Below are positions 1 through 64,000 of a stretch of DNA of 64,000 nt, one piece after another. Position 1 is the stretch's first letter. Every line of letters starts with the position of its first letter. The position numbers and the translations under genes were made by a program. This DNA comes from a virus (taxonomy: Duplodnaviria > Caudoviricetes), in IMG/VR virus record IMGVR_UViG_642918884_000001, positions 6,111-70,110 of that record. One strand, written 5' to 3'. A model generated the notes under the pieces. That model had not been told where the DNA came from. It searched no databases and saw nothing but the letters and a program-made list of their open reading frames with translations.

Positions 1-2
1 GT

Positions 3-386
3 TTGCATCACGATCTCGTCAGCATGTGGATTCCGGCCTACGAAAAGGTCGATACGCACGGCGCTGTGGTATCAACGGTTTTCGGCGACCCCATGCCGGT
101 CAACGAAAACCAGGTGATCCAAGACGTGGTTTTGTTGCGCACGTCGAACCTGATTCTGACAGAAATGGCCGTGGACAAGCTTTCATCCATCGGCTGGAAA
201 TACCCGCCAGGCATGAGCGTGCAGGAAATCGTGGACGCTTTGGCCCAACAGGCGAAAGACGATGCGGCAGCGATTGATCCGTACGGCGCTCAAGCAGGCG
301 GCGATGGCGGGTTTGAGGATGGCGCAACCGACGATTTCGGCAACCCCGTTCCTGATACGCAAACCGTAGATTTGGGGATGACGTAA
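3..386 (+). CDS. Probable portal protein, C-terminal part (5' truncated by the window)
   Basis: Frame is open from the window edge; 'VSTVFGDPMPVN...' and an acidic tail resemble actinophage portal C-termini; lies upstream of the head genes. Confidence 0.6.
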   Translation: MHHDLVSMWIPAYEKVDTHGAVVSTVFGDPMPVNENQVIQDVVLLRTSNLILTEMAVDKLSSIGWKYPPGMSVQEIVDALAQQAKDDAAAIDPYGAQAGGDGGFEDGATDDFGNPVPDTQTVDLGMT

Positions 387-484
387 TGTTTTGGATTGGA
401 CTTGGCGCTGGAATTGTCGCAACGGGCATAGTCGGATTTGTTGCTTTCGTTTGGTATCTCGGAAAAATGATGGACGGATTCTGA
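386..484 (+). CDS. Small membrane protein (32 aa)
   Basis: TAATG coupling to the portal stop; MFWIGLGAGIVATGIVGFVAFVWYLGKMMDGF is one hydrophobic helix (hand-translated). Confidence 0.6.
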   Translation: MFWIGLGAGIVATGIVGFVAFVWYLGKMMDGF

Positions 485-485
485 C

Positions 486-656
486 ATGGCATCGTTTCGG
501 CCCAAGCGCCGCAAGATCTTTCGCGTTCGCACGCAGGTTTTCGCAGGGAAACGAACCAGGATTGGCCTGGTGACACCGGGGATCAAGCGCGCGCGACGTA
601 GCCGTGGTCAGAAGGCCGGTCCCGTGCAGACGGCACAGCCCTCACCAGTGCTCTAG
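486..656 (+). CDS. Small Arg/Lys-rich protein (56 aa)
   Basis: Hand-translated MASFRPKRRKIFRVRTQVFAGKRTRIGLVTPGIKRARRSRGQKAG...; starts 1 nt after the previous stop. Confidence 0.6.
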   Translation: MASFRPKRRKIFRVRTQVFAGKRTRIGLVTPGIKRARRSRGQKAGPVQTAQPSPVL

Positions 657-704
657 AGAACTAAAGTTCGTACGCTAAAGCACAGACCGTGATAGCATTA
701 GCGA

Positions 705-1079
705 ATGACGACACTTAATGTTCAGGGCCGCATTGAATGTGAAGCTTGCGAAACCGAGTTTCAACCACTTAGTAATCGACAGAAAACCTGTTTTACTTGC
801 ACGCCCGACAAATCGTGGGTGCATCGTTGGCGTCGGTATCGGATCACGAAGCCAATGTTCGACGCTCTCATGGAAAAGCAGGGTGGTCGGTGTGCCCTGT
901 GTCATGACCTGTTCGTGGGGACATACAACACGTGCGTGGATCATTGCCACGATTCTCTGCTAGTTCGGGGTATCCTATGCCGAGGATGCAACATGGTTGT
1001 CTCCCGGTTTGAAGACCCTGATTACGTAGCGCGTGTGCGTGAGTATTTGGGAGAGAAGGTGATTTTGCACTGTGGCTAG
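705..1079 (+). CDS. Endonuclease VII-family nuclease, probably a free-standing homing endonuclease
   Basis: Motif QGGRCALC...VDHCHDSLLVRGILCRGCN is typical of recombination endonuclease VII; N-terminal CxxC...CxxC. Confidence 0.85.
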   Translation: MTTLNVQGRIECEACETEFQPLSNRQKTCFTCTPDKSWVHRWRRYRITKPMFDALMEKQGGRCALCHDLFVGTYNTCVDHCHDSLLVRGILCRGCNMVVSRFEDPDYVARVREYLGEKVILHCG

Positions 1080-1276
1080 GAGAAAGAAACGCGGCACATA
1101 CGCCGGTTACAAATCCAAGAAGCAGTGGCGATAGTTGGGCTTTTGCGACAAAGCAACCGTGGGCAAGGGAAAAAGCGCACAAAACAAAGGGCGGGCCGAA
1201 AGTAAGATATCGGCGACTCCCCGAAAGTAAGCACAGCGGTAAAAAGGGCAGTCGAGTCCGAGTTCGTTCGCGGTGA
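1072..1276 (+). pseudogene. Small basic protein interrupted by a stop and frameshift
   Basis: GTG 1072 gives MARRKKRGTYAGYKSKKQWR, then TAG (1132-1134); from 1136 the +1 frame continues WAFATKQPWAREKAHKTKGGPKVRYRRLPESKHSGKKGSRVRVRSR* with the same basic composition. Confidence 0.55.
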
Positions 1277-1289
1277 CAGGAGACCGAAA

Positions 1290-1469
1290 GTGATTGCGGC
1301 GAAACGGAAGAGAACAGTCCGTCGTAAAGCGGGTACCGGACAGTCGAAACCGCTCACCGCACGTCAGCGCGCAGCACTACAAATCGCCATTCGGGCAGCG
1401 GCGAGAGCACGAAAACTTCGCGGTGGAATCGCACCGAAGAAACGTCGTCGTCGCAGAAAGGCCCGATAA
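1290..1469 (+). CDS. Small Arg-rich protein (59 aa)
   Basis: AGGAGA RBS at 1278-1283 and GTG 1290; MIAAKRKRTVRRKAG...LTARQRAALQIAIRAAARARK...KKRRRRRKAR; TAATG coupling to the next gene. Confidence 0.7.
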   Translation: MIAAKRKRTVRRKAGTGQSKPLTARQRAALQIAIRAAARARKLRGGIAPKKRRRRRKAR

Positions 1470-1870
1470 TGGCATACCGCATGACTCCGGCGCGTCGCGC
1501 AGCGCTGAGAAAAGCGCAAGCGGCGTCGGCGCGAAAGCGACGTAAAAGCGGTCGATCCTTGCAGAGCAAGATCAACACTCTCAACGCCGTTCAGGCATTG
1601 GATCGAAACACAGCCAATCGTCGCGCTCGTGTTTCGGCGATGCAAAAGGGCAAGCGACCACCGAAACGATCTGCGCGCTCGAAGATCCATAGCGCCGGGA
1701 AGGTCGGAGCGACTTACGGTGGGCTAGCGACACTTTCGGGCAAAGGCATGGCTGTTGGATATGCCGCAGGCGCGGCGGTCGGCACAGCCGGTGTTGCTCA
1801 CGGCGCGGCCAAAAAGCGCATTCGCAAGATCAAGACCAATCGCGCCAAGGTGAAGGCGAGGGCCAGATAA
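1469..1870 (+). CDS. Highly basic Arg/Lys/Ala-rich protein
   Basis: TAATG coupling at both ends; N-terminal MTPARRAALRKAQAASARKRR. Confidence 0.8.
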   Translation: MAYRMTPARRAALRKAQAASARKRRKSGRSLQSKINTLNAVQALDRNTANRRARVSAMQKGKRPPKRSARSKIHSAGKVGATYGGLATLSGKGMAVGYAAGAAVGTAGVAHGAAKKRIRKIKTNRAKVKARAR

Positions 1871-2157
1871 TGGCGCGTTCGGCGAAACAGAAAGCGGCGC
1901 AACGCAAAGCGTCTTTGGCATCCGCCCGCAAGCGTCGTCGTCACGGTCGGATTGATCGCAAGATCTCTCGCGTTCAGCGCAAAACGCACAAGCGAGTTGT
2001 CAAGCGCGCCAAGACAGTTCAGCGAAACGCGTACACGGACGGACAGGGCGGCGTTTACTTGAATACGCGTGGTGTCAAGGCGTACCGAAAGGGACAAAAG
2101 ACGCAGGCCAAAGGTCAGCGCAAAATCGCAAAGCTGAAAGCGAAGAAACGACGATGA
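1870..2157 (+). CDS. Highly basic Arg/Lys-rich protein
   Basis: TAATG/ATGA coupling; N-terminal RSAKQKAAQRKASLASARKRRR. Confidence 0.8.
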   Translation: MARSAKQKAAQRKASLASARKRRRHGRIDRKISRVQRKTHKRVVKRAKTVQRNAYTDGQGGVYLNTRGVKAYRKGQKTQAKGQRKIAKLKAKKRR

Positions 2158-2915
2158 GTTTCAATCCGCGACAACCACGAGATCGGCTGGGACGCTGGGC
2201 GCGTTCCGGCTCGGTTCGTCGTGTCGCGAAGGCTGCCGTTCAGGGTGGTTTGGCGAATGGCCGAAAAGGTGCGCAAGAGGCGGCAACGAAAGCTGCCGTT
2301 CGGGGCGCGCAGGCCGGTGCGACACGAGCGCTCAAGGCGCGCAAGGTAACTCGTCACGCAAAGACGAAAATGCCTGGTGTGGACTACAAGCCGAATCCCG
2401 GTACGCCGGTCGGCAACAAAAAGGCGCGCGGTGTTGGCGTGAAGGGATTGAAGGCCAACACCGTTCCCTACGTTCGTGCGAATAAGCGATCTCAGACTGT
2501 TGGTGTAAATGCCGGAACGATTTTGCCGGGGACCAACAAGCGAATCGTGATCGGCGGTTACGCACGGATCGAATCGACAACTCGTGAAACGGCGGTGGAC
2601 CGTGCTCTCAAAGCGAAAGTCGCAGTTATCGCGCCAAGTGGATCTCGTCGTGGCAAAGTTGCGGGAGCGCTACGAAAGAACTTGGACATTAAGAACCCCG
2701 CTGTTCGAGCGTCTGCCGGTGGAGCACAGGTACGTCTTGGTACTTCTCGGGGTGCTGGTCCAACCGTCATTGTACGTCGAGGCAAGCACAGGATTCCTCA
2801 ATCTAAGTCGAAGACTGGTGTCCAGAAGTACGATGCTCGAATGGCGTCGATTGCTGGCAAGAGGGCGAAAGCACCACGCGCACAGCGACGTAAGGCAGCA
2901 AGACGGAGAAAGTAG
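2154..2915 (+). CDS. Basic, probably head-associated protein
   Basis: ATGA coupling; N-terminal FNPRQPRDRLGRW resembles PRDxxGRW/F motifs of phage head-region proteins; very basic. Confidence 0.75.
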   Translation: MSFNPRQPRDRLGRWARSGSVRRVAKAAVQGGLANGRKGAQEAATKAAVRGAQAGATRALKARKVTRHAKTKMPGVDYKPNPGTPVGNKKARGVGVKGLKANTVPYVRANKRSQTVGVNAGTILPGTNKRIVIGGYARIESTTRETAVDRALKAKVAVIAPSGSRRGKVAGALRKNLDIKNPAVRASAGGAQVRLGTSRGAGPTVIVRRGKHRIPQSKSKTGVQKYDARMASIAGKRAKAPRAQRRKAARRRK

Positions 2916-2918
2916 GAA

Positions 2919-3362
2919 ATGAACCGGACAGTCATTTCGCCGGAATCACCAGCACACCCGGCCAGCACCGACCACGCGATTTCTCTGGGCGGCAGGAAGG
3001 TTGAGCGGGTGTGGACCCCGGCATTTCCTCTTTCAAAGGAATGCCGGGAAGAATTGATTTTGCAATGTCAAGGATCTCCGGAAGAGATCTGCGGGCTGAT
3101 TTCCGATAAGATGGAGATCTTTTACATTGCAAATATCCACGAATTCCCAAGGGAGAACTTCTATTTCGATCTAGGGGAGTTCAAAATCGCCGCTGCCGAC
3201 ATCATCGGCAACGGTGAACGGATCATCGGCATGTTTCACACGCACCCCACTGGTATCCCGTGGCCGTCGCCGCGCGATATCGTCGGCTGGCCCAACCCGG
3301 CTCTCGGGTGGCGCTACTGGATAGCCACCAGGGGTGATGTCATCGAGTGGAGGCTAGGGTGA
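2919..3362 (+). CDS. JAB/MPN (Mov34) metalloprotease
   Basis: EEICGLI...IIGMFHTHPTGIPWPSPRD matches the JAMM motif E...HxH-x7-S-x2-D. Confidence 0.9.
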   Translation: MNRTVISPESPAHPASTDHAISLGGRKVERVWTPAFPLSKECREELILQCQGSPEEICGLISDKMEIFYIANIHEFPRENFYFDLGEFKIAAADIIGNGERIIGMFHTHPTGIPWPSPRDIVGWPNPALGWRYWIATRGDVIEWRLG

Positions 3363-4276
3363 CTAGCCCCCGGCCTCTTAACACAGCCCCCAATATCGAC
3401 GTTTTGCGTCGTCGGTGGCTGGATCGGTATATCGCCGTTGAGTCGCGCACGGATACGCGCATTCGGACGGTTCTGCTACAGGCGGCAGAGGATGCACGAA
3501 ATCGCCTGATTCTGCTCGAAGACAATCCGACGTTTTCGGCTGGCGTGCGGACAGCGCAAATCAAGCTCACGATGGCAATTGTTCGTGATGTTCACGCGTC
3601 ACTTTTCAAACAGATGATTCCCATCATTAAGGACGGACATGGAAAATCAGCAAGCGCCGCAGTTGACGCATTCACCGCAACGGACATTCGCTATCTCAGG
3701 GCAGCATTTTCTTCTGTCGGAGGACAGCGACAGGTTGATTCGTTCGTTAGCGGCCAGAGAAGACAGGCAGAGCTTTCAGTCGCACATGCCATCAATCGGA
3801 TTACCCGTTCTGAAATCCCCTTATCTTCCCGAGTCTACCGTACTCGAAGTCTCGCCAATGGTTGGGTTCAGCGAATCGTCACGTCTTCGATTGCACGAGG
3901 AGACAGCGCAGCCGACATTGCGAAGGCAGTTCGTGGACACATACTTCCCAGTACACCAGGCGGAACGTCTTATGCTGCTATGCGGTTGGGGCGGACCGAA
4001 CTCAACAATGCGTTTCACGCCACCACTCTCGAACTTTCAAAAAATCGTCCGTGGGTTGACTCGAATCGTTGGAATCTTTCGAGCACGCATTTGCCGCAAG
4101 GATGCAAATGCGAACAATACGCGCGCATAGCGCTTTTCCCAACTGACCAGACACCGGCCAAACCACACCCGCATTGCCGTTGCTTCTGCACACCCGAACT
4201 TGAGCCATTCGAAAGCTTTGCAGCAAACCTAAAGGCAGGATACTATCGTGACTGGCAATCTCGACACGCCGCATAA
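3359..4276 (+). CDS. MuF-like head morphogenesis / minor capsid protein
   Basis: AMRLGRTELNNAF...CKC...PAKPHPHCRC is the MuF signature; GTGA overlap with the JAB stop. Confidence 0.85.
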   Translation: MTSPRPLNTAPNIDVLRRRWLDRYIAVESRTDTRIRTVLLQAAEDARNRLILLEDNPTFSAGVRTAQIKLTMAIVRDVHASLFKQMIPIIKDGHGKSASAAVDAFTATDIRYLRAAFSSVGGQRQVDSFVSGQRRQAELSVAHAINRITRSEIPLSSRVYRTRSLANGWVQRIVTSSIARGDSAADIAKAVRGHILPSTPGGTSYAAMRLGRTELNNAFHATTLELSKNRPWVDSNRWNLSSTHLPQGCKCEQYARIALFPTDQTPAKPHPHCRCFCTPELEPFESFAANLKAGYYRDWQSRHAA

Positions 4277-4301
4277 TTCACGGACACCGAAAGGCAGTGC
4301 C

Positions 4302-5132
4302 ATGCAAACCCCGTCGAATCCCACCCCGGCTCCGCTTCTGGCCGTTCTGGACGACAGCGCCAAGCGAAATTACCTCAACATTCTCGACGCATATCCGATC
4401 TTCGGCGGCGAAGAGAACAACGGCGGAAACGGTTCCGGCGAAGGAAACGGGAACGGTGGATCTGGCAACGGAAACGCCGGTGGCGGGTCGGGCGGCTCCG
4501 GAAGCGGCGGTTCGGGGACCGGAAACGAAGATCCGATTGCCAAGCTGCAATCCGATCCGAATGCGTTGGCGCAGTTGCTCACCCAGTCACAAACGCTGAC
4601 TTCGCAGGTTCAGCAGTTGACGGAACAGTTGAACACGGCGACGACCGAGAATTCGACGTTCAAGCAACAGCAAGAACAGGCCGAAGCGGCGCAGCGCACC
4701 AAGGAACAGAATCAGGAAATCGAGATCAACAAGCTGAAAGGTCAGCTCGAAAATCTCACAAACCTGTTGCAGACCAAGGTGATCGAAAACGCCATTGCGA
4801 ACAACGCGAAGCACCAGTGGAATTCGACGCGGCAGGTTCAGGGCGAACTCGACATGTCGAAGATCAAGGTGAATCTCGACATCGATAAGGGAATCGCCGA
4901 AATCGACGGAATGGACGCGGAATTGGATCGCATTGCGACCAGTTCGCCGTGGTTGGTCAAAGCGGTGACGACCGAACAGACGCAGCAGACGACGCAGCAG
5001 ACCCGCCAGCGCACGAGCGGCAACCCTCCGCGTCCCCCGGCTCCCCCGCAGGACAAGGCTGCCAAGCGCGCCGCAGCCATGAAGAAGTTCCCGGTGCTCG
5101 CCAACGGAAGCGGCCTACCCCACATGGGATAG
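4302..5132 (+). CDS. Capsid scaffolding protein
   Basis: Gly/Asn linker, long Gln-rich coiled coil and Pro-rich C-terminus; lies before the capsid genes; GAAAGG RBS. Confidence 0.8.
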   Translation: MQTPSNPTPAPLLAVLDDSAKRNYLNILDAYPIFGGEENNGGNGSGEGNGNGGSGNGNAGGGSGGSGSGGSGTGNEDPIAKLQSDPNALAQLLTQSQTLTSQVQQLTEQLNTATTENSTFKQQQEQAEAAQRTKEQNQEIEINKLKGQLENLTNLLQTKVIENAIANNAKHQWNSTRQVQGELDMSKIKVNLDIDKGIAEIDGMDAELDRIATSSPWLVKAVTTEQTQQTTQQTRQRTSGNPPRPPAPPQDKAAKRAAAMKKFPVLANGSGLPHMG

Positions 5133-5224
5133 AAACACGCCGCAAAACGCAGGTGTTTCGAAGCAGAATCCAGAACTCGCGGTGTTACGATTAGCCGCGA
5201 ACAAGCCCCAATTGGAGGACTGAA

Positions 5225-5692
5225 ATGGCTCTCGCAACAAAGCCCCGTTTCGAAAAGAGCAATCCCTACGGTGGCACGTTTGTTGCGCCGCTGGCTGTGG
5301 ATCTGGACGAAACCGCCAACGGCAACAAGGTTCTCGGCGTCGGCCTGAACTCGTCCGGCCAGGTTGTCATCGGCGGCGGTCAGACCGGAATCGTCGGAGT
5401 CATTCTGCCGGTCGCCGGGGCGAATGTGCTGACTGGTGCATTGCTCGACACCTATCAGGCCGGTGACAACATCGACGTGATGGTTCAGGGCGAAATCGCC
5501 AATTTCAAGCTCGCCAACGGAACGGTCCCCGCTGCCGGAACGAAGATCTTCTCGTCTTCGGCAGGCGTGCTCGGGACTGCCGCAGCAGACGGTTCGGTTC
5601 TGGTCGGTTGGACGATCGAGTCCCACGCGACCAACGGCGCGCGTCTGTTCGTCAACGTGATGGCTCTGGCCGTCGCTCTGGACGTTCCGTAA
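5225..5692 (+). CDS. Capsid decoration / minor capsid protein
   Basis: 155-aa Gly/Val-rich beta-type protein between scaffold and MCP; GGAGGA RBS. Confidence 0.7.
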   Translation: MALATKPRFEKSNPYGGTFVAPLAVDLDETANGNKVLGVGLNSSGQVVIGGGQTGIVGVILPVAGANVLTGALLDTYQAGDNIDVMVQGEIANFKLANGTVPAAGTKIFSSSAGVLGTAAADGSVLVGWTIESHATNGARLFVNVMALAVALDVP

Positions 5693-5736
5693 ACCGTCCG
5701 ATCCGACTGACTTCGACAAACTAGGAAACGAAGGGA

Positions 5737-6969
5737 ATGCCGAATATGTTGGCATATCAGGAATTCGCCGGAATGCCGATGATCGACGGTATTCCCGTCT
5801 TTCCGATCTTCGGTGGCACGCAGCCGGTCCAACAGGGCGGTTATGCGTCGTCCGCAGATCTCGTCACCCACACCGCCGATGGCGTGGATCTGAACGACCT
5901 CTGGGACATCGCGGCGCTGGCTCTCGAAATGTACGCCGAACAGCAGCAGACGTTGATCGACCTGCTCACCTTCCCGGTCGAAACGCCGGTCGAGGTCGTT
6001 CCGCAGATCGGCGAAATCAGCTTCGATGAGCTGACGGAATACGGCATTCCGACCACTGCGCAGCAGCAGGTGGAAATGTGGTCGATGGGTTACGACCTTC
6101 GCCACTACGGAAAGCGTCTCGGCTACACGTGGATGTTCCTCGCGGACGCCGATTCTCGCCAGATCGAAGCAATGCACAACGGCATGATGCTGGCCGACCG
6201 GCGACTCGTCTTCCGGAAGATCATGGAGGCGTTGTTCGACAACCGGATTCGCCGAACCAACATTCGCAACCAGCCGTACAACGTGTTCCCGCTGTACAAC
6301 GGTGTCGATGTCGGAATCGTGCCTCCGCCGTACAAGGGCAACACCTTCACCGCGACCCACAACCACTATCTGACGACCGGCAACACCACGCTCGATTCGT
6401 CGGACGTGGAGGATCTGTACACGCTGATCGCAGAGCACGGTTACGGTCTGGAAACCGGATCGACGTTCTACCTGCTCGCGAACAAGGCCGAAACCGACAA
6501 GATTCGGGGTTGGCGTCGGGGTGTCGTTTCTGCCAATGGCATCAACGCCACCTACGACTTCATTCCGGCGGCGAATCAGCCCGCCGTGATTCTGCCGAAC
6601 GCCGAAGGCTTGCTCGGTTCGCTGCCGCCTTCGACGTATCGCGGAATGCGCGTGATCGGCTCGTACGGTGACATTTACATCATCGAAGAGTCGTTCATTC
6701 CGCCCGGTTACATGCTCATGGTGGCATCGGGCGGCGCGGGCAACCTCGGCAACCCGGTCGGTTTCCGCCAGCACGCGAATCCGGCGATGCAGGGTCTTCG
6801 GATTCTGCCGGGTAACCAGCAGCGCTTCCCGCTGGTCGATTCGTTCTACGCGCATTCGTTCGGTACCGGCATCCGCCAGCGCGGCGGCGCGGCGATCATG
6901 CAGATCACCGACCAGCCGACGTACACGATTCCGAACGGGTACAAGAAGGGCACCGGCCTTCTGGCCTAG
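5737..6969 (+). CDS. Major capsid protein
   Basis: 410 aa, strong codon bias and position; DLVTHTADGVDLNDLW and FDELTEYGIP motifs; followed by a strong hairpin. Confidence 0.85.
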   Translation: MPNMLAYQEFAGMPMIDGIPVFPIFGGTQPVQQGGYASSADLVTHTADGVDLNDLWDIAALALEMYAEQQQTLIDLLTFPVETPVEVVPQIGEISFDELTEYGIPTTAQQQVEMWSMGYDLRHYGKRLGYTWMFLADADSRQIEAMHNGMMLADRRLVFRKIMEALFDNRIRRTNIRNQPYNVFPLYNGVDVGIVPPPYKGNTFTATHNHYLTTGNTTLDSSDVEDLYTLIAEHGYGLETGSTFYLLANKAETDKIRGWRRGVVSANGINATYDFIPAANQPAVILPNAEGLLGSLPPSTYRGMRVIGSYGDIYIIEESFIPPGYMLMVASGGAGNLGNPVGFRQHANPAMQGLRILPGNQQRFPLVDSFYAHSFGTGIRQRGGAAIMQITDQPTYTIPNGYKKGTGLLA

Positions 6970-6982
6970 TCTGATAAGCTGA

Positions 6983-7020
6983 CTGGTGATTCGGGCGATG
7001 CAAATCGCCCGAATCACCGG
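6983..7020 (+). terminator. Strong hairpin after the MCP gene (terminator or mRNA stabiliser)
   Basis: GGTGATTCGGGCGAT-GCAA-ATCGCCCGAATCACC: 15-bp perfect stem, GNRA loop, no U-tract. Confidence 0.7.
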
Positions 7021-7040
7021 ACAACAGAAAGGTTTTCGGC

Positions 7041-7652
7041 ATGGGCCGCTACATCGATCCGAATCAGCCGTACAGCGAGACCGACAAGGAATACTTGCGG
7101 TCGCGTGGTCGGGCATCCGAGATCATCGAGAACGAACGGCGTTTCGGTGCGGACGGGACTCGCGTTCCGGACGAACTGGAACAGGCCGGTCAAGATCCGG
7201 AGTCGGCCAGTTTCGACGGCGACGAGCGCGACGACAACGACTACGACGTGGGTGGCGCTCCGCTGCCGGGAACGGTGCTCGACACCGATACCGGTCGGGT
7301 GATTCCGCTCAAGGATCGTTCCGACGCAACCGGCGCTTTCGATTACGTCGATCCGAATACCGGCGAAGTTCTCGAAGATCCGGACGCGTTCGATGAGGAT
7401 ATCATCGAACACGTCGAATCGCTCCCGAACATCGATGCGGTGAAGGCCGAACTCAAGACGGTCGATCCGAACGGCGATCACTCGGATCTGACGAAGCGTC
7501 GCGATCTGGACGACGCTCTGATCATCGCTTTGCAGGATAAGCGAAATGCAGAGCGCAAGGCGAACCCGGCTCCGGTGAATACCGACGAGTTCGTTGATCC
7601 GGCGAACGGCGATTCGTTCGACACCGCGACAACCGGCGACAACAGCGAGTAG
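7041..7652 (+). CDS. Acidic hypothetical protein of the head-tail region
   Basis: GAAAGG RBS, codon bias, Asp-rich. Confidence 0.8.
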   Translation: MGRYIDPNQPYSETDKEYLRSRGRASEIIENERRFGADGTRVPDELEQAGQDPESASFDGDERDDNDYDVGGAPLPGTVLDTDTGRVIPLKDRSDATGAFDYVDPNTGEVLEDPDAFDEDIIEHVESLPNIDAVKAELKTVDPNGDHSDLTKRRDLDDALIIALQDKRNAERKANPAPVNTDEFVDPANGDSFDTATTGDNSE

Positions 7653-7663
7653 GAGCGGGCACC

Positions 7664-8038
7664 GTGGCCGACGACGCTGCGGTCTCCGCAGTACAAGCAC
7701 AGCTCCCCGACGAGGCCGACCTCTTCGGGGTGGATTCCAGCTACATTGGAATCTTGCTGGATTCCGGCTTGAGCGAAACAAAGGTCATTCTGTCGTGCTG
7801 GCGTGCGATTGCCGCCAAGTCTTCCACGATGGCCTCTGTATCTGAGTCTGGCTCAAGCCGGGATCTTGGCAATATCTTTGAAAACGCGCGTCAGATGATT
7901 GACGTTTGGCAAAAGCGCGCCGATGACGAAGATCAGTCGGGCGGCGAAGACCCTACGGGCAAACCGCGCGTACGAATTCACACTGCGGTTCGAAACGAAA
8001 AGCGCGGATTGGCATTCCCGACGAATCTAAGGGGATAG
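7664..8038 (+). CDS. Probable head-to-tail adaptor
   Basis: Position; WRAIAAK...VSESGSSRDL motif; AGGAG RBS. Confidence 0.6.
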   Translation: MADDAAVSAVQAQLPDEADLFGVDSSYIGILLDSGLSETKVILSCWRAIAAKSSTMASVSESGSSRDLGNIFENARQMIDVWQKRADDEDQSGGEDPTGKPRVRIHTAVRNEKRGLAFPTNLRG

Positions 8039-8039
8039 C

Positions 8040-8423
8040 GTGGGTGCTCTCGTTTTCGAAAACGCGGTCAATCGCAAATTGACGAAGTGGTTCATCGACA
8101 CCGATCCTACTTCGCTGATTCTCATTCCCCGCATTCGCCAAGAGCGCCCGGGCGGGTCTCACCGGATGATTGACGGGACGCCGAAAGATCCGCAAATCGT
8201 CAAGATGATTTATCCCGGTGGCGACGGAATCGTTGTTACAGCCGATGGGAAGACTCGACGGTTTGACTTCATCGTGGTCGGTGAGCACGACGCCGATATT
8301 CAAATTGGTGATCATTGGACAGAGGGCGATCAGAACTACGTGATCGAATATCTGTTTCCGTTCAACGACTACGAAGTCAAGGGCGGGGGAGTTACGCACG
8401 GTTCGGCTCCCGATCATGGCTAA
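8040..8423 (+). CDS. Probable head-to-tail stopper
   Basis: Position; DADIQIGDHW...NYVIE is a typical stopper C-terminal pattern. Confidence 0.65.
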   Translation: MGALVFENAVNRKLTKWFIDTDPTSLILIPRIRQERPGGSHRMIDGTPKDPQIVKMIYPGGDGIVVTADGKTRRFDFIVVGEHDADIQIGDHWTEGDQNYVIEYLFPFNDYEVKGGGVTHGSAPDHG

Positions 8424-8775
8424 GGTTTCGTTCGATCTCAATACCACTGAAATGGCGCGTTTGCGCAAAAACGTGCGCGAGGTACCAGCAGAGGTCAATC
8501 GTCGCGTGACAGCAGTCGTGGACTACGACGCAGCCTACGGACAGGGCTATATGCGGACGAATGCGCCGTGGACGGACCGTACCGGCGCGGCCAGAAGCGG
8601 CCTGTTCGCTATTCCCGGCCATTACGCGCGAATGCACGAAATCTTCCTCACCTATTCCGTATATTACGGAATCTGGCTCGAAGTGGCAAATTCTGGTCGC
8701 TATCAAATTCTGCAACCGACTTTGCTATTGCTCGGACGAAAGCTTATGAGTGATCTAGAAGGGATCATGGACTAA
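8416..8775 (+). CDS. HK97 gp10-like neck / tail completion protein
   Basis: NAPWTDRTGAARSGL...YGIWLEV motif. Confidence 0.75.
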   Translation: MAKVSFDLNTTEMARLRKNVREVPAEVNRRVTAVVDYDAAYGQGYMRTNAPWTDRTGAARSGLFAIPGHYARMHEIFLTYSVYYGIWLEVANSGRYQILQPTLLLLGRKLMSDLEGIMD

Positions 8776-9233
8776 TGGCCGCTTCTGCTCTCATGGAATT
8801 GCTCAAGGCTGATACAATTCTCAATTCGGATCTTGAGGTTGCTGGACACATTTACGACATGGCTGATTTGTCGATCAGTGAGAAAGGTCGTCCACGCCAC
8901 GACGGACCATTCGTCGTATTCAATTGGCAGGAATCGACTCTGTTTTCGCAGGCCTACACTGGCATGCAGAATGGCATTCCGAAAGCTCCACGCGTGCTAC
9001 AAGTTTGGGCGCATATCCCGTGGGAAATCAGCACCGATTACGACGATCTCAATCGCATTCTGAATCGGGTGCATTTTATTTTCGACCCAATTGAACACGT
9101 GACCGGAAATGACGGTCAGCGGGTCACGGTGGTGAGGTCGGCAGGGAGGTCGGCCAATTTGCAGGACGAGGGGTACAGGACAATTGCACGACACGCGGTT
9201 TATGGCGTGCTATATGACGAGAATGCAGCCTGA
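8775..9233 (+). CDS. Probable tail terminator
   Basis: Position before the major tail gene; PFVVF...LQVWAH pattern. Confidence 0.6.
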   Translation: MAASALMELLKADTILNSDLEVAGHIYDMADLSISEKGRPRHDGPFVVFNWQESTLFSQAYTGMQNGIPKAPRVLQVWAHIPWEISTDYDDLNRILNRVHFIFDPIEHVTGNDGQRVTVVRSAGRSANLQDEGYRTIARHAVYGVLYDENAA

Positions 9234-9285
9234 ATCAGCTAGTATTGGGGTCGATCCGCAGTCAAGCGCAGAGGCAGGACACATC

Positions 9286-9621
9286 ATGGCGAACGCTCCG
9301 CAGCGACCGGCAGGCATCCCTTCGACTGCCGAGCTGGCCGCGACCACTCCCGACGACCGAGACGTGACCGAGCGCGCGCCCGGTCCGGACACCAGCGGCA
9401 AGCGCGTGCGCGCGATTCCGACGCACGGTGGAACTTCCGTCGTTCTCGAAACCGCCGATTTCGAACAGGTCGGTGTGAAGGGCCATCCGCGAGTTGTGTG
9501 GAATTTCCGGAAGGACAATTTCACCGTTTCGGTCGGTTCGGAGAGCGGCCAGATCTCGGAGGCCGCAGCCGACGCGATCACGAAGCACGAGCCGACTCGG
9601 TTCGAATACCTGAACGACTAA
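9286..9621 (+). CDS. Hypothetical tail-region protein
   Basis: Good codon bias; AGGA RBS before ATG 9286. Confidence 0.7.
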   Translation: MANAPQRPAGIPSTAELAATTPDDRDVTERAPGPDTSGKRVRAIPTHGGTSVVLETADFEQVGVKGHPRVVWNFRKDNFTVSVGSESGQISEAAADAITKHEPTRFEYLND

Positions 9622-9639
9622 TGCGGACGGATTCGGCAA

Positions 9640-9837
9640 ATGGCCGATATCCGTTGCAAGAGTCGGAAACACGGCGAACTAACTGAACAGGGATCGGGGA
9701 TTCTCGAAATCATCTGTACTTCGAGATTCTGCAAAGAAACCCCGAACGAGGTTGTTCGACATCGTTGGGATCTCGGAAAGTTGAATTCCGACGGATCGAT
9801 CAAACTGACAGAAACAAGACGGTTCAAAAAGATATAA
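9640..9837 (+). CDS. Small Zn-ribbon-like (Mu Com-like) protein
   Basis: DIRCKSRKHG...LEIICTSRFC; directly precedes the major tail gene. Confidence 0.55.
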   Translation: MADIRCKSRKHGELTEQGSGILEIICTSRFCKETPNEVVRHRWDLGKLNSDGSIKLTETRRFKKI

Positions 9838-9853
9838 CGAAAGGGAACCGAAG

Positions 9854-10705
9854 ATGAGCGCTCCGGTTGCAGACGCACTCCCCTATGGTGTGCGCGATTG
9901 CAAGCTGACCGAGTACATCGACGCTGCCGGAAACGTTCTCGGTTCCACCAGCGTCGATCTGCCGTACATGCAAACCCTGTCCTTCTCGGAATCCGAGGAA
10001 TTTCAGGAGTTGCGCGGCGACGACAAGCTGATCACCACGCGCGGCCAGGGTGCGCAGGTCGATTGGGATCTCGAAGCGGGCGGCATGAGCACGCCGGTTT
10101 GGGCGATCCTCACCGGTGGCGATGTGGTCGAATCCGGCCTCACGCCGAACCGCGTGATCGAACTGCGGAAGAAGGCAACGCAGTCTCGCCCGTTCTTCCG
10201 AATCGACGGAAAGATCATTTCCGATTCGGGCGGCGATATCCTCGTTCGCATTTACCGGTGCCGGTGCAACGATACCATCGACGCCGATTTCAGCGACGGT
10301 GAGTTCATGACGACCGCCGTTTCCGGCGTCGGCCTGCCGTTGCTGGACGACACCAACGACCTGCTCTACTCGATCTTCCGTCGCGAGACCAGCGCCGCTC
10401 TGACGCTGACTCCCGATCCGAACCCGGTTCAGTCGCCGCTTAATCTGACTGCCGGGTCGGTCACCGGAACGTCGCCGTCCGCGTCCGTCGCGCTGACGTG
10501 GACTCCGGTCGCCGGGGCAACCGCGTACGTGGTGGAGAAGTCCACGGATGCCGGTGCCACCTGGGAATCGGCAATCACCAACCCGACTTCGGCGAACGCG
10601 ACTCCGACCGGCCTTTCCAGCGGTTCGGTCAAGTTTCGCGTTTCGGCGATTGTCGGTGGCGTGACCTCCGACCCCTGCCCGCCCATCACGGTAACCATCC
10701 CGTAA
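9854..10705 (+). CDS. Major tail protein with a C-terminal FN3/Ig-like domain
   Basis: LPYGVRDCKLT...QELRGDD tail-tube motifs; C-terminal LTWTPVAGATAYVVEKS...FRVSA is FN3-like. Confidence 0.9.
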   Translation: MSAPVADALPYGVRDCKLTEYIDAAGNVLGSTSVDLPYMQTLSFSESEEFQELRGDDKLITTRGQGAQVDWDLEAGGMSTPVWAILTGGDVVESGLTPNRVIELRKKATQSRPFFRIDGKIISDSGGDILVRIYRCRCNDTIDADFSDGEFMTTAVSGVGLPLLDDTNDLLYSIFRRETSAALTLTPDPNPVQSPLNLTAGSVTGTSPSASVALTWTPVAGATAYVVEKSTDAGATWESAITNPTSANATPTGLSSGSVKFRVSAIVGGVTSDPCPPITVTIP

Positions 10706-10711
10706 GACGCA

Positions 10712-10758
10712 AATTCGCCGGATTGTGTGGACTTCCCCGGCACACAATCCGGCGAATT
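10712..10758 (+). terminator. Long hairpin after the major tail gene
   Basis: AATTCGCCGGATTGTGTG / CACACAATCCGGCGAATT: 18-bp perfect inverted repeat with an 11-nt loop. Confidence 0.7.
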
Positions 10759-10800
10759 GCTGTAAAACAGAAAATCCACTAGGACGCCAAGGAGCGCAGG

Positions 10801-11322
10801 ATGACTGACATCGATCTCTCCAAGTACGAAACCGACGACTGGGGCAAGGACAACGATTCGAAGAAGCCCTTTGAATTCACCGTTCCATCCGGCAAAACCG
10901 TTCTGGTGCGCCGTCTCGACATGACCGATATCCTCCGTCTCGGCATGATCGAAGATCTCGACTTCATGGCGAAGGCTCTCGTCACCGACGATAAGAAGCC
11001 CGCCGACAAGACCGGTCCCGAAGAGGACACTTCGGTCATTCTCAAGGCAATCGGCAACGCGCAGAATTTCTCCAAGATGGAGAACATGATCAACGCGATT
11101 GTCGTTCACGGCGTGGTTGCGCCGACTCTGTACGCGCCGCCGTTGCACGACAATGCCCGCCAGGCTGGTTTGCGCTACGTCGATTCCGTCGATTTCACCG
11201 ATCGAGTTGCCATCTTCTCTGTCGTTTTCGATTCGGAGGGCCTGTCCACCTTTCGCGAGGAATCGCAGCCTAGTGTGGCAAACCTACCAGATGGCGACAG
11301 CGTTCCACTGCCCACCGAGTGA
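10801..11322 (+). CDS. Tail assembly chaperone (G)
   Basis: Between the major tail and tape measure genes; AAGGAG RBS. Confidence 0.85.
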   Translation: MTDIDLSKYETDDWGKDNDSKKPFEFTVPSGKTVLVRRLDMTDILRLGMIEDLDFMAKALVTDDKKPADKTGPEEDTSVILKAIGNAQNFSKMENMINAIVVHGVVAPTLYAPPLHDNARQAGLRYVDSVDFTDRVAIFSVVFDSEGLSTFREESQPSVANLPDGDSVPLPTE

Positions 11323-11623
11323 TCTTTGGTGCTTCGATGCTGCGACTCCAAAAGGCTATTACTTTAATCGCGGTGTCTTTTTGTTTGGCCGGATGCTTGA
11401 GTCTGAAATGGCAGCGGCAGAAAAGAAAGCGCGAAAGAATCGCAAGGGAATCGCAGCTGACCGTCTTGCCAACGGCGCTCGCCTTGGCGTACTTCAAAAA
11501 CATCTCGGCGGCGAAATCCAAAGATTCCGCGACCCGGCAGCAGTTAAGGGTGCAGTAAAAGGCGATCCACAAAATCCGGACACATCTAAAACTAAAGACG
11601 AAGTAGTTCGTTGGAAGATTTGA
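11252..11623 (+). CDS. Tail assembly chaperone frameshift extension (T part of GT)
   Basis: Overlapping open +1 frame (…FARNRSLVWQTYQMATAFHCPPSDLW…) with no good start; candidate slip site TTT CGC at 11251. Confidence 0.7.
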   Translation, partial: FARNRSLVWQTYQMATAFHCPPSDLWCFDAATPKGYYFNRGVFLFGRMLESEMAAAEKKARKNRKGIAADRLANGARLGVLQKHLGGEIQRFRDPAAVKGAVKGDPQNPDTSKTKDEVVRWKI

Positions 11624-11639
11624 CCGGAAAGGGCATGCC

Positions 11640-14600
11640 GTGACTTCGCCAGGTTCGCCGAATTATGATCTCGGCACTGCCCACGGTCGGATCAAAATCG
11701 ATGTTGACGACCGGGGAACGAGACAGGCCGACCGGACGCTTGAGCAATTCGTCCGGACGGTCAAAAAGCTAGAGCGTCAGTTCGCGACTTTCCAAACGTC
11801 GCTGAACAAAATGGAACGCGAGATCAAGAATCTCGGTCGGGATTTCAATAAAACCGAAAAGGACGCCAAGCGTTACGAGCGCGCCACTGATGAAGTGGAC
11901 GGCGCGCAGGTTAACGCAGCCCGGTCTACGTCGAACTGGCGTGTGCAACTGCGCAATCTCGGCGGAACGCTGAGTACGGCATCGGACACGATTCGTCGCG
12001 CCGCACAGCATGCGCGAGATTTCGGCAGTGCGATGAACTTCTCCGGAACAGAAGTTCATCGTGGCCGACGAGAAGTGGACGTTCTGAACGTCCGTTTGCG
12101 AGATCTGATCAATCGCTTGCAGGCCGCAGCGAACGCAGCGAACGATTTCGGCGGAATGATTGCCAACGCGCTTGCCATATGGCATCGCTGGGGGCAGGCC
12201 GACAGCATGGGCGGATTCGTCCGTTCGTTCCGTGGGCTGCCGGTAGCCGGAAATGCGCTTGGCTTGTTGGCCGGTCGCATGCTCGGACTGAACAAAGCCA
12301 TGAAGGACATTCCGACATGGCAAAAGTCGATTCTCAAGCTGGTCGGTGCATTTCAGGGCGCAGCTCTTGCGGCGAAACTGTTTGATATCAGTTTCAATAA
12401 GATTTTCCGCGTAAACTGGCATCCGCTGAAAAAGATCAGCGATACGGTTGGGGAATTTTCGTTTCACGTTATGCGTGCGATCGCCCCAAGCGGCAAGCTC
12501 GGGGAACAGGTTCTTCGACTGAATTCGGCGATTCGCAAGTTCGGCATTGGCGCGGCAGAGTCGATTGCCGGTGTTGCGCTCATGCGACAGGGCTTGAGGG
12601 GTTTGGCCGACCGGTTCGGATTCATTACCAAGATCAAACCGGCGATGTTGCTCGCCATTGGCGCAGCCGCTTCCGTCGCTTCTGCCGGGGTAGAAGTTCT
12701 CGGTAAAGGTCTCGTTTGGATTGGCAACATTCTGAACGGATTGCTGAATGGCGTTACTCAGCTCGCTGGCGGGTTGCTCGCGCTCCCTGGCGTTTTCGCC
12801 ACGATTGGTGTTGCGGTCGGAACGCTGACGGCAATCTTTACGGGATTCACTAAGATTTTCGAGGATCTGTTCAAGAATATGGACGATCCGGAGAAGTTTG
12901 CGGCAGCGATGGAAAAGGTTCCTCCGCAATTCCGCAATCTCGGTCGAGTTCTCGTTGACACCGTGAAGTCCCTCAAGGGCCTTCGCGAAGAAATGATGAC
13001 GACGTTTGCGCAGGGAGCAGACAAAGACGTAGAAGCGCTCGCGAAGCAATTCATGGGTCCGCTGCGACACGGCGCATTGGTTGTTTCGCAAGCGTTCGTG
13101 GATACGCGATCCAAGATTATGGATCTGCTCACGGCGCAGCAGACCGTTCAAGACTTCGGATTGGCGTTTACTTACGCTTCCGGAACGATTCGGAATCTCA
13201 ACAAAGCGATTGTTCCGGTCGGCAGTGGGTTGCGAGATATCGCAGTTGTCGGCATGGAATTCATTCGCAACCTTTCTGCCGGTGCCGAGGGATTGACGCA
13301 GCGATTCGCCGAGTGGGCGCGCGTTAACCGTGAAAACGGTAACCTCATGCGGTGGATGGAAAACGCCGTACAGGGGGCAAAGGATCTCGCAAACGGACTG
13401 TGGGATCTGACGAAAGCCCTGTGGACGATCCTCACGATGTTCGCCAACGATTCCGGCGACAACGCGCTTGAGCGTTTTGCCGATTCGATGGAAAAGTTCA
13501 ACGCTGCCGTTGAAAAGAGCGCCGCGACCGGATTCATCAAGTCGTTCGGCGATGCTGTGCGCGGTCTCGGCACTGAAAAGATCGACCGTCTGAAAGAAAT
13601 TCTGATCGATCTCTGGGATACCTTGCAAAGCGTTATCCCGGTCGTTCAGCAAATTTCGTCGGCATTCTCCGATGTGTTCGTTCCGGCGCTGAAACTTGCC
13701 CTGGAAATTGTGGAGCAATTCTTCAATTTCTTGGATGGTCTCGGCCTCAATACTTACATCGGCTGGATTCTCGGCCTTGCTGCCGGATTCAAGATTTTGG
13801 CCGCAGTGATCGGCCCGCTGCGAAACCTGATTCAGGTGATTTCCGGTATCGGTCTCGCATTTGCCGGATTCAAGCGATTGGCTTCCGGTGTAGTTGACAT
13901 TCTCTACTACTTCGGCGGCGCTGGACAAAAGGCTCATGCCGGTCTCAGTAAGGTCGGCGCAGCCCTGTCCGGAATGATCGGGCCGCTGACCGCAGTAGCC
14001 GCAGCTTTCCTGTTGTTCATCGGCATGATGAATAACAACGACGACAACCTCAAGACTTTCCGCGAATCGCTGGCAAAGTCGGCAGAGTCGGCAAAGACGT
14101 TCAAAGAGGAACTGCGAGACGCATTCTCGGCTGATCTCGGTCTGTCCGGAAAGAATGTTTTCGACCAGATCAAGAGTCGCACGACCGACGTTATCAACGA
14201 ACAGAAGGATCTCGCCAAGCAAGTTCCCGGCATCTGGGACAACATTTCGAACTACTTCGCCGGTGGTCGGGCCGACCGTGAAAATGAGTCGGATCGATCC
14301 ACAAATGGTGAGGGTCCGAATATTCCGACGAGTCAGACTCGCGCTTTCAATGATCTGCAAAAGCGCACGCAAGATGCGGCGCACGCTCAAGCGGCATTCG
14401 ACCGGCTCGGACTTTCCAGCGAGGATCTTGCCGGAAAGATCACAGCGTCGGAATCGGCGTTCAACGATTTTGTCAGCACGTTGCGAAACAGCGGCGAAGA
14501 GGGCGGCAACGAAGCTGCCGATGTTTTGCAGCGAATTCGCGACGAATACGCGCAGACCCAAGCAGAATTCGCAAAAGCCGGAACTGGCAGTGTCAAACTC

Positions 14601-17600
14601 GTTCAAGGAATTCAGGCAATTGCCGATGCTGCCGGGGATTCGTCAAGCAAGCTGGATGGTCTCAAAACGGCTTTGCAGGGTCTCGGCCTTTTGCAGACTT
14701 CACAACTTGACGCAGCTTTTGCGTACGCGAAATCGATCCGCGAGATTGGGGACAACGCTGCGACTTTGGTCGATAGCAGCCAACCGCTCAACGATATTCT
14801 CGATGCGCAAACCGGCCTTTACAACGTAAATTCGGTCAACGCCGAAAATCTGCGCAACGCCATCGCAGGACTTGCTAGCGATTTCCTCAATGCTGCCGCC
14901 AACGGCGAAAACGTTCAGGAAAAATGGGCACAGATGCAGCCCGCGTTGCAATCGCTGGCAAGCGCATTCGACATTCCCATCGAAAAGGTTCGGGAACTCG
15001 CAGCGCTCGAAGGCGCAGTTCCCGACGTTGTGTCGATTCTGGTCAACGTCAAGGGTGGCGACAAGATCGGCGAACAGCTCGCCGCGATTGTTGCCAAGCT
15101 GCAAACGACGACCGCAGGCCAGGAAATCACCATTCCGGTTGTTCCCGGCGCAGATACCGAAAAGATCAAGCAGGCAATTGAATCCGCGCTTGGTCCGGTC
15201 GTTGGTGCGATTTCCGAAGACACCATTACGATCAAGCCCGGTGTTGATCCGGTTGCGCTCGAAAAGCTCAAGGCGCAGCTTTCGCAGAATGGCATTGCGC
15301 TTCCCGGCGCTCCCCCGCCGAAGCCGGTCACTATGCCGGTTGATCCGAATAAGCCGGGTCCGAAACCGCCATATCAGCCGCCACCAGAAGCGCCGAAGAA
15401 TCCGCCCGTTGTCGCGCCCGCGCCCGCTGATCAGGCCGCGCTCGACAAGGCGAATCAGACGATTGCCGATCTGAAAAAGCAGATCGATGAACTGAACGCC
15501 AAGCCGGTAAATGTTCAGATCGACACCGGAACTCTGGACGAAGTAAAGTCCCAGATTCAGGAAGTCAAGAATGTCGTTGCGGACGGCAAGCTTGAATTCA
15601 CGATCATTGCCAAGGGCTACGACGAGACGAATTACGTTCTCAACACGGTCAAGACGACAATTGCGAGTTTGATCGCAGAGGTCGATAAGATCGCACCGGC
15701 ATTCCAGAAGGCTTTTGCCACGACGCCGATGGATTCGTTTGCGTCTCGCATGCAGGCTCTCGTTTCTCAGATGCGGACTTTTGGTCAGCAAATCGTTTCT
15801 GAGTTTGCGCAGGGCATGTTGGACAGCAAGCAGGCGATTGACGACGCCGGTCACACAATCGCGCAGGCGGTGCAGGACTACCTCAAGCCGGGGTCGCCCA
15901 CGAAGAAGGGTCCGCTCTCGGGGTCGGGCTGGACCTACCTGTCCGGTGGCCGGATCGTGACCGACTTCGCTTCCGGCATGACCGACAGCGCGGGGTCCGT
16001 GGCGTCCGCTGGCAGCACGGTAGCAGGCGGCGCGGCTCAAGCCCTACAGGGACCGTATGACTTCGGCAAGTTTTTGGGCCGTTTGCAGCAATTGGTGGCT
16101 TTTGGGGAACATCTAACCGACGTTATCGGAAAAGCAGCGGATACGGTTTTCCAAGCTCTCAAGTTTATCTCTGATCCGACTGGATCTGGAAAGTTCTTCG
16201 GTCAAAGTCCCGGCGCAGCTTTCGGATTCCGTCGAGATCCGAATATTTCTGACGAGGACTTGCAGAAGAAACGCGATGATGCGCTGCAAGCCAAACTTAG
16301 CAGTGCTGCCGCTTCCGGCACAAAAGACGGAGTTGCCGCAGGGCTGAAAGATTTGCCCGGCATGGCGGGTCTTGCCGGGATCGCAAATCCGTCTGTTGAC
16401 GAAATCGCCGCAGCCGTTGTTGGTGAAGGTGTCAATCGCGGCGATACTCGCGAAGCCATCATCAAGGCACTTCCGACCGAATTGAGCAAGTTCGGTAAAA
16501 CGTTGGAGGGCAACGCTGGCGACATTTACGACGAAATCATTTCGTCGTTGAGTAGTCCGCGCGCAACTAGCGCCAGCGGAATGACCGGCGCATACACGAG
16601 CGATCAGGCATTGCTCGCGCGCGTTCCTGCCGGTCGCTACTCGCAGACCGGAAACGCCGATCTGACAAAGGGTCTCGCAGATTGCTCTAGCGCAGTTGAG
16701 GATCTGGTCAACATCATGGACGGTCGCCCAACCGGTGGCCGTTCGATGAACACTGGAAACGCCGCACAGTGGCTTACCGAGCATGGGTTCGTTCCTGGTG
16801 CTGGTGGCGAAGGCGATTTCCGCGTTGCGTTCAACGTGAGCCATATGCAGGCAACGCTTCCTGGTGGAACTCCGTTCAACTGGGGAAGCGATGCAGCGGC
16901 AGCTCGCGGCGGAATCGGTGGATCGGGCGCAGACGATCCGTCGCTTACTCGTCGGTTCTACCGCCCCGGTGGTGCGACGGCTCACGGCTTGGGCGCAAGC
17001 CCCGGTCCGGATCTTTCCGAGCTGACTCCGCAAGAGCTGGAACGGCTGAACACGACGCAAGGTCTGTCGCTGAAAACCGAAGAACAGATGTTGTTTGAAC
17101 TTCGGCAGAACAACAGCGCGTTGGATGAAGCGATCACTATCGGTCAGAATCCGGATTCGACTGATGCACAGGTGATTTCGTCGCTTTCCGAGATTCAGCG
17201 GGCGATTGATTCGTCGGCGACGAACGATACCGCAATGGGTCGGCAGCAGACCCAATCGCTGGAATCGATCAAGTCCAGCATCATGGGTGAGCGCGGAATC
17301 ACCGAAGGCGTGAATCCGATTGACGCCGCGTCGTCTATCGCTTCCGGCGCGACCAGCATCGCGAAAGACATTTTCGGAGTTATCAATTCGTCTCTCGACG
17401 CTATCGGTGGCGCGAAAAACATTGCCGACACGTTGGTTCGGGGAATCGAAAACTCCGAAGACATCTACAACATGGTTGACGAGATTCAGAAGTTCATCGA
17501 CCTCGCTGCGCGCGTGGCCGGTGCAGTCTCGTCGGTCAGCGGAACAATCGGCGGAATCGTCTCTGCCGCAGGCGGTGCCGATCCGTCCGGTGGTGCAAGT

Positions 17601-18005
17601 GGTGCGGCCTCTGCGCTGCAAGGGATTTCGGCGATTTCTGGAATCATTTCTGGCGCGCTGGATACCGTCAACGGAATCATCGATCTCACTCAAGAGGCGT
17701 ACCGGATCTTCGGTACATACTTCGGAGAGTTCCTTGGTTTCTTGGCCGGTGGCACTTCGCAATTGGAGGGGAACGTCAAGTTCCTGTTGGATGAAAACGA
17801 CAAAACTCTGAAAGCGTACAGCCAAGACAATCCGCTCGATAAGCGCGAACACGCGTTGCCGGGGCAGGGTCAAGCGCCAGAACAGCAACCCGCCATCGGC
17901 GAATTGAACGTGTTCCCAGAGCGCGGCGCAGACCCCGCCGAACTGACTCGGACTATGATGTTCGCAGTGAAGACCGCCGGAATGGGATCGAGTAATCAGC
18001 AATGA
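11640..18005 (+). CDS. Tape measure protein (2121 aa) with an embedded NlpC/P60-like hydrolase motif
   Basis: Longest ORF, helical and Ala/Gly-rich, follows the chaperone genes; ADCSSAV...SHMQATL motif near 16670-16860. Confidence 0.95.
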   Translation: MTSPGSPNYDLGTAHGRIKIDVDDRGTRQADRTLEQFVRTVKKLERQFATFQTSLNKMEREIKNLGRDFNKTEKDAKRYERATDEVDGAQVNAARSTSNWRVQLRNLGGTLSTASDTIRRAAQHARDFGSAMNFSGTEVHRGRREVDVLNVRLRDLINRLQAAANAANDFGGMIANALAIWHRWGQADSMGGFVRSFRGLPVAGNALGLLAGRMLGLNKAMKDIPTWQKSILKLVGAFQGAALAAKLFDISFNKIFRVNWHPLKKISDTVGEFSFHVMRAIAPSGKLGEQVLRLNSAIRKFGIGAAESIAGVALMRQGLRGLADRFGFITKIKPAMLLAIGAAASVASAGVEVLGKGLVWIGNILNGLLNGVTQLAGGLLALPGVFATIGVAVGTLTAIFTGFTKIFEDLFKNMDDPEKFAAAMEKVPPQFRNLGRVLVDTVKSLKGLREEMMTTFAQGADKDVEALAKQFMGPLRHGALVVSQAFVDTRSKIMDLLTAQQTVQDFGLAFTYASGTIRNLNKAIVPVGSGLRDIAVVGMEFIRNLSAGAEGLTQRFAEWARVNRENGNLMRWMENAVQGAKDLANGLWDLTKALWTILTMFANDSGDNALERFADSMEKFNAAVEKSAATGFIKSFGDAVRGLGTEKIDRLKEILIDLWDTLQSVIPVVQQISSAFSDVFVPALKLALEIVEQFFNFLDGLGLNTYIGWILGLAAGFKILAAVIGPLRNLIQVISGIGLAFAGFKRLASGVVDILYYFGGAGQKAHAGLSKVGAALSGMIGPLTAVAAAFLLFIGMMNNNDDNLKTFRESLAKSAESAKTFKEELRDAFSADLGLSGKNVFDQIKSRTTDVINEQKDLAKQVPGIWDNISNYFAGGRADRENESDRSTNGEGPNIPTSQTRAFNDLQKRTQDAAHAQAAFDRLGLSSEDLAGKITASESAFNDFVSTLRNSGEEGGNEAADVLQRIRDEYAQTQAEFAKAGTGSVKLVQGIQAIADAAGDSSSKLDGLKTALQGLGLLQTSQLDAAFAYAKSIREIGDNAATLVDSSQPLNDILDAQTGLYNVNSVNAENLRNAIAGLASDFLNAAANGENVQEKWAQMQPALQSLASAFDIPIEKVRELAALEGAVPDVVSILVNVKGGDKIGEQLAAIVAKLQTTTAGQEITIPVVPGADTEKIKQAIESALGPVVGAISEDTITIKPGVDPVALEKLKAQLSQNGIALPGAPPPKPVTMPVDPNKPGPKPPYQPPPEAPKNPPVVAPAPADQAALDKANQTIADLKKQIDELNAKPVNVQIDTGTLDEVKSQIQEVKNVVADGKLEFTIIAKGYDETNYVLNTVKTTIASLIAEVDKIAPAFQKAFATTPMDSFASRMQALVSQMRTFGQQIVSEFAQGMLDSKQAIDDAGHTIAQAVQDYLKPGSPTKKGPLSGSGWTYLSGGRIVTDFASGMTDSAGSVASAGSTVAGGAAQALQGPYDFGKFLGRLQQLVAFGEHLTDVIGKAADTVFQALKFISDPTGSGKFFGQSPGAAFGFRRDPNISDEDLQKKRDDALQAKLSSAAASGTKDGVAAGLKDLPGMAGLAGIANPSVDEIAAAVVGEGVNRGDTREAIIKALPTELSKFGKTLEGNAGDIYDEIISSLSSPRATSASGMTGAYTSDQALLARVPAGRYSQTGNADLTKGLADCSSAVEDLVNIMDGRPTGGRSMNTGNAAQWLTEHGFVPGAGGEGDFRVAFNVSHMQATLPGGTPFNWGSDAAAARGGIGGSGADDPSLTRRFYRPGGATAHGLGASPGPDLSELTPQELERLNTTQGLSLKTEEQMLFELRQNNSALDEAITIGQNPDSTDAQVISSLSEIQRAIDSSATNDTAMGRQQTQSLESIKSSIMGERGITEGVNPIDAASSIASGATSIAKDIFGVINSSLDAIGGAKNIADTLVRGIENSEDIYNMVDEIQKFIDLAARVAGAVSSVSGTIGGIVSAAGGADPSGGASGAASALQGISAISGIISGALDTVNGIIDLTQEAYRIFGTYFGEFLGFLAGGTSQLEGNVKFLLDENDKTLKAYSQDNPLDKREHALPGQGQAPEQQPAIGELNVFPERGADPAELTRTMMFAVKTAGMGSSNQQ

Positions 18006-19528
18006 CAGCGCCAGCGATGAATTTGCTTCCCGGCCAGTACCAGATCTCAAATCTGGTGCTGGGCAAGGGAACCAACGTCCGCGTCACCGGATTCGAGATC
18101 GATCCGGACGAAATTGCAAACCAGGATTACCAGCGCTCGCGTGCAAGCGAGAAGCAGTTCGGCGTGGATCAGTTTGCGCCAGGGATCATTACGATCACTT
18201 TCAAAGTGATGAAGAACTACATTCGCGAAAATGCTTTCAACCCACTAGGTTTGACGAACGACATTTTCAACGGCAATGTCACGGTTGATCAGCTCCACAA
18301 GATCTGGCGCAATGACGCGGGACGACAGGTGTGGGGTTCGCTTATGCCGGTTTACGTCTGCGGGCAAGATGGCATCACGCGCGTAATCTATGGCAGGCCA
18401 GGGAAATTCAAATACGAACGTCGTCCGCACGATTTCGCCGGGTGGATCGAATGCACGGCGGAATGGCGCAAAGCCGACACATTGGCCTACACCGCAGAAG
18501 AGTCCGTGGTCGAAATGACCGAAGGCGCAAACGCTTCGAATCTGACTCGCCTTCTGGGGGACTGTGATTCGTGGTTCCGGATCGTGGCCGAAGGGCCGAT
18601 GACCCATCCGATCTTCACCGTGGGCGACGAACAAATCGAACTCGACTACAACATCGCAGACGGCGAAATCGTAGAGATCAGCTCGTATCCCCACCAACGA
18701 CGAATCGTGAACAGCTCGCGAGTTAACTTGATTCGCAAGATGATTGGAAAGACGAACTATCTCGACCGACTCGTGCTTCCGGCACAGACGACCGTTCCGA
18801 TTCGATGGACGAGCGACGACGTAAACACGTTCGTTCCGACGCTCGGTAACGCGTCGTGGGTCGAAGACATCAACGATCTGAACTACTTCAATCTCCCCGA
18901 AACGTTCGACAACATCGGCGGTCGGGTTGTCGTCCGGTTCGACCTGTTCAACCCCGAACGGCCACGGAAATTCCTTGGTTCAGGGATGCTCGGAACTACG
19001 TCGGCAGCGCTTTACACCGAAAAGCTTTTTGCCACGCAAGAGCAATACGCGCAAGCGAAAGTCGTTGAGCCGTGGGGCGGTCGAAGCGGCATCGTGATCA
19101 TGAGCAATGCCGACATGACGAACTACCTCGTGCTCGAAGTATCTGCGGGTCCGTTCGGAAACGACCGAATCAGATTGCGAACTGGCACAGCGTATAACGC
19201 GTACTCGGCAGTTCTGGACGAGTACGTGAAGCCGTCGAGTTGGACCGAAAACGATTGGGTCGGAGTCGGTTACGATCCGGCGACGAACACTTTCCACGGA
19301 TACCTTAACGGCACTTCCGTTGTGGATTGGGAAGATACGGGAAACGTGGTCAACAAGGCCAACCGTCACTCCGGACTGATCTTCGACATGGACGGCAATT
19401 TGCTTTCCATCGGAACCGGTTTCGCCGATTTCATGGGCTATGACAAGGTTCCCGGTGGTGGTGGGGGAGGGCCGTCCGGTGGCAAGGCATACTTGCTCTG
19501 GCGCGATGCGTGGAGCACGATTCGATGA
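18002..19528 (+). CDS. Minor tail protein (distal tail-like)
   Basis: First gene after the tape measure; ATGA coupling; ends in LLWRDAW. Confidence 0.85.
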   Translation: MTAPAMNLLPGQYQISNLVLGKGTNVRVTGFEIDPDEIANQDYQRSRASEKQFGVDQFAPGIITITFKVMKNYIRENAFNPLGLTNDIFNGNVTVDQLHKIWRNDAGRQVWGSLMPVYVCGQDGITRVIYGRPGKFKYERRPHDFAGWIECTAEWRKADTLAYTAEESVVEMTEGANASNLTRLLGDCDSWFRIVAEGPMTHPIFTVGDEQIELDYNIADGEIVEISSYPHQRRIVNSSRVNLIRKMIGKTNYLDRLVLPAQTTVPIRWTSDDVNTFVPTLGNASWVEDINDLNYFNLPETFDNIGGRVVVRFDLFNPERPRKFLGSGMLGTTSAALYTEKLFATQEQYAQAKVVEPWGGRSGIVIMSNADMTNYLVLEVSAGPFGNDRIRLRTGTAYNAYSAVLDEYVKPSSWTENDWVGVGYDPATNTFHGYLNGTSVVDWEDTGNVVNKANRHSGLIFDMDGNLLSIGTGFADFMGYDKVPGGGGGGPSGGKAYLLWRDAWSTIR

Positions 19529-21153
19529 TCACAGATAAGCTGCGGTTCACCGTAATTGAGATGAACACCAACGAGATCCTTTCGAGGGATCTCGTTGTGA
19601 AAGAACCTCAAGTTATGGGGCAAATGTCCGCGCCGTCCATGATCAACTTCCGCGTCCCGCGCGGTGAGCAGTATGGCAGCTCTTACGCGATCAACTGGAA
19701 ATCGTGGGGGCAATGGGTTATCGCCGAACTCGAAATTGACTACGTGCGACAGATTGTCGCGTGCGCGATTACTCGCGACTGCAAGATCGATCCGGAAAAC
19801 GGAGACATGATCGTGGAGTGCGTCGGGTTCAGTGATTACCCGAAAGGCATTCCGTGGCTTGAGAACTGGAACGACATTGCCGTCGATCCGTTCGAAATCG
19901 TTCAGCGAATCTGGAATCACTTGCAATCGTTTCCGAACGCCAATCTCGGGATTGACGTGTATCCCGCCAGCAGCGGGACGCAGATGCTCCCCGGCTACGG
20001 TTACGACGGTTCGATTCTGGTGTTCGATTTCTTCGCATTGTTCGTTCGCGCAATCGATTTCCCCGATTCCGGCGATTACATCACCGGCCTGTCCCGTGAC
20101 ATTCCCTTTGACTATTTCGAAGAGGCCACGTGGAACGAGGACCGTACCGAAGTCATTAAGAAGATTCGGCTGGCGTACCCCTCCGGTGGGGTCCAGCAGG
20201 TTAACATGGCGTTCAAGTTGGGCGACAACGTAATTCAGGCCGAACTTGCAGAAGAAAAAGACATCGAATGGGTCTCCGACGTAAACATTCGCGGCTGGTT
20301 CCCCGGCAAGGTCTACTCGTCTCGACTGTCTAACGCTGATATGACGCGTGCGCGTCGGACGATTCTCGAAGAGGACGCGAGAATTGATTCCACCGAGCGC
20401 GCGGCAGCATGGGCGAAGCGAAAACTGACCCGGCGCAACGTGCCGAAGTATTGGCAGACGATCTTGGTCGATCCGAACCACTCGCACGCGCCGTTCGGGC
20501 ACTACAATCTCGGCGATTCCCTTTACGTCGAAGGTGAATACCCGTGGCTTGGCGAAATCGCCTTGTGGCACAGATATCTCGGCTGGGCCTACGATGAGGA
20601 AAAGGGCCTCATGCAGCTCAAGCTCAAAGCCGAAGGCGCGTTCAACTACGATCCAATCGAATACAACGAAAACCCCGGTGAGATCGAAGATCACAATCTA
20701 CTTTCCAACGGCTATTTCGACGCCAACCTGGCGGGTTGGACCGCCAAGCGCGGGACGTGGTTGCGATTTGCTTCGATGGGCTACGAAACCGAGGGTTGCG
20801 TTCGTGTTGATTGCGACGACTCGGGAGAATTGCTTGAGTCTCACAAGATTTCAGTCACGCCGGGAGACACTTTCAATTTCTTCGCAGCCATGCGACACGA
20901 GAACATCACGATTTCTGGTGCGGGAGACGGATATTCGCTTCGGATTTTCCACTACTTCGACGGCGGTTTGGTCGGATACCATGATGCGGACACGATTGCA
21001 GCGGTTGCAGGCGATCACACGTGGATTCCGATGCAGCAAAACGGGTGGGTCGTTCCCGCAGGGGTGAACGATATCTCGGTAGGGTTGAACGTGAACGCGA
21101 TTATCACGGGCGGATACACGCTGTGGGACGATGCTAAGGTGCTGAAAGTCTAA
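19525..21153 (+). CDS. Minor tail protein (hub-like) with a C-terminal carbohydrate-binding-like domain
   Basis: Position; NLLSNGYFDANLAGW...WDDAKV resembles a CBM4/9-type fold. Confidence 0.8.
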   Translation: MITDKLRFTVIEMNTNEILSRDLVVKEPQVMGQMSAPSMINFRVPRGEQYGSSYAINWKSWGQWVIAELEIDYVRQIVACAITRDCKIDPENGDMIVECVGFSDYPKGIPWLENWNDIAVDPFEIVQRIWNHLQSFPNANLGIDVYPASSGTQMLPGYGYDGSILVFDFFALFVRAIDFPDSGDYITGLSRDIPFDYFEEATWNEDRTEVIKKIRLAYPSGGVQQVNMAFKLGDNVIQAELAEEKDIEWVSDVNIRGWFPGKVYSSRLSNADMTRARRTILEEDARIDSTERAAAWAKRKLTRRNVPKYWQTILVDPNHSHAPFGHYNLGDSLYVEGEYPWLGEIALWHRYLGWAYDEEKGLMQLKLKAEGAFNYDPIEYNENPGEIEDHNLLSNGYFDANLAGWTAKRGTWLRFASMGYETEGCVRVDCDDSGELLESHKISVTPGDTFNFFAAMRHENITISGAGDGYSLRIFHYFDGGLVGYHDADTIAAVAGDHTWIPMQQNGWVVPAGVNDISVGLNVNAIITGGYTLWDDAKVLKV

Positions 21154-22907
21154 TGGCGCAAAGTGGGTACGGGTCATACCAATACGAGTCGCCGGAATCG
21201 CGCGCACTCGGTTCGATCACGTCTGAGAGCTACGATAAAGATCAGGCGAAAAACCTGATCAAGCTCAACAACGACGTGGCGTATATGGCCGCGTACATGC
21301 GCAAGATGCAAAAGGGCATCGACGAAGCGAATCAGAATGTCATTCAACAGATTCAGAGCTTCATTAACGATGTTGTCGTTTTGCTCGGCGGTGGCACTGC
21401 GCAGGGATTCGACTTCGGAGATCTCAAGTATATCTTGCAGATGATCGGCGCTCTGCTTGGACTGGGAGAAGCCGATTTCCCGTTGAGTGCATTCGAGGCC
21501 GCATGGCATATGCTCTCAACTTACATCTTCCCGACGACACAGTTCGAAGATGTAATCAACGCGATGATCGATGCGTTCATTGCTGGCGTTTTGGATCTGT
21601 TCGGCGAAGTTCCGATTGTCGGACAAGCGCTACAGCAGCTCGCCGAAATCATCTTGACGATAAGGGATTTCCTCAACACTCTCGGGGGAAATTTCCAGGG
21701 CTTGCTCGATATTCTCGGGAACTTCTCTGGTGCCGGTATCGGGGATGCAATCGAAGGCATTTTCAGCCAAATCGGTGCGCAGATCGATATCGATTTCACG
21801 AGTCCTGTTGCGTTTATCAGCAGCATTATCGATGCGTTGTTTGGCGATGGATCGTTTATCGATCAGGTCATCACCGGATTGTTCGGTGAAGCCAACTTCA
21901 TGACCGATATCATTACCAATATCAACAGCGGACCGAATATTCTCGGATCTGCCGTGCAGTCGGCAATCGACGGTATCGACAATATCGATGATGCGATTCA
22001 ACAGGTCATTGATTCTGCTATCGCTGGCGCGGGCAATCTGATCGGGTCTGGATTCGGACTCGGGGATCTGATCGCACAGCTCACCGGTCTGCGAAATGCT
22101 GCCGCTGGCGCGAACGCAGCCGTTGTTGATCTGCAAGCACAGGTCGCAAATCTCGATCCGGCAGCATCGTCGGAAGTTGTGAATTTCGCCGAATTTGCAA
22201 ACGCTGCCGCTCCCCCGTCCATGTTTACCAAAGTCAACGACACCGGAACTGGTGGTTTGATCATTGACGCTGGTGAACTGAAATGGAGCGGAACGGCAGT
22301 CGGAAGAGAGTTCTACCTTTTCAACGGCGGTCCGCTTTTGACCGATCTGTTTGAAACGACATTCGTTCTGCCGCAGGTTCCTTCGCACGGATGGTTCGGG
22401 GCTGACAGCACAAACTATCTGTACTTGATCGGTCGATCCGATTCAACCGGAACAAATATGGTTTTGGCCCGACTGGCGTGGGATGAAATTCGAGTTTATT
22501 CGTACAACTCGGGAACGTTTACTCAGATCGGACCGACGATCAGCGACGCGGATATTCTTACCGGTGGCTGCAAGGTTTCGTTCAAAGGTGGAACTGTTGC
22601 CGACCCACGGTATTTCAAAGTTTCGGTCAACGGAACTAAGATCTATGAAGGCAGCGATACAGTTCCAGTTTCACTTCTCGGATCGGATAAACGCTTCTGC
22701 GGATTCGGTGTCGAAAAGGGTTCGTCCTACGTCACTGGTACAATTTCAACTTGGTCGATGCTTGACGGTGGCGCTTCGACCGGATCTGGTGTCGTTGCCG
22801 GTTACACCGCTTCCGGTTTGACCAACCTGAATCTCTGGAAAGGAACGGCAGCACAGTACGCGGCGATCACGACAAAGAATCCGAACACGATTTATGTGGT
22901 GAACTAA
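21153..22907 (+). CDS. Minor tail protein
   Basis: Helical N-half and beta-rich C-half; C-terminal WKGTAAQYAAITTKNPNTIYVV tail-fibre motif. Confidence 0.8.
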   Translation: MAQSGYGSYQYESPESRALGSITSESYDKDQAKNLIKLNNDVAYMAAYMRKMQKGIDEANQNVIQQIQSFINDVVVLLGGGTAQGFDFGDLKYILQMIGALLGLGEADFPLSAFEAAWHMLSTYIFPTTQFEDVINAMIDAFIAGVLDLFGEVPIVGQALQQLAEIILTIRDFLNTLGGNFQGLLDILGNFSGAGIGDAIEGIFSQIGAQIDIDFTSPVAFISSIIDALFGDGSFIDQVITGLFGEANFMTDIITNINSGPNILGSAVQSAIDGIDNIDDAIQQVIDSAIAGAGNLIGSGFGLGDLIAQLTGLRNAAAGANAAVVDLQAQVANLDPAASSEVVNFAEFANAAAPPSMFTKVNDTGTGGLIIDAGELKWSGTAVGREFYLFNGGPLLTDLFETTFVLPQVPSHGWFGADSTNYLYLIGRSDSTGTNMVLARLAWDEIRVYSYNSGTFTQIGPTISDADILTGGCKVSFKGGTVADPRYFKVSVNGTKIYEGSDTVPVSLLGSDKRFCGFGVEKGSSYVTGTISTWSMLDGGASTGSGVVAGYTASGLTNLNLWKGTAAQYAAITTKNPNTIYVVN

Positions 22908-24248
22908 ATGCCGGTGTATATCGGGGATACAGAAATCACCGCAGCCTACAACGGTGCGTCTGCCGCTTCTGCCATTTATCTGGGAAGCGATAAAGTCTGG
23001 CCGGTAATCACTTTCCCGTACACGGTGATCAACGCGGACGTTACGGGTGCGGCCATTCCTCCCGGCGCAACGGGCGCGTGGATTCACCTGTGGGGCAAAG
23101 GCGCAAACGGCGGCAGCGGTGGATATGACTCCACAACGCAATCGTCTGGTCACGGTCCCGGTGGTAACGGCGGCGGTGGTGGCGCTCACGTCAAATCGAT
23201 TTTCGTCTACGTCGAAGATATGGGATCAACGTGGGATCTCATTTTCTCCCCGACGATAAGCCGATTCGTTTCTGGCTCTGTTGATTTGAGAGCTGGCGCA
23301 GCATCCGGCACAAGCGGGGGAACGGCATTCGCAGCCGGTTTGACAGCAGAGTACTACAACGTTGAAGCGATCAACGGTGCAGCTCGTGGCGCTAGCTCAA
23401 ATGGCGCAGGCGCAGGCGGCGCAAACGGTGGCGATGCCGACTGGACCGGCGACAACGCACCGAACACAAGCCCACCAGGAACACGCGGTACCGGAACAAA
23501 CGGCGGCACCAACGGCGGAACGGGCGGAACCGCATACGGTGCTGGAAACTCACTTCACACCGCAGCAGGCGGCGGCGGTGGTGGTGGTGGTGGCTACACC
23601 GCAGGGCAAAACGGGTCACCGGGAACTTCTAGCTCGGGCGGTTCCGGTGGTTCCGGTGGAATTGCCCGCGCCGAAGTTCAGTGGGTAAATACGTTTGTTC
23701 CGAAAAAGAAAGCGTACCCGGTTATCACAACTGCCGGTGCGTGGTCGTGGACGTGTCCTATGTGGATGCGAAATGGCGATAAGGTCGATATCGCCATTTG
23801 CGGCGCTGGTAAAGGGGGCAACAAAGGAACATCGACCTCTGCCGGTGCCGGTGGTCGTGCCGGTGCATATCAGGGGATTACGCTAACTGTCGGAGTTCAC
23901 GTTAACCCCGGTGGCACAATTTCCGGTGTTATCGGAACGGGTGGCGCAGCGAACGGTGGCAACGGCGGAAATACGACATGCGTTTACACCGGAGGAACGC
24001 TTACGGCACTTGGTGCAACGACAGTTCTTGGTTCGGTTGCAACAAACGGTGAAACGTGCCCTGATTTTGTTTTCAACGGACGAACATATCCCGGTGGCGC
24101 TGGTGGTTCGTACAATGCACTGGCAGCCGGTAGTCCCGGCTCGGCTCCCGGTGGTGGTGGTGGTCCCGGTGGATCTGTTTTCTTTGTTGGTCAAAACGGC
24201 GCTGCCGGTGGTAATGGTGGCGTGAACATTTATGCATATCAAGTTTAG
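22908..24248 (+). CDS. Glycine-rich minor tail protein
   Basis: VYIGDTEITAAYNG...IYLGSDKVWP start; two Gly-rich domains. Confidence 0.85.
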   Translation: MPVYIGDTEITAAYNGASAASAIYLGSDKVWPVITFPYTVINADVTGAAIPPGATGAWIHLWGKGANGGSGGYDSTTQSSGHGPGGNGGGGGAHVKSIFVYVEDMGSTWDLIFSPTISRFVSGSVDLRAGAASGTSGGTAFAAGLTAEYYNVEAINGAARGASSNGAGAGGANGGDADWTGDNAPNTSPPGTRGTGTNGGTNGGTGGTAYGAGNSLHTAAGGGGGGGGGYTAGQNGSPGTSSSGGSGGSGGIARAEVQWVNTFVPKKKAYPVITTAGAWSWTCPMWMRNGDKVDIAICGAGKGGNKGTSTSAGAGGRAGAYQGITLTVGVHVNPGGTISGVIGTGGAANGGNGGNTTCVYTGGTLTALGATTVLGSVATNGETCPDFVFNGRTYPGGAGGSYNALAAGSPGSAPGGGGGPGGSVFFVGQNGAAGGNGGVNIYAYQV

Positions 24249-24256
24249 GAGAAGAA

Positions 24257-24409
24257 ATGGACGCATACCAGCATTTCGACGCGGCAAACGCCGCTTGGGC
24301 GAATGTAGATCAAGAGCAGCAATTTCCAGAAACGTTGACGACGGCGCATTGCCTTTTGGCGATTGCAGGATTTTTGAAAATCCTCGCGGATAACGCGACC
24401 ACGCCGTAG
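24257..24409 (+). CDS. Small hypothetical protein (50 aa)
   Basis: AGGAGA RBS; hand-translated MDAYQHFDAANAAWANVDQEQQFPETLTTAHCLLAIAGFLKILADNATTP. Confidence 0.6.
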   Translation: MDAYQHFDAANAAWANVDQEQQFPETLTTAHCLLAIAGFLKILADNATTP

Positions 24410-24520
24410 TACAAAGCTAGCCACAAATTCACAGGTTCGAGACCCGCGTCGCTGGCGGGTCTCCCTGGTATGCCTGAGTTACACTAGGCCAGTACCTACC
24501 GGGCTAGCAGGGAGAATCTT

Positions 24521-25477
24521 GTGGCTTTCATCCAGAAACAGGGCTACTGGAAGTCCGAGAACGGCTGGCGTATGTGTGATGCGGCAGAGCTGGATTACAC
24601 AGCCGTTCCCGGCACGAATTTCAAACTCGGCGTTCGCAAAGGTTCGCCAAACGTCATTCTGAAATCGTTGATCTGGCGACTCAATCGGATCGAACCGATG
24701 ATCGTGACTCAGATCGGTTGCTACACCGATTCGAATTCCATGAAGAACTCGAATCACAACTCTGCGACCGCAATCGACTACAACTGGAACAAGCACCAAT
24801 ACCAGCAATGGGGAACGTGGGGCAACTTGCGTTCTGCCGTCGATCAAGTCGTCGCAGATTTCCGAGGCATCATCGAATTCGGTGGAAACTGGACTTCGCC
24901 GCGCGACGAAATGCATTTCGAATTGCATTTCGCCGAGGGACACCAGGGCACCGAAGACCTGGCGAATGAACTGCGCGCCGGTCTCTGGGGCATCTGGGCA
25001 CCGGGCGGCGCTCCGACCGACCCGCCAGCCAATACCCCCGATGGATATTTGCAGATCGGCTCGACCGGCGATCAGGTGCTTTATCTGCAACAGAAGATGA
25101 ACAAGGTTTTCGGAAACTACAAGGCAATGCCGTTGGACGAAGATGGGATCTTCGGCCCGATGACCGCCAATGCAGTTTCCGAATTCCAGTCTCGGTCGCT
25201 GATCAGCGTGGACGGAATCGTCGGTCCGGAGACAAAGAAGCGTCTCGCCGAATACGGAATCGTGCTCGCAGGCGAAACCGCTCCCACCACGCCTCCCCCG
25301 GTTGTTCCGCAGTTCGTCTATCCGACGCACGAAGACATGGTTAAGCAACTGTGGGAGCAGGCATTCGGTCCGCAGGCAAAGGGCTGGCCGGATCTTCTCG
25401 GAAAGGTCGCTGACGGAAGTCGCGGCAAGTACACGGTTGAGGCAATCGCCGATATCCGCAACGTCGCACTACAGTAA
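24521..25477 (+). CDS. Lysin A (M15-family peptidase plus peptidoglycan-binding domain)
   Basis: SNHNSATAIDYNW...DEMHFEL Zn-peptidase motifs; LQIGSTGDQV...DGIFGPMT...DGIVGPET PG-binding repeat. Confidence 0.9.
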   Translation: MAFIQKQGYWKSENGWRMCDAAELDYTAVPGTNFKLGVRKGSPNVILKSLIWRLNRIEPMIVTQIGCYTDSNSMKNSNHNSATAIDYNWNKHQYQQWGTWGNLRSAVDQVVADFRGIIEFGGNWTSPRDEMHFELHFAEGHQGTEDLANELRAGLWGIWAPGGAPTDPPANTPDGYLQIGSTGDQVLYLQQKMNKVFGNYKAMPLDEDGIFGPMTANAVSEFQSRSLISVDGIVGPETKKRLAEYGIVLAGETAPTTPPPVVPQFVYPTHEDMVKQLWEQAFGPQAKGWPDLLGKVADGSRGKYTVEAIADIRNVALQ

Positions 25478-25488
25478 GGAAAATCGAA

Positions 25489-25926
25489 ATGGGCGTTCTC
25501 TTGCAATTCCCCAAGCCGAATCCCGTGACCGATACCGTTCCGGTTCCCGGTCTCGCACTGACCAATTCGACCAAGCCGGATATCCGGCAGTTCGTCCACG
25601 GTCTGATCATGGTGTGGGTGCCGGTTCTGGCCGTTCTCGGAGTCGCGTCCGAAGACACGATTCTGTATTGGGTCGGTCTCGGTCTCGGCGTGTTCGACGC
25701 TTTGGTGCTCGCTTTCCCGAATACCGCTGACAAGCTGCGCGCGGTAACCTACGCAGTAGGCGCGCTGGCGCAGGCCGCATTGATCGCATTCGGCGTTTTG
25801 ACGGAAACTCAGGTGGCAGTTCTCATTGGTGCTGGCGTTTCGTCCATCGTGAGCTTCATCGCATTCCGGTACACCCCGTCTTCGGTGATCGAACCGCCGA
25901 CCGTCGCGACTCCAAAAGCGGCGTAA
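25489..25926 (+). CDS. Holin
   Basis: Four hydrophobic segments; directly after lysin A. Confidence 0.75.
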   Translation: MGVLLQFPKPNPVTDTVPVPGLALTNSTKPDIRQFVHGLIMVWVPVLAVLGVASEDTILYWVGLGLGVFDALVLAFPNTADKLRAVTYAVGALAQAALIAFGVLTETQVAVLIGAGVSSIVSFIAFRYTPSSVIEPPTVATPKAA

Positions 25927-25956
25927 TCGGTTCATTGGGCGGGCAAAAGGAAATCT

Positions 25957-26436
25957 ATGACTTGGCGTATGGTGTCTAAGCGATCGATCAGAAACATTCA
26001 ATTTGGTCTGCTTGTCGTTTCGACCATATGGGGTCTGGATTACCTTTTGCCTCCCAATGAGGATGGTAAAGTTCTCAATTTCATCGAGAAACATGCGTTT
26101 CTTCCGTTGCCCGCTTGGGGCGGAATCATGGTCTTCGCTGGCGTTCTGGGAATCGTCTGCGAATTTTTCTTGGCTCGAAGCGAAAAGAAATATTGGCGAT
26201 TGTGGGTAGGCTCTTGGTTCGCACATGTACTGTTCGCTAGCATTTATTTCATGCTGGCGTACGGATCTTTCATTTCAGCACCACTTGCGACGGAAGGTTG
26301 GGCAGGCTTTCGTACACCGGTCGCTTGGGCATTCATTGCTCTTTTGCACACCGCGTACGCACGTCGGCTCGACAAGCCAGTAGACGTTTCGAACGTCGAG
26401 TTTCCCCCGAAGGCCGACGATGTTCAGCGATCTTGA
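25957..26436 (+). CDS. Multi-pass membrane protein (lysis cassette)
   Basis: About 4 TM segments. Confidence 0.75.
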   Translation: MTWRMVSKRSIRNIQFGLLVVSTIWGLDYLLPPNEDGKVLNFIEKHAFLPLPAWGGIMVFAGVLGIVCEFFLARSEKKYWRLWVGSWFAHVLFASIYFMLAYGSFISAPLATEGWAGFRTPVAWAFIALLHTAYARRLDKPVDVSNVEFPPKADDVQRS

Positions 26437-26911
26437 GAAAATCAATGCGGTTCTGGGCGACAATATTCTCATCGTTGTTTTTGTCGTCGGGATCATTTGG
26501 TTCATCGTTACCAAGCTCGCCGAAACTAAGGATAGCGTTGCAAAAATCCTTGGTCCGATTGGCCGTCGCATTCAGGCCGCAAAAGAAAAGCGGGACGAAC
26601 TTCATCGCGAAGAGGTTCGCAAAGAAGCAAAACGAGTTCTCAAAGAAGCAGGTTCCCTGGAACCACCGGACTATCAAATCGTCAAAACGAGATTGACGAA
26701 CGTTCTCGAAGAGGTTGAGGCGCAGTCCACAACGATTCGGGAAATGCAGTTGGAGAATCGCGGTCTAAGGGCCTACATTCTCAAAGATGACGATTGGCAT
26801 TGGGACGACGAACGCACTGCCATTCGAGAAAATCGGACTGTTCGTCCACGAGAAACTTTTGACGACTTCATGGAAGAATTCATGAGTCGAAACTCCAAAG
26901 CAGAGCGGTGA
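26420..26911 (+). CDS. Membrane-anchored coiled-coil protein (lysis cassette)
   Basis: N-terminal TM followed by a charged coiled coil. Confidence 0.75.
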   Translation: MFSDLEKINAVLGDNILIVVFVVGIIWFIVTKLAETKDSVAKILGPIGRRIQAAKEKRDELHREEVRKEAKRVLKEAGSLEPPDYQIVKTRLTNVLEEVEAQSTTIREMQLENRGLRAYILKDDDWHWDDERTAIRENRTVRPRETFDDFMEEFMSRNSKAER

Positions 26912-28152
26912 GTGAAATGGGACTTCCGTACAAAAAGGGATCGAACGGACCGGAAATCAAGGTTTGGCAGGATTGGGCTTACCGATACGCCAAATCTTAT
27001 GCCGATCTCATTGGGCCGAAAGATGCGTACTTTGGCAACGGTGAGGAACTGTTCGTCAAGACAATGCAGGGCAAGCTTGGCGTTGCCCAAACCGGTATCT
27101 TCGGCGCGCTTGAGGCAGGGCTGACCGGATTCAAAGCCGGTTCGGTCGTCATTTCGCCGCCAGTGATCGAACGTCGCAAGATCTGGTTCTACTCGAATCC
27201 CGGCTCTGGCGCAAACGAGTTTGTCGGTCCATCGTTCGAAGTCGGCGAATTCTGCAAAAACGTTCTCAAGATCAACCACCAGCCGGTTCATTCCGCCATC
27301 GGCGGTTATCTCGGCGCGCTCGGCGGTGATTCCAAGTTGTCCTACAACGAGGTCATCTTCGACCAGTACAAGTCCATCGAATGGTTGCTTGACAACAACC
27401 CTGATATCAACGATCCAGATCTTGAGTTGTGGTTCTCCGGATACTCTCAGAAGGCCGATGGCCTAGAAGACGCGCTTGAGATCCTGTTCGGTGACGGGGG
27501 TTTCGTCATTCCGCAGACCGGCGAAAAAGTTGGTCCCGGCAAGTATCGTCATTTGCGCGGACGGATCAACGGCGTTATCCAGTTCGGCAACCCGTCCAAG
27601 GAAACGACAGGCATTGCCCGCAAGCAGCGTCCCGCGTGGCTGCGCTCCCTCATCCGCAACGTCACGACCAAGGGGGACTTCTATGCCGAAGCCCCCGATA
27701 ACATTCGCCCCATTTTCTACCAAGTGATCGTTGATTCGGAATCCGAATTGCCGTTCTTTGTTCGCGTGCTGCGGATCGCAGTGCCGATCCTGATTAAGTG
27801 GGCGGCAACGATTCTACCGATTTTCGTTCCGCTCGCTGCCGCTGGCGGGTTTGGCCCAATGGTTCAAATCGCGCTCTCGACTTTGAGCGGTTTGCAGGGA
27901 CTCGGCAGCAACCCGCTTTTCGGCAGCCTCATGGGGCAGGCCGGAAACGACGGCAACGCCGAAGAAGATCGCAAGATGATCGAATTGCTTTCTCCCACAG
28001 GGGTTTTGACCAATATTCCTGGTCTGATCCAGCTCATCGCCGCGCTGCCGGGATTGCAGGCGCACGGCGAATATCACCTTCCGAAGGCAGAGTTCAACGG
28101 TCGCACCGGAATTCAGGTCGGCTGTGATATCGTGGCAGCATTCCGGCGATAG
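26908..28152 (+). CDS. Lysin B (cutinase-like esterase)
   Basis: N-terminal PG-binding-like domain; SGYSQ nucleophile elbow, QFGNP, GDFYA and late HGEY motifs. Confidence 0.85.
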   Translation: MSEMGLPYKKGSNGPEIKVWQDWAYRYAKSYADLIGPKDAYFGNGEELFVKTMQGKLGVAQTGIFGALEAGLTGFKAGSVVISPPVIERRKIWFYSNPGSGANEFVGPSFEVGEFCKNVLKINHQPVHSAIGGYLGALGGDSKLSYNEVIFDQYKSIEWLLDNNPDINDPDLELWFSGYSQKADGLEDALEILFGDGGFVIPQTGEKVGPGKYRHLRGRINGVIQFGNPSKETTGIARKQRPAWLRSLIRNVTTKGDFYAEAPDNIRPIFYQVIVDSESELPFFVRVLRIAVPILIKWAATILPIFVPLAAAGGFGPMVQIALSTLSGLQGLGSNPLFGSLMGQAGNDGNAEEDRKMIELLSPTGVLTNIPGLIQLIAALPGLQAHGEYHLPKAEFNGRTGIQVGCDIVAAFRR

Positions 28153-28163
28153 GACAGACGCAC

Positions 28164-28529
28164 ATGACACAGCCACGGCCATCCACCAATCTGCGAAATC
28201 CGTTGGTGGGCATGCAAGTTGACGATCTCGGCGCAACCTACATCGGCAAGCTCGAACGCCGGTTGATCATGCTCGAACTCACCAACATTCGCCTTCGCGC
28301 TCGGCTAGAAGCTGCGACCGGCGAAGCGTGGGACTCCGAGAATTTCCCCGACATGAGCGCAGATCAAATTCAGGAAGAAATCGCAGAGTCGCTTGTGCGC
28401 GGTCTCGGGATTTCCAAGATGGATGCGCTCAAGCGAGTGCGGGAAAACTACGCGACCGCAAACCCCTCCACACGCAAATCTCCGATTGAACCAATCGAAG
28501 ATATCGCGCCCGTGCCACCACAGGGCTGA
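28164..28529 (+). CDS. Hypothetical protein
   Basis: AGGA RBS; last gene of the late operon. Confidence 0.75.
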   Translation: MTQPRPSTNLRNPLVGMQVDDLGATYIGKLERRLIMLELTNIRLRARLEAATGEAWDSENFPDMSADQIQEEIAESLVRGLGISKMDALKRVRENYATANPSTRKSPIEPIEDIAPVPPQG

Positions 28530-29290
28530 TCGCGCATTATGCGTTCGCGAAAAGGTAGCGACGCGCCAGTAATCAGGGCTGCGCATAATGCGCGCTCGCG
28601 CAGGGCTGGCCGTTAAAACCTTAATGCAGTTGCGCGCGTCTTGTCGGATCTGCGCGCGGAAGAATCGCGCGCCGCGCGCGATTCCACGCGCGCGAATTGC
28701 GCACGCGTGCGCAGTGTAATCGCGCAATGCGCGATTCCACGCGCAATGCGCGCGAATCTAGGCGCGCTCCACCCCTTTCGCGCGCGTGTATGGACGCACG
28801 CGCGTAGCATGGATCGCGCGCGTTTCGCCCAGTTCCGCGCCCATCACGCGCGCGCATGTGGCTCGTTGCTACGTGCGTGCGTACATTCACGCACGCACGT
28901 AGCAACGATCACGCGCGGCTCGTCGCTTTCGCGCACGCTGCGGACGCACGCACGTAGCGACGAATCGCGCAATGCGCGAATTGCGCATGCGCGTCCAATT
29001 CCGCGCGTGCGGAATTGGACGCGCGCGTAGGTGTCGCAGGTACGCACAACACACCAGCGATACGGAATGCGCGTAATGCCTACGCGCGTGCCCAGAGTAT
29101 GCTCGCGCATATCATGCAGGCGTGCGCCCAGAGTATGCTCGCGCATTATGCGCGGCGGTGCGCGCAGAGTTCTCGCGCAGACCTGCATGTCTGCGCGCGC
29201 GATAATAACCCGCGCGCGGTAAAGCGGCAAACTCGATAAACCCGTGGTCAGAGCCGGTTTTTGGGGTTCTCGCGCGCCCGCGTCCGAGGC
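28530..29290. repeat. Non-coding low-complexity tract of alternating CG/CA/TG (GCGC, CGCG), with short direct repeats
   Basis: Dense CGCGCG/TGCGCG/ACGCGCG words; GCCCAGAGTATGCTCGCGCAT occurs twice (~29090-29110 and ~29126-29146); the ORFs here are R/A/C-biased artefacts. Confidence 0.8.
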
Positions 29291-29539
29291 CAAAAAAATT
29301 TTTTTCTCGCTTCTACCAGCACTTTTGGAAGAAATTTTCGGGATTTTGCCAAAGTTTGCTGGAAAGTGTGGTTAAACTGATGGCACAACTTCACACCGAC
29401 CAGCCAGACTCACCGGCTCCCAGGGAACGCACAACGGCCACGTGGCCAGCGGGAGGGATCGCCAGAGCGCGGAGGGTAGGCGCGAACGTTGGCACGCAAA
29501 GGCACACATGTACACGAAAGCGCAGGTCACACGTAACGC

Positions 29540-29568
29540 TTGACACGAAAGCGGGCGACGCTTAGGCT
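29540..29568 (+). promoter_or_regulatory. Strong SigA-type early promoter
   Basis: TTGACA (29540-45), 17-bp spacer, TAGGCT (29563-68); overlaps CTTAGGCTAGCCCA. Confidence 0.8.
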
Positions 29569-29860
29569 AGCCCACAGAACGACGCAACAAGTGAATCACG
29601 CTAATCACCCGTAGGGTGATTTGAGGCCAGACGACTGTCCTCGTCGGAGTGCTCACGCAACGAACAGAAACGTTGCTTGCAACGGCTCCCGCAAAAGGTC
29701 GGCATAATTCCATAGAGGTTGGTGTTAGCTCGGAGTTCCCTAGCGTGGGGAGTCGAGTCAGAGCCAGGGCATAATTCCCTACGGGAATTCTTTGTCGAAA
29801 ATTGGTCAAAAGTCCGTCCGAAGCCAAAACTTTAGGACTAGCTTTGCTAGTCGCTCGGAA

Positions 29861-29936
29861 GGACTGTGCCGCGACGGTGCGGCGTGATCGGGTATCAATC
29901 CCCGGCAGTCCACGACGACAGACAGAAGATCTGTCG
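29861..29936 (+). ncRNA. tRNA-like element E0 (divergent) plus downstream hairpin
   Basis: GGACTG/CAGTCC acceptor-like stem; TCGGG-TATCAATC-CCCGG arm; ACGA; CGACAGA/TCTGTCG hairpin. Confidence 0.6.
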
Positions 29937-29957
29937 CAAAAGGAACAGGATAAGACT

Positions 29958-30701
29958 ATGAACGCAATCACCTGGAGGCAGGAACGCTACATTCGTGACC
30001 TGCTCGAAAAGAAGGCGTGGAAATTCGATGCTCCGCAGTTTGTCACTGCGGTGCAAGCGCACGTTGATTCGAATCTCGGCAATCTGACCGGAGGTCGCGA
30101 CGGCACGGGTTCGGCGCTGATTGGCTACCTCAAGGGTCTGCCGGATACCGCCGAGATCTTGAAGTCGCATGCGGTTTCGGTTCAGACCGCCGATCACTTC
30201 GAACAGATCACCGGCGTTCGGCCCGAATCGGTGACGGACAATCGCGCGGAATCGTTCGACATCACCGGCAACGAGGATTTCAACCATTGGGTCAACCATG
30301 TTGACCCAAAGGCTCCGAGCAAGGCGGTTCGGACTCCGAGCGTGGCCGATGGTTGGGTCAAGGGTCGGCCCACGGTCGGCGAACGTCCCAAAGCGCCGAC
30401 CGCGCGACCCGGCCTGTACGTTCGCGACGGCGAAGTGTTCAAAGTGACGGAATCGAAGCGCAATCCCGGTCAGTTCGTGGCGAAGCTCATCGGAACGATG
30501 GAACGGGGACACCGTAAGGCGACGTTCGTCCGTGGCATGGTCTGGAAACTGACCGAAGATCAGCGCATGACGCCAGAACAGGCGAAAGCGTACGGCGACA
30601 AGTTCGGGCAATGCGTGAATTGCGGCAAGGCTCTGAACGATCCTGCCAGCGTAAAGCTGGGAATGGGTCCGGTTTGCCACAAGCGCTTGACCGGACACTG
30701 A
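29958..30701 (+). CDS. DUF6011-like Zn-finger protein
   Basis: C-terminal GQCVNCGKALNDPASVKLGMGPVC; ATG 29958 after AGGA. Confidence 0.8.
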   Translation: MNAITWRQERYIRDLLEKKAWKFDAPQFVTAVQAHVDSNLGNLTGGRDGTGSALIGYLKGLPDTAEILKSHAVSVQTADHFEQITGVRPESVTDNRAESFDITGNEDFNHWVNHVDPKAPSKAVRTPSVADGWVKGRPTVGERPKAPTARPGLYVRDGEVFKVTESKRNPGQFVAKLIGTMERGHRKATFVRGMVWKLTEDQRMTPEQAKAYGDKFGQCVNCGKALNDPASVKLGMGPVCHKRLTGH

Positions 30702-30730
30702 GAAATGCGCTAGCCTTGGGCTAGCCTAAG
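30687..30730 (+). promoter_or_regulatory. Putative SigA promoter plus GGCTAGCC palindrome
   Basis: TTGACC-18 bp-TAGCCT followed by TGGGCTAGCCTAAG (reverse complement of the 29561 site). Confidence 0.55.
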
Positions 30731-30733
30731 ACA

Positions 30734-30798
30734 GGGTGACTGGCAGAGATCGGGGTTCGACTCCCCGACACCCACGACGACAGACACCAGATCTGTCG
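30734..30798 (+). ncRNA. tRNA-like element E1 plus hairpin
   Basis: GGGTG-actggcagaga-TCGGGG-TTCGACT-CCCCGA-CACCC-ACGA, then CGACAGA/TCTGTCG. Confidence 0.8.
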
Positions 30799-30817
30799 CA
30801 GATCAAAGGACACGAAA

Positions 30818-31180
30818 ATGGGCAACGGTCGAATTCGCAACGTCTACGAGCCGAAGAATCTCCAATACTTGGAGGACGCCGAACATCGCGTTACTGACCA
30901 GTTCCGTGGAACTGGATTCCCGCTTTACGGCACCGTGACGTGGATTAATCGCGACGGAAATTCGCAGGCGGTCAAGCTGCTTTCCGTCACGAATTCGCTC
31001 GGCGAAATCAAGCTGGTCGAACTGACCGGAGACATCGCCCGCGTGCTCGGTCTCAAGATCGGCCACGGCGGCGTGATCGTGGACGGGTACGGTATGAGTC
31101 CGCTGACTCAGATTCAGCACATGCTGAATTACAAGATCGGCCTATCCGTCGCAGTACGGGAACTGTCCGAATCGATCTAG
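30818..31180 (+). CDS. Hypothetical early protein
   Basis: AAAGGA RBS; sits between E1 and E2. Confidence 0.8.
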   Translation: MGNGRIRNVYEPKNLQYLEDAEHRVTDQFRGTGFPLYGTVTWINRDGNSQAVKLLSVTNSLGEIKLVELTGDIARVLGLKIGHGGVIVDGYGMSPLTQIQHMLNYKIGLSVAVRELSESI

Positions 31181-31189
31181 ATTCGGGGA

Positions 31190-31254
31190 GCGGTGAACGG
31201 TTAAACCGGGTTCGATTCCCGGCACCGCACGACGACAGACACAAAGATCTGTCG
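31190..31254 (+). ncRNA. tRNA-like element E2 plus hairpin
   Basis: GCGGTG-aacggttaaa-CCGGG-TTCGATT-CCCGG-CACCGC-ACGA, then CGACAGA/TCTGTCG. Confidence 0.8.
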
Positions 31255-31272
31255 CAGATGAAAGGACTTGTC

Positions 31273-31479
31273 ATGGCAATGACAAAGCGCGATTTCGTGG
31301 CAATCGCCGAGATCATTCGCGAAGAGAAAACCCTTCGCGCTCCGGACCCGATGCGCGATGCTACCGCGCAGGAAATCGCCCGTGGCATCGCACGGCACGC
31401 AAAGCAGGTCAATCCCCGTTTCGACCGGGCGAAGTTTCTCACCGCGTGCGGTTTCGATTCCGATTCGGTTGGGTGGTGA
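31273..31479 (+). CDS. Hypothetical early protein
   Basis: GAAAGGA RBS; MTKRDFVAIAEII...NPRFDRAKFLTACG resembles a common small phage family. Confidence 0.8.
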   Translation: MAMTKRDFVAIAEIIREEKTLRAPDPMRDATAQEIARGIARHAKQVNPRFDRAKFLTACGFDSDSVGW

Positions 31480-31482
31480 ATC

Positions 31483-31752
31483 ATGGCTACGGTAACCGGA
31501 AATATGTATTGCTGCGATGACTGCGCAATGTCAATCGCCAACGGCGATACGTCGGGACTCGACTATCACGGCGACGATTACCGCGCGGCGTGGGAGGCTG
31601 GCGTGGCCGCAACGTCGGATAGTCTTCCGGAAGGGTATCCGGTAGTTTCTTGCCCAGAAGGATGCACGGGCGAAAGCAAGAACGAATTCAATTGCGACTT
31701 TTGCAGTCGTGATGTATATTCACACAAGTTCGTTCTCGTCTTCCTCAACTAG
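31483..31752 (+). CDS. Cys-rich hypothetical protein
   Basis: CCDDC...CPEGC...CDFC. Confidence 0.7.
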   Translation: MATVTGNMYCCDDCAMSIANGDTSGLDYHGDDYRAAWEAGVAATSDSLPEGYPVVSCPEGCTGESKNEFNCDFCSRDVYSHKFVLVFLN

Positions 31753-31759
31753 CACGGTA

Positions 31760-31823
31760 GGGTGAACGGTTTCACCGGGGTTCGATTCCCCGGCACCCAC
31801 GAGAATCGTCAAAAGAACGATTC
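31760..31823 (+). ncRNA. tRNA-like element E3 plus hairpin
   Basis: GGGTG-aacggtttca-CCGGGG-TTCGATT-CCCCGG-CACCC-ACGA, then GAATCGT/ACGATTC. Confidence 0.8.
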
Positions 31824-31843
31824 CAGACAGATCGGACAGAATC

Positions 31844-32164
31844 ATGGACACTGCACAAGAGGCACTGTTCCGCGCCATGCTTAACGGCGGATGGATGGCA
31901 GAATCGTCGGGCAACGTCGAAGCTCCCACGGGATACTTCGGACACATGACGAACACCGTTCACGAGCTGGCAGAGATTCGGGAAGCGTTCTCCGAAACCA
32001 TCGAAGCCTACGGCGATCCGTCCGACGACGATATCGTCGGGCATTGGATCGTGGTTCTCGATTCCAACGGAATCATCCGGATCGAACGGCAATCCACCCC
32101 ACTTCGGGAGTGGGATTCCTACATCAAGCTCGAAAAGGAATTCGCCAAGTGGGAGGAAAACTAA
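31844..32164 (+). CDS. Hypothetical acidic protein
   Basis: Clean ORF between E3 and E4; preceded by CGGACAGAATC. Confidence 0.8.
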   Translation: MDTAQEALFRAMLNGGWMAESSGNVEAPTGYFGHMTNTVHELAEIREAFSETIEAYGDPSDDDIVGHWIVVLDSNGIIRIERQSTPLREWDSYIKLEKEFAKWEEN

Positions 32165-32175
32165 CCCGCCAAGGC

Positions 32176-32240
32176 GCGCGACTGGCAGACTTCGGGGTTC
32201 GAGTCCCCGACGCGCACGATCAGAACCAAAAGGGTTCTGG
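32176..32240 (+). ncRNA. tRNA-like element E4 plus hairpin
   Basis: GCGCG-actggcagact-TCGGGG-TTCGAGT-CCCCGA-CGCGC-ACGA, then CAGAACC/GGTTCTG. Confidence 0.8.
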
Positions 32241-32258
32241 CATACGGAAAGGTACAAA

Positions 32259-32519
32259 ATGAAGACCATCGTTTTCGGTTTTCTGGCAGCAATCGCAGCT
32301 TCGGTTTCGCTGGCTCTGGCATCGCCCGCGCTGGCGGGTCCGCAGGACGACGTTTTGTGTTCGTCCAACATGGCCTATCGGACCGGCCACAAGGCCGACT
32401 GCAAGGACATCGCCGTGAATTCGCATGGTGGTGGTGGTGGCTGGGGAGCGAAGGACGACGACGGCGACGGAGTGTCCAACGGCGACGATCCGGCACCGCA
32501 CGATCCGACGCAGCCGTAG
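32259..32519 (+). CDS. Small secreted protein with a DxDxDG Ca-binding-like repeat
   Basis: Signal peptide ending ASPALA; C-terminal DDDGDGVSNGDDPAP. Confidence 0.8.
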   Translation: MKTIVFGFLAAIAASVSLALASPALAGPQDDVLCSSNMAYRTGHKADCKDIAVNSHGGGGGWGAKDDDGDGVSNGDDPAPHDPTQP

Positions 32520-32526
32520 CACGGGA

Positions 32527-32591
32527 GCGCGACTGGCAGAGTTTCGGGTTCGACTCCCGAACGCGCACGACGACAATCCGAAGAATTGTCG
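32527..32591 (+). ncRNA. tRNA-like element E5 plus hairpin
   Basis: GCGCG-actggcagagt-TTCGGG-TTCGACT-CCCGAA-CGCGC-ACGA, then CGACAAT/ATTGTCG. Confidence 0.8.
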
Positions 32592-32613
32592 CAATCAGGA
32601 AACGGACAGAATC

Positions 32614-32949
32614 ATGGAAGATCTGGAACTGTACGGCGAAGGCAAGGCAGTGCTCGGCGCTGGTACCGATCAGCTCGTGCTTGAAGTCTGGTACGACGGT
32701 CATTACGTGATCGACAACGATTCAGGCGAATCGGCAGAGACCTACGGCGTTCGGTTGATCACCGACACCGAAGACTACGAAAGCGCCGATATCTACGATC
32801 TGCAAGAGCGGACGCCGAACGTGGCCGAAGCGCGCCGACAGGTCGCCGCGATGCTCTGGCTTGCCAATCGCGAGGATTGGCCGGAATGGGTCACCGCGTG
32901 GGCGGCGCGGAACCGTCCAGAACTGGAACGTCTCGTTACGGCGGCGTAG
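32614..32949 (+). CDS. Hypothetical protein
   Basis: ATG 32614 preceded by GGAAACGGACAGAATC. Confidence 0.8.
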   Translation: MEDLELYGEGKAVLGAGTDQLVLEVWYDGHYVIDNDSGESAETYGVRLITDTEDYESADIYDLQERTPNVAEARRQVAAMLWLANREDWPEWVTAWAARNRPELERLVTAA

Positions 32950-33089
32950 TGCTCTCCGACGACGACGTTGATTCATTCGGATTCGACTGGATCGACCGAG
33001 TGAATCAGGCTCTCGACAGACCCAAATCGCCGATTCGAGAGCGCATGTCACAAGAGCGTGCTAGGGTCAAGCAAGGGTCAAGCCGTTAA
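32949..33089 (+). CDS. Small hypothetical protein (46 aa)
   Basis: TAGTG coupling; (V)LSDDDVDSFGFDWIDRVNQALDRPK... Confidence 0.5.
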   Translation: MLSDDDVDSFGFDWIDRVNQALDRPKSPIRERMSQERARVKQGSSR

Positions 33090-33096
33090 CACGGCA

Positions 33097-33159
33097 CCGT
33101 GGATGGTCGAAATCGGGGTTCGACTCCCCGACACGGGCGACGAATCTCGCCGAGATTCG
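33097..33159 (+). ncRNA. tRNA-like element E6 plus hairpin
   Basis: CCGTG-gatggtcgaaa-TCGGGG-TTCGACT-CCCCGA-CACGG-GCGA, then CGAATCTC/GAGATTCG. Confidence 0.8.
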
Positions 33160-33180
33160 CAGAAAAGAAGGAAAACGGAC

Positions 33181-33516
33181 ATGTCGCAGGACAAGAGCAA
33201 GGAAACCGGACTCGTCTCGATGCACAGCGAGTGGGTCGGCAAGAGCTACGTTCGCACCGTGGCGCGCCGCGTGGGCAAGTCGGCAACCCTCATGGTGGAC
33301 GTGACCGAGTACGCCGACCGTCCGTCGAAGAAGCGCGCCAGCGCCGCAGCGCGCCACGCGGCGCGTGAGGCCAGCGCAACGCCGGTCAAGGCTCCCGCTG
33401 GTTCGGTGATCTTCGAGCACGAGAGCGTCAAGCAGACGAACCGTCTGGACGAGGACGGCAACCTCGTGCCGTTGCGGACGCGGATGCGGACCACGACGTT
33501 CGCATTCGGAATCTGA
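33181..33516 (+). CDS. Hypothetical protein
   Basis: AAGGAAAACGGAC-ATG; strong codon bias. Confidence 0.8.
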   Translation: MSQDKSKETGLVSMHSEWVGKSYVRTVARRVGKSATLMVDVTEYADRPSKKRASAAARHAAREASATPVKAPAGSVIFEHESVKQTNRLDEDGNLVPLRTRMRTTTFAFGI

Positions 33517-33546
33517 CGGAATCCGACCAGAAAAGGAAACGGAACA

Positions 33547-33909
33547 ATGACGTACACAGTGCAGGTCACGCCCGAAGTGCTCGGGCAGGGTCACCGGATC
33601 TGGATCTCGGAACCGCCGAACAACAATCCGGAGGAACCGCCGATCAACACACAGGTCTACCTCAAGAACGACGATCCGTTGCTCTTGGCGTTCGGCCAGC
33701 TCGTGATGGCGATCCGGGATCGTGGGCGGATCGAAGGGGAAATCCGCTCGAAGGACGCGGAGATCACCGCGTACTCGGCGCAGATTTCGGAGATTCGTTC
33801 GGAGTTCCGCGTTTACCGGGAACAGAACGAACAACAGAAATCCGTCGAAAAGGTCAAGGCGGCTGCCGAACAGGCTCGGGCTGCCGCCGATAAGGCGAGG
33901 AACAAGTGA
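33547..33909 (+). CDS. Hypothetical coiled-coil protein
   Basis: AAGGAAACGGAACA-ATG. Confidence 0.8.
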   Translation: MTYTVQVTPEVLGQGHRIWISEPPNNNPEEPPINTQVYLKNDDPLLLAFGQLVMAIRDRGRIEGEIRSKDAEITAYSAQISEIRSEFRVYREQNEQQKSVEKVKAAAEQARAAADKARNK

Positions 33910-33910
33910 C

Positions 33911-34285
33911 ATGGACGTTGTGAAAGAAGCTCTGCTTCACTACCGTTCCATGTGGGCGATGTGGCTGGAACTGAAACACACCACAGACGCCGAACGGGAA
34001 TTGGCGCGGCTGAAAATCGCGCTGATCGACGCCGAACTGAATCCGTCCGGACCGACGTTGCGCCCAACCGGCAATGTGTATCCGGCGTTCAATCCACCGG
34101 AGGGCGATTACCACGCGTTCGATCCAACGACGGATCTGATTCGATGCGCCAATCAGGGTTGCGGCGAAACGATCCAACAGAACGAAAACGGTACCGGTTG
34201 GGTTCACGTCGAAACGGGGAACGCGTATTGCGACGTTCCGCCGAGAAACCCGGCGTACGGCAAACGAGCGAATCCGCTCGCGTAG
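33911..34285 (+). CDS. Hypothetical protein with a Cys/His motif
   Basis: ATG 1 nt after the previous stop; CANQGCGETI...WVH...C. Confidence 0.7.
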   Translation: MDVVKEALLHYRSMWAMWLELKHTTDAERELARLKIALIDAELNPSGPTLRPTGNVYPAFNPPEGDYHAFDPTTDLIRCANQGCGETIQQNENGTGWVHVETGNAYCDVPPRNPAYGKRANPLA

Positions 34286-34289
34286 GGTG

Positions 34290-34342
34290 GCCGCTGACGG
34301 GTTCGACTCCCGTCAGCGGCGCGAGGGTTCTCAGAGAACTCT
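34290..34342 (+). ncRNA. tRNA-like element E7 (pure 12-bp minihelix) plus hairpin
   Basis: GCCGCTGACGGG-TTCGACT-CCCGTCAGCGGC-GCGA: perfect 12-bp stem closed by a T-loop. Confidence 0.8.
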
Positions 34343-34426
34343 TATTTGGGCTAGCCGAAAGTCGTGCTAGTCTGAATTCGGGAGGAAACGAGAAGGGTTC
34401 TCGTCCCGATTTGAAAGGAAACGGAC

Positions 34427-35638
34427 ATGAGCTATCACGATCAGTATTACCTCAACGCCGGTCACATTCTCGTGGGCGGTGTGCAGGGTCTCAAGGACCG
34501 GCTCACCGGCGAATCGCTCGAAGGCGGCTGGCGTCGGCCCGCGTGGTGGTACAACCCGCGTCTCGAAGACGTGCTCAACCCCACGCATTTCCCCGGCTAC
34601 CTGCCGATCTCGCTGATCAAGGAAAAGCTTTTCGGCTGGACCGCGCTGGAATCGGCGAAGATCGTTGCCCACGTCGAGATCGACGGCAAGATGGTCGAAA
34701 TCAACTGCGGAAACTACAAGGCGATCATTCGCGGTGACCGGGTGTGGGAGGACGTTCCGCACGACGACGACGGCAATCCGGTCGGAAACATCGGAAATCC
34801 GGAATCCGTTCTCTCGATCATGAGCAACGAATACGGCACTCACCAGCCGCAGGAATTGTTCATCAACATGACGAGCGAACTCTTGCAGGGTTCGGACAAC
34901 ATCGGCGCGACCGGCGCTGGCCTGCTCAAGTGGGGTCGGGTGTGCTACATGGAGGTCTCGATTCCGCAGACCATGCACAACGACCGCGCCGGTTTCGACT
35001 ACCGTCCGAATCTGTTGATCTACACCAGTTTCGACGGTTCGCTGAAAACCACGCTGGCCCGTACGATCACGGCGACGGTTTGCGACAACACGCTGCAAAT
35101 CGCCGCAAGCGAGGCCAAGCGCGCCGGAACCGCGCTGACCATTGGTCACACCCGGTTGTCGTCTGACCGGATGCCCGAAGCTCGGCAGGTTCTGGGAATC
35201 ATCGAACAGGAATCCGACGATTTCAACACGCTTCTGGACGAATGGGCGGCAACGCCGGTTTCGACCAAGCAGTTCGAAGCGTGGTTGGACGAGGTTTTGC
35301 CGGTTCCCGAGGTCAAGGTGATCGACGGCAAGGCGAAGACGAATTCGCAGACCATCGTTCTGAACAAGCGCGAGGCAATCGGAGATCTGTACTACACCGA
35401 TGAGCGCGCGGCGACGTGGGTCGGTACCAAGCTCGGCGTTCGCCAGGCGTGGAACACCGCACATCACCACAAGTTCCGTTCGGGCAACGCCAAGCAGTTC
35501 GACGGAAACAAGACGCTGGCCCGCGTCGAGTCGAACATGATGCGTTCGCTCAAGATGGACAAGAACGGTGAAACCGAGATTGCACGCTCGGATGCGTTCG
35601 CGATGGAAAAGTTGGACCTGGTACTGTCCAATTCATAA
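34427..35638 (+). CDS. DUF932/DUF945-family phage/plasmid protein
   Basis: LLIYTSFDGSLKTTLARTITATVCDNTL...IGHT matches the family's xxSxDGS...VCxNTL...H pattern. Confidence 0.8.
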   Translation: MSYHDQYYLNAGHILVGGVQGLKDRLTGESLEGGWRRPAWWYNPRLEDVLNPTHFPGYLPISLIKEKLFGWTALESAKIVAHVEIDGKMVEINCGNYKAIIRGDRVWEDVPHDDDGNPVGNIGNPESVLSIMSNEYGTHQPQELFINMTSELLQGSDNIGATGAGLLKWGRVCYMEVSIPQTMHNDRAGFDYRPNLLIYTSFDGSLKTTLARTITATVCDNTLQIAASEAKRAGTALTIGHTRLSSDRMPEARQVLGIIEQESDDFNTLLDEWAATPVSTKQFEAWLDEVLPVPEVKVIDGKAKTNSQTIVLNKREAIGDLYYTDERAATWVGTKLGVRQAWNTAHHHKFRSGNAKQFDGNKTLARVESNMMRSLKMDKNGETEIARSDAFAMEKLDLVLSNS

Positions 35639-35648
35639 ACAGACCGGA

Positions 35649-35710
35649 GCGTGACCAGCAGACGCCGGGGTGCGAGTCCCCGGCACGCACGACGATTCCA
35701 GACGGAATCG
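35649..35710 (+). ncRNA. tRNA-like element E8 plus hairpin
   Basis: GCGTG-accagcagacg-CCGGGG-TGCGAGT-CCCCGG-CACGC-ACGA, then CGATTCC/GGAATCG. Confidence 0.75.
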
Positions 35711-35739
35711 ACCACAAATCAAATAGAAACGGACACAGA

Positions 35740-35934
35740 ATGAGCGGAGACACGCAAAACAAAACGTGGCAATACGTGAAGGCTAGCGATATCGTCACGG
35801 GCGACGTTACGCGCCGAGGCGAAATCGCGGCAACCATCGTGAGCCTGTCCCCTGGTACTCGGACGCTGGCATTCGTGGGCGGCGCGCCGAAACTGACGAT
35901 CTCGGACCATGCGCCGATTGAGGTTCTGCGGTGA
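35740..35934 (+). CDS. Small hypothetical protein
   Basis: GAAACGGACACAGA-ATG; VKASDIVTGD motif. Confidence 0.7.
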   Translation: MSGDTQNKTWQYVKASDIVTGDVTRRGEIAATIVSLSPGTRTLAFVGGAPKLTISDHAPIEVLR

Positions 35935-36107
35935 TCGCGCGAATTGTCGCGTTCGCCGCGCTGGTATTGCTCGCGATGATGTGCGGTTTCGGCGCAGGAT
36001 CGCAGCTTCTCACCGGATCGGGCAGCGGCGCGGTTTTCATGGCGCTACTCGCCGGGGTTTTCGGTTGGGTTGCGTACAAAATCGCGTTCGACCGAGCAGA
36101 GTCATGA
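35931..36107 (+). CDS. Small membrane protein (2 TM)
   Basis: GTGA coupling; hand-translated MIARIVAFAALVLLAMMCGFGAG...VFMALLAGVFGWVAYKIAFDRAES. Confidence 0.65.
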   Translation: MIARIVAFAALVLLAMMCGFGAGSQLLTGSGSGAVFMALLAGVFGWVAYKIAFDRAES

Positions 36108-36157
36108 GCGCGGCGCGTGTGCTCCCGTGCTCTCCCCGACACGGAAAGTATTGCTCA

Positions 36158-36337
36158 ATGGCTCATTCAGCTCTTGTGCGCGATTACAGAGAAGAACGGG
36201 AGCGCCAAGAGACCGCAAACGAGACCGTGCTTTCCATGCGTGGGGAGACCGAATACTGGAAAGCAACCGGAGGACAACTCATCGATTTCAAAGCTTGGCT
36301 TTTGGCCCACAAGGGCAGAAACGGACAACCGGAGTGA
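36158..36337 (+). CDS. Small hypothetical protein
   Basis: MAHSALVRDYREERERQE...LIDFKAWL; GGAAAG upstream. Confidence 0.65.
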   Translation: MAHSALVRDYREERERQETANETVLSMRGETEYWKATGGQLIDFKAWLLAHKGRNGQPE

Positions 36338-36691
36338 TCGACAAAATGCTGACAGTCGTGGGATGGGCAGTTTGTGTATTGGTCACTTACGTGACCTATC
36401 GCATGTCACCGATGTGACCGAGACCCGCCAGAGCGCCGACCGGCGCATTCTCACACACGTGTAACTCTCAGAGTTCTCTTAACATATCCAGCCTACACGT
36501 GTGCTTACAATAGGGCGGGGCGAAAACCGATTCGTGCCTGCCGTTCCCAGACAGGGGATCTGACGAATGGGAAAGATCCAGACGCTTGCACTTCTGCTCG
36601 CGATGCTGGTTGGCGCTGGCTTTGTGGCTTGCGCTGTGATCTCATCGCCGAAAGACACTTCGATGAGATTTTCCAAGGAAAGGGTTCAAGA

Positions 36692-36946
36692 ATGCCACTG
36701 GATTCTCTCAATGGGGTGATCGATCCGATCCAGTATTCCAGCGCGCGCAGTGTGCGCGTTCGAGAGCCGGAAGATTCGAGCAAACAGCACAGTGCTGTGT
36801 ACGGCTCGCTCGCAGTCTACGTCGATTCGATCACGGAATCGCAAGCCGTGATCGACGCGTGGCCGAAAATTGTCGAAGCTGCCGCAGAAGTGGCACGATC
36901 TGTGATCGGCGCTCATCGCGCCGAGAGCCAAGAGAAACAGGAGTAA
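36692..36946 (+). CDS. Hypothetical protein
   Basis: AAGGAAAGGG RBS before ATG 36692. Confidence 0.65.
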   Translation: MPLDSLNGVIDPIQYSSARSVRVREPEDSSKQHSAVYGSLAVYVDSITESQAVIDAWPKIVEAAAEVARSVIGAHRAESQEKQE

Positions 36947-36950
36947 GGCG

Positions 36951-37268
36951 ATGGCCGGTCACATTGGGCTAGTTCCCGTTCCCGACGACGGGGAACTTTC
37001 TGATTTCATTCAGAAAATGATCGCGAATGATTCAGAAACGTGTGACCGGCACACCGCAGAACTTGCCGAGACTCTGCAATACACACGGGAGGCCGACGAA
37101 CCAGAGGAATTCGCCTACGCTCGGATGCTTAACTTTCTGGCCGACAATCTCGAACAGAAAGAACTCATCCATTTGTGCGCCGCCGGATTGTGGCGCATTC
37201 ACACTCTGAACAAAACGCCGGACAAGGCGAATCTAATTGCATTTCCAACAGAAACGGACGAAGAATGA
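36951..37268 (+). CDS. Hypothetical protein
   Basis: AGGAG RBS; operon packing. Confidence 0.75.
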   Translation: MAGHIGLVPVPDDGELSDFIQKMIANDSETCDRHTAELAETLQYTREADEPEEFAYARMLNFLADNLEQKELIHLCAAGLWRIHTLNKTPDKANLIAFPTETDEE

Positions 37269-37831
37269 CGGAGCACAAGTCTGAACTCATGAAGCAAACG
37301 GCTTTGGCGAACGGCTGGAAATCGGAAGTAATTCCGAATCTGGACAAGTTCAACGAAACCGGCGATATCAACGATATCGTCTGGAATGTCTATTGCCAGC
37401 GTGGGCTTGAGGCTATGCACGTCGTTTTCACCGGGGAGCGCCAGACCAGCGCCGTGTACAAGTATGGCAGCCATCACCGGCTCACCCCGGCACGCCGTGC
37501 GCCGGTCATGCGCTTGCTCACCGGCACTCCCGACCCGAAAAAGCTCAAGGGTCGGCAGTCCAGCGAAGAACTCATGGCGAACCACAGGCAAGTTCCGTGG
37601 GCCGACGACGCGCCAGCTCTGGAAATTCTCATGGCCGCGCTCGGCAAGGATATTTCGTGGATTCGCAGAATTGACGGGGAAACACTCACCGCGTATATTC
37701 CAGCGGAATCAAACAAGAAATCCAAGAACTACCGGGTTTATTCCAACAAGAACGGGGACCGATTCTTGGAATGGACGAACACCGAAGGGTTTCACACCGT
37801 TCGGCTTGACGCAATCATTTCAGTAGGCTAG
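37265..37831 (+). CDS. Hypothetical protein
   Basis: ATGA coupling; preceded by GAAACGGACGAAGA. Confidence 0.8.
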   Translation: MTEHKSELMKQTALANGWKSEVIPNLDKFNETGDINDIVWNVYCQRGLEAMHVVFTGERQTSAVYKYGSHHRLTPARRAPVMRLLTGTPDPKKLKGRQSSEELMANHRQVPWADDAPALEILMAALGKDISWIRRIDGETLTAYIPAESNKKSKNYRVYSNKNGDRFLEWTNTEGFHTVRLDAIISVG

Positions 37832-37835
37832 CCTA
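37806..37835 (+). promoter_or_regulatory. Putative SigA promoter overlapping the perfect palindrome TAGGCTAGCCTA
   Basis: TTGACG (37806-11), 17-bp spacer, TAGCCT (37829-34). Confidence 0.65.
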
Positions 37836-37859
37836 GAGACCGACGAAAGGAAAACGGAC

Positions 37860-38003
37860 ATGGGATACGGAATCGGACTGATCTGTGGGATTGCGATTAT
37901 CTTCATCGCGCTCATGGGCGGACCGACGATTTCGGTCGGCTGGCTTATCTTCGGAATCATCCTCGCGCTGGTCGCGCTCGCGCTGATTTTGGTGGACGCA
38001 TGA
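37860..38003 (+). CDS. Small membrane protein (2 TM)
   Basis: AAAGGAAAACGGAC-ATG; MGYGIGLICGIAIIFIALMGGPTISVGWLIFGIILALVALALILVDA. Confidence 0.7.
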   Translation: MGYGIGLICGIAIIFIALMGGPTISVGWLIFGIILALVALALILVDA

Positions 38004-38188
38004 AGTGGCGATTGCATCCCGAACCGTATAGTAAGCAGTACGCGAAGGGTCCGCACTGGCGATATTGCACGGATGAGCAATGTCCATTGCAGCACGTGTT
38101 CTGGGAACCATTCAAACCGATAACCGGACAGGAAATCGACCTTTCATACCTGCCGAAACCGACGTGGAAACAGGAGCGTAATCGATGA
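38000..38188 (+). CDS. Small hypothetical protein
   Basis: ATGA coupling at both ends. Confidence 0.65.
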   Translation: MKWRLHPEPYSKQYAKGPHWRYCTDEQCPLQHVFWEPFKPITGQEIDLSYLPKPTWKQERNR

Positions 38189-40197
38189 GCGATCCAAAAG
38201 TGCGCTGGCGGGTCGGGCTGTGGTCGTCAAAGAAACGGGTGTGGGTCACGTTTCCGTTTGACCGGCGTGTGATCGAAATGCTCAAAGAACGCGTGCCGGG
38301 TGGCCGGTGGGATTCCAAGGAAAAGTTCTGGCATTTTCCCCTGGATATGGACGTGTGCCGTGATATCCGTTCTGTCGCAGACCATTTCGGATTCGGGCTG
38401 GCAATCGAACCGGAACTTGCGTCGTGGGCGCGTAAAGAGAAGACCCGATACTCGCATGTGCTTGCGCCAGAAGCGAATACGGACCAGTGGCAAAATCTGC
38501 TGCCGCGCTTGCAATCTGAACGTCCGGTCTTGTTCAGCGCGATGCGTGACATCGCGACCAAGGCAGACGGCACGCAGGGAACGCCGTGGCAGATTCTCGG
38601 CGCGGCGTTCATGGCCGCACAGAAGCGCGTCTTGCTGGCCGACCAGCCGGGTCTCGGCAAGACGATCCAAACCCTTTCGGCGGTAGCCGAATTGGGGATC
38701 TCCGGTTGCATCCTCGTGGTAGCTCCGAGGTCGGCTGTGGCCGTGACATGGCCCGAGGAAATCGCGCAATGGCTTGGCGAAGACGAAAAGATTTTCGTCA
38801 TTAACGCCACGATCAAGCCTGCCGAACGACGCGAACAGGTTCGGGCTGCCCGAGATTGGGCGGCGAAAGGTAACCGTTCGTGGGTACTTTGCGGTCCGAA
38901 CTATCTGCGAATCAAGGCCGATGTTGACGACAACACCGGCGATTATCTTCGGGATGACAAGGGCAACAAGATCATTCGCGCGGTGAACGAATGCGTGCCA
39001 GATCTGTTCGGCGTCAAGTGGTCTGCGGTGATCGTGGACGAATCGCACCAAACCCTTGCTGGCGCAACAGGAAACAAAAAGCGCCAGTCGTCGCAACGTC
39101 TCGGTCTCGGCGCTCTCGACACCGCGCCGGATGCGTTGCGAATCGCAATCTCTGGAACACCCTTCCGAGGCAAGACGGAAAACCTGTGGGGAACGCTCAA
39201 CTGGCTGTACCCCGACAAGTACACGTCCTATTGGAATTGGATCAAGCGACACTACGGAATCAAAGATTCCGGCTCGTCGTTCGGAAGCGGAATTGTCAAG
39301 GGCGACAACATTCTTGACGAGAAGCGATTCTTTTCCGAGCTGAAACCGGTGATGGTTCGCCGCACGAAAGCCGAAGTTCGCGAGTCGCTGCCGCCGAAGA
39401 TGTACGGCGGAACTCATCTGGACCCGAATGACCCGACGACGCCGGTTGCCGTGTGGTTGCCCATGTCGCCGAAGCAAGAGAAGCAGTACCGCGAGATCGA
39501 ACGCGAAGCGCTGATCAACATCGGCGGCGAAGATGAGATCACGGTCAACGGCGTGCTCGCAGAAATGACCCGCTGCAAGCAGATTGCGAACTCTTGCCTC
39601 AAGACCGATGGTTTCAAGTCCGATGGCAACCCCAAAGTTGTCCCGGTTTTCCCGTCAAACAAGGCGGAATGGATTCACGATTTCCTGGTGGATCGAATCG
39701 AGAATGGCACGAAAACCATTGTGGCATCTCAGTTTACGGGATTCCTCAACACGCTGAGTGCCGAACTTGAGAAGAAAGGAATCAAGCACTATCTCTACAC
39801 TGGCGCGACAAATGAGCCGGAACGCAAGAGAATTCGTAAGGAATTCCAGTCAGAATCCGGCGACATGGTTGTTCTTTTGAACACCAAATCCGGTGGCGTT
39901 TCGCTCACCTTGGATCTGGCCGACGACGTTGTAATCGTTGACCAGACATGGATTCCCGATGATCAGGAACAGGTAGAGGACCGCGCGCACCGCGTGAGCC
40001 GAAACCACAATGTGGTGATCTGGAATCTTGCGTCGCTCGGCACTATTGACGAAGATATTGCCGTGCTCAATACTGAACGAGGCGAAGCGATTTCGTCTAT
40101 TCTGGAAAAGCAGCGTGGCGTGAGCTACGCGAAGAAGCTCTACGCCAAGGTTGCGGCCCGCGTAGACAAGAGAGAATCGGACAAGCAGGCATCATGA
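38185..40197 (+). CDS. SNF2-family (SF2) DNA helicase
   Basis: LLADQPGLGKT (Walker A), VIVDESH, SGTP, GGVSLTL and QVEDRAHR motifs. Confidence 0.95.
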   Translation: MSDPKVRWRVGLWSSKKRVWVTFPFDRRVIEMLKERVPGGRWDSKEKFWHFPLDMDVCRDIRSVADHFGFGLAIEPELASWARKEKTRYSHVLAPEANTDQWQNLLPRLQSERPVLFSAMRDIATKADGTQGTPWQILGAAFMAAQKRVLLADQPGLGKTIQTLSAVAELGISGCILVVAPRSAVAVTWPEEIAQWLGEDEKIFVINATIKPAERREQVRAARDWAAKGNRSWVLCGPNYLRIKADVDDNTGDYLRDDKGNKIIRAVNECVPDLFGVKWSAVIVDESHQTLAGATGNKKRQSSQRLGLGALDTAPDALRIAISGTPFRGKTENLWGTLNWLYPDKYTSYWNWIKRHYGIKDSGSSFGSGIVKGDNILDEKRFFSELKPVMVRRTKAEVRESLPPKMYGGTHLDPNDPTTPVAVWLPMSPKQEKQYREIEREALINIGGEDEITVNGVLAEMTRCKQIANSCLKTDGFKSDGNPKVVPVFPSNKAEWIHDFLVDRIENGTKTIVASQFTGFLNTLSAELEKKGIKHYLYTGATNEPERKRIRKEFQSESGDMVVLLNTKSGGVSLTLDLADDVVIVDQTWIPDDQEQVEDRAHRVSRNHNVVIWNLASLGTIDEDIAVLNTERGEAISSILEKQRGVSYAKKLYAKVAARVDKRESDKQAS

Positions 40198-40466
40198 CGA
40201 CAGCAAGGATTGACTGGCGAAAGCACGACAGAAACGCACCCGAATCCACCTATGTTCGGCTGGCGAAAGTTGGGGATATCCTCAAGTTCCCCAACGATTC
40301 TCGGCTCTGGCAGGTGGAGAGCGTGACCGAAACCAAGAGTCTTCTGGGACTCTGGAAAGTCAAGTTCTACGGGCGATCCACGCCGATGGCTTTCGGCAAG
40401 CTGGACCGGGCGAAGCTGTGGTTCCGTTTCGCCAATCGCGACAAGATCGAACAGCTCGTCGCGTGA
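40194..40466 (+). CDS. Hypothetical protein
   Basis: ATGA coupling. Confidence 0.7.
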   Translation: MTTARIDWRKHDRNAPESTYVRLAKVGDILKFPNDSRLWQVESVTETKSLLGLWKVKFYGRSTPMAFGKLDRAKLWFRFANRDKIEQLVA

Positions 40467-40801
40467 ACCGAATCCGGACAATGGGCGCGGTTGCTGCACT
40501 GGCGATTTCGGTCGCCGGATGCAGCAACCCGCCAGAGCGCGGCGTCGTCACGGACGCGAGTTACACCCCGGCGTGGGTACAGGTCATCCCCGGCACGACA
40601 ACATGCGCCGGGAATCCGCCGATCTGCACTTCTACTCCGATGCAGGTAATTCCGTGGCCGGATCGGTGGGAAATCGAAATCACCGATACCCGTGGGGAAT
40701 CCGGCTGGCGTGAACTGTCGGAAGCCGAATACGAACGGTGCAATTTGGCCGAGGTCTATCCAGAATGCACCGACCCGATGATTGGAGACGCGAGGCAATG
40801 A
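40463..40801 (+). CDS. Putative lipoprotein
   Basis: Signal peptide with lipobox VAG-C; GTGA coupling. Confidence 0.7.
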   Translation: MNRIRTMGAVAALAISVAGCSNPPERGVVTDASYTPAWVQVIPGTTTCAGNPPICTSTPMQVIPWPDRWEIEITDTRGESGWRELSEAEYERCNLAEVYPECTDPMIGDARQ

Positions 40802-41484
40802 GATCTTGCAGCGAACACGGGGACAACAGCAACGTTTGCGATTCCGCAGGTTGCTTTCCGAGCGCCGGTTCATCGCCGTGGGAGCGCGGTGAAGAACTGA
40901 CCGAACTTGACCGGCCTTTCCAAGAGCCGGTCCCCACGGCAGAAACCGTGGACTGGTCAACGATGGGCGCGAATAAGATTGTCGCACTGCCCGATCCGAA
41001 TACGGTTTACGTTCTGATGGAAGACGCCGGTTACGACGGCAAAAATATCTCGTGCGTTTTCTCTGACGAAGCCGAGGCGAATTCCTATGCAGAGGTTCGC
41101 AATCAGTTCGCCGAACACGGAATCGTCTACGAGGTTGAGCCGTGGCCGATTGGCCGACCGGGATGCGACGAAACAGAGCCACACTACGACGGACCCGTGT
41201 GGGAAATCCGGTGGGATTTGCAGTACAACGCAGACCGCGAAGTTGCGCCAATGCTTAAGCACCGCTGGCATTCTGGCCGGATACCTCCGGACTGCGGTTT
41301 CAAGTACAACCCGACCGACCGAGGTTTCATCCTGTGGGGAATGGACCGTGATGCGGTGATTCGGCAGGCCGAAGCCGAAGCGGCCAAACGGGTTTCGGCA
41401 GAACTGGAACGACTGCGAATCGCTGCCGAACAGAGGGCGAATCGCACAAGATTCCGGATCGATTCGGAGCACGAATTCGGATGA
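40798..41484 (+). CDS. Hypothetical protein
   Basis: ATGA coupling; GGAGA RBS. Confidence 0.7.
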   Translation: MRSCSEHGDNSNVCDSAGCFPSAGSSPWERGEELTELDRPFQEPVPTAETVDWSTMGANKIVALPDPNTVYVLMEDAGYDGKNISCVFSDEAEANSYAEVRNQFAEHGIVYEVEPWPIGRPGCDETEPHYDGPVWEIRWDLQYNADREVAPMLKHRWHSGRIPPDCGFKYNPTDRGFILWGMDRDAVIRQAEAEAAKRVSAELERLRIAAEQRANRTRFRIDSEHEFG

Positions 41485-41804
41485 GTACCCTCTGGATTTC
41501 TCTCGCGTCCGTCTCTGCTTTTCTGGTCTACGCCGGTTCGTGCCTGTTGACCTTTCGGGCATTCATGGTAATGAGAAAAGAAACGGAATCGGTCAAAAAC
41601 CGAGTTTCGGCGCTTGAGACGCACATGTTACGTTTCCAGCAGCCAGAAGCTATCGCCGATGACATGGAAGCGACCGCTGACCTGATTGAGGCCCGCATGG
41701 CGGGTCGGCAGGCGATGCCGAGACCGGGGAGTCTGCCTCATGCCAGAATCGCCAAACGGCGCGATCCACGCGGCAAGACCGGTTGGAACAAGGGCAAGTC
41801 ATAG
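41481..41804 (+). CDS. Membrane-anchored hypothetical protein
   Basis: N-terminal TM followed by a coiled coil. Confidence 0.7.
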   Translation: MSTLWISLASVSAFLVYAGSCLLTFRAFMVMRKETESVKNRVSALETHMLRFQQPEAIADDMEATADLIEARMAGRQAMPRPGSLPHARIAKRRDPRGKTGWNKGKS

Positions 41805-41851
41805 CGCTATAGTGAAAGTCCAACTTTCTTCGAACTAAGTTCGCGAAAGAC

Positions 41852-41880
41852 TGGACACGCTCACCGAAATCGACTAAGTT
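41852..41880 (+). promoter_or_regulatory. Putative SigA promoter
   Basis: TGGACA-17 bp-TAAGTT upstream of the 41944 gene. Confidence 0.55.
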
Positions 41881-41943
41881 AGAAAACATCAACGGACACC
41901 CCAAACGTCCACTCTCAACAACACCAGAGAAAAGGAAAACATC

Positions 41944-42528
41944 ATGACGGACACCCTGGACACCACCGAGGTCACCGAGGACACCAAGGCCGCGCAGACC
42001 GGCGAGTCGGGCGAAGAGACCGACGAGAACGGCGAGACCAAGGCGCAGGCGCGCGATTTCAGCAAGTTCCGCGAGAACCACAAGGAACTGGCCGACTTCA
42101 TCAACTCGCACCCCGAGTTCGTCGCTTCGGAGCTGGCCGCGCTGGAACCGGGACAGGTGAAGGCGGTTCTGGCGCTGCGGGCCGACTTCAACAAGTTGCC
42201 CGAGCAGGTCGCCAAGCGCGCGGAGCGCAAGAAGGAACTCGAAGCCGAGAAGGCCAAGTTCGCCGGTCTGTCGCCCGAGCAGATCAAGGCCACCAAGGCT
42301 GCCGACCGCGCGGCGAAGCAGGCCGAGAAGATGCGCGAGAAGGCCGAAGAGGCGATGCGGCGCGCCGAGGAATTGAAGGCCGCTGCCAGTGGCAGCGCCG
42401 CCGATCTCGCGGCAGCCGTCGAAGCGCAGACCGCCGAGGCAGAGCCGGTGGCCGAGGTCGAGACCCCGGCAGAGCCGGTGGCCGACGAGAAGCCCAAGCG
42501 GCTCGGTCGGACTCGTCGGTCCAGCTAG
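41944..42528 (+). CDS. Ala/Glu/Lys-rich coiled-coil protein, probably highly expressed
   Basis: Near-exclusive G/C third positions; AAAAGGA RBS; own promoter; basic tail KPKRLGRTRRSS. Confidence 0.85.
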   Translation: MTDTLDTTEVTEDTKAAQTGESGEETDENGETKAQARDFSKFRENHKELADFINSHPEFVASELAALEPGQVKAVLALRADFNKLPEQVAKRAERKKELEAEKAKFAGLSPEQIKATKAADRAAKQAEKMREKAEEAMRRAEELKAAASGSAADLAAAVEAQTAEAEPVAEVETPAEPVADEKPKRLGRTRRSS

Positions 42529-42532
42529 ACAG

Positions 42533-42705
42533 CCGGAACTGACCCGGTGATGAGCGCCGGTTGGGGTGTGGCAACTGACCAACCGGCGTTCTGAAAGCCA
42601 CAGCGTATTCTTGTCCGTTTCCGCTGTGGTTCTCAGAACGAAAACGCTCGAAACAACTGAATACACACAAACACACAAACACCTAACGACAGTAATCAGT
42701 ACCGG
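42533..42705 (+). ncRNA. Structured intergenic RNA, candidate sRNA antisense to the start-associated motif
   Basis: Stems: CCGGAACTGA/TCAGTACCGG, GAGCG/CGCTC, CCGGTTGG/CCAACCGG and CGTTCTGA..GCCACAGCG/CGCTGTGGT..TCAGAACG; loop TATTCTTGTCCGTTTC. Confidence 0.7.
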
Positions 42706-42725
42706 ACACAGAAACGAGCAGTTTC

Positions 42726-42974
42726 ATGAACGATCCGCAGGAAGCTTATCGGCAGTGGGCCGAAAAGCAGGCCGCGATGGGACGCACGGTCGCCCCGACC
42801 ACAGCGCCACAGTTCAATTCTGGGCTAGCCGAAAAGGCACCCAAACTCTACGATGAGCTTTTTGCCAAGTTCATCGAACTCACCGATTCGACTCCCGGCA
42901 ACTGGGCGCGCACGAGTGTTGGCTCATGGCAGAACCAGATCACCGGAACGATCTTCACGGTGAGTCTCGGATGA
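42726..42974 (+). CDS. Hypothetical protein
   Basis: ORF coupled (ATGA) to the next gene. Confidence 0.7.
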   Translation: MNDPQEAYRQWAEKQAAMGRTVAPTTAPQFNSGLAEKAPKLYDELFAKFIELTDSTPGNWARTSVGSWQNQITGTIFTVSLG

Positions 42975-43366
42975 GTCGCGAAACGTCGAAAATCACGACG
43001 TTCAAATGCAATTCCTGTGGAACCACACAGGTTATCGGCGGCGACTATCCCGAGTCCGTGATGGACGAACGCGGGTGGACAATCGATGAAGAAATCCTTG
43101 GGAACCAAGTGGATTTGTGCGCCGATTGCACCGCAGAGCTGAAAGACTTCATCCGCTGGGAAGATCCGGTTTGCGAAAGCTGCCGGAACAGCCAGCAAGG
43201 CAAGTCGTGGACCGGATGCACGTGTGCCGGTGAATCAGCAGCGCCGAAAGTTATCGAATCCGATGAAATTCCCTGTTGCTGCGCAGGGATCAATCCGGCA
43301 GACGGCGAAGAGATTTGCGAACCGTGCGCCAACGACAATCACAAAGGATGCGTGGGACCGCTGTGA
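42971..43366 (+). CDS. Cys-rich (multi-Zn-finger) protein
   Basis: Multiple CxxC motifs (CNSC, CADC, CESC, CEPC). Confidence 0.7.
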   Translation: MSRETSKITTFKCNSCGTTQVIGGDYPESVMDERGWTIDEEILGNQVDLCADCTAELKDFIRWEDPVCESCRNSQQGKSWTGCTCAGESAAPKVIESDEIPCCCAGINPADGEEICEPCANDNHKGCVGPL

Positions 43367-44664
43367 CGACCGAAAACATTGTTGACGAAAACCCCAAGTT
43401 TTTCATCCGAAACTCAGAACGGTCGAGTTTCAAAACCTGCCCGCAACAGTGGCAATGGGCATGGGAAATGGGTTTGGTTCCGGCGATGCCGCGACAGGAC
43501 GCACGCTGGTTTGGCTCTGGCCTGCATGTCGCGCTGGCCGAGTGGTACCAGCCCGAGGGAGCGAAGAACGGGTTCGTGCGTGGCCGTGATCCGCGCGAAA
43601 CGTTCATCGAATACTGCGGGTCGATTTACACCACGATTGCCGCACAGCCGTTTTTCGCCGAACAGGGCGAAGCCGAATACGTCGAAGCCAAGAAACTTGG
43701 CATCGATATGCTGGCCGGTTACATGGAACACTACGACGGCACCGATCCGACCGTCGAAGTGATTTTCCCCGAATACCGTTACAGCACAAAGGTTCCGTAC
43801 AATTCGCGCCAAAAGGCGAATATGGAGATCAACGATCTCGCGCAAAACTGGCCGGATTGGATGAAGAACTTGGACGACAAGTACATCGCAATCATTGTCG
43901 GAACTTTCGACATGGTTTTCCGCGACCAGCTTGACGGTTTCGTGAAGCTCATGGACCACAAGTCGGCGAAGCAGAAGACTTCCGGCGCTCACCTGGTGAA
44001 GGACGATCAGGCCGGAACCTACATCGCGGTCTCGACGGATTTCCTTCGGAAGCGAAAGATCTTGCGCGGCACCGAATCTGTCGTCGGCATGACGTACAAC
44101 TATTTGCGCAAGGGTCGCAAAAATCCCGATGACACATTCGATGAGCAAGGCCGCAAGCGCAACTTGCCGACCAAAAAGGACTACGCCGAAGCGCTCGCGA
44201 CCCGAAACGTCGGAATCGCAGCCGAATTGGAGAAACTTTCCAAGCCAAAGCTAGAGGAAATCGCGGCAAAGATGCCTGCCGATTTCAAGGTTTACGGCGC
44301 GGTTTCAAAAGTCCAACCGGCACCGTTGTTTTGGCGCGAAGATGTGCGCCGGTCGAAGAAGAATCGGATTCGGCAGATTGAGCGCATTGCCGACGACGCC
44401 GAAATGCTCGCTCGCGCAAGGGCTGGCGATATCCCGATCATGAAGACACCGGGTGATCACTGCGCGTGGTGCGACTACCGCGACCTCTGCGACGTTCACG
44501 AGGACAACGAAGATGTGGAGGGATTCATCAAAGACGTGTTCGTGCAACGCGATCCGTACGCCGATCACCAGGACGGCGCGGTGAACTCGAAAACGTCTGC
44601 CGCGAACGACAAGTCGGTGAAGTCGAACGTGCGCAAGGTCGATTTTGGAGGGAGTTTCGGATGA
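43363..44664 (+). CDS. Cas4/RecB-like PD-(D/E)XK exonuclease
   Basis: RNSERSSFKTCP, FGSGLH, GTFD...DHKS and HCAWCDYRDLC (Fe-S cysteines). Confidence 0.9.
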   Translation: MTTENIVDENPKFFIRNSERSSFKTCPQQWQWAWEMGLVPAMPRQDARWFGSGLHVALAEWYQPEGAKNGFVRGRDPRETFIEYCGSIYTTIAAQPFFAEQGEAEYVEAKKLGIDMLAGYMEHYDGTDPTVEVIFPEYRYSTKVPYNSRQKANMEINDLAQNWPDWMKNLDDKYIAIIVGTFDMVFRDQLDGFVKLMDHKSAKQKTSGAHLVKDDQAGTYIAVSTDFLRKRKILRGTESVVGMTYNYLRKGRKNPDDTFDEQGRKRNLPTKKDYAEALATRNVGIAAELEKLSKPKLEEIAAKMPADFKVYGAVSKVQPAPLFWREDVRRSKKNRIRQIERIADDAEMLARARAGDIPIMKTPGDHCAWCDYRDLCDVHEDNEDVEGFIKDVFVQRDPYADHQDGAVNSKTSAANDKSVKSNVRKVDFGGSFG

Positions 44665-44819
44665 GTTTCGGATTCCACGACGCTGATTTTCAAGTCAGAA
44701 GACTTGAAAACGAACGGCGCGAACGTGAGCGCGAACGAATCGAGTTCGAACAGGCCGCTTTTGACGAGTGGTGCGAGGAACAGTCCAAGATTCCGGGGAG
44801 TGGGGTTTTCCGAGTATGA
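44661..44819 (+). CDS. Small hypothetical protein
   Basis: GGAGG RBS; ATGA coupling at both ends. Confidence 0.6.
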   Translation: MSFGFHDADFQVRRLENERRERERERIEFEQAAFDEWCEEQSKIPGSGVFRV

Positions 44820-45205
44820 GCGCGAAGCTTCCCGAGGACGATTTCTCGTTGACCGAAACCGAGCTGCGCGCCGAACTCGCTCGGTTGCGTCGAACCTATT
44901 CGACCGAACCGGCACCGGCACCCCAAGGCGCATTGCAGATCACGAAGCGAACGCCGGAACAGGCCGTGTTCGTTTTGACACTGAAAGCCCTTGGCTTGCA
45001 AAATGAATTGCGGACCGAACGCGACCGCTGCGACACATGGCGAAAGCTCGCAAACGGCTACGAAGACATTCGTTCGTGGCTTAGACTGTGTGACGACAAC
45101 GCAACCGGCCACGCAGAGTTTTACAGGCAGGCGTGCCTGATCGTTTTCGGAAGCTACCGAGACGATGAATTCGCCGATGATGATACGGACGATCAAGTCC
45201 GTTAA
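44816..45205 (+). CDS. Hypothetical protein
   Basis: ATGA coupling. Confidence 0.7.
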   Translation: MSAKLPEDDFSLTETELRAELARLRRTYSTEPAPAPQGALQITKRTPEQAVFVLTLKALGLQNELRTERDRCDTWRKLANGYEDIRSWLRLCDDNATGHAEFYRQACLIVFGSYRDDEFADDDTDDQVR

Positions 45206-45232
45206 ATGCAGTACCGGACAAAGGAATTCAAC

Positions 45233-45553
45233 ATGAACAAGGCACAAAAGGGAATCGTGGGTTTCGTCGGCGCGGTGACCGTCACGTGGGGCGCGCTGGT
45301 CGCTGGACCGGCTGTGGCACAGGCGATTCCGCCCGGTCCGAACACGTGCGTCAGTGGCGGCGGCGGATTCATCGGCTACGGCAGCTACGAGGACTGCGAC
45401 CTGTGGCCGGATGGTTCGTTCTGGCACCGGGTTTCGGGCGGCGGTCCGTTCGCGTGGGGCGGCAGCTCTGGCCGCGTCTGTGACGGATTCCCGGTTCCCC
45501 CGGCTACCGACAACGATCCGAAAACGCCGTGCCCCGGCGTCGTGATGCCCTGA
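45233..45553 (+). CDS. Secreted Cys/Gly protein resembling mycobacterial CDGP-domain proteins
   Basis: Signal peptide (PAVAQA); CD..PDGSFWH...CDG pattern; AAAGGA RBS. Confidence 0.7.
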   Translation: MNKAQKGIVGFVGAVTVTWGALVAGPAVAQAIPPGPNTCVSGGGGFIGYGSYEDCDLWPDGSFWHRVSGGGPFAWGGSSGRVCDGFPVPPATDNDPKTPCPGVVMP

Positions 45554-45588
45554 AAAACCGAACCAACAACGAAAGGAATTGAATCCCA

Positions 45589-46599
45589 ATGGGATTGAAA
45601 GACAAGGTTCGACCGCTGACCAATACCGAGGAATACGTCAACATGCTGGTGTACGCCGATTCCGGCACCGGCAAGACCGTCCTGGCGGGTTCCGATGATT
45701 CGGTTCTGTTCGCCGCGCCGGAAGACGATGGTCTGCTTTCGGCGAAGCGTATGGGATCGAAGGCCGACAAATACGACATCAACGAGTGGGAAGACCTGAT
45801 GGCGCTTCACGCCGATCTGGTCGAACTGGTCGAAGACGGCGAGGAAATCCCCTACAAGTGGCTCTGCATCGACTCGATCACCGAAATGCAGGCCATGTGC
45901 ATGCGCTACATTCTGCGCAAGGTGAAAGCCGAACAGCCCGACCGTGATCCGGACATTCCGCAGATTCAGGATTGGCAGCGGTACTACATCTTGTTCGAAA
46001 AGATGGTCCGTGCGTTCAACGATCTGCCGGTGAACGTGCTGTGGACTGCCTTGGCGCGCAAGGTCGAAGACGCTGACGGCAACGAATTCATGGTTCCCGA
46101 AATCCAAGGCAAGGACTACGGAATCTCCATGAAGACGGTTTCGTACATGACGTGCTACGGCTACATGATGCGCGAAGTTGTCGAGAAGGAACGTCCGGTC
46201 GATCCGAACGAACCGGACGGCGAAAAGAAGAAGATCAAGGTGCGTTCGCGCGTGATCTACTTCGAAGACAACGGCGTTTTCCGTGGAAAGGATCGAACTC
46301 TCGCGCTCGGCGCGAAATTCGTTCTGCCGCCGAAGAATGCGCTCAAGGCGATTCGCGAGGCCATCGAGAACTACGGCAAGGAACCGGCGAAACCCGCCAA
46401 GGCGGCTGCGAAGAAGGCCGCGCCAGCCAAGAAGGCACCGGCGAAAAAGGCTGCGCCGCAGGGACTTCCGAATCCGGCGAACAAGCCCGACAATGCCGCC
46501 GATATCAGCGACGCGGTTCCGCAGCACACGGACGGACCGCAGCTCGAAGAGACCTCCGACGACGATCTGTCGTTGGAAACCGCAGGAGCAGAGGCGTAA
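45589..46599 (+). CDS. AAA/RecA-like (Sak4-type) ATPase with a PAKK-repeat tail
   Basis: MLVYADSGTGKT (Walker A) and CIDSITE (Walker B); lies between the Cas4-like nuclease and the SSB-like gene. Confidence 0.85.
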   Translation: MGLKDKVRPLTNTEEYVNMLVYADSGTGKTVLAGSDDSVLFAAPEDDGLLSAKRMGSKADKYDINEWEDLMALHADLVELVEDGEEIPYKWLCIDSITEMQAMCMRYILRKVKAEQPDRDPDIPQIQDWQRYYILFEKMVRAFNDLPVNVLWTALARKVEDADGNEFMVPEIQGKDYGISMKTVSYMTCYGYMMREVVEKERPVDPNEPDGEKKKIKVRSRVIYFEDNGVFRGKDRTLALGAKFVLPPKNALKAIREAIENYGKEPAKPAKAAAKKAAPAKKAPAKKAAPQGLPNPANKPDNAADISDAVPQHTDGPQLEETSDDDLSLETAGAEA

Positions 46600-46673
46600 C
46601 CAAAGCCCTTGCGCTACAATTGAATATGGTCAAGCAGTAACCGCAGTAACCACACAGAAAGTATCAAAACAGC

Positions 46674-47312
46674 ATGCCTACACTGAATTTCGGTTTCGAC
46701 GGAGCTTCCGACGAGATCAACGAGGGTTTCGGTCCGGACTATGACGGACCGCTGCCGCCGAACGGCAGCTACACCGGAACGCTCAAGGTGGCAAAGGTCG
46801 TCGCCATGAAGAAAGATCCGTCCAAGCGTCGGATCTCGCTTCTGGTGATCATCGATCACCCCGACTACAAGGGCTACCCCGCTTGGGGCGGTGTGAACCT
46901 CACCGATCAGGGCATCCCTTACGTCAACCAGTGGTTGCGCTCGATGGTCGATTCCGACGCCGAGTACCAGAAGATCCACAAGGTGTTTTTCGGTCGCGGC
47001 CCGGTCGTGGACGAGAAGAAGGAAAACATTCTCAAGATCGGCTCGGTGAAGGTGAATTCGCCGGAAGGCGAACTCAAGGTCAAGGTCACGCTCAAGCAGC
47101 GCACGTGGGAGGGCAAGACTTCCGCTGGCGTTCAGGCGTTCCTGATCGGTGACGACGGCGACGGCAGTTCCGACGACGAGGTTGTCGAAGAGGAAACCGA
47201 CGACGAGACCGACGAGCCGGATCTCGACACCGACGACGACGAGGACGCCGAAGAGGCCGACGAGTCGATCTTCGATGAAGAGGACGAGGACGCCGAAGAC
47301 GACGCGTCCTAG
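46674..47312 (+). CDS. Probable ssDNA-binding protein (DUF669-like)
   Basis: YDGPLPPNGSY start; very acidic C-terminal tail; follows the ATPase. Confidence 0.7.
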   Translation: MPTLNFGFDGASDEINEGFGPDYDGPLPPNGSYTGTLKVAKVVAMKKDPSKRRISLLVIIDHPDYKGYPAWGGVNLTDQGIPYVNQWLRSMVDSDAEYQKIHKVFFGRGPVVDEKKENILKIGSVKVNSPEGELKVKVTLKQRTWEGKTSAGVQAFLIGDDGDGSSDDEVVEEETDDETDEPDLDTDDDEDAEEADESIFDEEDEDAEDDAS

Positions 47313-47395
47313 TCGCCACCAAAACTGAAAATGGGACCGGCGGAAGCCTAATGAAAAAGGGCATTTTAGCCTGCCTGCTTATCGACCAGCCCAGG

Positions 47396-47444
47396 GATGG
47401 GTAGCAGAGCGACTGGACTAGTGGGTTCAACTCCCACACCCATT
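47396..47444 (+). ncRNA. tRNA-like element E9 (7-bp acceptor stem plus 5-bp T-arm, no anticodon arm)
   Basis: GATGGGT-agcagagcgactggacta-GTGGG-TTCAACT-CCCAC-ACCCATT. Confidence 0.65.
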
Positions 47445-47468
47445 TTCTCCAAAAGCTAAGTCGCACAA

Positions 47469-47658
47469 TTGAAGACTGGAACGGGAACCTGTAATAGTAG
47501 GATCGTAGACATTAAGTCCTTACAGCGAACCTAGCGCAGATATCAAACCCGTCTTGAACGGTAACGATGACTCTGAGAAACGCTAACAGGTGGGAATCTC
47601 TAAGGCCCGTCACTGATCTAGTACCCCGGCGCTACGGTTGGTCCCCGTTCCTCTTCAA
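47469..47658 (+). ncRNA. Candidate ~190-nt structured RNA
   Basis: Ends pair (TTGAAGA/TCTTCAA, GGAACGGG/CCCGTTCC); internal CTGTAA/TTACAG; no credible ORF. Confidence 0.55.
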
Positions 47659-47682
47659 AATCGTTTAGAAACGGACACATTC

Positions 47683-47910
47683 GTGGGAAACAAACTTTAC
47701 TGCATCACTCGTGAGGACGTGATCGTCCAAACGCGAGACTATTTCGTTCTGGCCGAAGACAAAGACGCGGCCGATTCCAAAGTCACCAACGGCATGTTCC
47801 TGTCGGAATCCGAAGCCGTGACCGTCGATACGCAAGCCAGCCGGACACTGGACATTGTGGAAATCGACCCCAATCGCGCCGAAGACGAGAACGGAAACTT
47901 GCTGCCGTGA
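47683..47910 (+). CDS. Hypothetical protein
   Basis: GTG preceded by GAAACGGACACATTC. Confidence 0.7.
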   Translation: MGNKLYCITREDVIVQTRDYFVLAEDKDAADSKVTNGMFLSESEAVTVDTQASRTLDIVEIDPNRAEDENGNLLP

Positions 47911-48230
47911 AATTCGAAGAAGAAGCCCGACCGGGCGTGAATTCCGAAGAGGTCACAGAGGTTTTGCTACGGGATCAGCACTGGTATCCCGTGCGCGACA
48001 ACTCATTTCGCATTTTCTCCCCCGTCGAAGCGGGCCACCGTGCGCGTTCGGGAAATCAAGCAGGCGCGTATTTACGCTTCCGGAACCTCGAAACTGGCAT
48101 GTGGATCGAAGCTCCACTTTCGTCGCTGGTCGCGGTAGGATATCCAGATCCGGAGCGTGTCAACGAGATACGTAAAATTCGCGAACGGGAGGTCGCGAAT
48201 TCTGAAACGGACGGAGGAAAGGGGAAATGA
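47907..48230 (+). CDS. Hypothetical protein
   Basis: GTGA/ATGA coupling. Confidence 0.7.
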   Translation: MKFEEEARPGVNSEEVTEVLLRDQHWYPVRDNSFRIFSPVEAGHRARSGNQAGAYLRFRNLETGMWIEAPLSSLVAVGYPDPERVNEIRKIREREVANSETDGGKGK

Positions 48231-48649
48231 ATATGACAAACTTGGACGAAGGCGCGATTCGTCACCTGATCAGCATCCACGAGGAAGCGATCTCCCAACT
48301 GAAACTTCAAATCGCCCATCGCCCAAGCGAACCGGCAAATCAGGATGAGAAGTTTCCCCCGGCAGTCGGTTTCTTCCGCCCGTCTCGGGACTACCCCGGT
48401 GACCCCACCGTAGACCGCCCGTTCGTGGCGATCCGGTACAGCGTGGGGCAGTGGTACATCAACCGGGGTGGTGGCGCTCCCTCTGGCCCGATGACATGGG
48501 ACGAACTCTTGGACTGGATCGGGGTCGCGCACTGGAAAACCATTGCGCCGCTCATCCCGGCAGAGCGATCCAACCCAAACACCGGCCAGAATGTCGGCAG
48601 GCGTGTTGAGCGTGTCGAACCGAAGAATTCTGGAATCGACCTAGACTGA
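48227..48649 (+). CDS. Hypothetical protein
   Basis: GGAGGAAAGGGG RBS. Confidence 0.75.
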   Translation: MNMTNLDEGAIRHLISIHEEAISQLKLQIAHRPSEPANQDEKFPPAVGFFRPSRDYPGDPTVDRPFVAIRYSVGQWYINRGGGAPSGPMTWDELLDWIGVAHWKTIAPLIPAERSNPNTGQNVGRRVERVEPKNSGIDLD

Positions 48650-48680
48650 CGTGGGAGAGAATCGGACGAAAGCGCATGGA

Positions 48681-51600
48681 ATGGAATTCGTTTCATTCCA
48701 TACGCATTCCACGTTTAGTTACGGAGACGGCTTTGGCTCGGTCGAAGCACATGTGCAAAGGGTGGCTGCGCTTGGTATGTCCGCAGTGGCCTTGTCCGAG
48801 CATGGCAATGTGTCGTCCCACGTCCAGCTTGAGCGCGAGTGCAACAAAGCCGGAATCAAGCCAATCTTCGGAATCGAAGCATATTTCGGACCCGTTTCCG
48901 AAGAAAAGCGAACTCAGTCCAAGACCCACCTAACGATTTTCGCGATGGACGAAGAGGGCTATCGAAACCTGAATCGTCTTGTGACACAAAGCTGGCTGGA
49001 TTTCTATCAGTATCCGACCGTCTCGTGGGAGAATTTGAGGAAACATAGTGCCGGTCTCGCAGTCTTTTCCGGTTGTGCCGATTCTCTCGCGTCATGCACG
49101 CTCTTGGGTGGAAAGTTCCTTGGTCCCCGGCGAGACCCTGAACTCGATTCCTCCAAACGTCAGAAAGCGGTTCATCGGGTATTGGCACGGTTCACCGATG
49201 TTTTTGAGGACCGATTCTTTCTGGAAACTCAAAGATTTCCTGGCCTGCCTAGAACTCGTGCGATCAATGCGGAGTTCGCCAGAATTGCGCGCGACACAGG
49301 AATACCGCTTATTGCGACGGCTGACGTCCACTATCCCTTTCCACACCAGAACATCATGCAGACGGCGCTTCATGCTGCGCACCGTGGCGGGTCTGTCGCG
49401 ACTGTGGACGCTGAATGGGAATATGACATTCTTCTGACCTATCCGGAATCCGACGAAGAAATCATCAAAGATCTTGTCGGAACTGGACTTTCGGAAGACG
49501 AGGCCAAGCAGGCAGTAGCCAATACCGCCGAACTCGCGAAGCGCTGCAATGTCGAACTTCCGAAGGCTAAGCCGATCCGGTTCCCCGGTGTCAAGATCGA
49601 CAAGGCGATGCTGTGCGGTCCGAAGGCACCGAGCGAAGGCGACAAAGAAGAGGTTCGCAAGTTCGCGACTCAGCTCTACATGATGAACGAAATCAAAAAG
49701 GGCTGGAAATACCGCTGCAAGCAGCGACCCGAAATCGCTAAGCGCGCAAAGGAATACAGTCGCCGGATCAGCTACGAAATGTCTGTGATTTCCGAAAAAG
49801 ACTTCATGGACTACTTTTTGGTGAACTCAGATCTGGTGTCCTACACCAAAGATCAGGGTAAGGGGGTCGGACCCGCCAGAGGCTCGGCAGCCGGTTCGCT
49901 GGTCTGCTATCTGTTGCGGATTACCGAGATCGACCCTCTGTACCCGGTTTTCAATAAAATGATCTTTGAGCGTTTCATCGACAAAACGCGCGAGGACATG
50001 CCCGATATCGATCTGGACTTCGACCCCGAAGCCCGACCGGTCATCGTGCAGCGCGCCGTGGATCTGTACGGACAGGATCACGTCGCCAACGTCGGAAACC
50101 ACATGGGATACCGTGGCGTTTCTGCCATGAACGCAATGGCGAAAGCACATGCGTTGCCGCAGAACACATTTAAGGCGATCAAAGATCGGATTCAGGACCG
50201 CACCGAGACCGACGAGCGCGTTGACGACACGATTCTTGACGTGCTCGAATCCTACGGCGACAACCCCGACGTGGCGAAAGTTGTTGAGGCACACCCGAAT
50301 CCGGTGAAACTGGCAACGTGGCTCGAAGGGAACAAGCGCGGTCTCGGCGTTCACGCTGCCGGATTCGTGATTGGTTCCGAGCCGATTCCGGACACGTGCG
50401 CGATCTACTCTCGTGAGTCCGGTTCTGGCCGAAAACGCAAGACTGTCACCGTGATTCCGTACGATAAGCGAGACGCGGAATATCTCGGCTTGCTCAAAAA
50501 TGACTTCCTTGGCCTGCTCACCATTGGCGTGATTCGTCGCGCTGCCGAAATGGTCGGTATGACAATGGAAGACATGTACACCTTGCTCCCACCGGAAGGC
50601 GATCTTCGCGACTATGACCACTCCCGACCAGTCATCGAAGGATTCCTCAACGACGATCTCGTTGGAATTTTTCAATTTGAAGGGGGAACGACTCGCGGCG
50701 TTCTCAGAGACGTTGTGCCCACAGAATTTCGACACCTTGCGGATATCAATGCTCTCTCGCGACCCGGCCCGAAATATGGAGGCCAAACTGAACGCTACAT
50801 TGCCGTTAAAGCGGGTGAAGAGGAACTAGAAAGCATCCATCCGCTTTTCGATCAGCACGTCGAATGGACGTACGGCCAGATCGTGTATCAGGAACAGATC
50901 ATGTTCATCTTGCGCGATCTGGCCGGATTCCCCATCGAAAAAGTGCTGAAAGTTCGAAAGATCATCGGTAAGAAGCTCGGCGAACACCAGTTCGCGGCGC
51001 TGTGGGAAGATTTCAAAAACGGTTGCGCCACAAACGGAGTAGACGAAAACACAGCACGGCGTGTGTGGGGTGGCATCACCAGTGCGGCAGGCTACGCCTT
51101 TAACACGAGCCACAGTTACAGCTATTCATGGATTGCGTGGCAGTCCATGTGGCTGAAAGTTCATTATCCGGCAGCGTTTTTCGCGTCGTCGCTTTCGTTC
51201 AACGGTGACGGCAAAGAAGACAAACCACGCCGAACCGCTCTGATTCAGGACGCGATCGCACACGAAATCAAGGTTCTCCCAATCGATCCGAGCCGGTCGG
51301 GGGAGAACTGGGATATCGAACGGCAAATGCCTGGTGTTGACGCTGGCGCAATTCGTCCCGGTTTTATCCAGATTCCGAAAGTCGGCGAAGCGACGGCGAG
51401 TGACATCGTTGCGTGGCGTGACGATCTCGACCAGCAGCACAACAAGGCGTACGGCTTGATCAAATGGGACGATCTGCGCGCCGTCAAGGGTGTTGGTCCG
51501 AGCACGGTTGCCAAGATGATGATGTTCGCCGAATCGCCAGATCCGTTCGAAATCAACAGAGTTCACGATCAGCTCGCAGCGTTCCGAAAGCAGATGGAAT

Positions 51601-51995
51601 CCGGAGCGTTCGACAATTCGCCGCTTCCGAGCATCGAAGAGTTCTACATGTCGGACGAACTTCCCGACGACGATCATTGCGCGTGGGTCGGTTTCGTGCA
51701 GACCAAGATATTCCGAGACGAAATCGAACAGATTCGGTCCAAGACTGGCAAGTCGGTCGAAGAGATCAAGGCCGAACTGTCGGACGCGGAGCTGACTAAA
51801 AAGGTTGTCATGTTCGCGTTCGATGAGAACGGCGAAGTGGCACTTCGGATTAACCGCTGGCGTCTGCCTAAGCTTGCCCCGGCAGTGGAGGCGATCAAAG
51901 AGGACTTTCATTTGGTCGTAGGATGGGGCAAAGTGTACGAAAGCAAGTCTCGCTCAATGCAAGTCAAAGCGCTCTGGCTACTCGACCCAGATTAG
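48681..51995 (+). CDS. dnaE: DNA polymerase III alpha subunit (DnaE-like, family C)
   Basis: PHP domain FHTHSTFSYGDG; GPARGSAAGSLVCYLLRIT; catalytic PDIDLDF; GIFQFEG; GYAFNTSH. Confidence 0.95.
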   Translation: MEFVSFHTHSTFSYGDGFGSVEAHVQRVAALGMSAVALSEHGNVSSHVQLERECNKAGIKPIFGIEAYFGPVSEEKRTQSKTHLTIFAMDEEGYRNLNRLVTQSWLDFYQYPTVSWENLRKHSAGLAVFSGCADSLASCTLLGGKFLGPRRDPELDSSKRQKAVHRVLARFTDVFEDRFFLETQRFPGLPRTRAINAEFARIARDTGIPLIATADVHYPFPHQNIMQTALHAAHRGGSVATVDAEWEYDILLTYPESDEEIIKDLVGTGLSEDEAKQAVANTAELAKRCNVELPKAKPIRFPGVKIDKAMLCGPKAPSEGDKEEVRKFATQLYMMNEIKKGWKYRCKQRPEIAKRAKEYSRRISYEMSVISEKDFMDYFLVNSDLVSYTKDQGKGVGPARGSAAGSLVCYLLRITEIDPLYPVFNKMIFERFIDKTREDMPDIDLDFDPEARPVIVQRAVDLYGQDHVANVGNHMGYRGVSAMNAMAKAHALPQNTFKAIKDRIQDRTETDERVDDTILDVLESYGDNPDVAKVVEAHPNPVKLATWLEGNKRGLGVHAAGFVIGSEPIPDTCAIYSRESGSGRKRKTVTVIPYDKRDAEYLGLLKNDFLGLLTIGVIRRAAEMVGMTMEDMYTLLPPEGDLRDYDHSRPVIEGFLNDDLVGIFQFEGGTTRGVLRDVVPTEFRHLADINALSRPGPKYGGQTERYIAVKAGEEELESIHPLFDQHVEWTYGQIVYQEQIMFILRDLAGFPIEKVLKVRKIIGKKLGEHQFAALWEDFKNGCATNGVDENTARRVWGGITSAAGYAFNTSHSYSYSWIAWQSMWLKVHYPAAFFASSLSFNGDGKEDKPRRTALIQDAIAHEIKVLPIDPSRSGENWDIERQMPGVDAGAIRPGFIQIPKVGEATASDIVAWRDDLDQQHNKAYGLIKWDDLRAVKGVGPSTVAKMMMFAESPDPFEINRVHDQLAAFRKQMESGAFDNSPLPSIEEFYMSDELPDDDHCAWVGFVQTKIFRDEIEQIRSKTGKSVEEIKAELSDAELTKKVVMFAFDENGEVALRINRWRLPKLAPAVEAIKEDFHLVVGWGKVYESKSRSMQVKALWLLDPD

Positions 51996-52019
51996 CCAGT
52001 CGATTCGAAAGGAAATTCC

Positions 52020-52919
52020 GTGGGAAAGAAGAAGAGTAACGCAGCGAAGAAGCGGGCCGACCATCGTCGGCAGGCTCGTGTCACTGCGCGCGAGTCCGAA
52101 AGGGCGAAGAGTCGCGAGAAGGCGACGAAGTTCACTCAGTCGTTGCAGACTTTCAACGAAAGGCTGAAAGCGATTGCGGCGGAACAGAAGGAAAAGGTCG
52201 AACAGGCCGATCCGGCGCAGCCATCCGGAACGCTGCCGAAGCCCGATTGGCAAGGGCAGGACAAGACCGGAAACGGCGAATTCATCTACTGGCGTTGGGA
52301 TATCACCAGCGATCAGGCATCGGTGAACGCGCACTACTACCTCACCGACTCCGACGACGGACGGTTCACACGAGGCGATTTCATCGTCACCGTGCGTATG
52401 GTCGCGAACGAAGAGATTTTCAGCGCCGAGGAATCCCGTCGATTCGGCGAAGCGCTGATCTCGGCCTATGCTTGGAAACAGGTGTGGCGCAACTTCACTG
52501 GCGAATACATCGCAAATGGTGGCTGGTCGAACGAAGTTCTCGAAGCTGCAAAGCGCTCGGAGGAAATCGAGAACGAGCTTAATCGTGTCGAAACAGAGAA
52601 CAACGCCGTTGCCGACATGGAGCGCGAGAAGCCGTCTGTTCGTATCGAACATCTGCATATCCACGACGACGGCATGATCGGCACATCGCCGAATTGCCCT
52701 GGTGGCGAACCGATCACCGGTCCAGAGCTACAGCACGACAACCGGACAACACCGCGCAAGCGTGCGCCGTGGTGCCGTGGATCGGAAGCCTTGCGCGCCG
52801 ACAACAAGGTTCTCTGCCGCACGTGCGGACGCGAAGACGTTTTCCGCGAAGACGGTTCGATGAAACGCCACGAGTTCCGTCCGGTTCCAGATTTCAGGAA
52901 TGCGCGGAACATTCCATGA
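52020..52919 (+). CDS. Hypothetical protein (basic N-terminus, C-terminal Zn ribbon)
   Basis: GAAAGGA RBS; WCRGS...CRTCGR...H. Confidence 0.75.
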   Translation: MGKKKSNAAKKRADHRRQARVTARESERAKSREKATKFTQSLQTFNERLKAIAAEQKEKVEQADPAQPSGTLPKPDWQGQDKTGNGEFIYWRWDITSDQASVNAHYYLTDSDDGRFTRGDFIVTVRMVANEEIFSAEESRRFGEALISAYAWKQVWRNFTGEYIANGGWSNEVLEAAKRSEEIENELNRVETENNAVADMEREKPSVRIEHLHIHDDGMIGTSPNCPGGEPITGPELQHDNRTTPRKRAPWCRGSEALRADNKVLCRTCGREDVFREDGSMKRHEFRPVPDFRNARNIP

Positions 52920-53272
52920 GCAGAAGGTTTCACGGATACAACAGAGTTGCAGAGGAATTGCGCGGCAGCCAAGTTGAGATCAGCAACGGGGTCGATCACC
53001 CCTTGTTTCCAGTTTTCACAGAAACCTCGAAACACACGAATCCTCTTGAGTCGCCGCGCAATATCAGCATGACAATGTTGATAAATGCGTGCAATCAAGA
53101 CATCAACGCAAGTCTGATTCTCACGTTTCGGCTCGAAGAGGTTCAAGCAGATATCTCTGGCTATGGCGCACTTTCGTGCAAAAGCCTGTGGCTGCCGACC
53201 CCAATTTCCAGCGAAGAGAACACGCAGTACATCTGGCAAAGGAACGATATTCCCCGTGCTCCCAACACTTGA
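52916..53272 (+). CDS. Hypothetical protein
   Basis: ATGA coupling; fills the gap before the RuvC-like gene; codon usage is atypical. Confidence 0.5.
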   Translation: MSRRFHGYNRVAEELRGSQVEISNGVDHPLFPVFTETSKHTNPLESPRNISMTMLINACNQDINASLILTFRLEEVQADISGYGALSCKSLWLPTPISSEENTQYIWQRNDIPRAPNT

Positions 53273-54011
53273 CCAAACTGTTTCGGTGCTGGCGTTCGAC
53301 CCCGGTGGGACTACGGGGTGGGCGGTGATCACCGTTCCGGCGCTCGCGCTGATCGGCGCTGCCGCTGGCTATCACGGCAAGCCACCGCTGACGACCGCTG
53401 ACCCTGGTGGCTCGTTTCTCAAGGTTGGCCCGTTGCACCAAGAGATCACGTATTTCGATTGCGGCCAAATCGACTGTGGGACAGGTGGTCACGGGCACGA
53501 ACATGCGGTCGGCAGAGGTCACGGCGAGGTTAACATTGCCGGTGAAATCATGGGAACGTACCAAATGGCAACCTTGGCGCTCAAGAGTTTTCCGGATTCT
53601 GCCGTGGTTCTAGAGGAATTCACTCTCGAACAGAACAACAAGCACGCGGATCTGCTTCTGCCGGTTCGGGTTATGGCCGGATTCTGGAATCAACTTTCTG
53701 TCCGTGAGCCGGATTTTCACCTTGGACTTCATCCGGTAAATCGCATTTTCATCAACAGGCGAGTGGACGCGAAAACCGTTGTGAAGGACGAACGTCTGCG
53801 CGCGTGGAAACTGTACCGGCGCGACTCTGGTCCGCACGCCAGAGACGCCACACGGCACGCTTACCACTTCCTACGTCGGTGCCGAGGATCGGCGCTTGCC
53901 GCTCGTGAGCTGCGCTGGCGGGCCTGGCCGCATGCGTTCGAAGATCCGCAAATCGTCCAAAAGCCCAAGCGGGCGAAAAAGTTGGGCGAACGAATTGAAT
54001 TTCTGAAGTAA
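53256..54011 (+). CDS. RuvC-like Holliday junction resolvase
   Basis: VLAFDPGGTTGWA, VVLEEF and HARDATRHA catalytic motifs; AAAGGA RBS before GTG 53256. Confidence 0.85.
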   Translation: MLPTLDQTVSVLAFDPGGTTGWAVITVPALALIGAAAGYHGKPPLTTADPGGSFLKVGPLHQEITYFDCGQIDCGTGGHGHEHAVGRGHGEVNIAGEIMGTYQMATLALKSFPDSAVVLEEFTLEQNNKHADLLLPVRVMAGFWNQLSVREPDFHLGLHPVNRIFINRRVDAKTVVKDERLRAWKLYRRDSGPHARDATRHAYHFLRRCRGSALAARELRWRAWPHAFEDPQIVQKPKRAKKLGERIEFLK

Positions 54012-54052
54012 ATCAGGAAACCGATCTCGCGTCCGCGAGTTTCGGTATCGCG

Positions 54053-54081
54053 TTGACTTAGGCTAGCCCATAGGCTAGGCT
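54053..54081 (+). promoter_or_regulatory. SigA promoter with CTTAGGCTAGCCCA in its spacer
   Basis: TTGACT (54053-58), 17-bp spacer, TAGGCT (54076-81). Confidence 0.75.
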
Positions 54082-54105
54082 GAATGGGTGGAAAGGAACA
54101 CACGC

Positions 54106-54357
54106 ATGAACAACACGAAGGACTCGGCAGCCCACAAGCAGCCGGTTCTCGATCTGGCCGAAAACGATGACCAGCATTTCAAGACGTACATGTCGAAATC
54201 GATGAAGAAGGCAATTCATCGTTTCGCCACGCGTGAGGGAATGACGGACTCCGAGGCCGGTCGATACCTGTTCAAGATCGCATTCCAAGATCCGTCCGTT
54301 TACGGTGGATACGAAGAAATCAATTCGCTGCGGTCGCCGCTGGCCGAACACCGATAG
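54106..54357 (+). CDS. Ribbon-helix-helix DNA-binding protein
   Basis: HFKTYMSKSMKKAIHRFATREGMTDSEAGRYLF fits the RHH pattern; GAAAGGA RBS. Confidence 0.7.
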   Translation: MNNTKDSAAHKQPVLDLAENDDQHFKTYMSKSMKKAIHRFATREGMTDSEAGRYLFKIAFQDPSVYGGYEEINSLRSPLAEHR

Positions 54358-54360
54358 CCA

Positions 54361-54657
54361 GTGAGCGCCACGTGGGCGTGGGTCATCCTCATGTGGGTGA
54401 TGGCCGCAGGCCCGTATCTCGCACGGCGCGCGTTGTCGCTTCCGGCAGGGCTAAGCGCACGCCGTACCGATAACATGAGGCGCAAAAAGCTCGAAACGCT
54501 CCAACGAGAAGAAACACTCAGAGAATTCCACGCATACCAGGAATGCCCGAATTGCCGAAAGTTCGACTGGCACTGGATCAAGCGCGGTTACATCGGGGAA
54601 CTGTACAGAGAGTGCAGAAATCCGAAATGCGGATACACATGGAGGCAACACAAGTGA
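54361..54657 (+). CDS. Membrane-anchored Zn-ribbon protein
   Basis: N-terminal TM; CPNC...CRNPKCG. Confidence 0.7.
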   Translation: MSATWAWVILMWVMAAGPYLARRALSLPAGLSARRTDNMRRKKLETLQREETLREFHAYQECPNCRKFDWHWIKRGYIGELYRECRNPKCGYTWRQHK

Positions 54658-55004
54658 GTAACAGAGACTTCCTGATTCTGGACGAAGCGTGCTTCGATCC
54701 GCAGTTGGGAAGACCCGCCAAGGCGGTCGTCAACGTAAATTCGATCACTTCCGTTCAGGAATGCGTCTTTGACGATTTCGTCACGATGGACAAGCAGGAA
54801 ACTTTCGTCGGATCGGTCGTGGCCGTCAACGCCGGAACAACCGTGGTGCTCAAGGTCCGTGACAAGGTGCAGGACATCTTGATCAACATCATGGAACTGA
54901 CCCACGGCAAGAATTTCCGGATCGAAGACGGCTGGCACGATCAGTTCGAAGTGAAAGCCACGCCGGAATCCCCTTCGAACAACGTGGATTCGGAGACGAA
55001 ATGA
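54654..55004 (+). CDS. Hypothetical protein
   Basis: GGAGG RBS; GTGA coupling. Confidence 0.7.
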   Translation: MSNRDFLILDEACFDPQLGRPAKAVVNVNSITSVQECVFDDFVTMDKQETFVGSVVAVNAGTTVVLKVRDKVQDILINIMELTHGKNFRIEDGWHDQFEVKATPESPSNNVDSETK

Positions 55005-55375
55005 GCCGATACCGGATGATCGCGCGCGAAGATCTGGAACTCAAGATGAAAGCCGTTGCGTCGGAACTGGAAAAGGAACGCAACCGCATGTATCACGCTC
55101 TCGACGTTCTGCCGGTCAAGGACTTCGAAGCGCGCGATGCACTCAACCACGAGATCGCAGCCAGCATCGGCGAACAGCGCGCATGGCGCAAGATGTGGGA
55201 ATGGGTGTCGGAGAACTACCGACCGGAAATCTCGCAGGCGCAACTCAAAGATCAGATCGACGGGGTGAAAGTGGACATGTACCACTGCGCAATCTGCAAG
55301 AAACCCAACGGATCACAGCATGCCGACGATTGCGGCTACGCCGGTCGAACGGTTGCAGGGGCGGTGAAGCAATGA
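55001..55375 (+). CDS. Hypothetical protein
   Basis: GGAGA RBS; CAIC...HADDC. Confidence 0.75.
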   Translation: MSRYRMIAREDLELKMKAVASELEKERNRMYHALDVLPVKDFEARDALNHEIAASIGEQRAWRKMWEWVSENYRPEISQAQLKDQIDGVKVDMYHCAICKKPNGSQHADDCGYAGRTVAGAVKQ

Positions 55376-55881
55376 GCGATTTGATCCGAGAGCACCGTTT
55401 CGTCGGAAAGCGCGAATGGGGTTTGGTCGCACCGCACGACGCGCCGTGCCAGTATCGCGACGTTCCGCAGGGCCAGCGGTGTGCGACCGGCGTTCCGATT
55501 TGCGGTGCGCCCCAACACATGCACGCGATGCCTTGCCAGTCAGCGCTCAATATCGCCGGGGAGCACTTCTCTTGCGATTGGCCGACCGACGCCAACGGCA
55601 AGCACGACGGTTGGGCGCACACCAACAAGGCCGCGCAAGCGGTGTGGGGCGAGGGTCGCGTGAAAACCGATTTCGACAACTACCAGAATGCGGTGCGCGG
55701 CGCGAAGCGTTCGGTGGACATTCCGATGCAGACCGACATTCGGCAGCCGTTGCGCGAATTCCTGATCTGGATTGCGGGCAACGAAGGCACGGTTGTCATG
55801 CCAGCGCGAGACGGAGGATACTTCACATTCTCCGAAATCGCAGACACCTACGCAACACTCAAGGAAAGTGGGACCGGATAG
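55372..55881 (+). CDS. Cys/His-rich hypothetical protein
   Basis: ATGA coupling. Confidence 0.7.
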   Translation: MSDLIREHRFVGKREWGLVAPHDAPCQYRDVPQGQRCATGVPICGAPQHMHAMPCQSALNIAGEHFSCDWPTDANGKHDGWAHTNKAAQAVWGEGRVKTDFDNYQNAVRGAKRSVDIPMQTDIRQPLREFLIWIAGNEGTVVMPARDGGYFTFSEIADTYATLKESGTG

Positions 55882-56228
55882 TGCCAACGTACAATCTTGA
55901 TTCCGCACACGGACAGATCCGGATCGAGACGGTCAACGTCTTCGAAATCGAAATGATGGGAGTCGCAGAGCTTTTCGAGCGGATCGCAGACAAGTCCCTG
56001 GACGTTCTAGAGGGATTTCAGATCATGGCCGAAAGTCTGCCTACCCGTGGGGAACTCATTTACCACTGCCTGAACAAACCGTGGGAAAAGCAGAACTGGG
56101 AACTTCTCGCCACAGGATGGCGGGTCACCCGGCGCAAGGTTCGCAAAGCGCGCGCCGAACTCGAAGACATGAAGCATGCGCGATGGGCGCGCAAGCTCAA
56201 CACTGGAAAGGAATTTCGAGCACAATGA
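55881..56228 (+). CDS. Hypothetical protein
   Basis: TAGTG coupling. Confidence 0.65.
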   Translation: MPTYNLDSAHGQIRIETVNVFEIEMMGVAELFERIADKSLDVLEGFQIMAESLPTRGELIYHCLNKPWEKQNWELLATGWRVTRRKVRKARAELEDMKHARWARKLNTGKEFRAQ

Positions 56229-56836
56229 GCGAAGATCGCAAACCGACCGAATCCCAACTCCCCCACGAGGTTCCGGCAGGAGTCGAGACGCCGGTCCCGA
56301 AAGGGATGATTCCCGCAGTCGGTGTTATCCCCCACCCCGACCAGCAGACCTACCCCGGCGTGCTTGTCATGGCACGCAACACCAGCGAAGTCGTGTGCTG
56401 GCACAACAAGGGCTGCACGCGCAAGGGCATCACACCGGCAGGGGTCAAGTTCGACCGCAACGGTGCCCCGTGGTGCCCAACGTGTTTCGCCGAAAACCTG
56501 CATCGTGATCCGGACTGGAATTCCGAGCCGACCCCGGCAATCAACATTCCGGCACCGATCAATTCGCCGAAATCCGAAGCGACAGCAGAGCATCGGGCCG
56601 ACCGCGAAGACCGTCTCGCGGCCATTCGCGCGGCGCGTGAGACCGGTCAGTTCAAAGATCCGGTGACCAAACGTCTCGTCGGAGACGACCGATTGATCAC
56701 CGATCTCGGCGTGATGGCGGAAGATGGAACGATGCTCTCGCCACCGAAAGAAGGCGTGTTCGACACGCCGAATGAGGCCGACGACGAGTCCGAGCAGGCG
56801 TACGAGATTCGACCACCGGAGCGATTCGGGGACTGA
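56225..56836 (+). CDS. Hypothetical protein (Zn-binding motif)
   Basis: ATGA coupling; CWHNKGC...CPTC. Confidence 0.7.
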   Translation: MSEDRKPTESQLPHEVPAGVETPVPKGMIPAVGVIPHPDQQTYPGVLVMARNTSEVVCWHNKGCTRKGITPAGVKFDRNGAPWCPTCFAENLHRDPDWNSEPTPAINIPAPINSPKSEATAEHRADREDRLAAIRAARETGQFKDPVTKRLVGDDRLITDLGVMAEDGTMLSPPKEGVFDTPNEADDESEQAYEIRPPERFGD

Positions 56837-57024
56837 TGCACAATCTCAGTGCGGCAGGGTGCATCCACCGATTCCTGTCGGACGAACACCTAAAGCGTTG
56901 CGGGCGAAAGCAAGTCCCGCTCGTCCGCAACGCGGTGTGTCCGATATGTTCGAAGTTGGACCCGAGAGAATTCCGCGAGGAATACCACAGAATCAAATAC
57001 GGAATACCGAAAAAGAAAGACTGA
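56836..57024 (+). CDS. Small Cys-rich protein
   Basis: TGATG coupling. Confidence 0.6.
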   Translation: MHNLSAAGCIHRFLSDEHLKRCGRKQVPLVRNAVCPICSKLDPREFREEYHRIKYGIPKKKD

Positions 57025-57030
57025 CCGGAC

Positions 57031-57369
57031 ATGCAGATCAATCGCTACTATCTGAAACTCACTGACTACCAGACAATTACGATTCCGTCGGGGTATCAGG
57101 TTCTCTCGGCAGCGCCGGGACGCGACACCTACAACAACCCGATGCTCGGTCGCGCGCCGATTCAGGGAATCGACCTGTGGATCAAGGTCACCGATTCGCC
57201 GCAAGAGATCGGTCTCGGCGTTTACCTGATTGGTACCGGAAACCCTTGGCCGACAATGGGAAAGGGTGGCGCGTGGGTTCCGCTCAACTTCATCGACACG
57301 TGCGTGATGGAGAACGGCCTGGTGTGGCATGTTCACGTCGGCCCGGTTCTCAACGAATTGGAGGGCTAG
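57031..57369 (+). CDS. Hypothetical protein (IxKY.L...GTG.P...VWHV family)
   Basis: INRYYL...LIGTGNPW...LVWHVH. Confidence 0.75.
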   Translation: MQINRYYLKLTDYQTITIPSGYQVLSAAPGRDTYNNPMLGRAPIQGIDLWIKVTDSPQEIGLGVYLIGTGNPWPTMGKGGAWVPLNFIDTCVMENGLVWHVHVGPVLNELEG

Positions 57370-57375
57370 TCGAAC

Positions 57376-58005
57376 ATGCCCATCATTCGACATGACGAGA
57401 CCGGCGCAATTCTGTGGTACGCGGTGGATAACACCGTGGCACCGAGGGTTTCGAAGCTCATGGCCGAAAACGGCTATCCCGTAGAGATTTTGGACACCCC
57501 ATCTGAGAGGCAGTCGCGCTACTGGGCCATGTTCGCCAAGGCCATTACGCACGTCGAAGACGGTACGCCGCAACACTTTCCGAATCCGGCGCGCAAAATC
57601 CAGATCCGGTACCACGACGGCAAGCCCCGCCACGCGGGCGGAACTTTCTGGTGGCGCACGATTCGGTGGACCAGCAAGGATTTCCCGAAGGGCTGGTATG
57701 CGATCACGCCGATTGGCAAGATCGACGGCGAGAACGAAAATTTCGCAATCGCCCACGGACCGTACAACTATCGGTACGCCGTGTCTTTGGTTCGGCAATG
57801 GCTGCACAACTTCTACGGACCCGAAGGGAAGAACGCTCAAGCGGACTTCTGGCTCGGTGAGGCCGAAGAAGGCGACATCGAAACGATTCGCAGCGCGCCG
57901 GAATCGGTGGCCGGAATCCTCGTGCCGGGGATGACGGTTCACGAGATCGAAATCGACAAGCGAGACGGCAGAACGCTTTCGGATCGGGAGTACATTCAGC
58001 AATGA
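57376..58005 (+). CDS. Hypothetical protein
   Basis: GGAGG RBS. Confidence 0.75.
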   Translation: MPIIRHDETGAILWYAVDNTVAPRVSKLMAENGYPVEILDTPSERQSRYWAMFAKAITHVEDGTPQHFPNPARKIQIRYHDGKPRHAGGTFWWRTIRWTSKDFPKGWYAITPIGKIDGENENFAIAHGPYNYRYAVSLVRQWLHNFYGPEGKNAQADFWLGEAEEGDIETIRSAPESVAGILVPGMTVHEIEIDKRDGRTLSDREYIQQ

Positions 58006-58463
58006 AGCTCGAAGATTCCCACGGCGGATATCACGGAAAGTCGCTGCAAGAGCAGATCCGTGACGATTTGGACCAAGCGTATTCCGAGTGGAAAACGCGG
58101 GTCGATATCGATCAGCAGATGCACGCGCGCAACAAAGAAGAGAATCGGCCAGAAGACGACGGGCAACGAAAGTTCCACTGCCAGCAGTGTTTCGATGCTC
58201 TCGGCGATCAGTATTTCGCCGAAGGGATTGCACACGCTCTGGGCGTTCTGCGGTCCACGAGTGCCGATGTTGAGTGGGACGCGGCAGCCGAGAGGTACGC
58301 CAATCCCGTGACACCAGAGGTTGATTCGGACAAACCGCTGGTGTGCTGCCCCGACCACAAACGACCGATCCGAGCTTTGGTGGTAAATGAAACTCCCGAC
58401 GTGGACGTGTTTGATCCGGACGACGACTTTGCTGACAATGAGTTCGACGAGGAGTTTCTATGA
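58002..58463 (+). CDS. Hypothetical protein with an acidic tail
   Basis: ATGA coupling. Confidence 0.7.
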   Translation: MKLEDSHGGYHGKSLQEQIRDDLDQAYSEWKTRVDIDQQMHARNKEENRPEDDGQRKFHCQQCFDALGDQYFAEGIAHALGVLRSTSADVEWDAAAERYANPVTPEVDSDKPLVCCPDHKRPIRALVVNETPDVDVFDPDDDFADNEFDEEFL

Positions 58464-58651
58464 AAGTCTCCGAAGTGATTGCGAAACTGCAAGAGCTTCC
58501 GCAGGATTCGGAACTGTGCGTGTGGGCGGGCGGCGACTACGGACAGTTCAGCGTCGAAAATGTCGAAACGCCAGTAGTTCTCAATCGCGGCGGCAAGAGC
58601 GAAGTTCCGATTGTGGACAAACCAGGGGAAGTGACAGTGAGGCTGGTATGA
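58460..58651 (+). CDS. Small hypothetical protein
   Basis: AGGAG RBS; MKVSEVIAKLQELPQD start. Confidence 0.75.
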   Translation: MKVSEVIAKLQELPQDSELCVWAGGDYGQFSVENVETPVVLNRGGKSEVPIVDKPGEVTVRLV

Positions 58652-59337
58652 GTCTTTCGAGCGGATTGCATTACGGAAAGCACTGGAACGGCACCGTGGG
58701 GTTTGCGATGGATTCGCCGCAACGAGACGAACCCTATATTCCGCGCCACGAGAACAAAGGTCACTGCCATCACTGGTGGCCGGAAACGGGATTCTCACCA
58801 CCGACCGTTCTCGTGCGAACCAAGCGCTACAGTTCGAACGCCTACGGCAACGAGGTCAAAGACACCGTTGTGGCGAAGCTGGACAAATCCAAGCCAGCGC
58901 CGTTTCGGATGCGGGCGCGGGAGGCGTGGCAAGTGCCGTCGCAGAAGGGATTTCAGCCGGGAAGCGTCGCGCAGTTCAAGTATCCGATTGACGAATTCTG
59001 GGCTGGCGATTCGGCGATCTACGCTGAGTTCGTTTTGCTCAACCGCTGGGATTACCCCGGTGTGACAAGCGAAGTCGATTCCGTGGAATCGGTGAAGAAC
59101 GGACCACAAATCGCCTGGCGGGTTAAGTGGATTCGTCAGCACTACTCAAACGGTGCATTCGGGAACGCGACCGGCGCAGAGTTCCGGATTCCCGAATGGC
59201 GTTTGCAGCCAATCATGTTGGTTCTCGACGCGGCTACCGGCAAGGTCGGTCGTCTTCTCGGAGACGAGGAAAAGGGAAATTGGTACGGAACAAGGATTCC
59301 GGACTATCTCATCCCCGGCGAATGGTCGGGATCGTGA
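58648..59337 (+). CDS. Hypothetical protein
   Basis: ATGA coupling. Confidence 0.7.
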   Translation: MSLSSGLHYGKHWNGTVGFAMDSPQRDEPYIPRHENKGHCHHWWPETGFSPPTVLVRTKRYSSNAYGNEVKDTVVAKLDKSKPAPFRMRAREAWQVPSQKGFQPGSVAQFKYPIDEFWAGDSAIYAEFVLLNRWDYPGVTSEVDSVESVKNGPQIAWRVKWIRQHYSNGAFGNATGAEFRIPEWRLQPIMLVLDAATGKVGRLLGDEEKGNWYGTRIPDYLIPGEWSGS

Positions 59338-59472
59338 AAACCGGACGGGCGAAAATGCCGTGGGATGGTCCAATCCATCTCACCAGACTTTCGGATGGTC
59401 GAGCAGTGTTGCGCGGCAGCGAAGAAGAAGCCGTACACAAGTACGGCACAAACAGAAAAGGAAGGAAAATCG

Positions 59473-59874
59473 GTGGGAATTGCAATGGACGAGTACGAGG
59501 CACGTGAGTGTGGGGAGAATCCCGGTTTGGACGAATCGTCGCTCGGTCACGGACTAGACCGAACGGTGCGAATCGATTCGCACACAACGGTTCTCGCGCC
59601 AAAGACAGTCAACGGGCGTGCGACGATCATGCTCTCGTGCCGTTGCGGCGCAACGACTTTCGTTCCGTTGGTCGTGAAAGAGGACGAAGACACCGGACGG
59701 TCGGAAATCGTTCTCGACGTTCCGGAAGACTGGTACGCGGACGTGGATTATCCGCACGGTCGCCAGCCCGACGAACGCTACATCGTCCGTTGCCCCGAGC
59801 ATCGCGGCGCACTGTTCGGCCACATGCTCCGACCGGTCGATCCGTTCGCCGAGGCCGAATCCGAGCAGGGGTAG
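59473..59874 (+). CDS. Hypothetical protein (CRC...CPEH)
   Basis: GAAGGA RBS before GTG 59473 (start uncertain). Confidence 0.6.
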   Translation: MGIAMDEYEARECGENPGLDESSLGHGLDRTVRIDSHTTVLAPKTVNGRATIMLSCRCGATTFVPLVVKEDEDTGRSEIVLDVPEDWYADVDYPHGRQPDERYIVRCPEHRGALFGHMLRPVDPFAEAESEQG

Positions 59875-60102
59875 TTATCGACTGTCAGTCGAAAACTGGT
59901 TTGCGACTGGGAGTCGAAAACCTGGTTGGGCTGGCCGAGGTCAAGATGTAGTAGCAGGTCAGCACGCGCGTCCATAGATCTTGTGAACGCAACGATCTTG
60001 GGCGCGTGGTGCTACCGTGATAGGTCTGTGCCGGGGTGATTCGTCCCCCGGCGCAGGTCTCAGTCGTGACTTGACACGACAAACGGACGAAAGTGGGATT
60101 TT

Positions 60103-60339
60103 GTGGGTTTGGGAAAGAAAGCCGAAAGTGCAGAGTTAGCAGCGCTTTCCGCGAAGGCTCACTTGGAGCATCTTCGAGATTCCTTGTTGGACAAGGCGAA
60201 ACAACTCGAAGTGCAAGAGAAGTTCTCGGCGCGAGGGGATCAATCGCAACCGAAGCCGGAACTGACTCAAAGCATTCGTAGTCAGATCTCAGAAGTTTTC
60301 CAAACGATTCGAAAGGTCAGCGGTGACCGTGGCGAGTGA
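60103..60339 (+). CDS. Small hypothetical helical protein
   Basis: ORF overlaps the primase start; AAACGGACG upstream. Confidence 0.5.
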   Translation: MGLGKKAESAELAALSAKAHLEHLRDSLLDKAKQLEVQEKFSARGDQSQPKPELTQSIRSQISEVFQTIRKVSGDRGE

Positions 60340-63292
60340 CGCTGGTTCGGGCAAAGGTAACGACGACAACATTCGCTCGCTAGCGTCGGCGCGACCGTTC
60401 GCGCAAGCCGTCGCGAAGTATCAGAAGGCCGGTTGGGGTGGAACGCTCCCCTTGCCAGCGGGCAAAAAGAACCCTCCCCCAACGGGATTCACCGGACACA
60501 AAGCGCCGTATCCGTCTCGTGAGAAATTGCTGGGATGGCTCAACGATCCAAAGCGCAAGCGCGCCAACATCTGCATCCGTCTGGCCGGAACGCCGCCGAT
60601 CCAAGATGCAGACGGAACCGAGCAGAAATGGGAACTCGTCGGAATCGACGTTGACCATTACATCAAGGGAGACAAGGATAAACGTGGTGGCGATCAGCTT
60701 GCGAAACTGGAAAGTTCACTCGGAAGTCTACCGGATACCTGGACTTCGAGCGCAAGGAGTGACGGTATATCGGGAATCCGGTATTTTCGTGTACCTTGCG
60801 GTTTGGCTTTTCGTGGTCAAGTGGACAAAGACATCGAGTGCATTTACAAAGGCTACCGATTCGCGATAGTTTGGCCATCCACCAATCCCGACCACGGCGG
60901 CGAAACCTATTGGTGGTATCCACCGGGAAACCCGCCAGCCGGTAAAGACACGTCGCCGTGGGACGGATCGACGGTTCCGAAAGTTTCGGAGCTACCTGAA
61001 CTTCCGTCGAAATGGGTGGACTACCTCACCCAAGGTCGGATGCAGTCTGACGACGATTCCGAAATCGACATGGACTCGTCGGTGGACGAGATCTATCGAT
61101 GGGCCGATGACACGTTCAACGCGTCCGGTGTCGTGGACAACGAGGACGGCGTAGCCGAAGTTGACGAATCTCAGATCTGTTTCCGGATGAAGAAATCTCT
61201 GGAACAACAGTCCAAGCAGATTCACGAAGAAGCTACGTCACATGACAAACTGACAAAATCCCATTGGGAGTTCTATCGTCTTGCCGCAGAAGGACACATC
61301 GGCTGGAAAGCTGCGGTTGCACAGATTGAAAAAGTTTGGGCAGATGAGGTTGTCAGTCGAGACAAGCGTGGCCGTGGAGAGTTGAGATCGGAGATTTTCA
61401 GGTCTCGTGTTAATGCGCTGCGCAAGGTCAAGGTACAGGTAGACCGCAACATCGCAATCGGTGCCGTGGCTGTGCCCAACGGTTGCACGTGCGTGCCGGT
61501 CAGCGCCGGTCCGAGCGCGGGCAGTATGGGTGTAGCCGCGACGTTGCCGCAGGGATTGCAGTGGGCGGCAGGCATGGGCATGGCCGCTTTGGGAAACGGA
61601 CCAGGTTTTGGAAATGGTGGATCGGGATCTGGTGGGGATGGTCTTGAATATGTGCAATTCGGTTCACCGGATGCACCGGACAACTACAGGATGAATGACG
61701 ATGGAAACGCACAACATTTCGTTGATCTGTTTACTAGCCCCGGTATCGGACCGGGAATTCGATTTGTTGATGGAATGGGCTGGATCGTCTGGTCTGCGGG
61801 TAGCACAGATCGATCTGTACAGCCTAGATGGGTACTATCCGAAGATGGACTTATACGTCGAGCCTGGCAGCGTGTCCGCGACCGACAAGAGGCATATGTT
61901 ACGTTTCTTGAGGCCGACGTTCAAAATCAAATTGCCCAATTCACAGCAGCGAACCCAAACGTGGGAGCGTCAGCTTTTCCAGCTGCGCTCAAAGCAGTTC
62001 AAGCCAAACTTCGCTCTTGGCGCGAGTTTGCCAAAGCGTCCGGAAACAATCGTAACTCGTTGGCAGCGCTTGACGCTGCCAAGGCCCTACCAGGGGTCAC
62101 CGTCGATATCAACGATCTCGACAACGACGGCAGGTTGATCGGTGTCGCCAACGGCGTTTTGGAGCTTGGCGTAGATGAAGTTCGACGCCGAGACGCCGAA
62201 GCACGCGATCTGATCACACTCAACACGAGTACGCCATATCTCGAAATCGAAGATATGACCGGAACGCAGAAAATCGGTGTGGAGAAGTGGCAAGAGTATC
62301 TTGAGCGATTCTTGCCGGATGAAGAGATTCGCCGAACGGCGCAAGTTGCGCTCGGTCACTGCCTGATCGGCGGCAATCCAGAAAAGATCTTCATCATTCT
62401 CAAAGGGGAGAGCAACACCGGCAAGTCCACAATGGCGAACCTGTGCGCGGCAGCATTGGGCGATTACGCCATGACGGCAGGGTTGAGCATTTATCAGAAT
62501 CATAAGCTCAACCCCATGTTGGCGAAAGCGCTCACGCGCCGTATGGTCGTTACGACAGAGTTGAGCGAGACAGACAAGATCAGTGCGTCCATGCTCAAGA
62601 GAATCACGGGTGGTTCTGACCTAATCTCGGCAGAGCTGAAAGGGTCGAACGTGCTCGTGGAGCGTGTTCCGCAGTTTGTTCCTATCGTGGCAACGAACGC
62701 TGTACCTGATATCGAAGGTGCGGACAAGGCTCTGCGAAACCGACTCTACGTCATTCCGTTCAACGTCGTGGTGAGTGAACAAGAGGATGACAAAGAAGCG
62801 GCCATGATCATGAAAGCAGTGGGTTTGCCAGCTATCTTGAATTGGCTGGTTGAAGGATACAAGATCTATCGGCGAGAGAAAGGATTGCCGAAAGATCCAC
62901 GTATCATTAAAGAATCAGATGCGTTCGCGGCCGAGCTGGATACGGTTTCTACGTTCGTAGATCAGTGCTTGCGCAAGCATCCTACGGCCTATGCTGATCC
63001 TAAGTTCGACTGGACCGGTGTAGGCAAGCAGTGGGTACTGACATCGGATGCGCTGTACAAGACGTATCAGCGCTGGTGTGAAACGATGAACGTGAATCAG
63101 CGAGAGATTCTTGATCATCCGAAGTTCAATAAACGTCTGCTTTCTTTGGGATGGCCCAAAAAGCAAATGCGCGGACCTGGTGGAAACAACAAGCATTGGT
63201 ACAGCTTCAAGGTTGTTGGACGGGCTGCAACTGGCAGAGTGACGAAATTGCCGAATCCACACGAGTGGTCTTCGGTGAATGATATGGATTAG
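60323..63292 (+). CDS. Primase-polymerase fused to a D5-like SF3 helicase
   Basis: GTLPLPAGKKNPP...GIDVD (Prim-Pol); NDDGNAQHF (D5-N); KGESNTGKST (Walker A); ATNAVP...DKALRNRL. Confidence 0.9.
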   Translation: MTVASDAGSGKGNDDNIRSLASARPFAQAVAKYQKAGWGGTLPLPAGKKNPPPTGFTGHKAPYPSREKLLGWLNDPKRKRANICIRLAGTPPIQDADGTEQKWELVGIDVDHYIKGDKDKRGGDQLAKLESSLGSLPDTWTSSARSDGISGIRYFRVPCGLAFRGQVDKDIECIYKGYRFAIVWPSTNPDHGGETYWWYPPGNPPAGKDTSPWDGSTVPKVSELPELPSKWVDYLTQGRMQSDDDSEIDMDSSVDEIYRWADDTFNASGVVDNEDGVAEVDESQICFRMKKSLEQQSKQIHEEATSHDKLTKSHWEFYRLAAEGHIGWKAAVAQIEKVWADEVVSRDKRGRGELRSEIFRSRVNALRKVKVQVDRNIAIGAVAVPNGCTCVPVSAGPSAGSMGVAATLPQGLQWAAGMGMAALGNGPGFGNGGSGSGGDGLEYVQFGSPDAPDNYRMNDDGNAQHFVDLFTSPGIGPGIRFVDGMGWIVWSAGSTDRSVQPRWVLSEDGLIRRAWQRVRDRQEAYVTFLEADVQNQIAQFTAANPNVGASAFPAALKAVQAKLRSWREFAKASGNNRNSLAALDAAKALPGVTVDINDLDNDGRLIGVANGVLELGVDEVRRRDAEARDLITLNTSTPYLEIEDMTGTQKIGVEKWQEYLERFLPDEEIRRTAQVALGHCLIGGNPEKIFIILKGESNTGKSTMANLCAAALGDYAMTAGLSIYQNHKLNPMLAKALTRRMVVTTELSETDKISASMLKRITGGSDLISAELKGSNVLVERVPQFVPIVATNAVPDIEGADKALRNRLYVIPFNVVVSEQEDDKEAAMIMKAVGLPAILNWLVEGYKIYRREKGLPKDPRIIKESDAFAAELDTVSTFVDQCLRKHPTAYADPKFDWTGVGKQWVLTSDALYKTYQRWCETMNVNQREILDHPKFNKRLLSLGWPKKQMRGPGGNNKHWYSFKVVGRAATGRVTKLPNPHEWSSVNDMD

Positions 63293-63303
63293 AGAGATTT
63301 CAA

Positions 63304-63594
63304 ATGATCCAAACATGCTCTAATTGCAAGAATAATTTTGACGATACGAAGATGGGTTGCGCGAGGATCTGTTTCGAACATATCGAAGAGGTCACCCAAG
63401 AGGACGGTTCGGAGAAAGAAGAGTGGGTACGAGGGGTGCTGTGGGTCTGCCCACGGTGCTTCTCGGCTCAAGATGACGTGTCGCTGCACGAGTGGGCCAA
63501 CACAGCCGAGAACGTCCAGCAAACTTTTGGCCGTGCGCAGCTTCACCCACGGAGCGCCGGTTTCCGGCTCGCGGCGGTCAAAACCCTGCCATGA
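63304..63594 (+). CDS. Zn-ribbon hypothetical protein
   Basis: CSNC...CPRC. Confidence 0.65.
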   Translation: MIQTCSNCKNNFDDTKMGCARICFEHIEEVTQEDGSEKEEWVRGVLWVCPRCFSAQDDVSLHEWANTAENVQQTFGRAQLHPRSAGFRLAAVKTLP

Positions 63595-63599
63595 GGGCT

Positions 63600-63860
63600 G
63601 TTTGTTTCTCGTTTTTGGAAACATGTTTCGGCTGTGTTTCCGTTCTACCTGCTGTTTCTCTTTGTTTCCGGTTTTTGGCATCTGTCGTCTGTGCCACGGA
63701 AGGGAAGAGGGACGGGCAAACAATGGGGTAGCAAACATAGTCTCTTTTCTCTATGGGTTGTGTATATATAGTTCTATTTTTAGAAACACATAGAAACAAG
63801 AAACAATAAGGCTATAACCAGCATATATGCGTGTTTCTGCATGGATTAGCTGTTTCTAGA
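63600..63860. repeat. AT-rich region with GAAACA/TGTTTC iterons, probable replication origin
   Basis: About 11 copies of TGTTTC or GAAACA flank an AT-rich core (TGTATATATAGTTCTATTTTT, 63761-63781); directly downstream of the primase-helicase. Confidence 0.65.
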
Positions 63861-64000
63861 AGGGGTAAACATGCAGGTCAGAGGTTTACGACGTCGAGAC
63901 GGAAACTGGCCGGTGAGCGCGGCGACAGGACTGCGGTCCGCTTTTCGGCTGGTTCGGGCCTCGCACGTGTGGAAAGCGCCATCTGGCGGGTTTTGCGCGT

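Follow-up and report, generated by a model that had tools for sequence, protein, structure and literature searches.

In animal mitochondria, where tRNAs punctuate the transcripts, and in bacterial and phage operons that contain tRNA genes, cistrons are set apart by structures that RNase P and RNase Z recognize. In the early genes of T7, repeated intergenic RNase III sites give rise to monocistronic mRNAs, with what is left of the structure protecting their ends. Here we describe repeated tRNA-like elements in a phage DNA stretch of 64,000 nt (the window). The marks of mitochondrial and operon punctuation are functional tRNAs, whereas the phage elements have no anticodon arm and could be only signals or mimics. 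The T7 sites, too, are repeated intergenic RNA structures of an early phage operon cut by a host nuclease, as we propose for the phage element; however, they are long double-stranded hairpins with internal loops, while the phage elements are tRNA mimics with 11-bp stems and a hairpin of ~7 bp.

In plant mitochondria, t-elements adjoin protein-coding genes, fold like tRNAs and share a conserved GGTTCRANYCC T-arm. According to Forner et al. (2007, PMC1920247), their mapped ends coincide with the termini, 5′ and 3′, of mRNAs; RNase Z and/or RNase P were named as the enzymes responsible, and elements that had been released bore C/A residues not encoded in the DNA. A tRNA-like fold and a T-arm near genes are common to both systems, and the t-element mechanism is the one proposed here. 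The t-elements are non-canonical cloverleaves of ~74 nt, heterogeneous and few per genome, whereas the phage element is a uniform 40-41 nt, occurs 7-15 times per genome, has a fixed downstream hairpin and has neither a D-stem nor an anticodon arm; beyond the universal T-arm the two show no sequence homology. The ends of t-elements were mapped, while those of the phage element are predicted from sequence.

Another tRNA-like module, that of YrlA in M. smegmatis, was cleaved at its RNase P site and CCA-tailed in vivo; therefore, the machinery of this bacterium, a host of these phages, accepts tRNA mimics (Chen et al. 2014, PMC4201824). YrlA combines acceptor, D, T and partial anticodon/variable arms with a Ro60-binding stem and adjoins rsr, a set of features that we count as missing from the phage element. 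A domain scan of 39 distinct window proteins showed no TROVE domain.

The mascRNA/MEN-beta family (RF01684) resembles the phage element in having a tRNA-like fold within a longer transcript, with RNase P and RNase Z defining the flanking RNA ends, but its members are nuclear lncRNAs of vertebrates and fold as a full cloverleaf-like structure; two window copies match it weakly, with 20.6 and 20.0 bits against a gathering score of 42.5. The tRNA-like domain of tmRNA (RF00023) shares with the phage element an acceptor stem, a D-loop-like single strand with GG, a T-arm and the absence of an anticodon arm. One copy, E4, matched the tmRNA model below threshold (21 bits, E 1.8e-5), only at both ends of the model and with 328 model positions skipped. 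The mRNA-like reading frame, the pseudoknots and the long helix 2 of tmRNA are all missing from the phage element; its acceptor stem has 5 bp rather than 7 and lacks G3:U70, CCA is not encoded, and the element is embedded in mRNA in many repeats per genome.

Elements of the Window Phage

The window phage is a mycobacteriophage, ~78% identical to Konstantine. The gene array at 29.9-35.7 kb lies 3′ of the lysin gene and 5′ of the genes for helicase, DNA polymerase III alpha and primase; its position suggests that these genes are early. The initial annotation had placed nine copies of the same module in most intergenic gaps of the array. We found the described module at all nine positions, always on the gene (mRNA) strand; the elements occupy all 9 array gaps of at least 90 nt and none of the 3 gaps of at most 30 nt. 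Seven copies are near-uniform and canonical; E1 and E8 proved to be structural variants (Table 1). ARAGORN returned no tRNA genes in the 64-kb window, and the tRNA model RF00005 had no match there at E ≤ 10.

In a canonical copy the acceptor stem has 5 bp, the linker of 10-11 nt includes a D-loop-like GG, and the 6-bp T-stem is closed by a 7-nt loop that follows the tRNA consensus TTCGANT; E3 departs from the stem lengths and E9 from the loop sequence. The 3′ acceptor strand is followed by an unpaired A or G, CGA, a hairpin of 7-8 bp, the RBS and the ATG, with 43-50 nt from the unpaired base to the ATG. The RBS lies within ~15-27 nt past the hairpin in the seven canonical copies and in E1. RNAfold reproduced the described folds, with z from -2.2 to -4.8.

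The T-loop motif had 16 matches, compared to 4.94 ± 1.98 expected, and none of 100 shuffles reached this number; eight of the nine exact matches were in the array, on the + strand. A covariance model was seeded with six window copies, the seventh canonical copy, E3, being held out. The best unrelated match of the model in 64 kb scored 21.5 bits, compared to 40.8 for E3.

In E1, a 22-nt linker folds as an extra hairpin, and the T-loop is degenerate (TATCAAT). Its three-way fold has -35.1 kcal/mol (z -2.9), and the Konstantine orthologue keeps all three helices via compensatory changes. Neither covariance model, R1 or R2, detected E1; a repeat search put it in register with the other copies at 69-75% identity. 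The models detected E8 only partially (R1 14.7 bits, R2 17.3 bits). The E8 fold has -36.6 kcal/mol (z -4.8), an orthologue is retained in Konstantine, and the next ATG is ~100 nt away. We also noticed, by eye, a motif GGCTAGCC located 8 nt 5′ of E2 and again just 3′ of E8, at 34349; it may be a promoter marker or operator-like.

Table 1. Elements and associated hairpins of the window (window coordinates).
Feature	Position	Strand	Description	ATG	Support
E1	29861..29912	+	variant; 6-bp acceptor stem, D-arm-like GG-loop hairpin, degenerate T-arm, unpaired A		
E1 hairpin	29916..29936	+	7 bp, 3 nt past unpaired A	29958	fold
E2	30734..30774	+	canonical; 5+6 bp, 11-nt linker, TTCGACT loop, unpaired A		R1 74.3 bits; fold
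E2 hairpin	30778..30798	+	after CGA	30818	fold
E3	31190..31229	+	canonical; 6+5 bp split		held out of seed alignment; 40.8 bits, E 1.6e-6
E3 hairpin	31233..31254	+		31273	
E4	31760..31799	+	canonical; 10-nt linker AACGGTTTCA		R1 58.4 bits
E4 hairpin	31803..31823	+		31844	fold
E5	32176..32216	+	canonical		R1 69.8 bits
E5 hairpin	32221..32239	+	4-nt spacer	32259	
E6	32527..32567	+	canonical		R1 70.2 bits
E6 hairpin	32571..32591	+		32614	
E7	33097..33137	+	canonical; unpaired G		R1 66.0 bits
E7 hairpin	33141..33159	+	8 bp	33181	
E8	34290..34321	+	variant; linker-less minihelix, continuous 12-bp helix, TTCGACT loop, unpaired G		
E8 second hairpin	34323..34343	+	9 bp, then TTATTT; terminator-like by eye		fold
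E9	35649..35689	+	canonical; linker ACCAGCAGACG, loop TGCGAGT		R1 67.7 bits; fold z -3.1
E9 hairpin	35693..35710	+		35740	fold

Conservation in Other Phages

A covariance search of phage genomes, which the initial annotation had recommended, recovered the same element elsewhere. The window-trained model found 7 copies in Konstantine, 14 in Send513, 7 in Streptomyces phage Lika and 15 in an uncultured phage of 57 kb, and it also matched low-GC phage contigs. One provirus carried four tandem copies with no clear genes between them. Among loci that all shared the T-arm pattern, the window-only model matched 26 of 80 viral loci and 4 of 80 bacterial ones. Judged by these matches, the element is a widespread phage RNA family, a scope that had been underestimated when only one genome was considered. 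The element is absent from Rfam, and our literature search found no description of it.

The variation of stem sequences with retained pairing, claimed from the window copies, was borne out in 73 copies from 20 sources: 99.6% of the pair cells could pair, and 9 of the 11 pairs showed compensatory changes. The covariation score was 0.830 compared to 0.178 in shuffles (none of 500 reached 0.830), and slid partners gave at most 0.143. The loop-proximal G-C pairs, equivalent to G52-C62 and G53-C61, were invariant. Since the stems diverge while pairing is kept, selection appears to act on the fold and not on the sequence; by this pattern the anatomy of the tRNA top half is under selection.

The geometry and flank counts come from copies selected and aligned by the model, a selection that favors uniformity. 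With this bias, the stack had 11 bp in 66 of 73 copies and 12 bp in 5 (2 were unparsed), and most linkers had 11 nt (54 copies) or 10 nt (13 copies). Of the 71 non-redundant copies used for flank statistics, 65 had A and 4 had G as the unpaired base, 69 had C right after it (position 74), none had C at position 75, and only 2 had U, which would pair with A73, at N-1. For comparison, 32 of 33 distinct tRNA genes of a Streptomyces genome had C74, 7 had C75 and 3 had the full CCA. Thus, as far as aligned sequences can tell, the 3′ flank of the elements (C74, no C75) matches CCA-less tRNA genes of an actinobacterial host. CCA is a known block to RNase Z.

Perfect hairpins (≥5 bp) started exactly 3 nt past the unpaired base in 36 of the 71 copies, and 53 copies had one starting at 1-4 nt; in shuffled tails a hairpin appeared at 3 nt in 1.7% and at any position in 22.5%. 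Thirteen copies had no hairpin within 14 nt, and some low-GC copies had none. On the other side of the element, among 64 copies with a clear upstream frame, the stop codon was 6-10 nt 5′ of the element in 41 and at 3-5 nt in none. The third acceptor pair was G:U in 1 of 70 distinct copies, so the G3:U70 alanine identity pair is not a feature of the family.

Proposed Processing Signals and Alternative Roles

The structure, conservation, placement and host-like flanks of the elements are observed features. We consider it an even call that they mark cleavage signals for host tRNA-end nucleases, analogous to the t-elements; the nuclease would then probably be RNase Z and possibly RNase P. The initial annotation had proposed such tRNA punctuation, and each prediction of this reading that sequence could address came out favorably: elbow features are conserved, elements lie on the mRNA strand, an unpaired base follows the stem, U is avoided at N-1, C74 is kept without C75, the hairpin recurs at 3 nt, and matches are enriched in phages over bacteria. 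From these features we infer transcription of the array as one RNA, the cuts, the enzyme and a stabilizing effect.

In the proposed mechanism, the first non-structural genes would be transcribed together, and the elements would act as signals in this polycistronic RNA. Each element would fold as a tRNA top half, i.e., an 11-bp acceptor/T-arm stack with the T-loop and with the GG linker replacing the D-loop, a shape that the host tRNA end-maturation machinery would recognize. The most likely cut would be made by RNase Z, immediately after the unpaired A73 (or C74). At 6-10 nt past its stop codon, the upstream cistron would then end in a tRNA-like 3′ structure that is compact and resists exonucleases and to which CCA may be added. 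The downstream cistron would start with 2-3 free nucleotides and a hairpin, an arrangement known to shield a 5′-monophosphate end. RNase P may also cut at the 5′ edge, releasing a mini-tRNA of ~41-45 nt, though an acceptor stem of 5 bp, the lack of C75 and an N-1 base other than U speak less for RNase P than for RNase Z. The long phage transcript would thus be cut into stable single-gene messages.

Several observations speak against cleavage. The stack has 11 bp compared to 12 bp in tRNA, with an acceptor stem of only 5 bp, and a hairpin just 3 nt away might obstruct the cut rather than come after it. The four sequencing runs compared with the region consist of contigs and are probably DNA. 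Co-transcription of the array genes is assumed; with possible promoters (GGCTAGCC) near E2 and E8, some elements may stand at the very beginning of a transcript and would not have to detach a preceding gene. The low-GC copies without a hairpin and the provirus with gene-less tandem copies do not fit well either.

Excision by both RNase P and RNase Z followed by CCA addition could also make the mini-tRNA itself the main product, a decoy or sponge acting in trans, which we regard as unlikely. Every gap would yield an anticodon-less mimic of 41-45 nt, 7-15 per transcript, aimed at host factors that recognize the acceptor end or elbow of tRNA, for example, defence toxins acting on tRNA 3′ ends or, for host shut-off, tRNA-maturation enzymes. 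Toxins and nucleases acting on tRNA acceptor ends have been reported (PMC7450476, PMC12851939). The high copy number (7, 14 and 15 per genome), the resemblance of the provirus tandem to a tRNA cluster, the Ocr-like anti-restriction gene in the gene block shared with the Lika array, and the joint retention of C74 and unpaired A73, as CCA completion needs, would all suit a decoy. Yet a decoy needs no fixed spacing to stop codons, hairpins or RBS, and the spacing observed is tight on both sides; the short acceptor stem and the non-U N-1 disfavor the RNase P cut required for release; the sequence evidence names no candidate target, and many toxins cut at the anticodon loop, which the mimic does not have.

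It is likewise rather improbable that the element stays uncut and works in cis, insulating cistrons, blocking exonucleases or binding a host component that binds tRNA (ribosome, SmpB, or a T-loop-modifying enzyme acting as chaperone), with boosted or coupled translation of the downstream gene. The stop-codon spacing implies that a terminating ribosome would abut the folded element, the RBS lies within ~15-27 nt past the hairpin, and the linker and T-arm resemble the tmRNA tRNA-like domain at the model ends. This reading leaves unexplained the pre-tRNA-like 3′ flank and the strict 3-nt spacer; the G3:U70 identity pair is missing, and to our knowledge no translational enhancer of bacteria is tRNA-like.

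Very unlikely, in our estimate, are DNA-level linkers, where recombination between elements would reshuffle cassettes of element, hairpin, RBS and ORF, in one phage genome or across several, and the RNA fold would be a relic of a tRNA gene. Homology between the window and Konstantine does break at element modules. The gene at 32259-32519 (DUF7327), 81-85% identical to genes of another mycobacteriophage group, e.g., Acadian, is together with one element an insertion relative to Konstantine, and the flanking E5 and E6 both match a single Konstantine copy. Wastewater contigs have joints that link the end of the E2 module with the beginning of E3, and also joints across E9; this evidence is weak, the joints possibly being repeat-assembly artefacts. 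Recombination, however, favors identity, while the stems diverge freely with compensatory changes; the strand, spacing and flank rules have no DNA-level rationale, and cassette exchange is better viewed as a consequence of repeated elements.

Terminators or attenuators, i.e., GC-rich intergenic hairpins setting the relative dosage of the array genes, are extremely improbable: each gap has two stable hairpins, but such a function requires no tRNA T-loop, GG linker, unpaired A-C or exact 11-bp stack, and a terminator scan of the region gave 8 sites compared to 8.7 expected, with no element listed on the + strand and the second hairpin of E8 not in its list. The only T-run after an element is the one at E8, and there the promoter-like motif follows it.

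Copies of the element in the window and their fold

The initial annotation had placed nine like copies of a tRNA-like module in one gene array of the window, each with an acceptor-like stem, a linker and a T-arm, no anticodon arm, and a coupled hairpin usually followed by an RBS and a start codon. On re-reading the sequence we found the module at all nine starts. The likeness held for seven near-uniform copies (E2–E7 and E9), while E1 and E8 were structural variants.

Positions in the window of the tRNA-like elements (E1–E9) and of other features discussed in the text
Feature	Position	Description
Repeat-rich stretch	28530–29250	~700 nt without a convincing ORF, directly upstream of the array
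Long palindrome	~28868–28905	within the repeat-rich stretch
A7T7 run	~29292–29305	past the repeat-rich stretch
GGCTAGCC site	29565	296 nt before E1
E1	29861	variant; 22-nt linker forming an extra hairpin with a GG-containing loop; degenerate T-loop
GGCTAGCC site	30719	8 nt before E2
E2	30734	near-uniform copy
E3	31190	near-uniform copy
E4	31760	near-uniform copy
E5	32176	near-uniform copy
DUF7327 gene	32259–32519	86 aa; Pfam DUF7327 (E 1.9e-44)
E6	32527	near-uniform copy
E7	33097	near-uniform copy
E8	34290	variant; linker absent; one continuous 12-bp helix with a TTCGACT cap
GGCTAGCC site	34349	just after E8
E9	35649	near-uniform copy
GGCTAGCC site	37826	before a later gene
GGCTAGCC site	42823	before a later gene
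Rejected tenth copy	47394–47445	exact T-loop motif GGGTTCAACTCCC; possible 6-bp acceptor pairing; 18-nt linker
GGCTAGCC site	54061	before a later gene

The near-uniform copies had a 5-bp acceptor-like stem, a 10–11-nt linker and a 6-bp T-stem, with E3 split 6+5 rather than 5+6. Their 3' acceptor strand was followed by one unpaired A (G in E7), then by CGA, a 7–8-bp hairpin and the RBS, the ATG being situated 43–50 nt past the unpaired base. The 7-nt T-loop read TTCGANT in seven of the nine window copies, TGCGAGT in E9 and TATCAAT in E1. RNAfold reproduced the described structures of the uniform and the variant copies. All nine array gaps of at least 90 nt were occupied by an element, compared to none of the three gaps of 30 nt or less.

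The T-loop motif occurred 16 times in the window versus 4.94 ± 1.98 expected (none of 100 shuffles reached 16), and eight of the nine exact matches fell inside the array on the + strand. The covariance model R1, built from six window copies, scored its training copies at 58–74 bits and recovered the held-out E3 at 40.8 bits, while the best unrelated window match on either strand had 21.5 bits. Given the T-loop excess and the recovery of the held-out copy, chance does not explain the elements. Searched against the window, R1 matched the T-arm alone of E8 (14.7 bits) and did not detect E1. The orthologues of both in the related phage Konstantine keep the same folds, with compensatory changes in the acceptor stem and the extra hairpin of E1; therefore, we consider E1 and E8 real copies.

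A candidate tenth copy was rejected, with a fold z of -0.1, an R1 match confined to a 13-nt T-loop fragment (8.4 bits) and no match at E<=1 to R2, a later model partly trained on viral loci. It is probably a chance occurrence or a decayed copy.

We assessed covariation in 73 copies from 20 sources. In their R2-based alignment, which as a model-fitted one favours structure, 99.6% of the 767 pair cells formed standard pairs compared to 65.1% with shuffled partners. Two-sided changes were seen in nine of the 11 pairs (248 cells versus 70.7 expected). The covariation score was 0.830 compared to 0.178 for shuffles (0 of 500 reached it), and it was at most 0.143 when partners were slid by 1–3 columns. 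The two loop-proximal pairs were G-C in all 70 distinct copies. A set of 48 copies gave the same picture, and conservation of pairing was visible by eye in the raw sequences as well.

The geometry was similarly strict. The stack was 11 bp long in 66 of the 73 copies and 12 bp in five (two were unparsed), and the acceptor and T-stem were split 5+6 bp in 62. The linker had 11 nt in 54 copies and 10 nt in 13; its purine-rich, D-loop-like core followed NNYGGYNNNNN in nearly all copies, with AG in two. Together with the canonical T-loop, such a linker suggests that the tRNA elbow is reproduced. We also considered a pseudoknot between the 3' CGA and the UCG of the T-loop and rejected it: the two sites are at opposite ends of the 11-bp stack, and copies with the TGCGAGT loop still carry CGA.

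Flanking sequences and likeness to known RNAs

The most telling evidence for a reading in which the elements would be processed like tRNAs came from the flanks of 71 non-redundant copies. The base after the acceptor stem (position 73 in tRNA numbering) was A in 65 copies and G in four, the register being slipped by one in the remaining two. Position 74 was C in 69 of the 71, and position 75 was never C (G in 54, T in 14 and A in three, with the two shifted rows counted); the triplet was CGA in 48 of the 71. At N-1, directly 5' of the stem, only two copies had a T, which would bury A73 by pairing with it.

A perfect hairpin of at least 5 bp started exactly 3 nt past the unpaired base in 36 of the 71 copies and within 1–4 nt in 53, compared to shuffled tails of which 1.7% had a hairpin at 3 nt and 22.5% had any hairpin. 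On the upstream side, 64 copies were preceded by at least 40 open codons ending no more than 45 nt before the element. The stop codon of these frames ended 6–10 nt before the element in 41 cases, 3–5 nt in none and 1–2 nt in four.

For comparison with host genes we used a complete Streptomyces genome, with 33 distinct tRNA genes from the best 30 loci. C74 was present in 32 of the 33, C75 in seven and the full CCA in three. The commonest trailers of these genes were CTG and CTT, and several elements of the Streptomyces phage Lika likewise had such trailers (CTG, CTC). Since the pattern of C74 and a base other than C at 75 matches the Streptomyces genes, the element copies the 3' flank of host CCA-less tRNA genes. 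The 3' ends of tRNAs from such genes need an endonuclease and then the CCA-adding enzyme, and CCA is an anti-determinant for RNase Z.

ARAGORN called no tRNA and no tmRNA in the 64 kb. Rfam 15 gave no match at gathering thresholds over the whole window, and the tRNA model RF00005 had none even at E<=10 in 29500–36000. The only matches of a permissive Rfam search on the + strand were to the ends of the tmRNA model (E4) and to mascRNA (E5 and E3). The element shares with canonical tRNA the G53-C61 closing pair and the 7-nt loop of the T54-T55-C56-R57-A58 type. However, it folds into an acceptor stem, a linker and a T-arm rather than a cloverleaf with an anticodon arm, and its stack is mostly 5+6 (11 bp) instead of a 7-bp acceptor plus a 5-bp T-stem (12 bp).

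The tmRNA match (RF00023) had 21 bits against a gathering threshold of 47, and 328 internal model positions were absent from E4. Whereas tmRNA has a tag-peptide reading frame and pseudoknots, the element has neither; the alanine identity pair G3:U70 of tmRNA had a G:U counterpart at the third acceptor pair in one of 70 distinct copies, and the 3' CCA end of tmRNA contrasts with the lack of C at position 75. The mascRNA-menRNA matches (RF01684) had 20.6 and 20.0 bits (E 1.4 and 2.1) against a threshold of 42.5. Both tmRNA and mascRNA are mimics of the top half of tRNA, and the match of the element is one of resemblance, not membership.

By analogy, the closest known system is that of the plant mitochondrial t-elements. 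These are tRNA-like folds with the same T-arm motif that border mRNAs; their mapped ends coincide with those of mRNAs, and once released they bear C and A residues that are not encoded (PMC1920247). The phage elements likewise have a tRNA-like fold and a conserved T-arm, and directly flank coding regions on the mRNA strand. For t-elements the ends were mapped and cleavage is attributed to RNase P and/or RNase Z, whereas for the phage elements we infer cleavage.

The Y RNA YrlA has a Ro60-binding stem, while the element, at ~41 nt, has no further stem. Pfam scans of 39 distinct window proteins, a subset of the window ORFs, showed no TROVE domain (rsr, the neighbour gene of YrlA). According to PMC4201824, M. 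smegmatis cleaves and CCA-tails the tRNA-like module of YrlA in vivo, and RNase P cleavage of an M. smegmatis tRNA mimic is ascribed to its 7-bp acceptor stem.

Distribution among phages and bacteria

A covariance-model search of phage genomes, proposed in the initial annotation, found the same element in many other phages. R1 detected seven copies in Konstantine. A blastn search with E2 matched 43 phage records: Konstantine-like phages, a second group of mycobacteriophages, of ~71 kb (Send513, Papyrus, Rope and others), and Streptomyces phages of ~50 kb (Lika, Sujidade, Godpower, Caliburn, phiScoe phages and Endor1). Nothing was annotated under the match in any of the 42 annotated records; the 43rd carries no annotation. 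Whole-record searches gave 14 copies in Send513 and seven in Lika. The Lika copies occupied a stretch of small genes at the right end, an Ocr-like anti-restriction gene among them, that extends in the direction of the DNA polymerase.

When IMG/VR was scanned for a T-arm with RCGA following at the expected spacing, at least 80 loci were obtained, and R1, trained only on the window, matched 26 of the 80 listed. For example, a complete phage of 56,959 bp, with ~70% G+C and direct terminal repeats, had 15 matches, situated at the genome end and all on the same strand; two of the 15 represent one copy in the terminal repeat. Further contigs had seven, four, four and three copies, and low-GC contig groups had one or two each. 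With the same pattern, a scan of one genome per prokaryotic species also gave at least 80 loci, of which R1 matched four and R2 three of the 80 listed. The contrast is large, though it compares the first 80 loci listed per scan rather than random samples, and because R2 was partly trained on viral loci only the R1 figures are unbiased.

The bacterial pattern matches were mostly chance ones in coding DNA. The best case was a Glycomyces niveus contig with two elements (6287–6697) directly downstream of an FtsK/SpoIIIE-like gene (PHROG E 2e-28), which suggests an integrative conjugative element or a prophage rather than the core chromosome.

Two other arrangements were observed. In an IMG/VR provirus (6609–7002, - strand) four elements were in tandem at intervals of ~115 nt, with GC-rich GGCATGGC-type repeats and no clear genes between them, a layout like that of a tRNA cluster. 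Prevotella and Clostridia MAG contigs (~1990–2072 in the first) shared a near-identical RNA-like sequence, GGGCGGCAGGC...GGGGTTCGA(C/T)TCCCCGCGCCCCACGA, in which the 5' strand pairs with the T-arm and the acceptor 3' strand across a long insert; a tRNA and tmRNA search of these loci with ARAGORN gave no call.

Full-text literature searches gave no description of the elements, although the supplementary motif tables of PMC10690425 may include the motif. In that paper, Fremin et al. 2023 report ~10,000 candidate viral RNA structures, tRNA-like ones included (PMC10690425); PMC5311408 and PMC10732093 were not relevant to the elements. The elements are unannotated in all 42 annotated public phage records examined and absent from Rfam. 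What is known is the principle of tRNA-like processing signals; what appears to be new is a uniform anticodon-less carrier of ~41 nt with a coupled hairpin. As judged from the matches, this carrier is repeated 7–15 times in the apparent first operons of actinobacteriophages and also occurs in low-GC phage contigs that are unrelated.

Putative processing of the array transcript and genome setting

The reading we favour, with about even confidence, is that the elements are tRNA-like cleavage signals in array transcripts; cleavage is wholly what we infer from sequence. The array would be transcribed into long RNAs in which each element folds as the top half of a tRNA, and the host 3'-processing endonuclease RNase Z would cut after A73 or C74. 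The upstream message would then end in a tight tRNA-like fold, as near to the stop codon as a terminating ribosome permits; the 6-nt lower limit agrees with the length of mRNA covered by a ribosome beyond the A site. The downstream message would start with 2–3 free nucleotides and a hairpin, an arrangement that protects a 5' end from 5'-end-dependent decay. RNase P might cut at the 5' edge in addition, though with its 5-bp acceptor stem, no C75 and only rarely a U at N-1 the element would be a poorer RNase P substrate. This reading is complicated by the 13 of the 71 copies with no nearby hairpin and by the provirus with four tandem copies.

A wider version, in which phages of several bacterial phyla carry a class of anticodon-less mini-tRNAs that are cut in cis and also engage the tRNA machinery, we regard as doubtful. 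In cis, one RNase Z cut per element would leave each early message with a CCA-tailed tRNA mimic as its 3' end, a few nucleotides past the stop codon. In trans, or as mRNA tails, the mimics would engage tRNA-binding machinery, the candidates being the terminating ribosome and defence toxins directed against the acceptor end of tRNA. If true, the early operon would process itself and also serve against host defence or in the control of translation.

A release of mini-tRNAs as decoys or sponges would agree with the number of copies, with the anti-defence setting of the Lika copies and with the tandem array of the provirus; we consider this explanation unlikely, and the tight cis spacing does not fit it. 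An uncut element acting in cis on translation or stability would account for the distance from the stop codon and for the resemblance to the tmRNA domain; it is an improbable alternative, leaving the pre-tRNA-like 3' flank unexplained. We think it very unlikely that the modules are DNA-level recombination linkers. Homology between the window phage and Konstantine does break at modules, and the DUF7327 gene with one module is an insertion, both flanking copies matching a single Konstantine copy. Still, the stems diverge while pairing holds, which points to selection on the fold, and cassette exchange therefore looks like a by-product. Least credible are transcription terminators, for which perhaps the second hairpin of E8 speaks (by eye it is followed by TTATTT, with the next gene starting ~100 nt on), as the terminator scan listed no + strand element and its 8 sites compare to 8.7 expected.

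If the cleavage-signal reading is true, bacteriophages would have their own tRNA punctuation, carried not by real tRNAs but by a purpose-built 41-nt tRNA mimic. The principle of tRNA punctuation is known from mitochondria and a few nuclear lncRNAs; we know of no description for phage operons. The regular unannotated gaps of ~90 nt in these phage groups would be explained, phage annotation would gain a new RNA family, and a compact 'cistron separator' processed by the host would become available for synthetic operons in mycobacteria and Streptomyces. The strict rules (11-bp stack, A73-C74-not-C, a 3-nt hairpin spacer and a stop 6–10 nt upstream) make the hypothesis directly testable. Whether or not mini-tRNAs are abundantly released bears on current work on tRNA-targeting phage defence. 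From the comparison with Konstantine, exchange of gene cassettes between phages also has its breakpoints at the repeated modules.

The DUF7327 gene is absent from the syntenic Konstantine array, and its DNA is 81–85% identical to genes close to the right end in another mycobacteriophage group (Acadian, Baee, Rich and others), where it is on the opposite strand. The gene has the look of a cassette passed between phage groups, the window copy being flanked by two tRNA-like elements.

The region was carried by nine sequencing runs, the best four being wastewater 'RNA-Seq cDNA' libraries, represented by contigs and probably DNA. In these contigs, which are of related strains, a joint at 30800/31189 led from where the E2 module ends to where E3 begins, leaving out the gene at 30818–31180, and a joint at 35637/35684 skipped 46 nt, most of E9. 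Such joints may be natural losses of a cassette or an element, or assembly artefacts at repeats.

The window covers 64 kb of a 70,110-bp virus record. Its nearest public relatives were the Mycobacterium phages Konstantine, Oaker, Damien and their kin (~78% identity over ~40% of an 8-kb query), which we take to be 'Cluster H'. With the DUF932 protein, Konstantine and one IMG/VR fragment were the only relatives retrieved. All window genes were on the + strand. To the left of the array were a tape-measure-sized ORF and, at 24.5 kb, a lysin (peptidase M15 plus a peptidoglycan-binding domain); to the right were an SNF2 helicase (38 kb), a PD-(D/E)XK nuclease, DNA polymerase III alpha (48.6 kb) and a primase-polymerase (60 kb). 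Given this gene order, the array (29.9–35.7 kb) is the head of the non-structural arm, and it is from genome position that we would call it 'early'. A phage-encoded tRNA-processing enzyme was absent among the 29 Pfam-scanned proteins outside the array, a set without small ORFs.

The 8-bp palindrome GGCTAGCC occurred six times in the window versus 0.33 expected (0 of 100 shuffles), every time in the right arm and in most cases a short distance before a gene. Its extended form was T(A/G)GGCTAGCC, and similar TTGGGCTAGCC motifs were present in Konstantine gaps (~2522, 4262 and 7107). The palindrome is a promoter or operator candidate; as a promoter, it would place some elements at the very start of transcripts, which complicates the cleavage-signal reading.

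The repeat-rich stretch was dense in CGCG-rich short inverted and direct repeats (TCGCGCATTATGCG-like units) and may serve as a replication origin or in regulation.

Follow-up and report, generated by a model that had tools for sequence, protein, structure and literature searches.

Immediately downstream of a rightward gene in the 70-kb record of a virus akin to Cluster-H-type mycobacteriophages, a structured region carries a hairpin whose 16-nt loop is the exact antisense of a motif found before about ten gene starts in the same genome. The arms of this hairpin covary across diverged relatives, the core of its loop is conserved, complements of the loop are concentrated at translation starts, and at the start of one orthologous gene, a DUF932 gene, the target varies in step with the loop. 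We propose that the loop displays an antisense seed; co-transcribed with the rightward genes, this seed would base-pair with the start regions, most probably repressing them. Judging from the sequence evidence, we put the chances of this reading at about even. Coordinates below refer to the window, the whole 64,000-nt stretch of the record that was analysed.

Architecture of the element

The structured region lies beyond the stop codon of a 194-aa open reading frame (ORF; 41944..42528, + strand) that is homologous to Konstantine gp68 and matches phrog_12020 (E = 1.3e-87); no Pfam family reached its cutoff. On its other side lies an 82-aa ORF (42726..42974, + strand) with neither a family match nor a copy of the motif at its start, and the element as a whole sits between helicase and nuclease/polymerase genes. 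On the + strand, an outer stem with one mismatch (CCGGAACTGA, 42533-42542, with TCAGTACCGG, 42696-42705) and a junction stem (GAGCG, 42552-42556, with CGCTC, 42645-42649) surround two adjacent hairpins. Hairpin 1 (42557..42586, + strand) consists of an 8-bp GC-rich stem, CCGGTTGG (42557-42564) with CCAACCGG (42579-42586), and a 14-nt loop, with no U-tract in the window. Hairpin 2 (42588..42639, + strand), the conserved scaffold, has 18-bp arms (42588-42605 and 42622-42639) interrupted by a 1x1 mismatch at pair 11 from the loop. Its 16-nt loop, TATTCTTGTCCGTTTC (42606..42621, + strand), contains the proposed antisense seed at 42612-42621. A CA-rich unpaired tail (42640..42725, + strand) then runs up to the next start codon, and a block within it, CCTAACGACAGTAATCA (42682-42698), is invariant in the alignment of the window with the Konstantine type.

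RNAfold gives the same layout for the + strand of 42533-42705, with an energy of -64.3 kcal/mol against a shuffle mean of -45.3 (sd 4.35; z = -4.38; 0 of 200 shuffles as good) and with the loop of hairpin 2 predicted to be unpaired except for isolated single pairs; the - strand of the same interval is nearly equal (-63.6, z = -3.10). The stems, the hairpin of about 18 bp and the 16-nt loop described in the first-pass annotation are thus confirmed both by reading the sequence and by RNAfold. The closed multi-stem RNA that it also described is predicted in the window, but its closed three-way junction is not conserved in relatives: only in the window is a fold closed by the outer stem and GAGCG/CGCTC predicted, with no clear counterpart in the Barnyard type, nor in Konstantine, for which z = -2.03 and the pairing is an alternative one. 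Searches of all Rfam families, 6C included, gave no relevant match to E = 10 in window positions 40000-45000 and no match to E = 1 in six related loci; no tRNA and no tmRNA were found. A protein-coding reading of 42566-42856 was ruled out by 1-, 5- and 7-nt indels relative to Konstantine.

All annotated genes lie on the + strand in Konstantine (95 of 95) and in Barnyard (109 of 109). One metatranscriptome contig of 365 nt covers 42393-42738, differs there in 1 letter and bridges the end of the upstream ORF, both hairpins and the next start; this is weak evidence of transcription, because DNA can occur in metatranscriptome libraries. Further metatranscriptome contigs (runs X17-X20) contribute short or diverged pieces only, and we attach no weight to the absence of contigs over the rest of 41000-44000. 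The promoter that had been placed at 41852 was not recovered, as no sigma-70-like promoter was found there or anywhere else in 41400-43000.

The loop is antisense to a start-associated motif

The window holds six exact copies of GAAACGGACA, and the same 6 are the only ones in the whole 70110-nt record. Five are on the + strand (32599, 34418, 35726, 36318 and 47668), and the sole - strand copy in the record is the loop of hairpin 2 (42612-42621), in line with the initial description of the loop as the exact antisense of the start motif. A reversed-pattern control of GAAACGGACA returns 0 forward and 0 reverse copies. With one mismatch allowed there are 17 matches against 7.69 expected, a number reached by 1 of 100 shuffles.

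The motif, written (G)GAAACGGAC(A), occupies the ribosome-binding position of about ten non-structural genes; a ribosome-binding site of the ordinary kind is GAAAGGA or GAAAGGAG in these phages. Among 11 motif-like sites at 32.5-48.3 kb, 10 have, 0-13 nt downstream, a start codon (nine ATG, one GTG) that opens an ORF of 40 aa or longer, which upholds the count of about ten starts in the first-pass annotation. All of these sites are on the + strand. The first, GGAAACGGACA at 32598..32616, is separated by 5 nt from the ATG of a 111-aa ORF (phrog_17421); a variant, AAAACGGACA at 33172..33183, overlaps the ATG of another 111-aa ORF (phrog_16414); and GGAAACGGA at 33535..33549 (record position 39645) lies 3 nt before the ATG of a 120-aa ORF (phrog_17169). 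At 34417..34429, GGAAACGGACA overlaps the ATG of the DUF932 gene (34427-35638; DUF932 match with E = 8.8e-29), the most conserved of the proposed targets, where the complement to the loop is perfect over 11 nt. Four nucleotides separate GAAACGGACA at 35726..35742 from the ATG of a 64-aa ORF, and the same distance separates the variant GAAACGGACG at 37251..37267 from the ATG of a 188-aa ORF (phrog_5307); the predicted loop duplex is -19.8 kcal/mol at each, and the latter site is kept in both Konstantine and Barnyard. The exception is the exact copy at 36318..36327, after which no ORF of at least 40 aa starts. Further along, AAAACGGACA at 37851..37862 overlaps the ATG of a 47-aa ORF, and the one-mismatch variant GAATCGGACA at 40174..40196, replaced by the exact motif at the same position in Konstantine, has the ATG of a 90-aa ORF 10 nt on. 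Beyond the element, GAAACGGACA at 47668..47685 is followed after 5 nt by the GTG of a 75-aa ORF (phrog_15802), and GAAACGGACG at 48204..48229 has the ATG of a 140-aa ORF (phrog_1342) 13 nt on.

Short inverted repeats can be seen by eye upstream of several motif sites.

Conservation and co-variation in relatives

Several lines of evidence from relatives bear on whether the loop and the motif are matched to each other. First, the two adjacent hairpins recur in relatives, hairpin 2 in 7 diverged lineages whose upstream protein is 34-81% identical to that of the window. In the inner 10 pairs of hairpin 2, all 70 of the 70 cells across the 7 lineages are paired, against 34-57% in slid controls, and 8 of the 10 pairs show both-sided (compensatory) changes, which 0 of 500 shuffles equal. 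Of the 7 lineages, 5 retain the loop core TCCGTTTC and a sixth has a one-base-shorter form, GTCGTTTC; the loop persists in relatives in which the stems are fully replaced.

Second, complements of the loop are concentrated at translation starts, as the first reading of the sequence had suggested. In Konstantine, which has 13 forward copies of GAAACGGA, the loop complement has 14 + strand matches of at least 9 nt, and 11 of them stop 1-11 nt short of an annotated start (background 2.6%, P = 1.3e-15). In the window's record, 8 of 11 loop-complement matches of that length are near starts, with none on the - strand. Barnyard and DrLupo show no numerical enrichment, with 5 of 6 and 2 of 5 complements near starts (P = 0.031 and 0.6); these P values come from an ORF-based near-start test with a crude background (0.36-0.375 for these two phages, 0.35-0.375 overall) and are weak because that background is high in GC-rich DNA, and annotated starts were used instead for Konstantine. 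The putative regulon of about ten starts in the window is down to a target or two in relatives of the Barnyard type. A motif-like start in L052, GGAAACGGATG, about 6.2 kb downstream, is the only one seen in L030-type contigs, which end before reaching the DUF932 gene.

Third, loop and start region co-vary at the DUF932 gene. With the loop itself excluded, the longest genome-wide match to the loop complement on either strand is a unique 12-mer, GAGAAACGGAAT, in Barnyard and a unique 14-mer, GAGAAACGGATTCG, in DrLupo; each genome has one such long match, and both lie immediately 5' of the conserved ATG of the DUF932 orthologue. As annotated, these matches fall inside ORFs, and the start was reassigned by N-terminal alignment and two upstream 1-nt indels. 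Matches between loop and DUF932 start within the same lineage are 11, 10, 12 and 14 nt long in four lineages, against cross-matches that reach 10 nt for Barnyard with DrLupo and 8 nt across the two subclusters; in one exception, the G000 loop matches the Konstantine DUF932 start by 12 nt and its own by 11. More distant DUF932 loci, L041-L046 (30-39% identity), have ordinary ribosome-binding sites and added no information, and a single-sequence locus search turned up Konstantine alone. The co-variation is thus that of four lineages at one orthologous target.

Duplex energies, computed for the loop against every 24-nt window, rank motif-bearing starts top in the window's record and in Konstantine. 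The Barnyard DUF932 start falls outside the 16 best windows and that of DrLupo is level with - strand windows; exact matches were used for these two phages because G-rich windows swamped their long C-rich loops in the energy ranking. The Konstantine loop has a C where most motifs have an A, and therefore most of its duplexes end at 9-10 bp.

Proposed mechanism

In the mechanism that we propose, the hairpin would be transcribed along with the rightward genes, as a 3' untranslated region (3'UTR) or intergenic RNA, and may later be processed to a separate small RNA. Its loop would expose the motif complement, UGUCCGUUUC(C), and pair with the motif-bearing initiation regions over 9-12 contiguous bases, at a predicted energy of about -17 to -20 kcal/mol. 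Such pairing would cover the ribosome-binding site and the start codon and turn the genes down, with the DUF932 gene as the putative oldest and most conserved target. Pairing directly before or over a start codon usually blocks initiation. We infer, then, that the RNA exists as such, that its + strand is the active one, that the pairing takes place in cells and that its outcome is repression, not activation.

Alternative explanations

The co-variation between loop and starts could also have arisen if a sequence-specific protein, encoded by phage or host, recognised the motif on DNA or mRNA and the hairpin copy were one more, inverted site, for instance an autoregulatory or titrating one, both drifting after the specificity of the protein and not through pairing. 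A shared drifting protein predicts site-to-site co-variation equally well, and the authors of the Cluster K study left a protein ligand possible for their motif in the part of the text available (PMC3203893). The strand test by hairpin energies is ambiguous as well: energies favour the - strand in Barnyard (-26.3 versus -22.0) and DrLupo (-26.8 versus -19.3), favour the + strand in Konstantine, L029 and L013 only, and differ little in the window's record. Wobble events lean towards the + strand, which four G-U pairs fit (k=9 in the window; k=8, 16 and 17 in Konstantine), against one, common to Barnyard and DrLupo, that fits the - strand (k=14). A reader of single-stranded mRNA, however, would not bind the complementary loop, and a binder of double-stranded DNA needs no covarying 18-bp arms. 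The forward copies are moreover tied to start codons and to one strand only, and the matched stretch moves and lengthens by lineage, from GGAAACGGACA to GAGAAACGGAAT to GAGAAACGGATTCG, as is typical of base pairing. We therefore regard a protein ligand as rather unlikely.

We consider it improbable that hairpin 2 is mainly structural, whether it stabilises the 3' end, is cut by a processing RNase or terminates weakly downstream of a strongly expressed gene, with a loop match that has no function in trans. The element resembles an intrinsic terminator or a 3'UTR-derived small RNA in position, directly 3' of a gene that is followed by a terminator in distant relatives: in Patience, Madruga, L021 and L025 the position of hairpin 1 is taken by a GC-rich hairpin with a U-tract, a canonical terminator. 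It differs from an intrinsic terminator in its large loop (15-25 nt across the lineages) and in the absence of a U-tract after the hairpin; no + strand terminator is called in 41400-43000, where the 16-nt loop hairpin of the window is followed by GAAAAC. In the L013/L033/L034 lineage the hairpin persists around an unrelated loop; this lineage has no + strand complement longer than 8 nt within 12.5 kb, and carries an ordinary ribosome-binding site at its DUF932 orthologue (33% identity, E = 6e-50). Because this lineage retains the hairpin without complementarity, the scaffold has, or once had, a motif-independent role, and an analogous hairpin in Cluster K, in the gp96-gp97 gap, is likewise kept in lineages with a non-complementary loop. 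Yet a purely structural role leaves unexplained both the loop core that is kept amid replaced stems and the unique, lineage-specific matches of 12 and 14 nt to the same gene start.

There is a small chance that pairing between loop and motif takes place and activates translation, or that the loop mimics the pyrimidine-rich tail of 16S rRNA and competes for purine-rich sites. The motif GAAACGGA resembles an ordinary ribosome-binding site with one extra C, for which the loop UCCGUUUC has a matching extra G, and the loop of the Cluster K phage Anaya, CCUCCUAUCC, includes what we take to be the canonical anti-Shine-Dalgarno core. Against activation, the predicted duplex sits on the nucleotides immediately 5' of the start codon or on the codon itself. 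Finally, an inverted repeat acting as DNA, such as a hairpin signal formed in one strand at an origin of replication, is very improbable: the surrounding replication genes, the roughly equal fold of both strands and the adjoining CA-rich low-complexity tract would suit it, but an origin has no tie to a motif at translation starts, the stems contain G-U-type pairs, which are weak in DNA, and neither iterons nor an AT-rich tract is seen.

Relation to known systems

Start-associated sequences (SAS and ESAS) of Cluster K phages and of Cluster EF Microbacterium phages are described, in the accessible parts of the reports, as highly conserved asymmetric motifs at the ribosome-binding position, a few bases 5' of mostly ATG starts (PMC3203893, PMC7302621). 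According to the same text, each is repeated about 10-19 times across the non-structural half of the genome, always in the same direction except for a rare reverse copy (PMC3203893, PMC7302621). These descriptions, from 2011 and 2020, leave function and ligand open (PMC3203893, PMC7302621); the Cluster K authors considered a protein or an RNA ligand possible and favoured DNA-binding proteins for the extended repeats (PMC3203893). The motif of the window is alike in its repetition, ribosome-binding position and single orientation. It differs in sequence, GAAACGGACA as against GGGATAGGAGCCC (the Cluster K consensus) or GGGAAAGGACCCC, and is analogous to the Cluster K sequence family, not a member of it. 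The single reverse copy in the window, set against 5 forward copies, is a hairpin loop, whereas the accessible parts of the two papers do not tie the reverse copy to one (PMC3203893, PMC7302621). The regulon idea, put forward in the first-pass annotation as undescribed, is only partly new, because the motif belongs to the known class of start-associated sequences. Our literature search, which most subscription journals lay outside, found no description of the motif in Cluster H phages and no RNA complementary to start-associated sequences.

In Anaya, too, the single reverse SAS lies in a hairpin loop, unrelated in sequence to that of the window and with a fold that is weak when taken alone (z = -1.79). 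Complementary loops occur in 5 of 10 sampled Cluster K phages (Anaya, Murucutumbu, Niklas and SgtBeansprout, with a variant in Amohnition) and are absent from Yuna, Marshawn, Keshu, SirPhilip and Pixie. The generalisation fails in Cluster EF, where AnnaSerena carries the motif 10 times in forward orientation and lacks any reverse copy of at least 10 nt.

Among antisense RNAs, the c4 RNA of phages P1 and P7 is transcribed in the same direction as its targets, and its loops pair with sites overlapping the ribosome-binding site of one operon. The element described here is alike in its proposed direction and loop pairing, with about ten dispersed starts in place of one operon.

According to the accessible part of one report, searches for Hfq, ProQ and CsrA orthologues in M. 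tuberculosis failed, and the 6C small RNA is cited there as binding several mRNAs without a chaperone, through C-rich loops (PMC8628891), which adds to the plausibility of the proposed pairing in the host. As far as that partial account goes, a loop-exposed seed and purine-rich ribosome-binding regions as targets are common to the element and to 6C and other chaperone-independent small RNAs of Gram-positive bacteria. Unlike 6C, the element is phage-encoded and without a match in Rfam, its seed is not a C-run, and its targets share a common, engineered-looking motif.

Implications

More broadly, and tentatively, the start-associated sequences of actinobacteriophages may be address labels read by phage 'anti-SAS' RNA loops, with one hairpin RNA per genome setting the translation of an early or non-structural gene set, label and loop co-evolving, and the arrangement having originated independently in Cluster-H-like and Cluster K phages. 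For these sequences, the conserved hairpin with its motif-complementary loop provides a concrete and directly testable candidate ligand. If confirmed, it would amount to a compact means of timing or tuning the translation of a phage gene set in an Hfq-free host, would account for ribosome-binding regions that are conserved far beyond what pairing with the ribosome needs, and would supply a programmable pair of label and RNA usable in mycobacterial genetics.

A conserved hairpin with a kept loop

The element lies in a 197-nt non-coding gap between a 194-aa ORF (41944–42528), homologous to Konstantine gp68, and an 82-aa ORF (42726–42974). RNAfold reproduces the multi-stem layout that the first-pass annotation had assigned to 42533–42705, giving an outer stem, a GAGCG/CGCTC stem, hairpin 1 (42557–42586), hairpin 2 (42588–42639), whose loop is 16 nt, and an unpaired CA-rich tail at −64.3 kcal/mol (z = −4.38; none of 200 shuffles folds as well); the opposite strand has a near-equal fold (z = −3.10). 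The element matches no Rfam family, tRNA or tmRNA. Neither a sigma-70-like promoter nor a plus-strand terminator consensus was found within 41400–43000, and the promoter previously placed at 41852 is not upheld. In the tail, CCTAACGACAGTAATCA (42682–42698) is identical in the window and in the Konstantine type, whose flanking ORFs are only ~79% identical, and an AGTAA...CCGG element resembling this block lies 3′ of hairpin 2 in Barnyard, DrLupo and the related loci L030 and L013.

In the phage collection, the closest records come from eight distinct mycobacteriophages of the Konstantine type, with 78.5–79.7% identity over 42033–42708; searches that used the upstream ORF as a protein and as a profile added Barnyard, DrLupo, Patience, Madruga and several uncultured contigs. 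Patience, Madruga and the related loci L021 and L025 have a canonical terminator hairpin and U-tract alone, directly 3′ of the gp68-like gene. In Patience and two uncultured relatives (L014:2010–2045, L025:~3010–3045 and L029:1115–1150), the gene that comes after the terminator has a conserved element, GAGCGAACGGA(A/T)ATTCGT, just 5′ of its start. The two-hairpin arrangement occurs in seven lineages: the window’s record, the Konstantine type, Barnyard, DrLupo, L030/L031/L032/L052, L029 and L013/L033/L034. A contig of the L013 type also carries a tRNA-like stretch, GGTTCAAATCCCAC, after a chance GAAACGGA match (L035:2360–2430).

In an alignment of hairpin 2 across these seven lineages, limited to the loop and the ten pairs nearest to it, 70 of 70 cells in the inner stem are standard pairs, with changes on both sides in eight of the ten pairs. 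The observed pairing or covariation score was equalled by none of 500 shuffles, and sliding one partner by 1–3 columns lowered pairing to 34–57%. What looks like a further conserved feature of the hairpin is a 1×1 mismatch at the 11th pair (42595 with 42632 in the window), common to the five lineages whose stems exceed 10 bp, L013 excepted (A-C, C-C, U-U, A-C and A-C). Comparison with relatives also favoured a conserved loop, its core TCCGTTTC being kept in five of the seven lineages, with GTCGTTTC in L029 and an unrelated loop in L013.

The loop complement at gene starts

The start-associated 10-mer GAAACGGACA occurs five times on the plus strand and once on the minus strand of the whole 70,110-nt record, with the same counts in the window and no occurrence of the reversed pattern, used as a control. 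The sole minus-strand copy is the loop of hairpin 2 (42612–42621), so the loop is the exact antisense of the motif, as the first-pass annotation had claimed. Its estimate of about ten motif-preceded genes was also borne out: among 11 motif-like sites examined between 32.5 and 48.3 kb, ten lie 0–13 nt ahead of an initiation codon (ATG in nine) that opens an ORF of 40 aa or longer, the exception being the site at 36318, with no such start in range. The motif-bearing genes are of unknown function except for one that encodes a DUF932 protein. By eye, short inverted repeats lie 10–25 nt 5′ of several motif copies (32565–32595, 33135–33165 and 35690–35715), recalling the extended start-associated sequences of Cluster K.

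On the Konstantine plus strand, 11 of the 14 matches of at least 9 nt to the loop complement end 1–11 nt 5′ of an annotated start codon (background 2.6%, P = 1.3e-15). The window’s record has 11 such matches on the plus strand and none on the minus strand besides the loop itself, with eight of the 11 ahead of starts (P = 0.014, under a crude ORF criterion with a background of 0.36). Duplexes between the loop and the best start regions are predicted at −17 to −19.8 kcal/mol. Motif-bearing starts are few in Barnyard and DrLupo; in these two genomes complements are not numerically enriched at starts, and ranking by duplex energy does not single out the DUF932 start.

Co-variation of loop and target

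In Barnyard and in DrLupo, one site alone gives the longest match to the loop complement when both strands of the genome are considered: the 12-mer GAGAAACGGAAT in Barnyard and the 14-mer GAGAAACGGATTCG in DrLupo. Each lies immediately 5′ of the conserved ATG of the orthologue of the DUF932 gene (34427–35638 in the window). The window and Konstantine carry GGAAACGGACA at the start of this gene. The proposed co-variation of loop and motif is supported by own-lineage matches of 11, 10, 12 and 14 nt, compared with cross-matches of 10 nt between Barnyard and DrLupo and 8 nt between the two subclusters, but it does not hold throughout: the loop of the window’s record matches the Konstantine start over 12 nt and its own over 11 nt. 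At least three differences in the loop have a matching difference in the target (GGAAAC/GAGAAAC; GGAC versus GGAA/GGAT; and A versus T between Barnyard and DrLupo).

The annotated starts of the orthologues, Barnyard gp56 and DrLupo gp57, lie 60 nt and 108 nt upstream of the motif-adjacent ATG, respectively, and are probably too far upstream, because the protein alignment with other lineages begins at that ATG and two 1-nt indels separate both genomes in the supposed N-terminal extension. This stretch contains a conserved TTAAGTGGACTAGCCTAG element that resembles a −10-type signal (L018:10380–10470 in Barnyard, L036:4770–4905 in DrLupo); TAGGCTAGCCTAG-like elements lie 5′ of other genes too, for example at 37820–37835 in the window.

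Transcription and strand

Given that every annotated gene of Konstantine and Barnyard is on the plus strand, transcription of the hairpin would be expected to run in the direction that leaves the motif complement exposed. A 365-nt metatranscriptome contig covers 42393–42738; apart from a 12-nt insertion within the ORF, it differs by a single letter. The end of the ORF, the two hairpins and the following start are thus all on one contig, though libraries of this type may contain DNA and their contigs reveal neither strand nor ends. A 12-nt insertion in a contig from run X17 is one extra repeat unit at 42435, within the repetitive C terminus encoded by the gp68-like ORF. Hairpin energies favour the plus strand in Konstantine, L029 and L013 and the minus strand in Barnyard and DrLupo, whereas in the window’s record the two strands have equal energies; G-U pairs, counted as events, fit the plus strand four times and the minus strand once.

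Proposed mechanism and alternatives

We give about even credence to a mechanism in which an antisense seed, displayed in the loop within a rightward transcript 3′ of the gp68-like gene, would pair with motif-bearing initiation regions, most likely lowering translation of those genes because pairing would cover bases that adjoin or overlap the start codon. Comparative tests of loop conservation, start location and co-variation leave the antisense reading standing. A result against it is that the L013 loop has no plus-strand complement longer than 8 nt in the 12.5 kb covered. The DUF932 gene of L013 has an ordinary ribosome-binding site.

Loop and motif could instead be a protein-binding site, which we consider unlikely, although a protein with drifting specificity would give identical site-to-site co-variation. 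Somewhat more doubtful is a purely structural 3′-end element; the L013 lineage retains the whole structure in a very stable form (z = −6.61). Retention of the loop sequence through replacement of both arms suggests that the function of the loop depends on its sequence. Still harder to credit is pairing that has a different effect, for instance activation or imitation of the ribosomal RNA tail; the motif occupies the slot of GAAAGGA-type ribosome-binding sites in ordinary genes of these phages and resembles such a site plus one added C. A DNA-level origin signal is highly improbable.

The proposed translational control by a loop-displayed seed would be similar to the action of the c4 RNA of phage P1. 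It would also resemble chaperone-independent loop-seed sRNAs such as mycobacterial 6C, as portrayed in PMC8628891.

Parallels in other phages

The window’s motif, different in actual sequence, is analogous to the start-associated sequences known from mycobacteriophages of Cluster K and Microbacterium phages of Cluster EF, whose function is stated to be unknown in passages of PMC3203893 and PMC7302621, respectively. Anaya carries a single reverse copy of the Cluster K sequence at record position 59870 (L054:9820–9940, record 59820–59940), within a 385-nt non-coding gap between gp96 and gp97, a region conserved in 150 records. On the gene strand this copy reads GGCCUCCUAUCCC, with CCUCCUAUCC in a 10-nt hairpin loop (RNAfold, z only −1.79). 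Ten Cluster K phages, sampled from high to low identity, have a consensus structure that includes the hairpin and shows some compensatory changes. Four of them carry the complementary loop and a fifth a variant of it; the loop is absent from Yuna, Marshawn, Keshu, SirPhilip and Pixie, the last listed in PMC3203893 as a motif carrier. The whole genome of AnnaSerena (Cluster EF; L064 and L065) has ten forward start-associated copies and no reverse copy of at least 10 nt, and so no loop-type partner. Present in part of Cluster K and missing in AnnaSerena, the relation between loop and start motif is therefore recurrent but not universal. Through the candidate antisense loop, the long-standing question of what start-associated sequences do could become a direct experiment.
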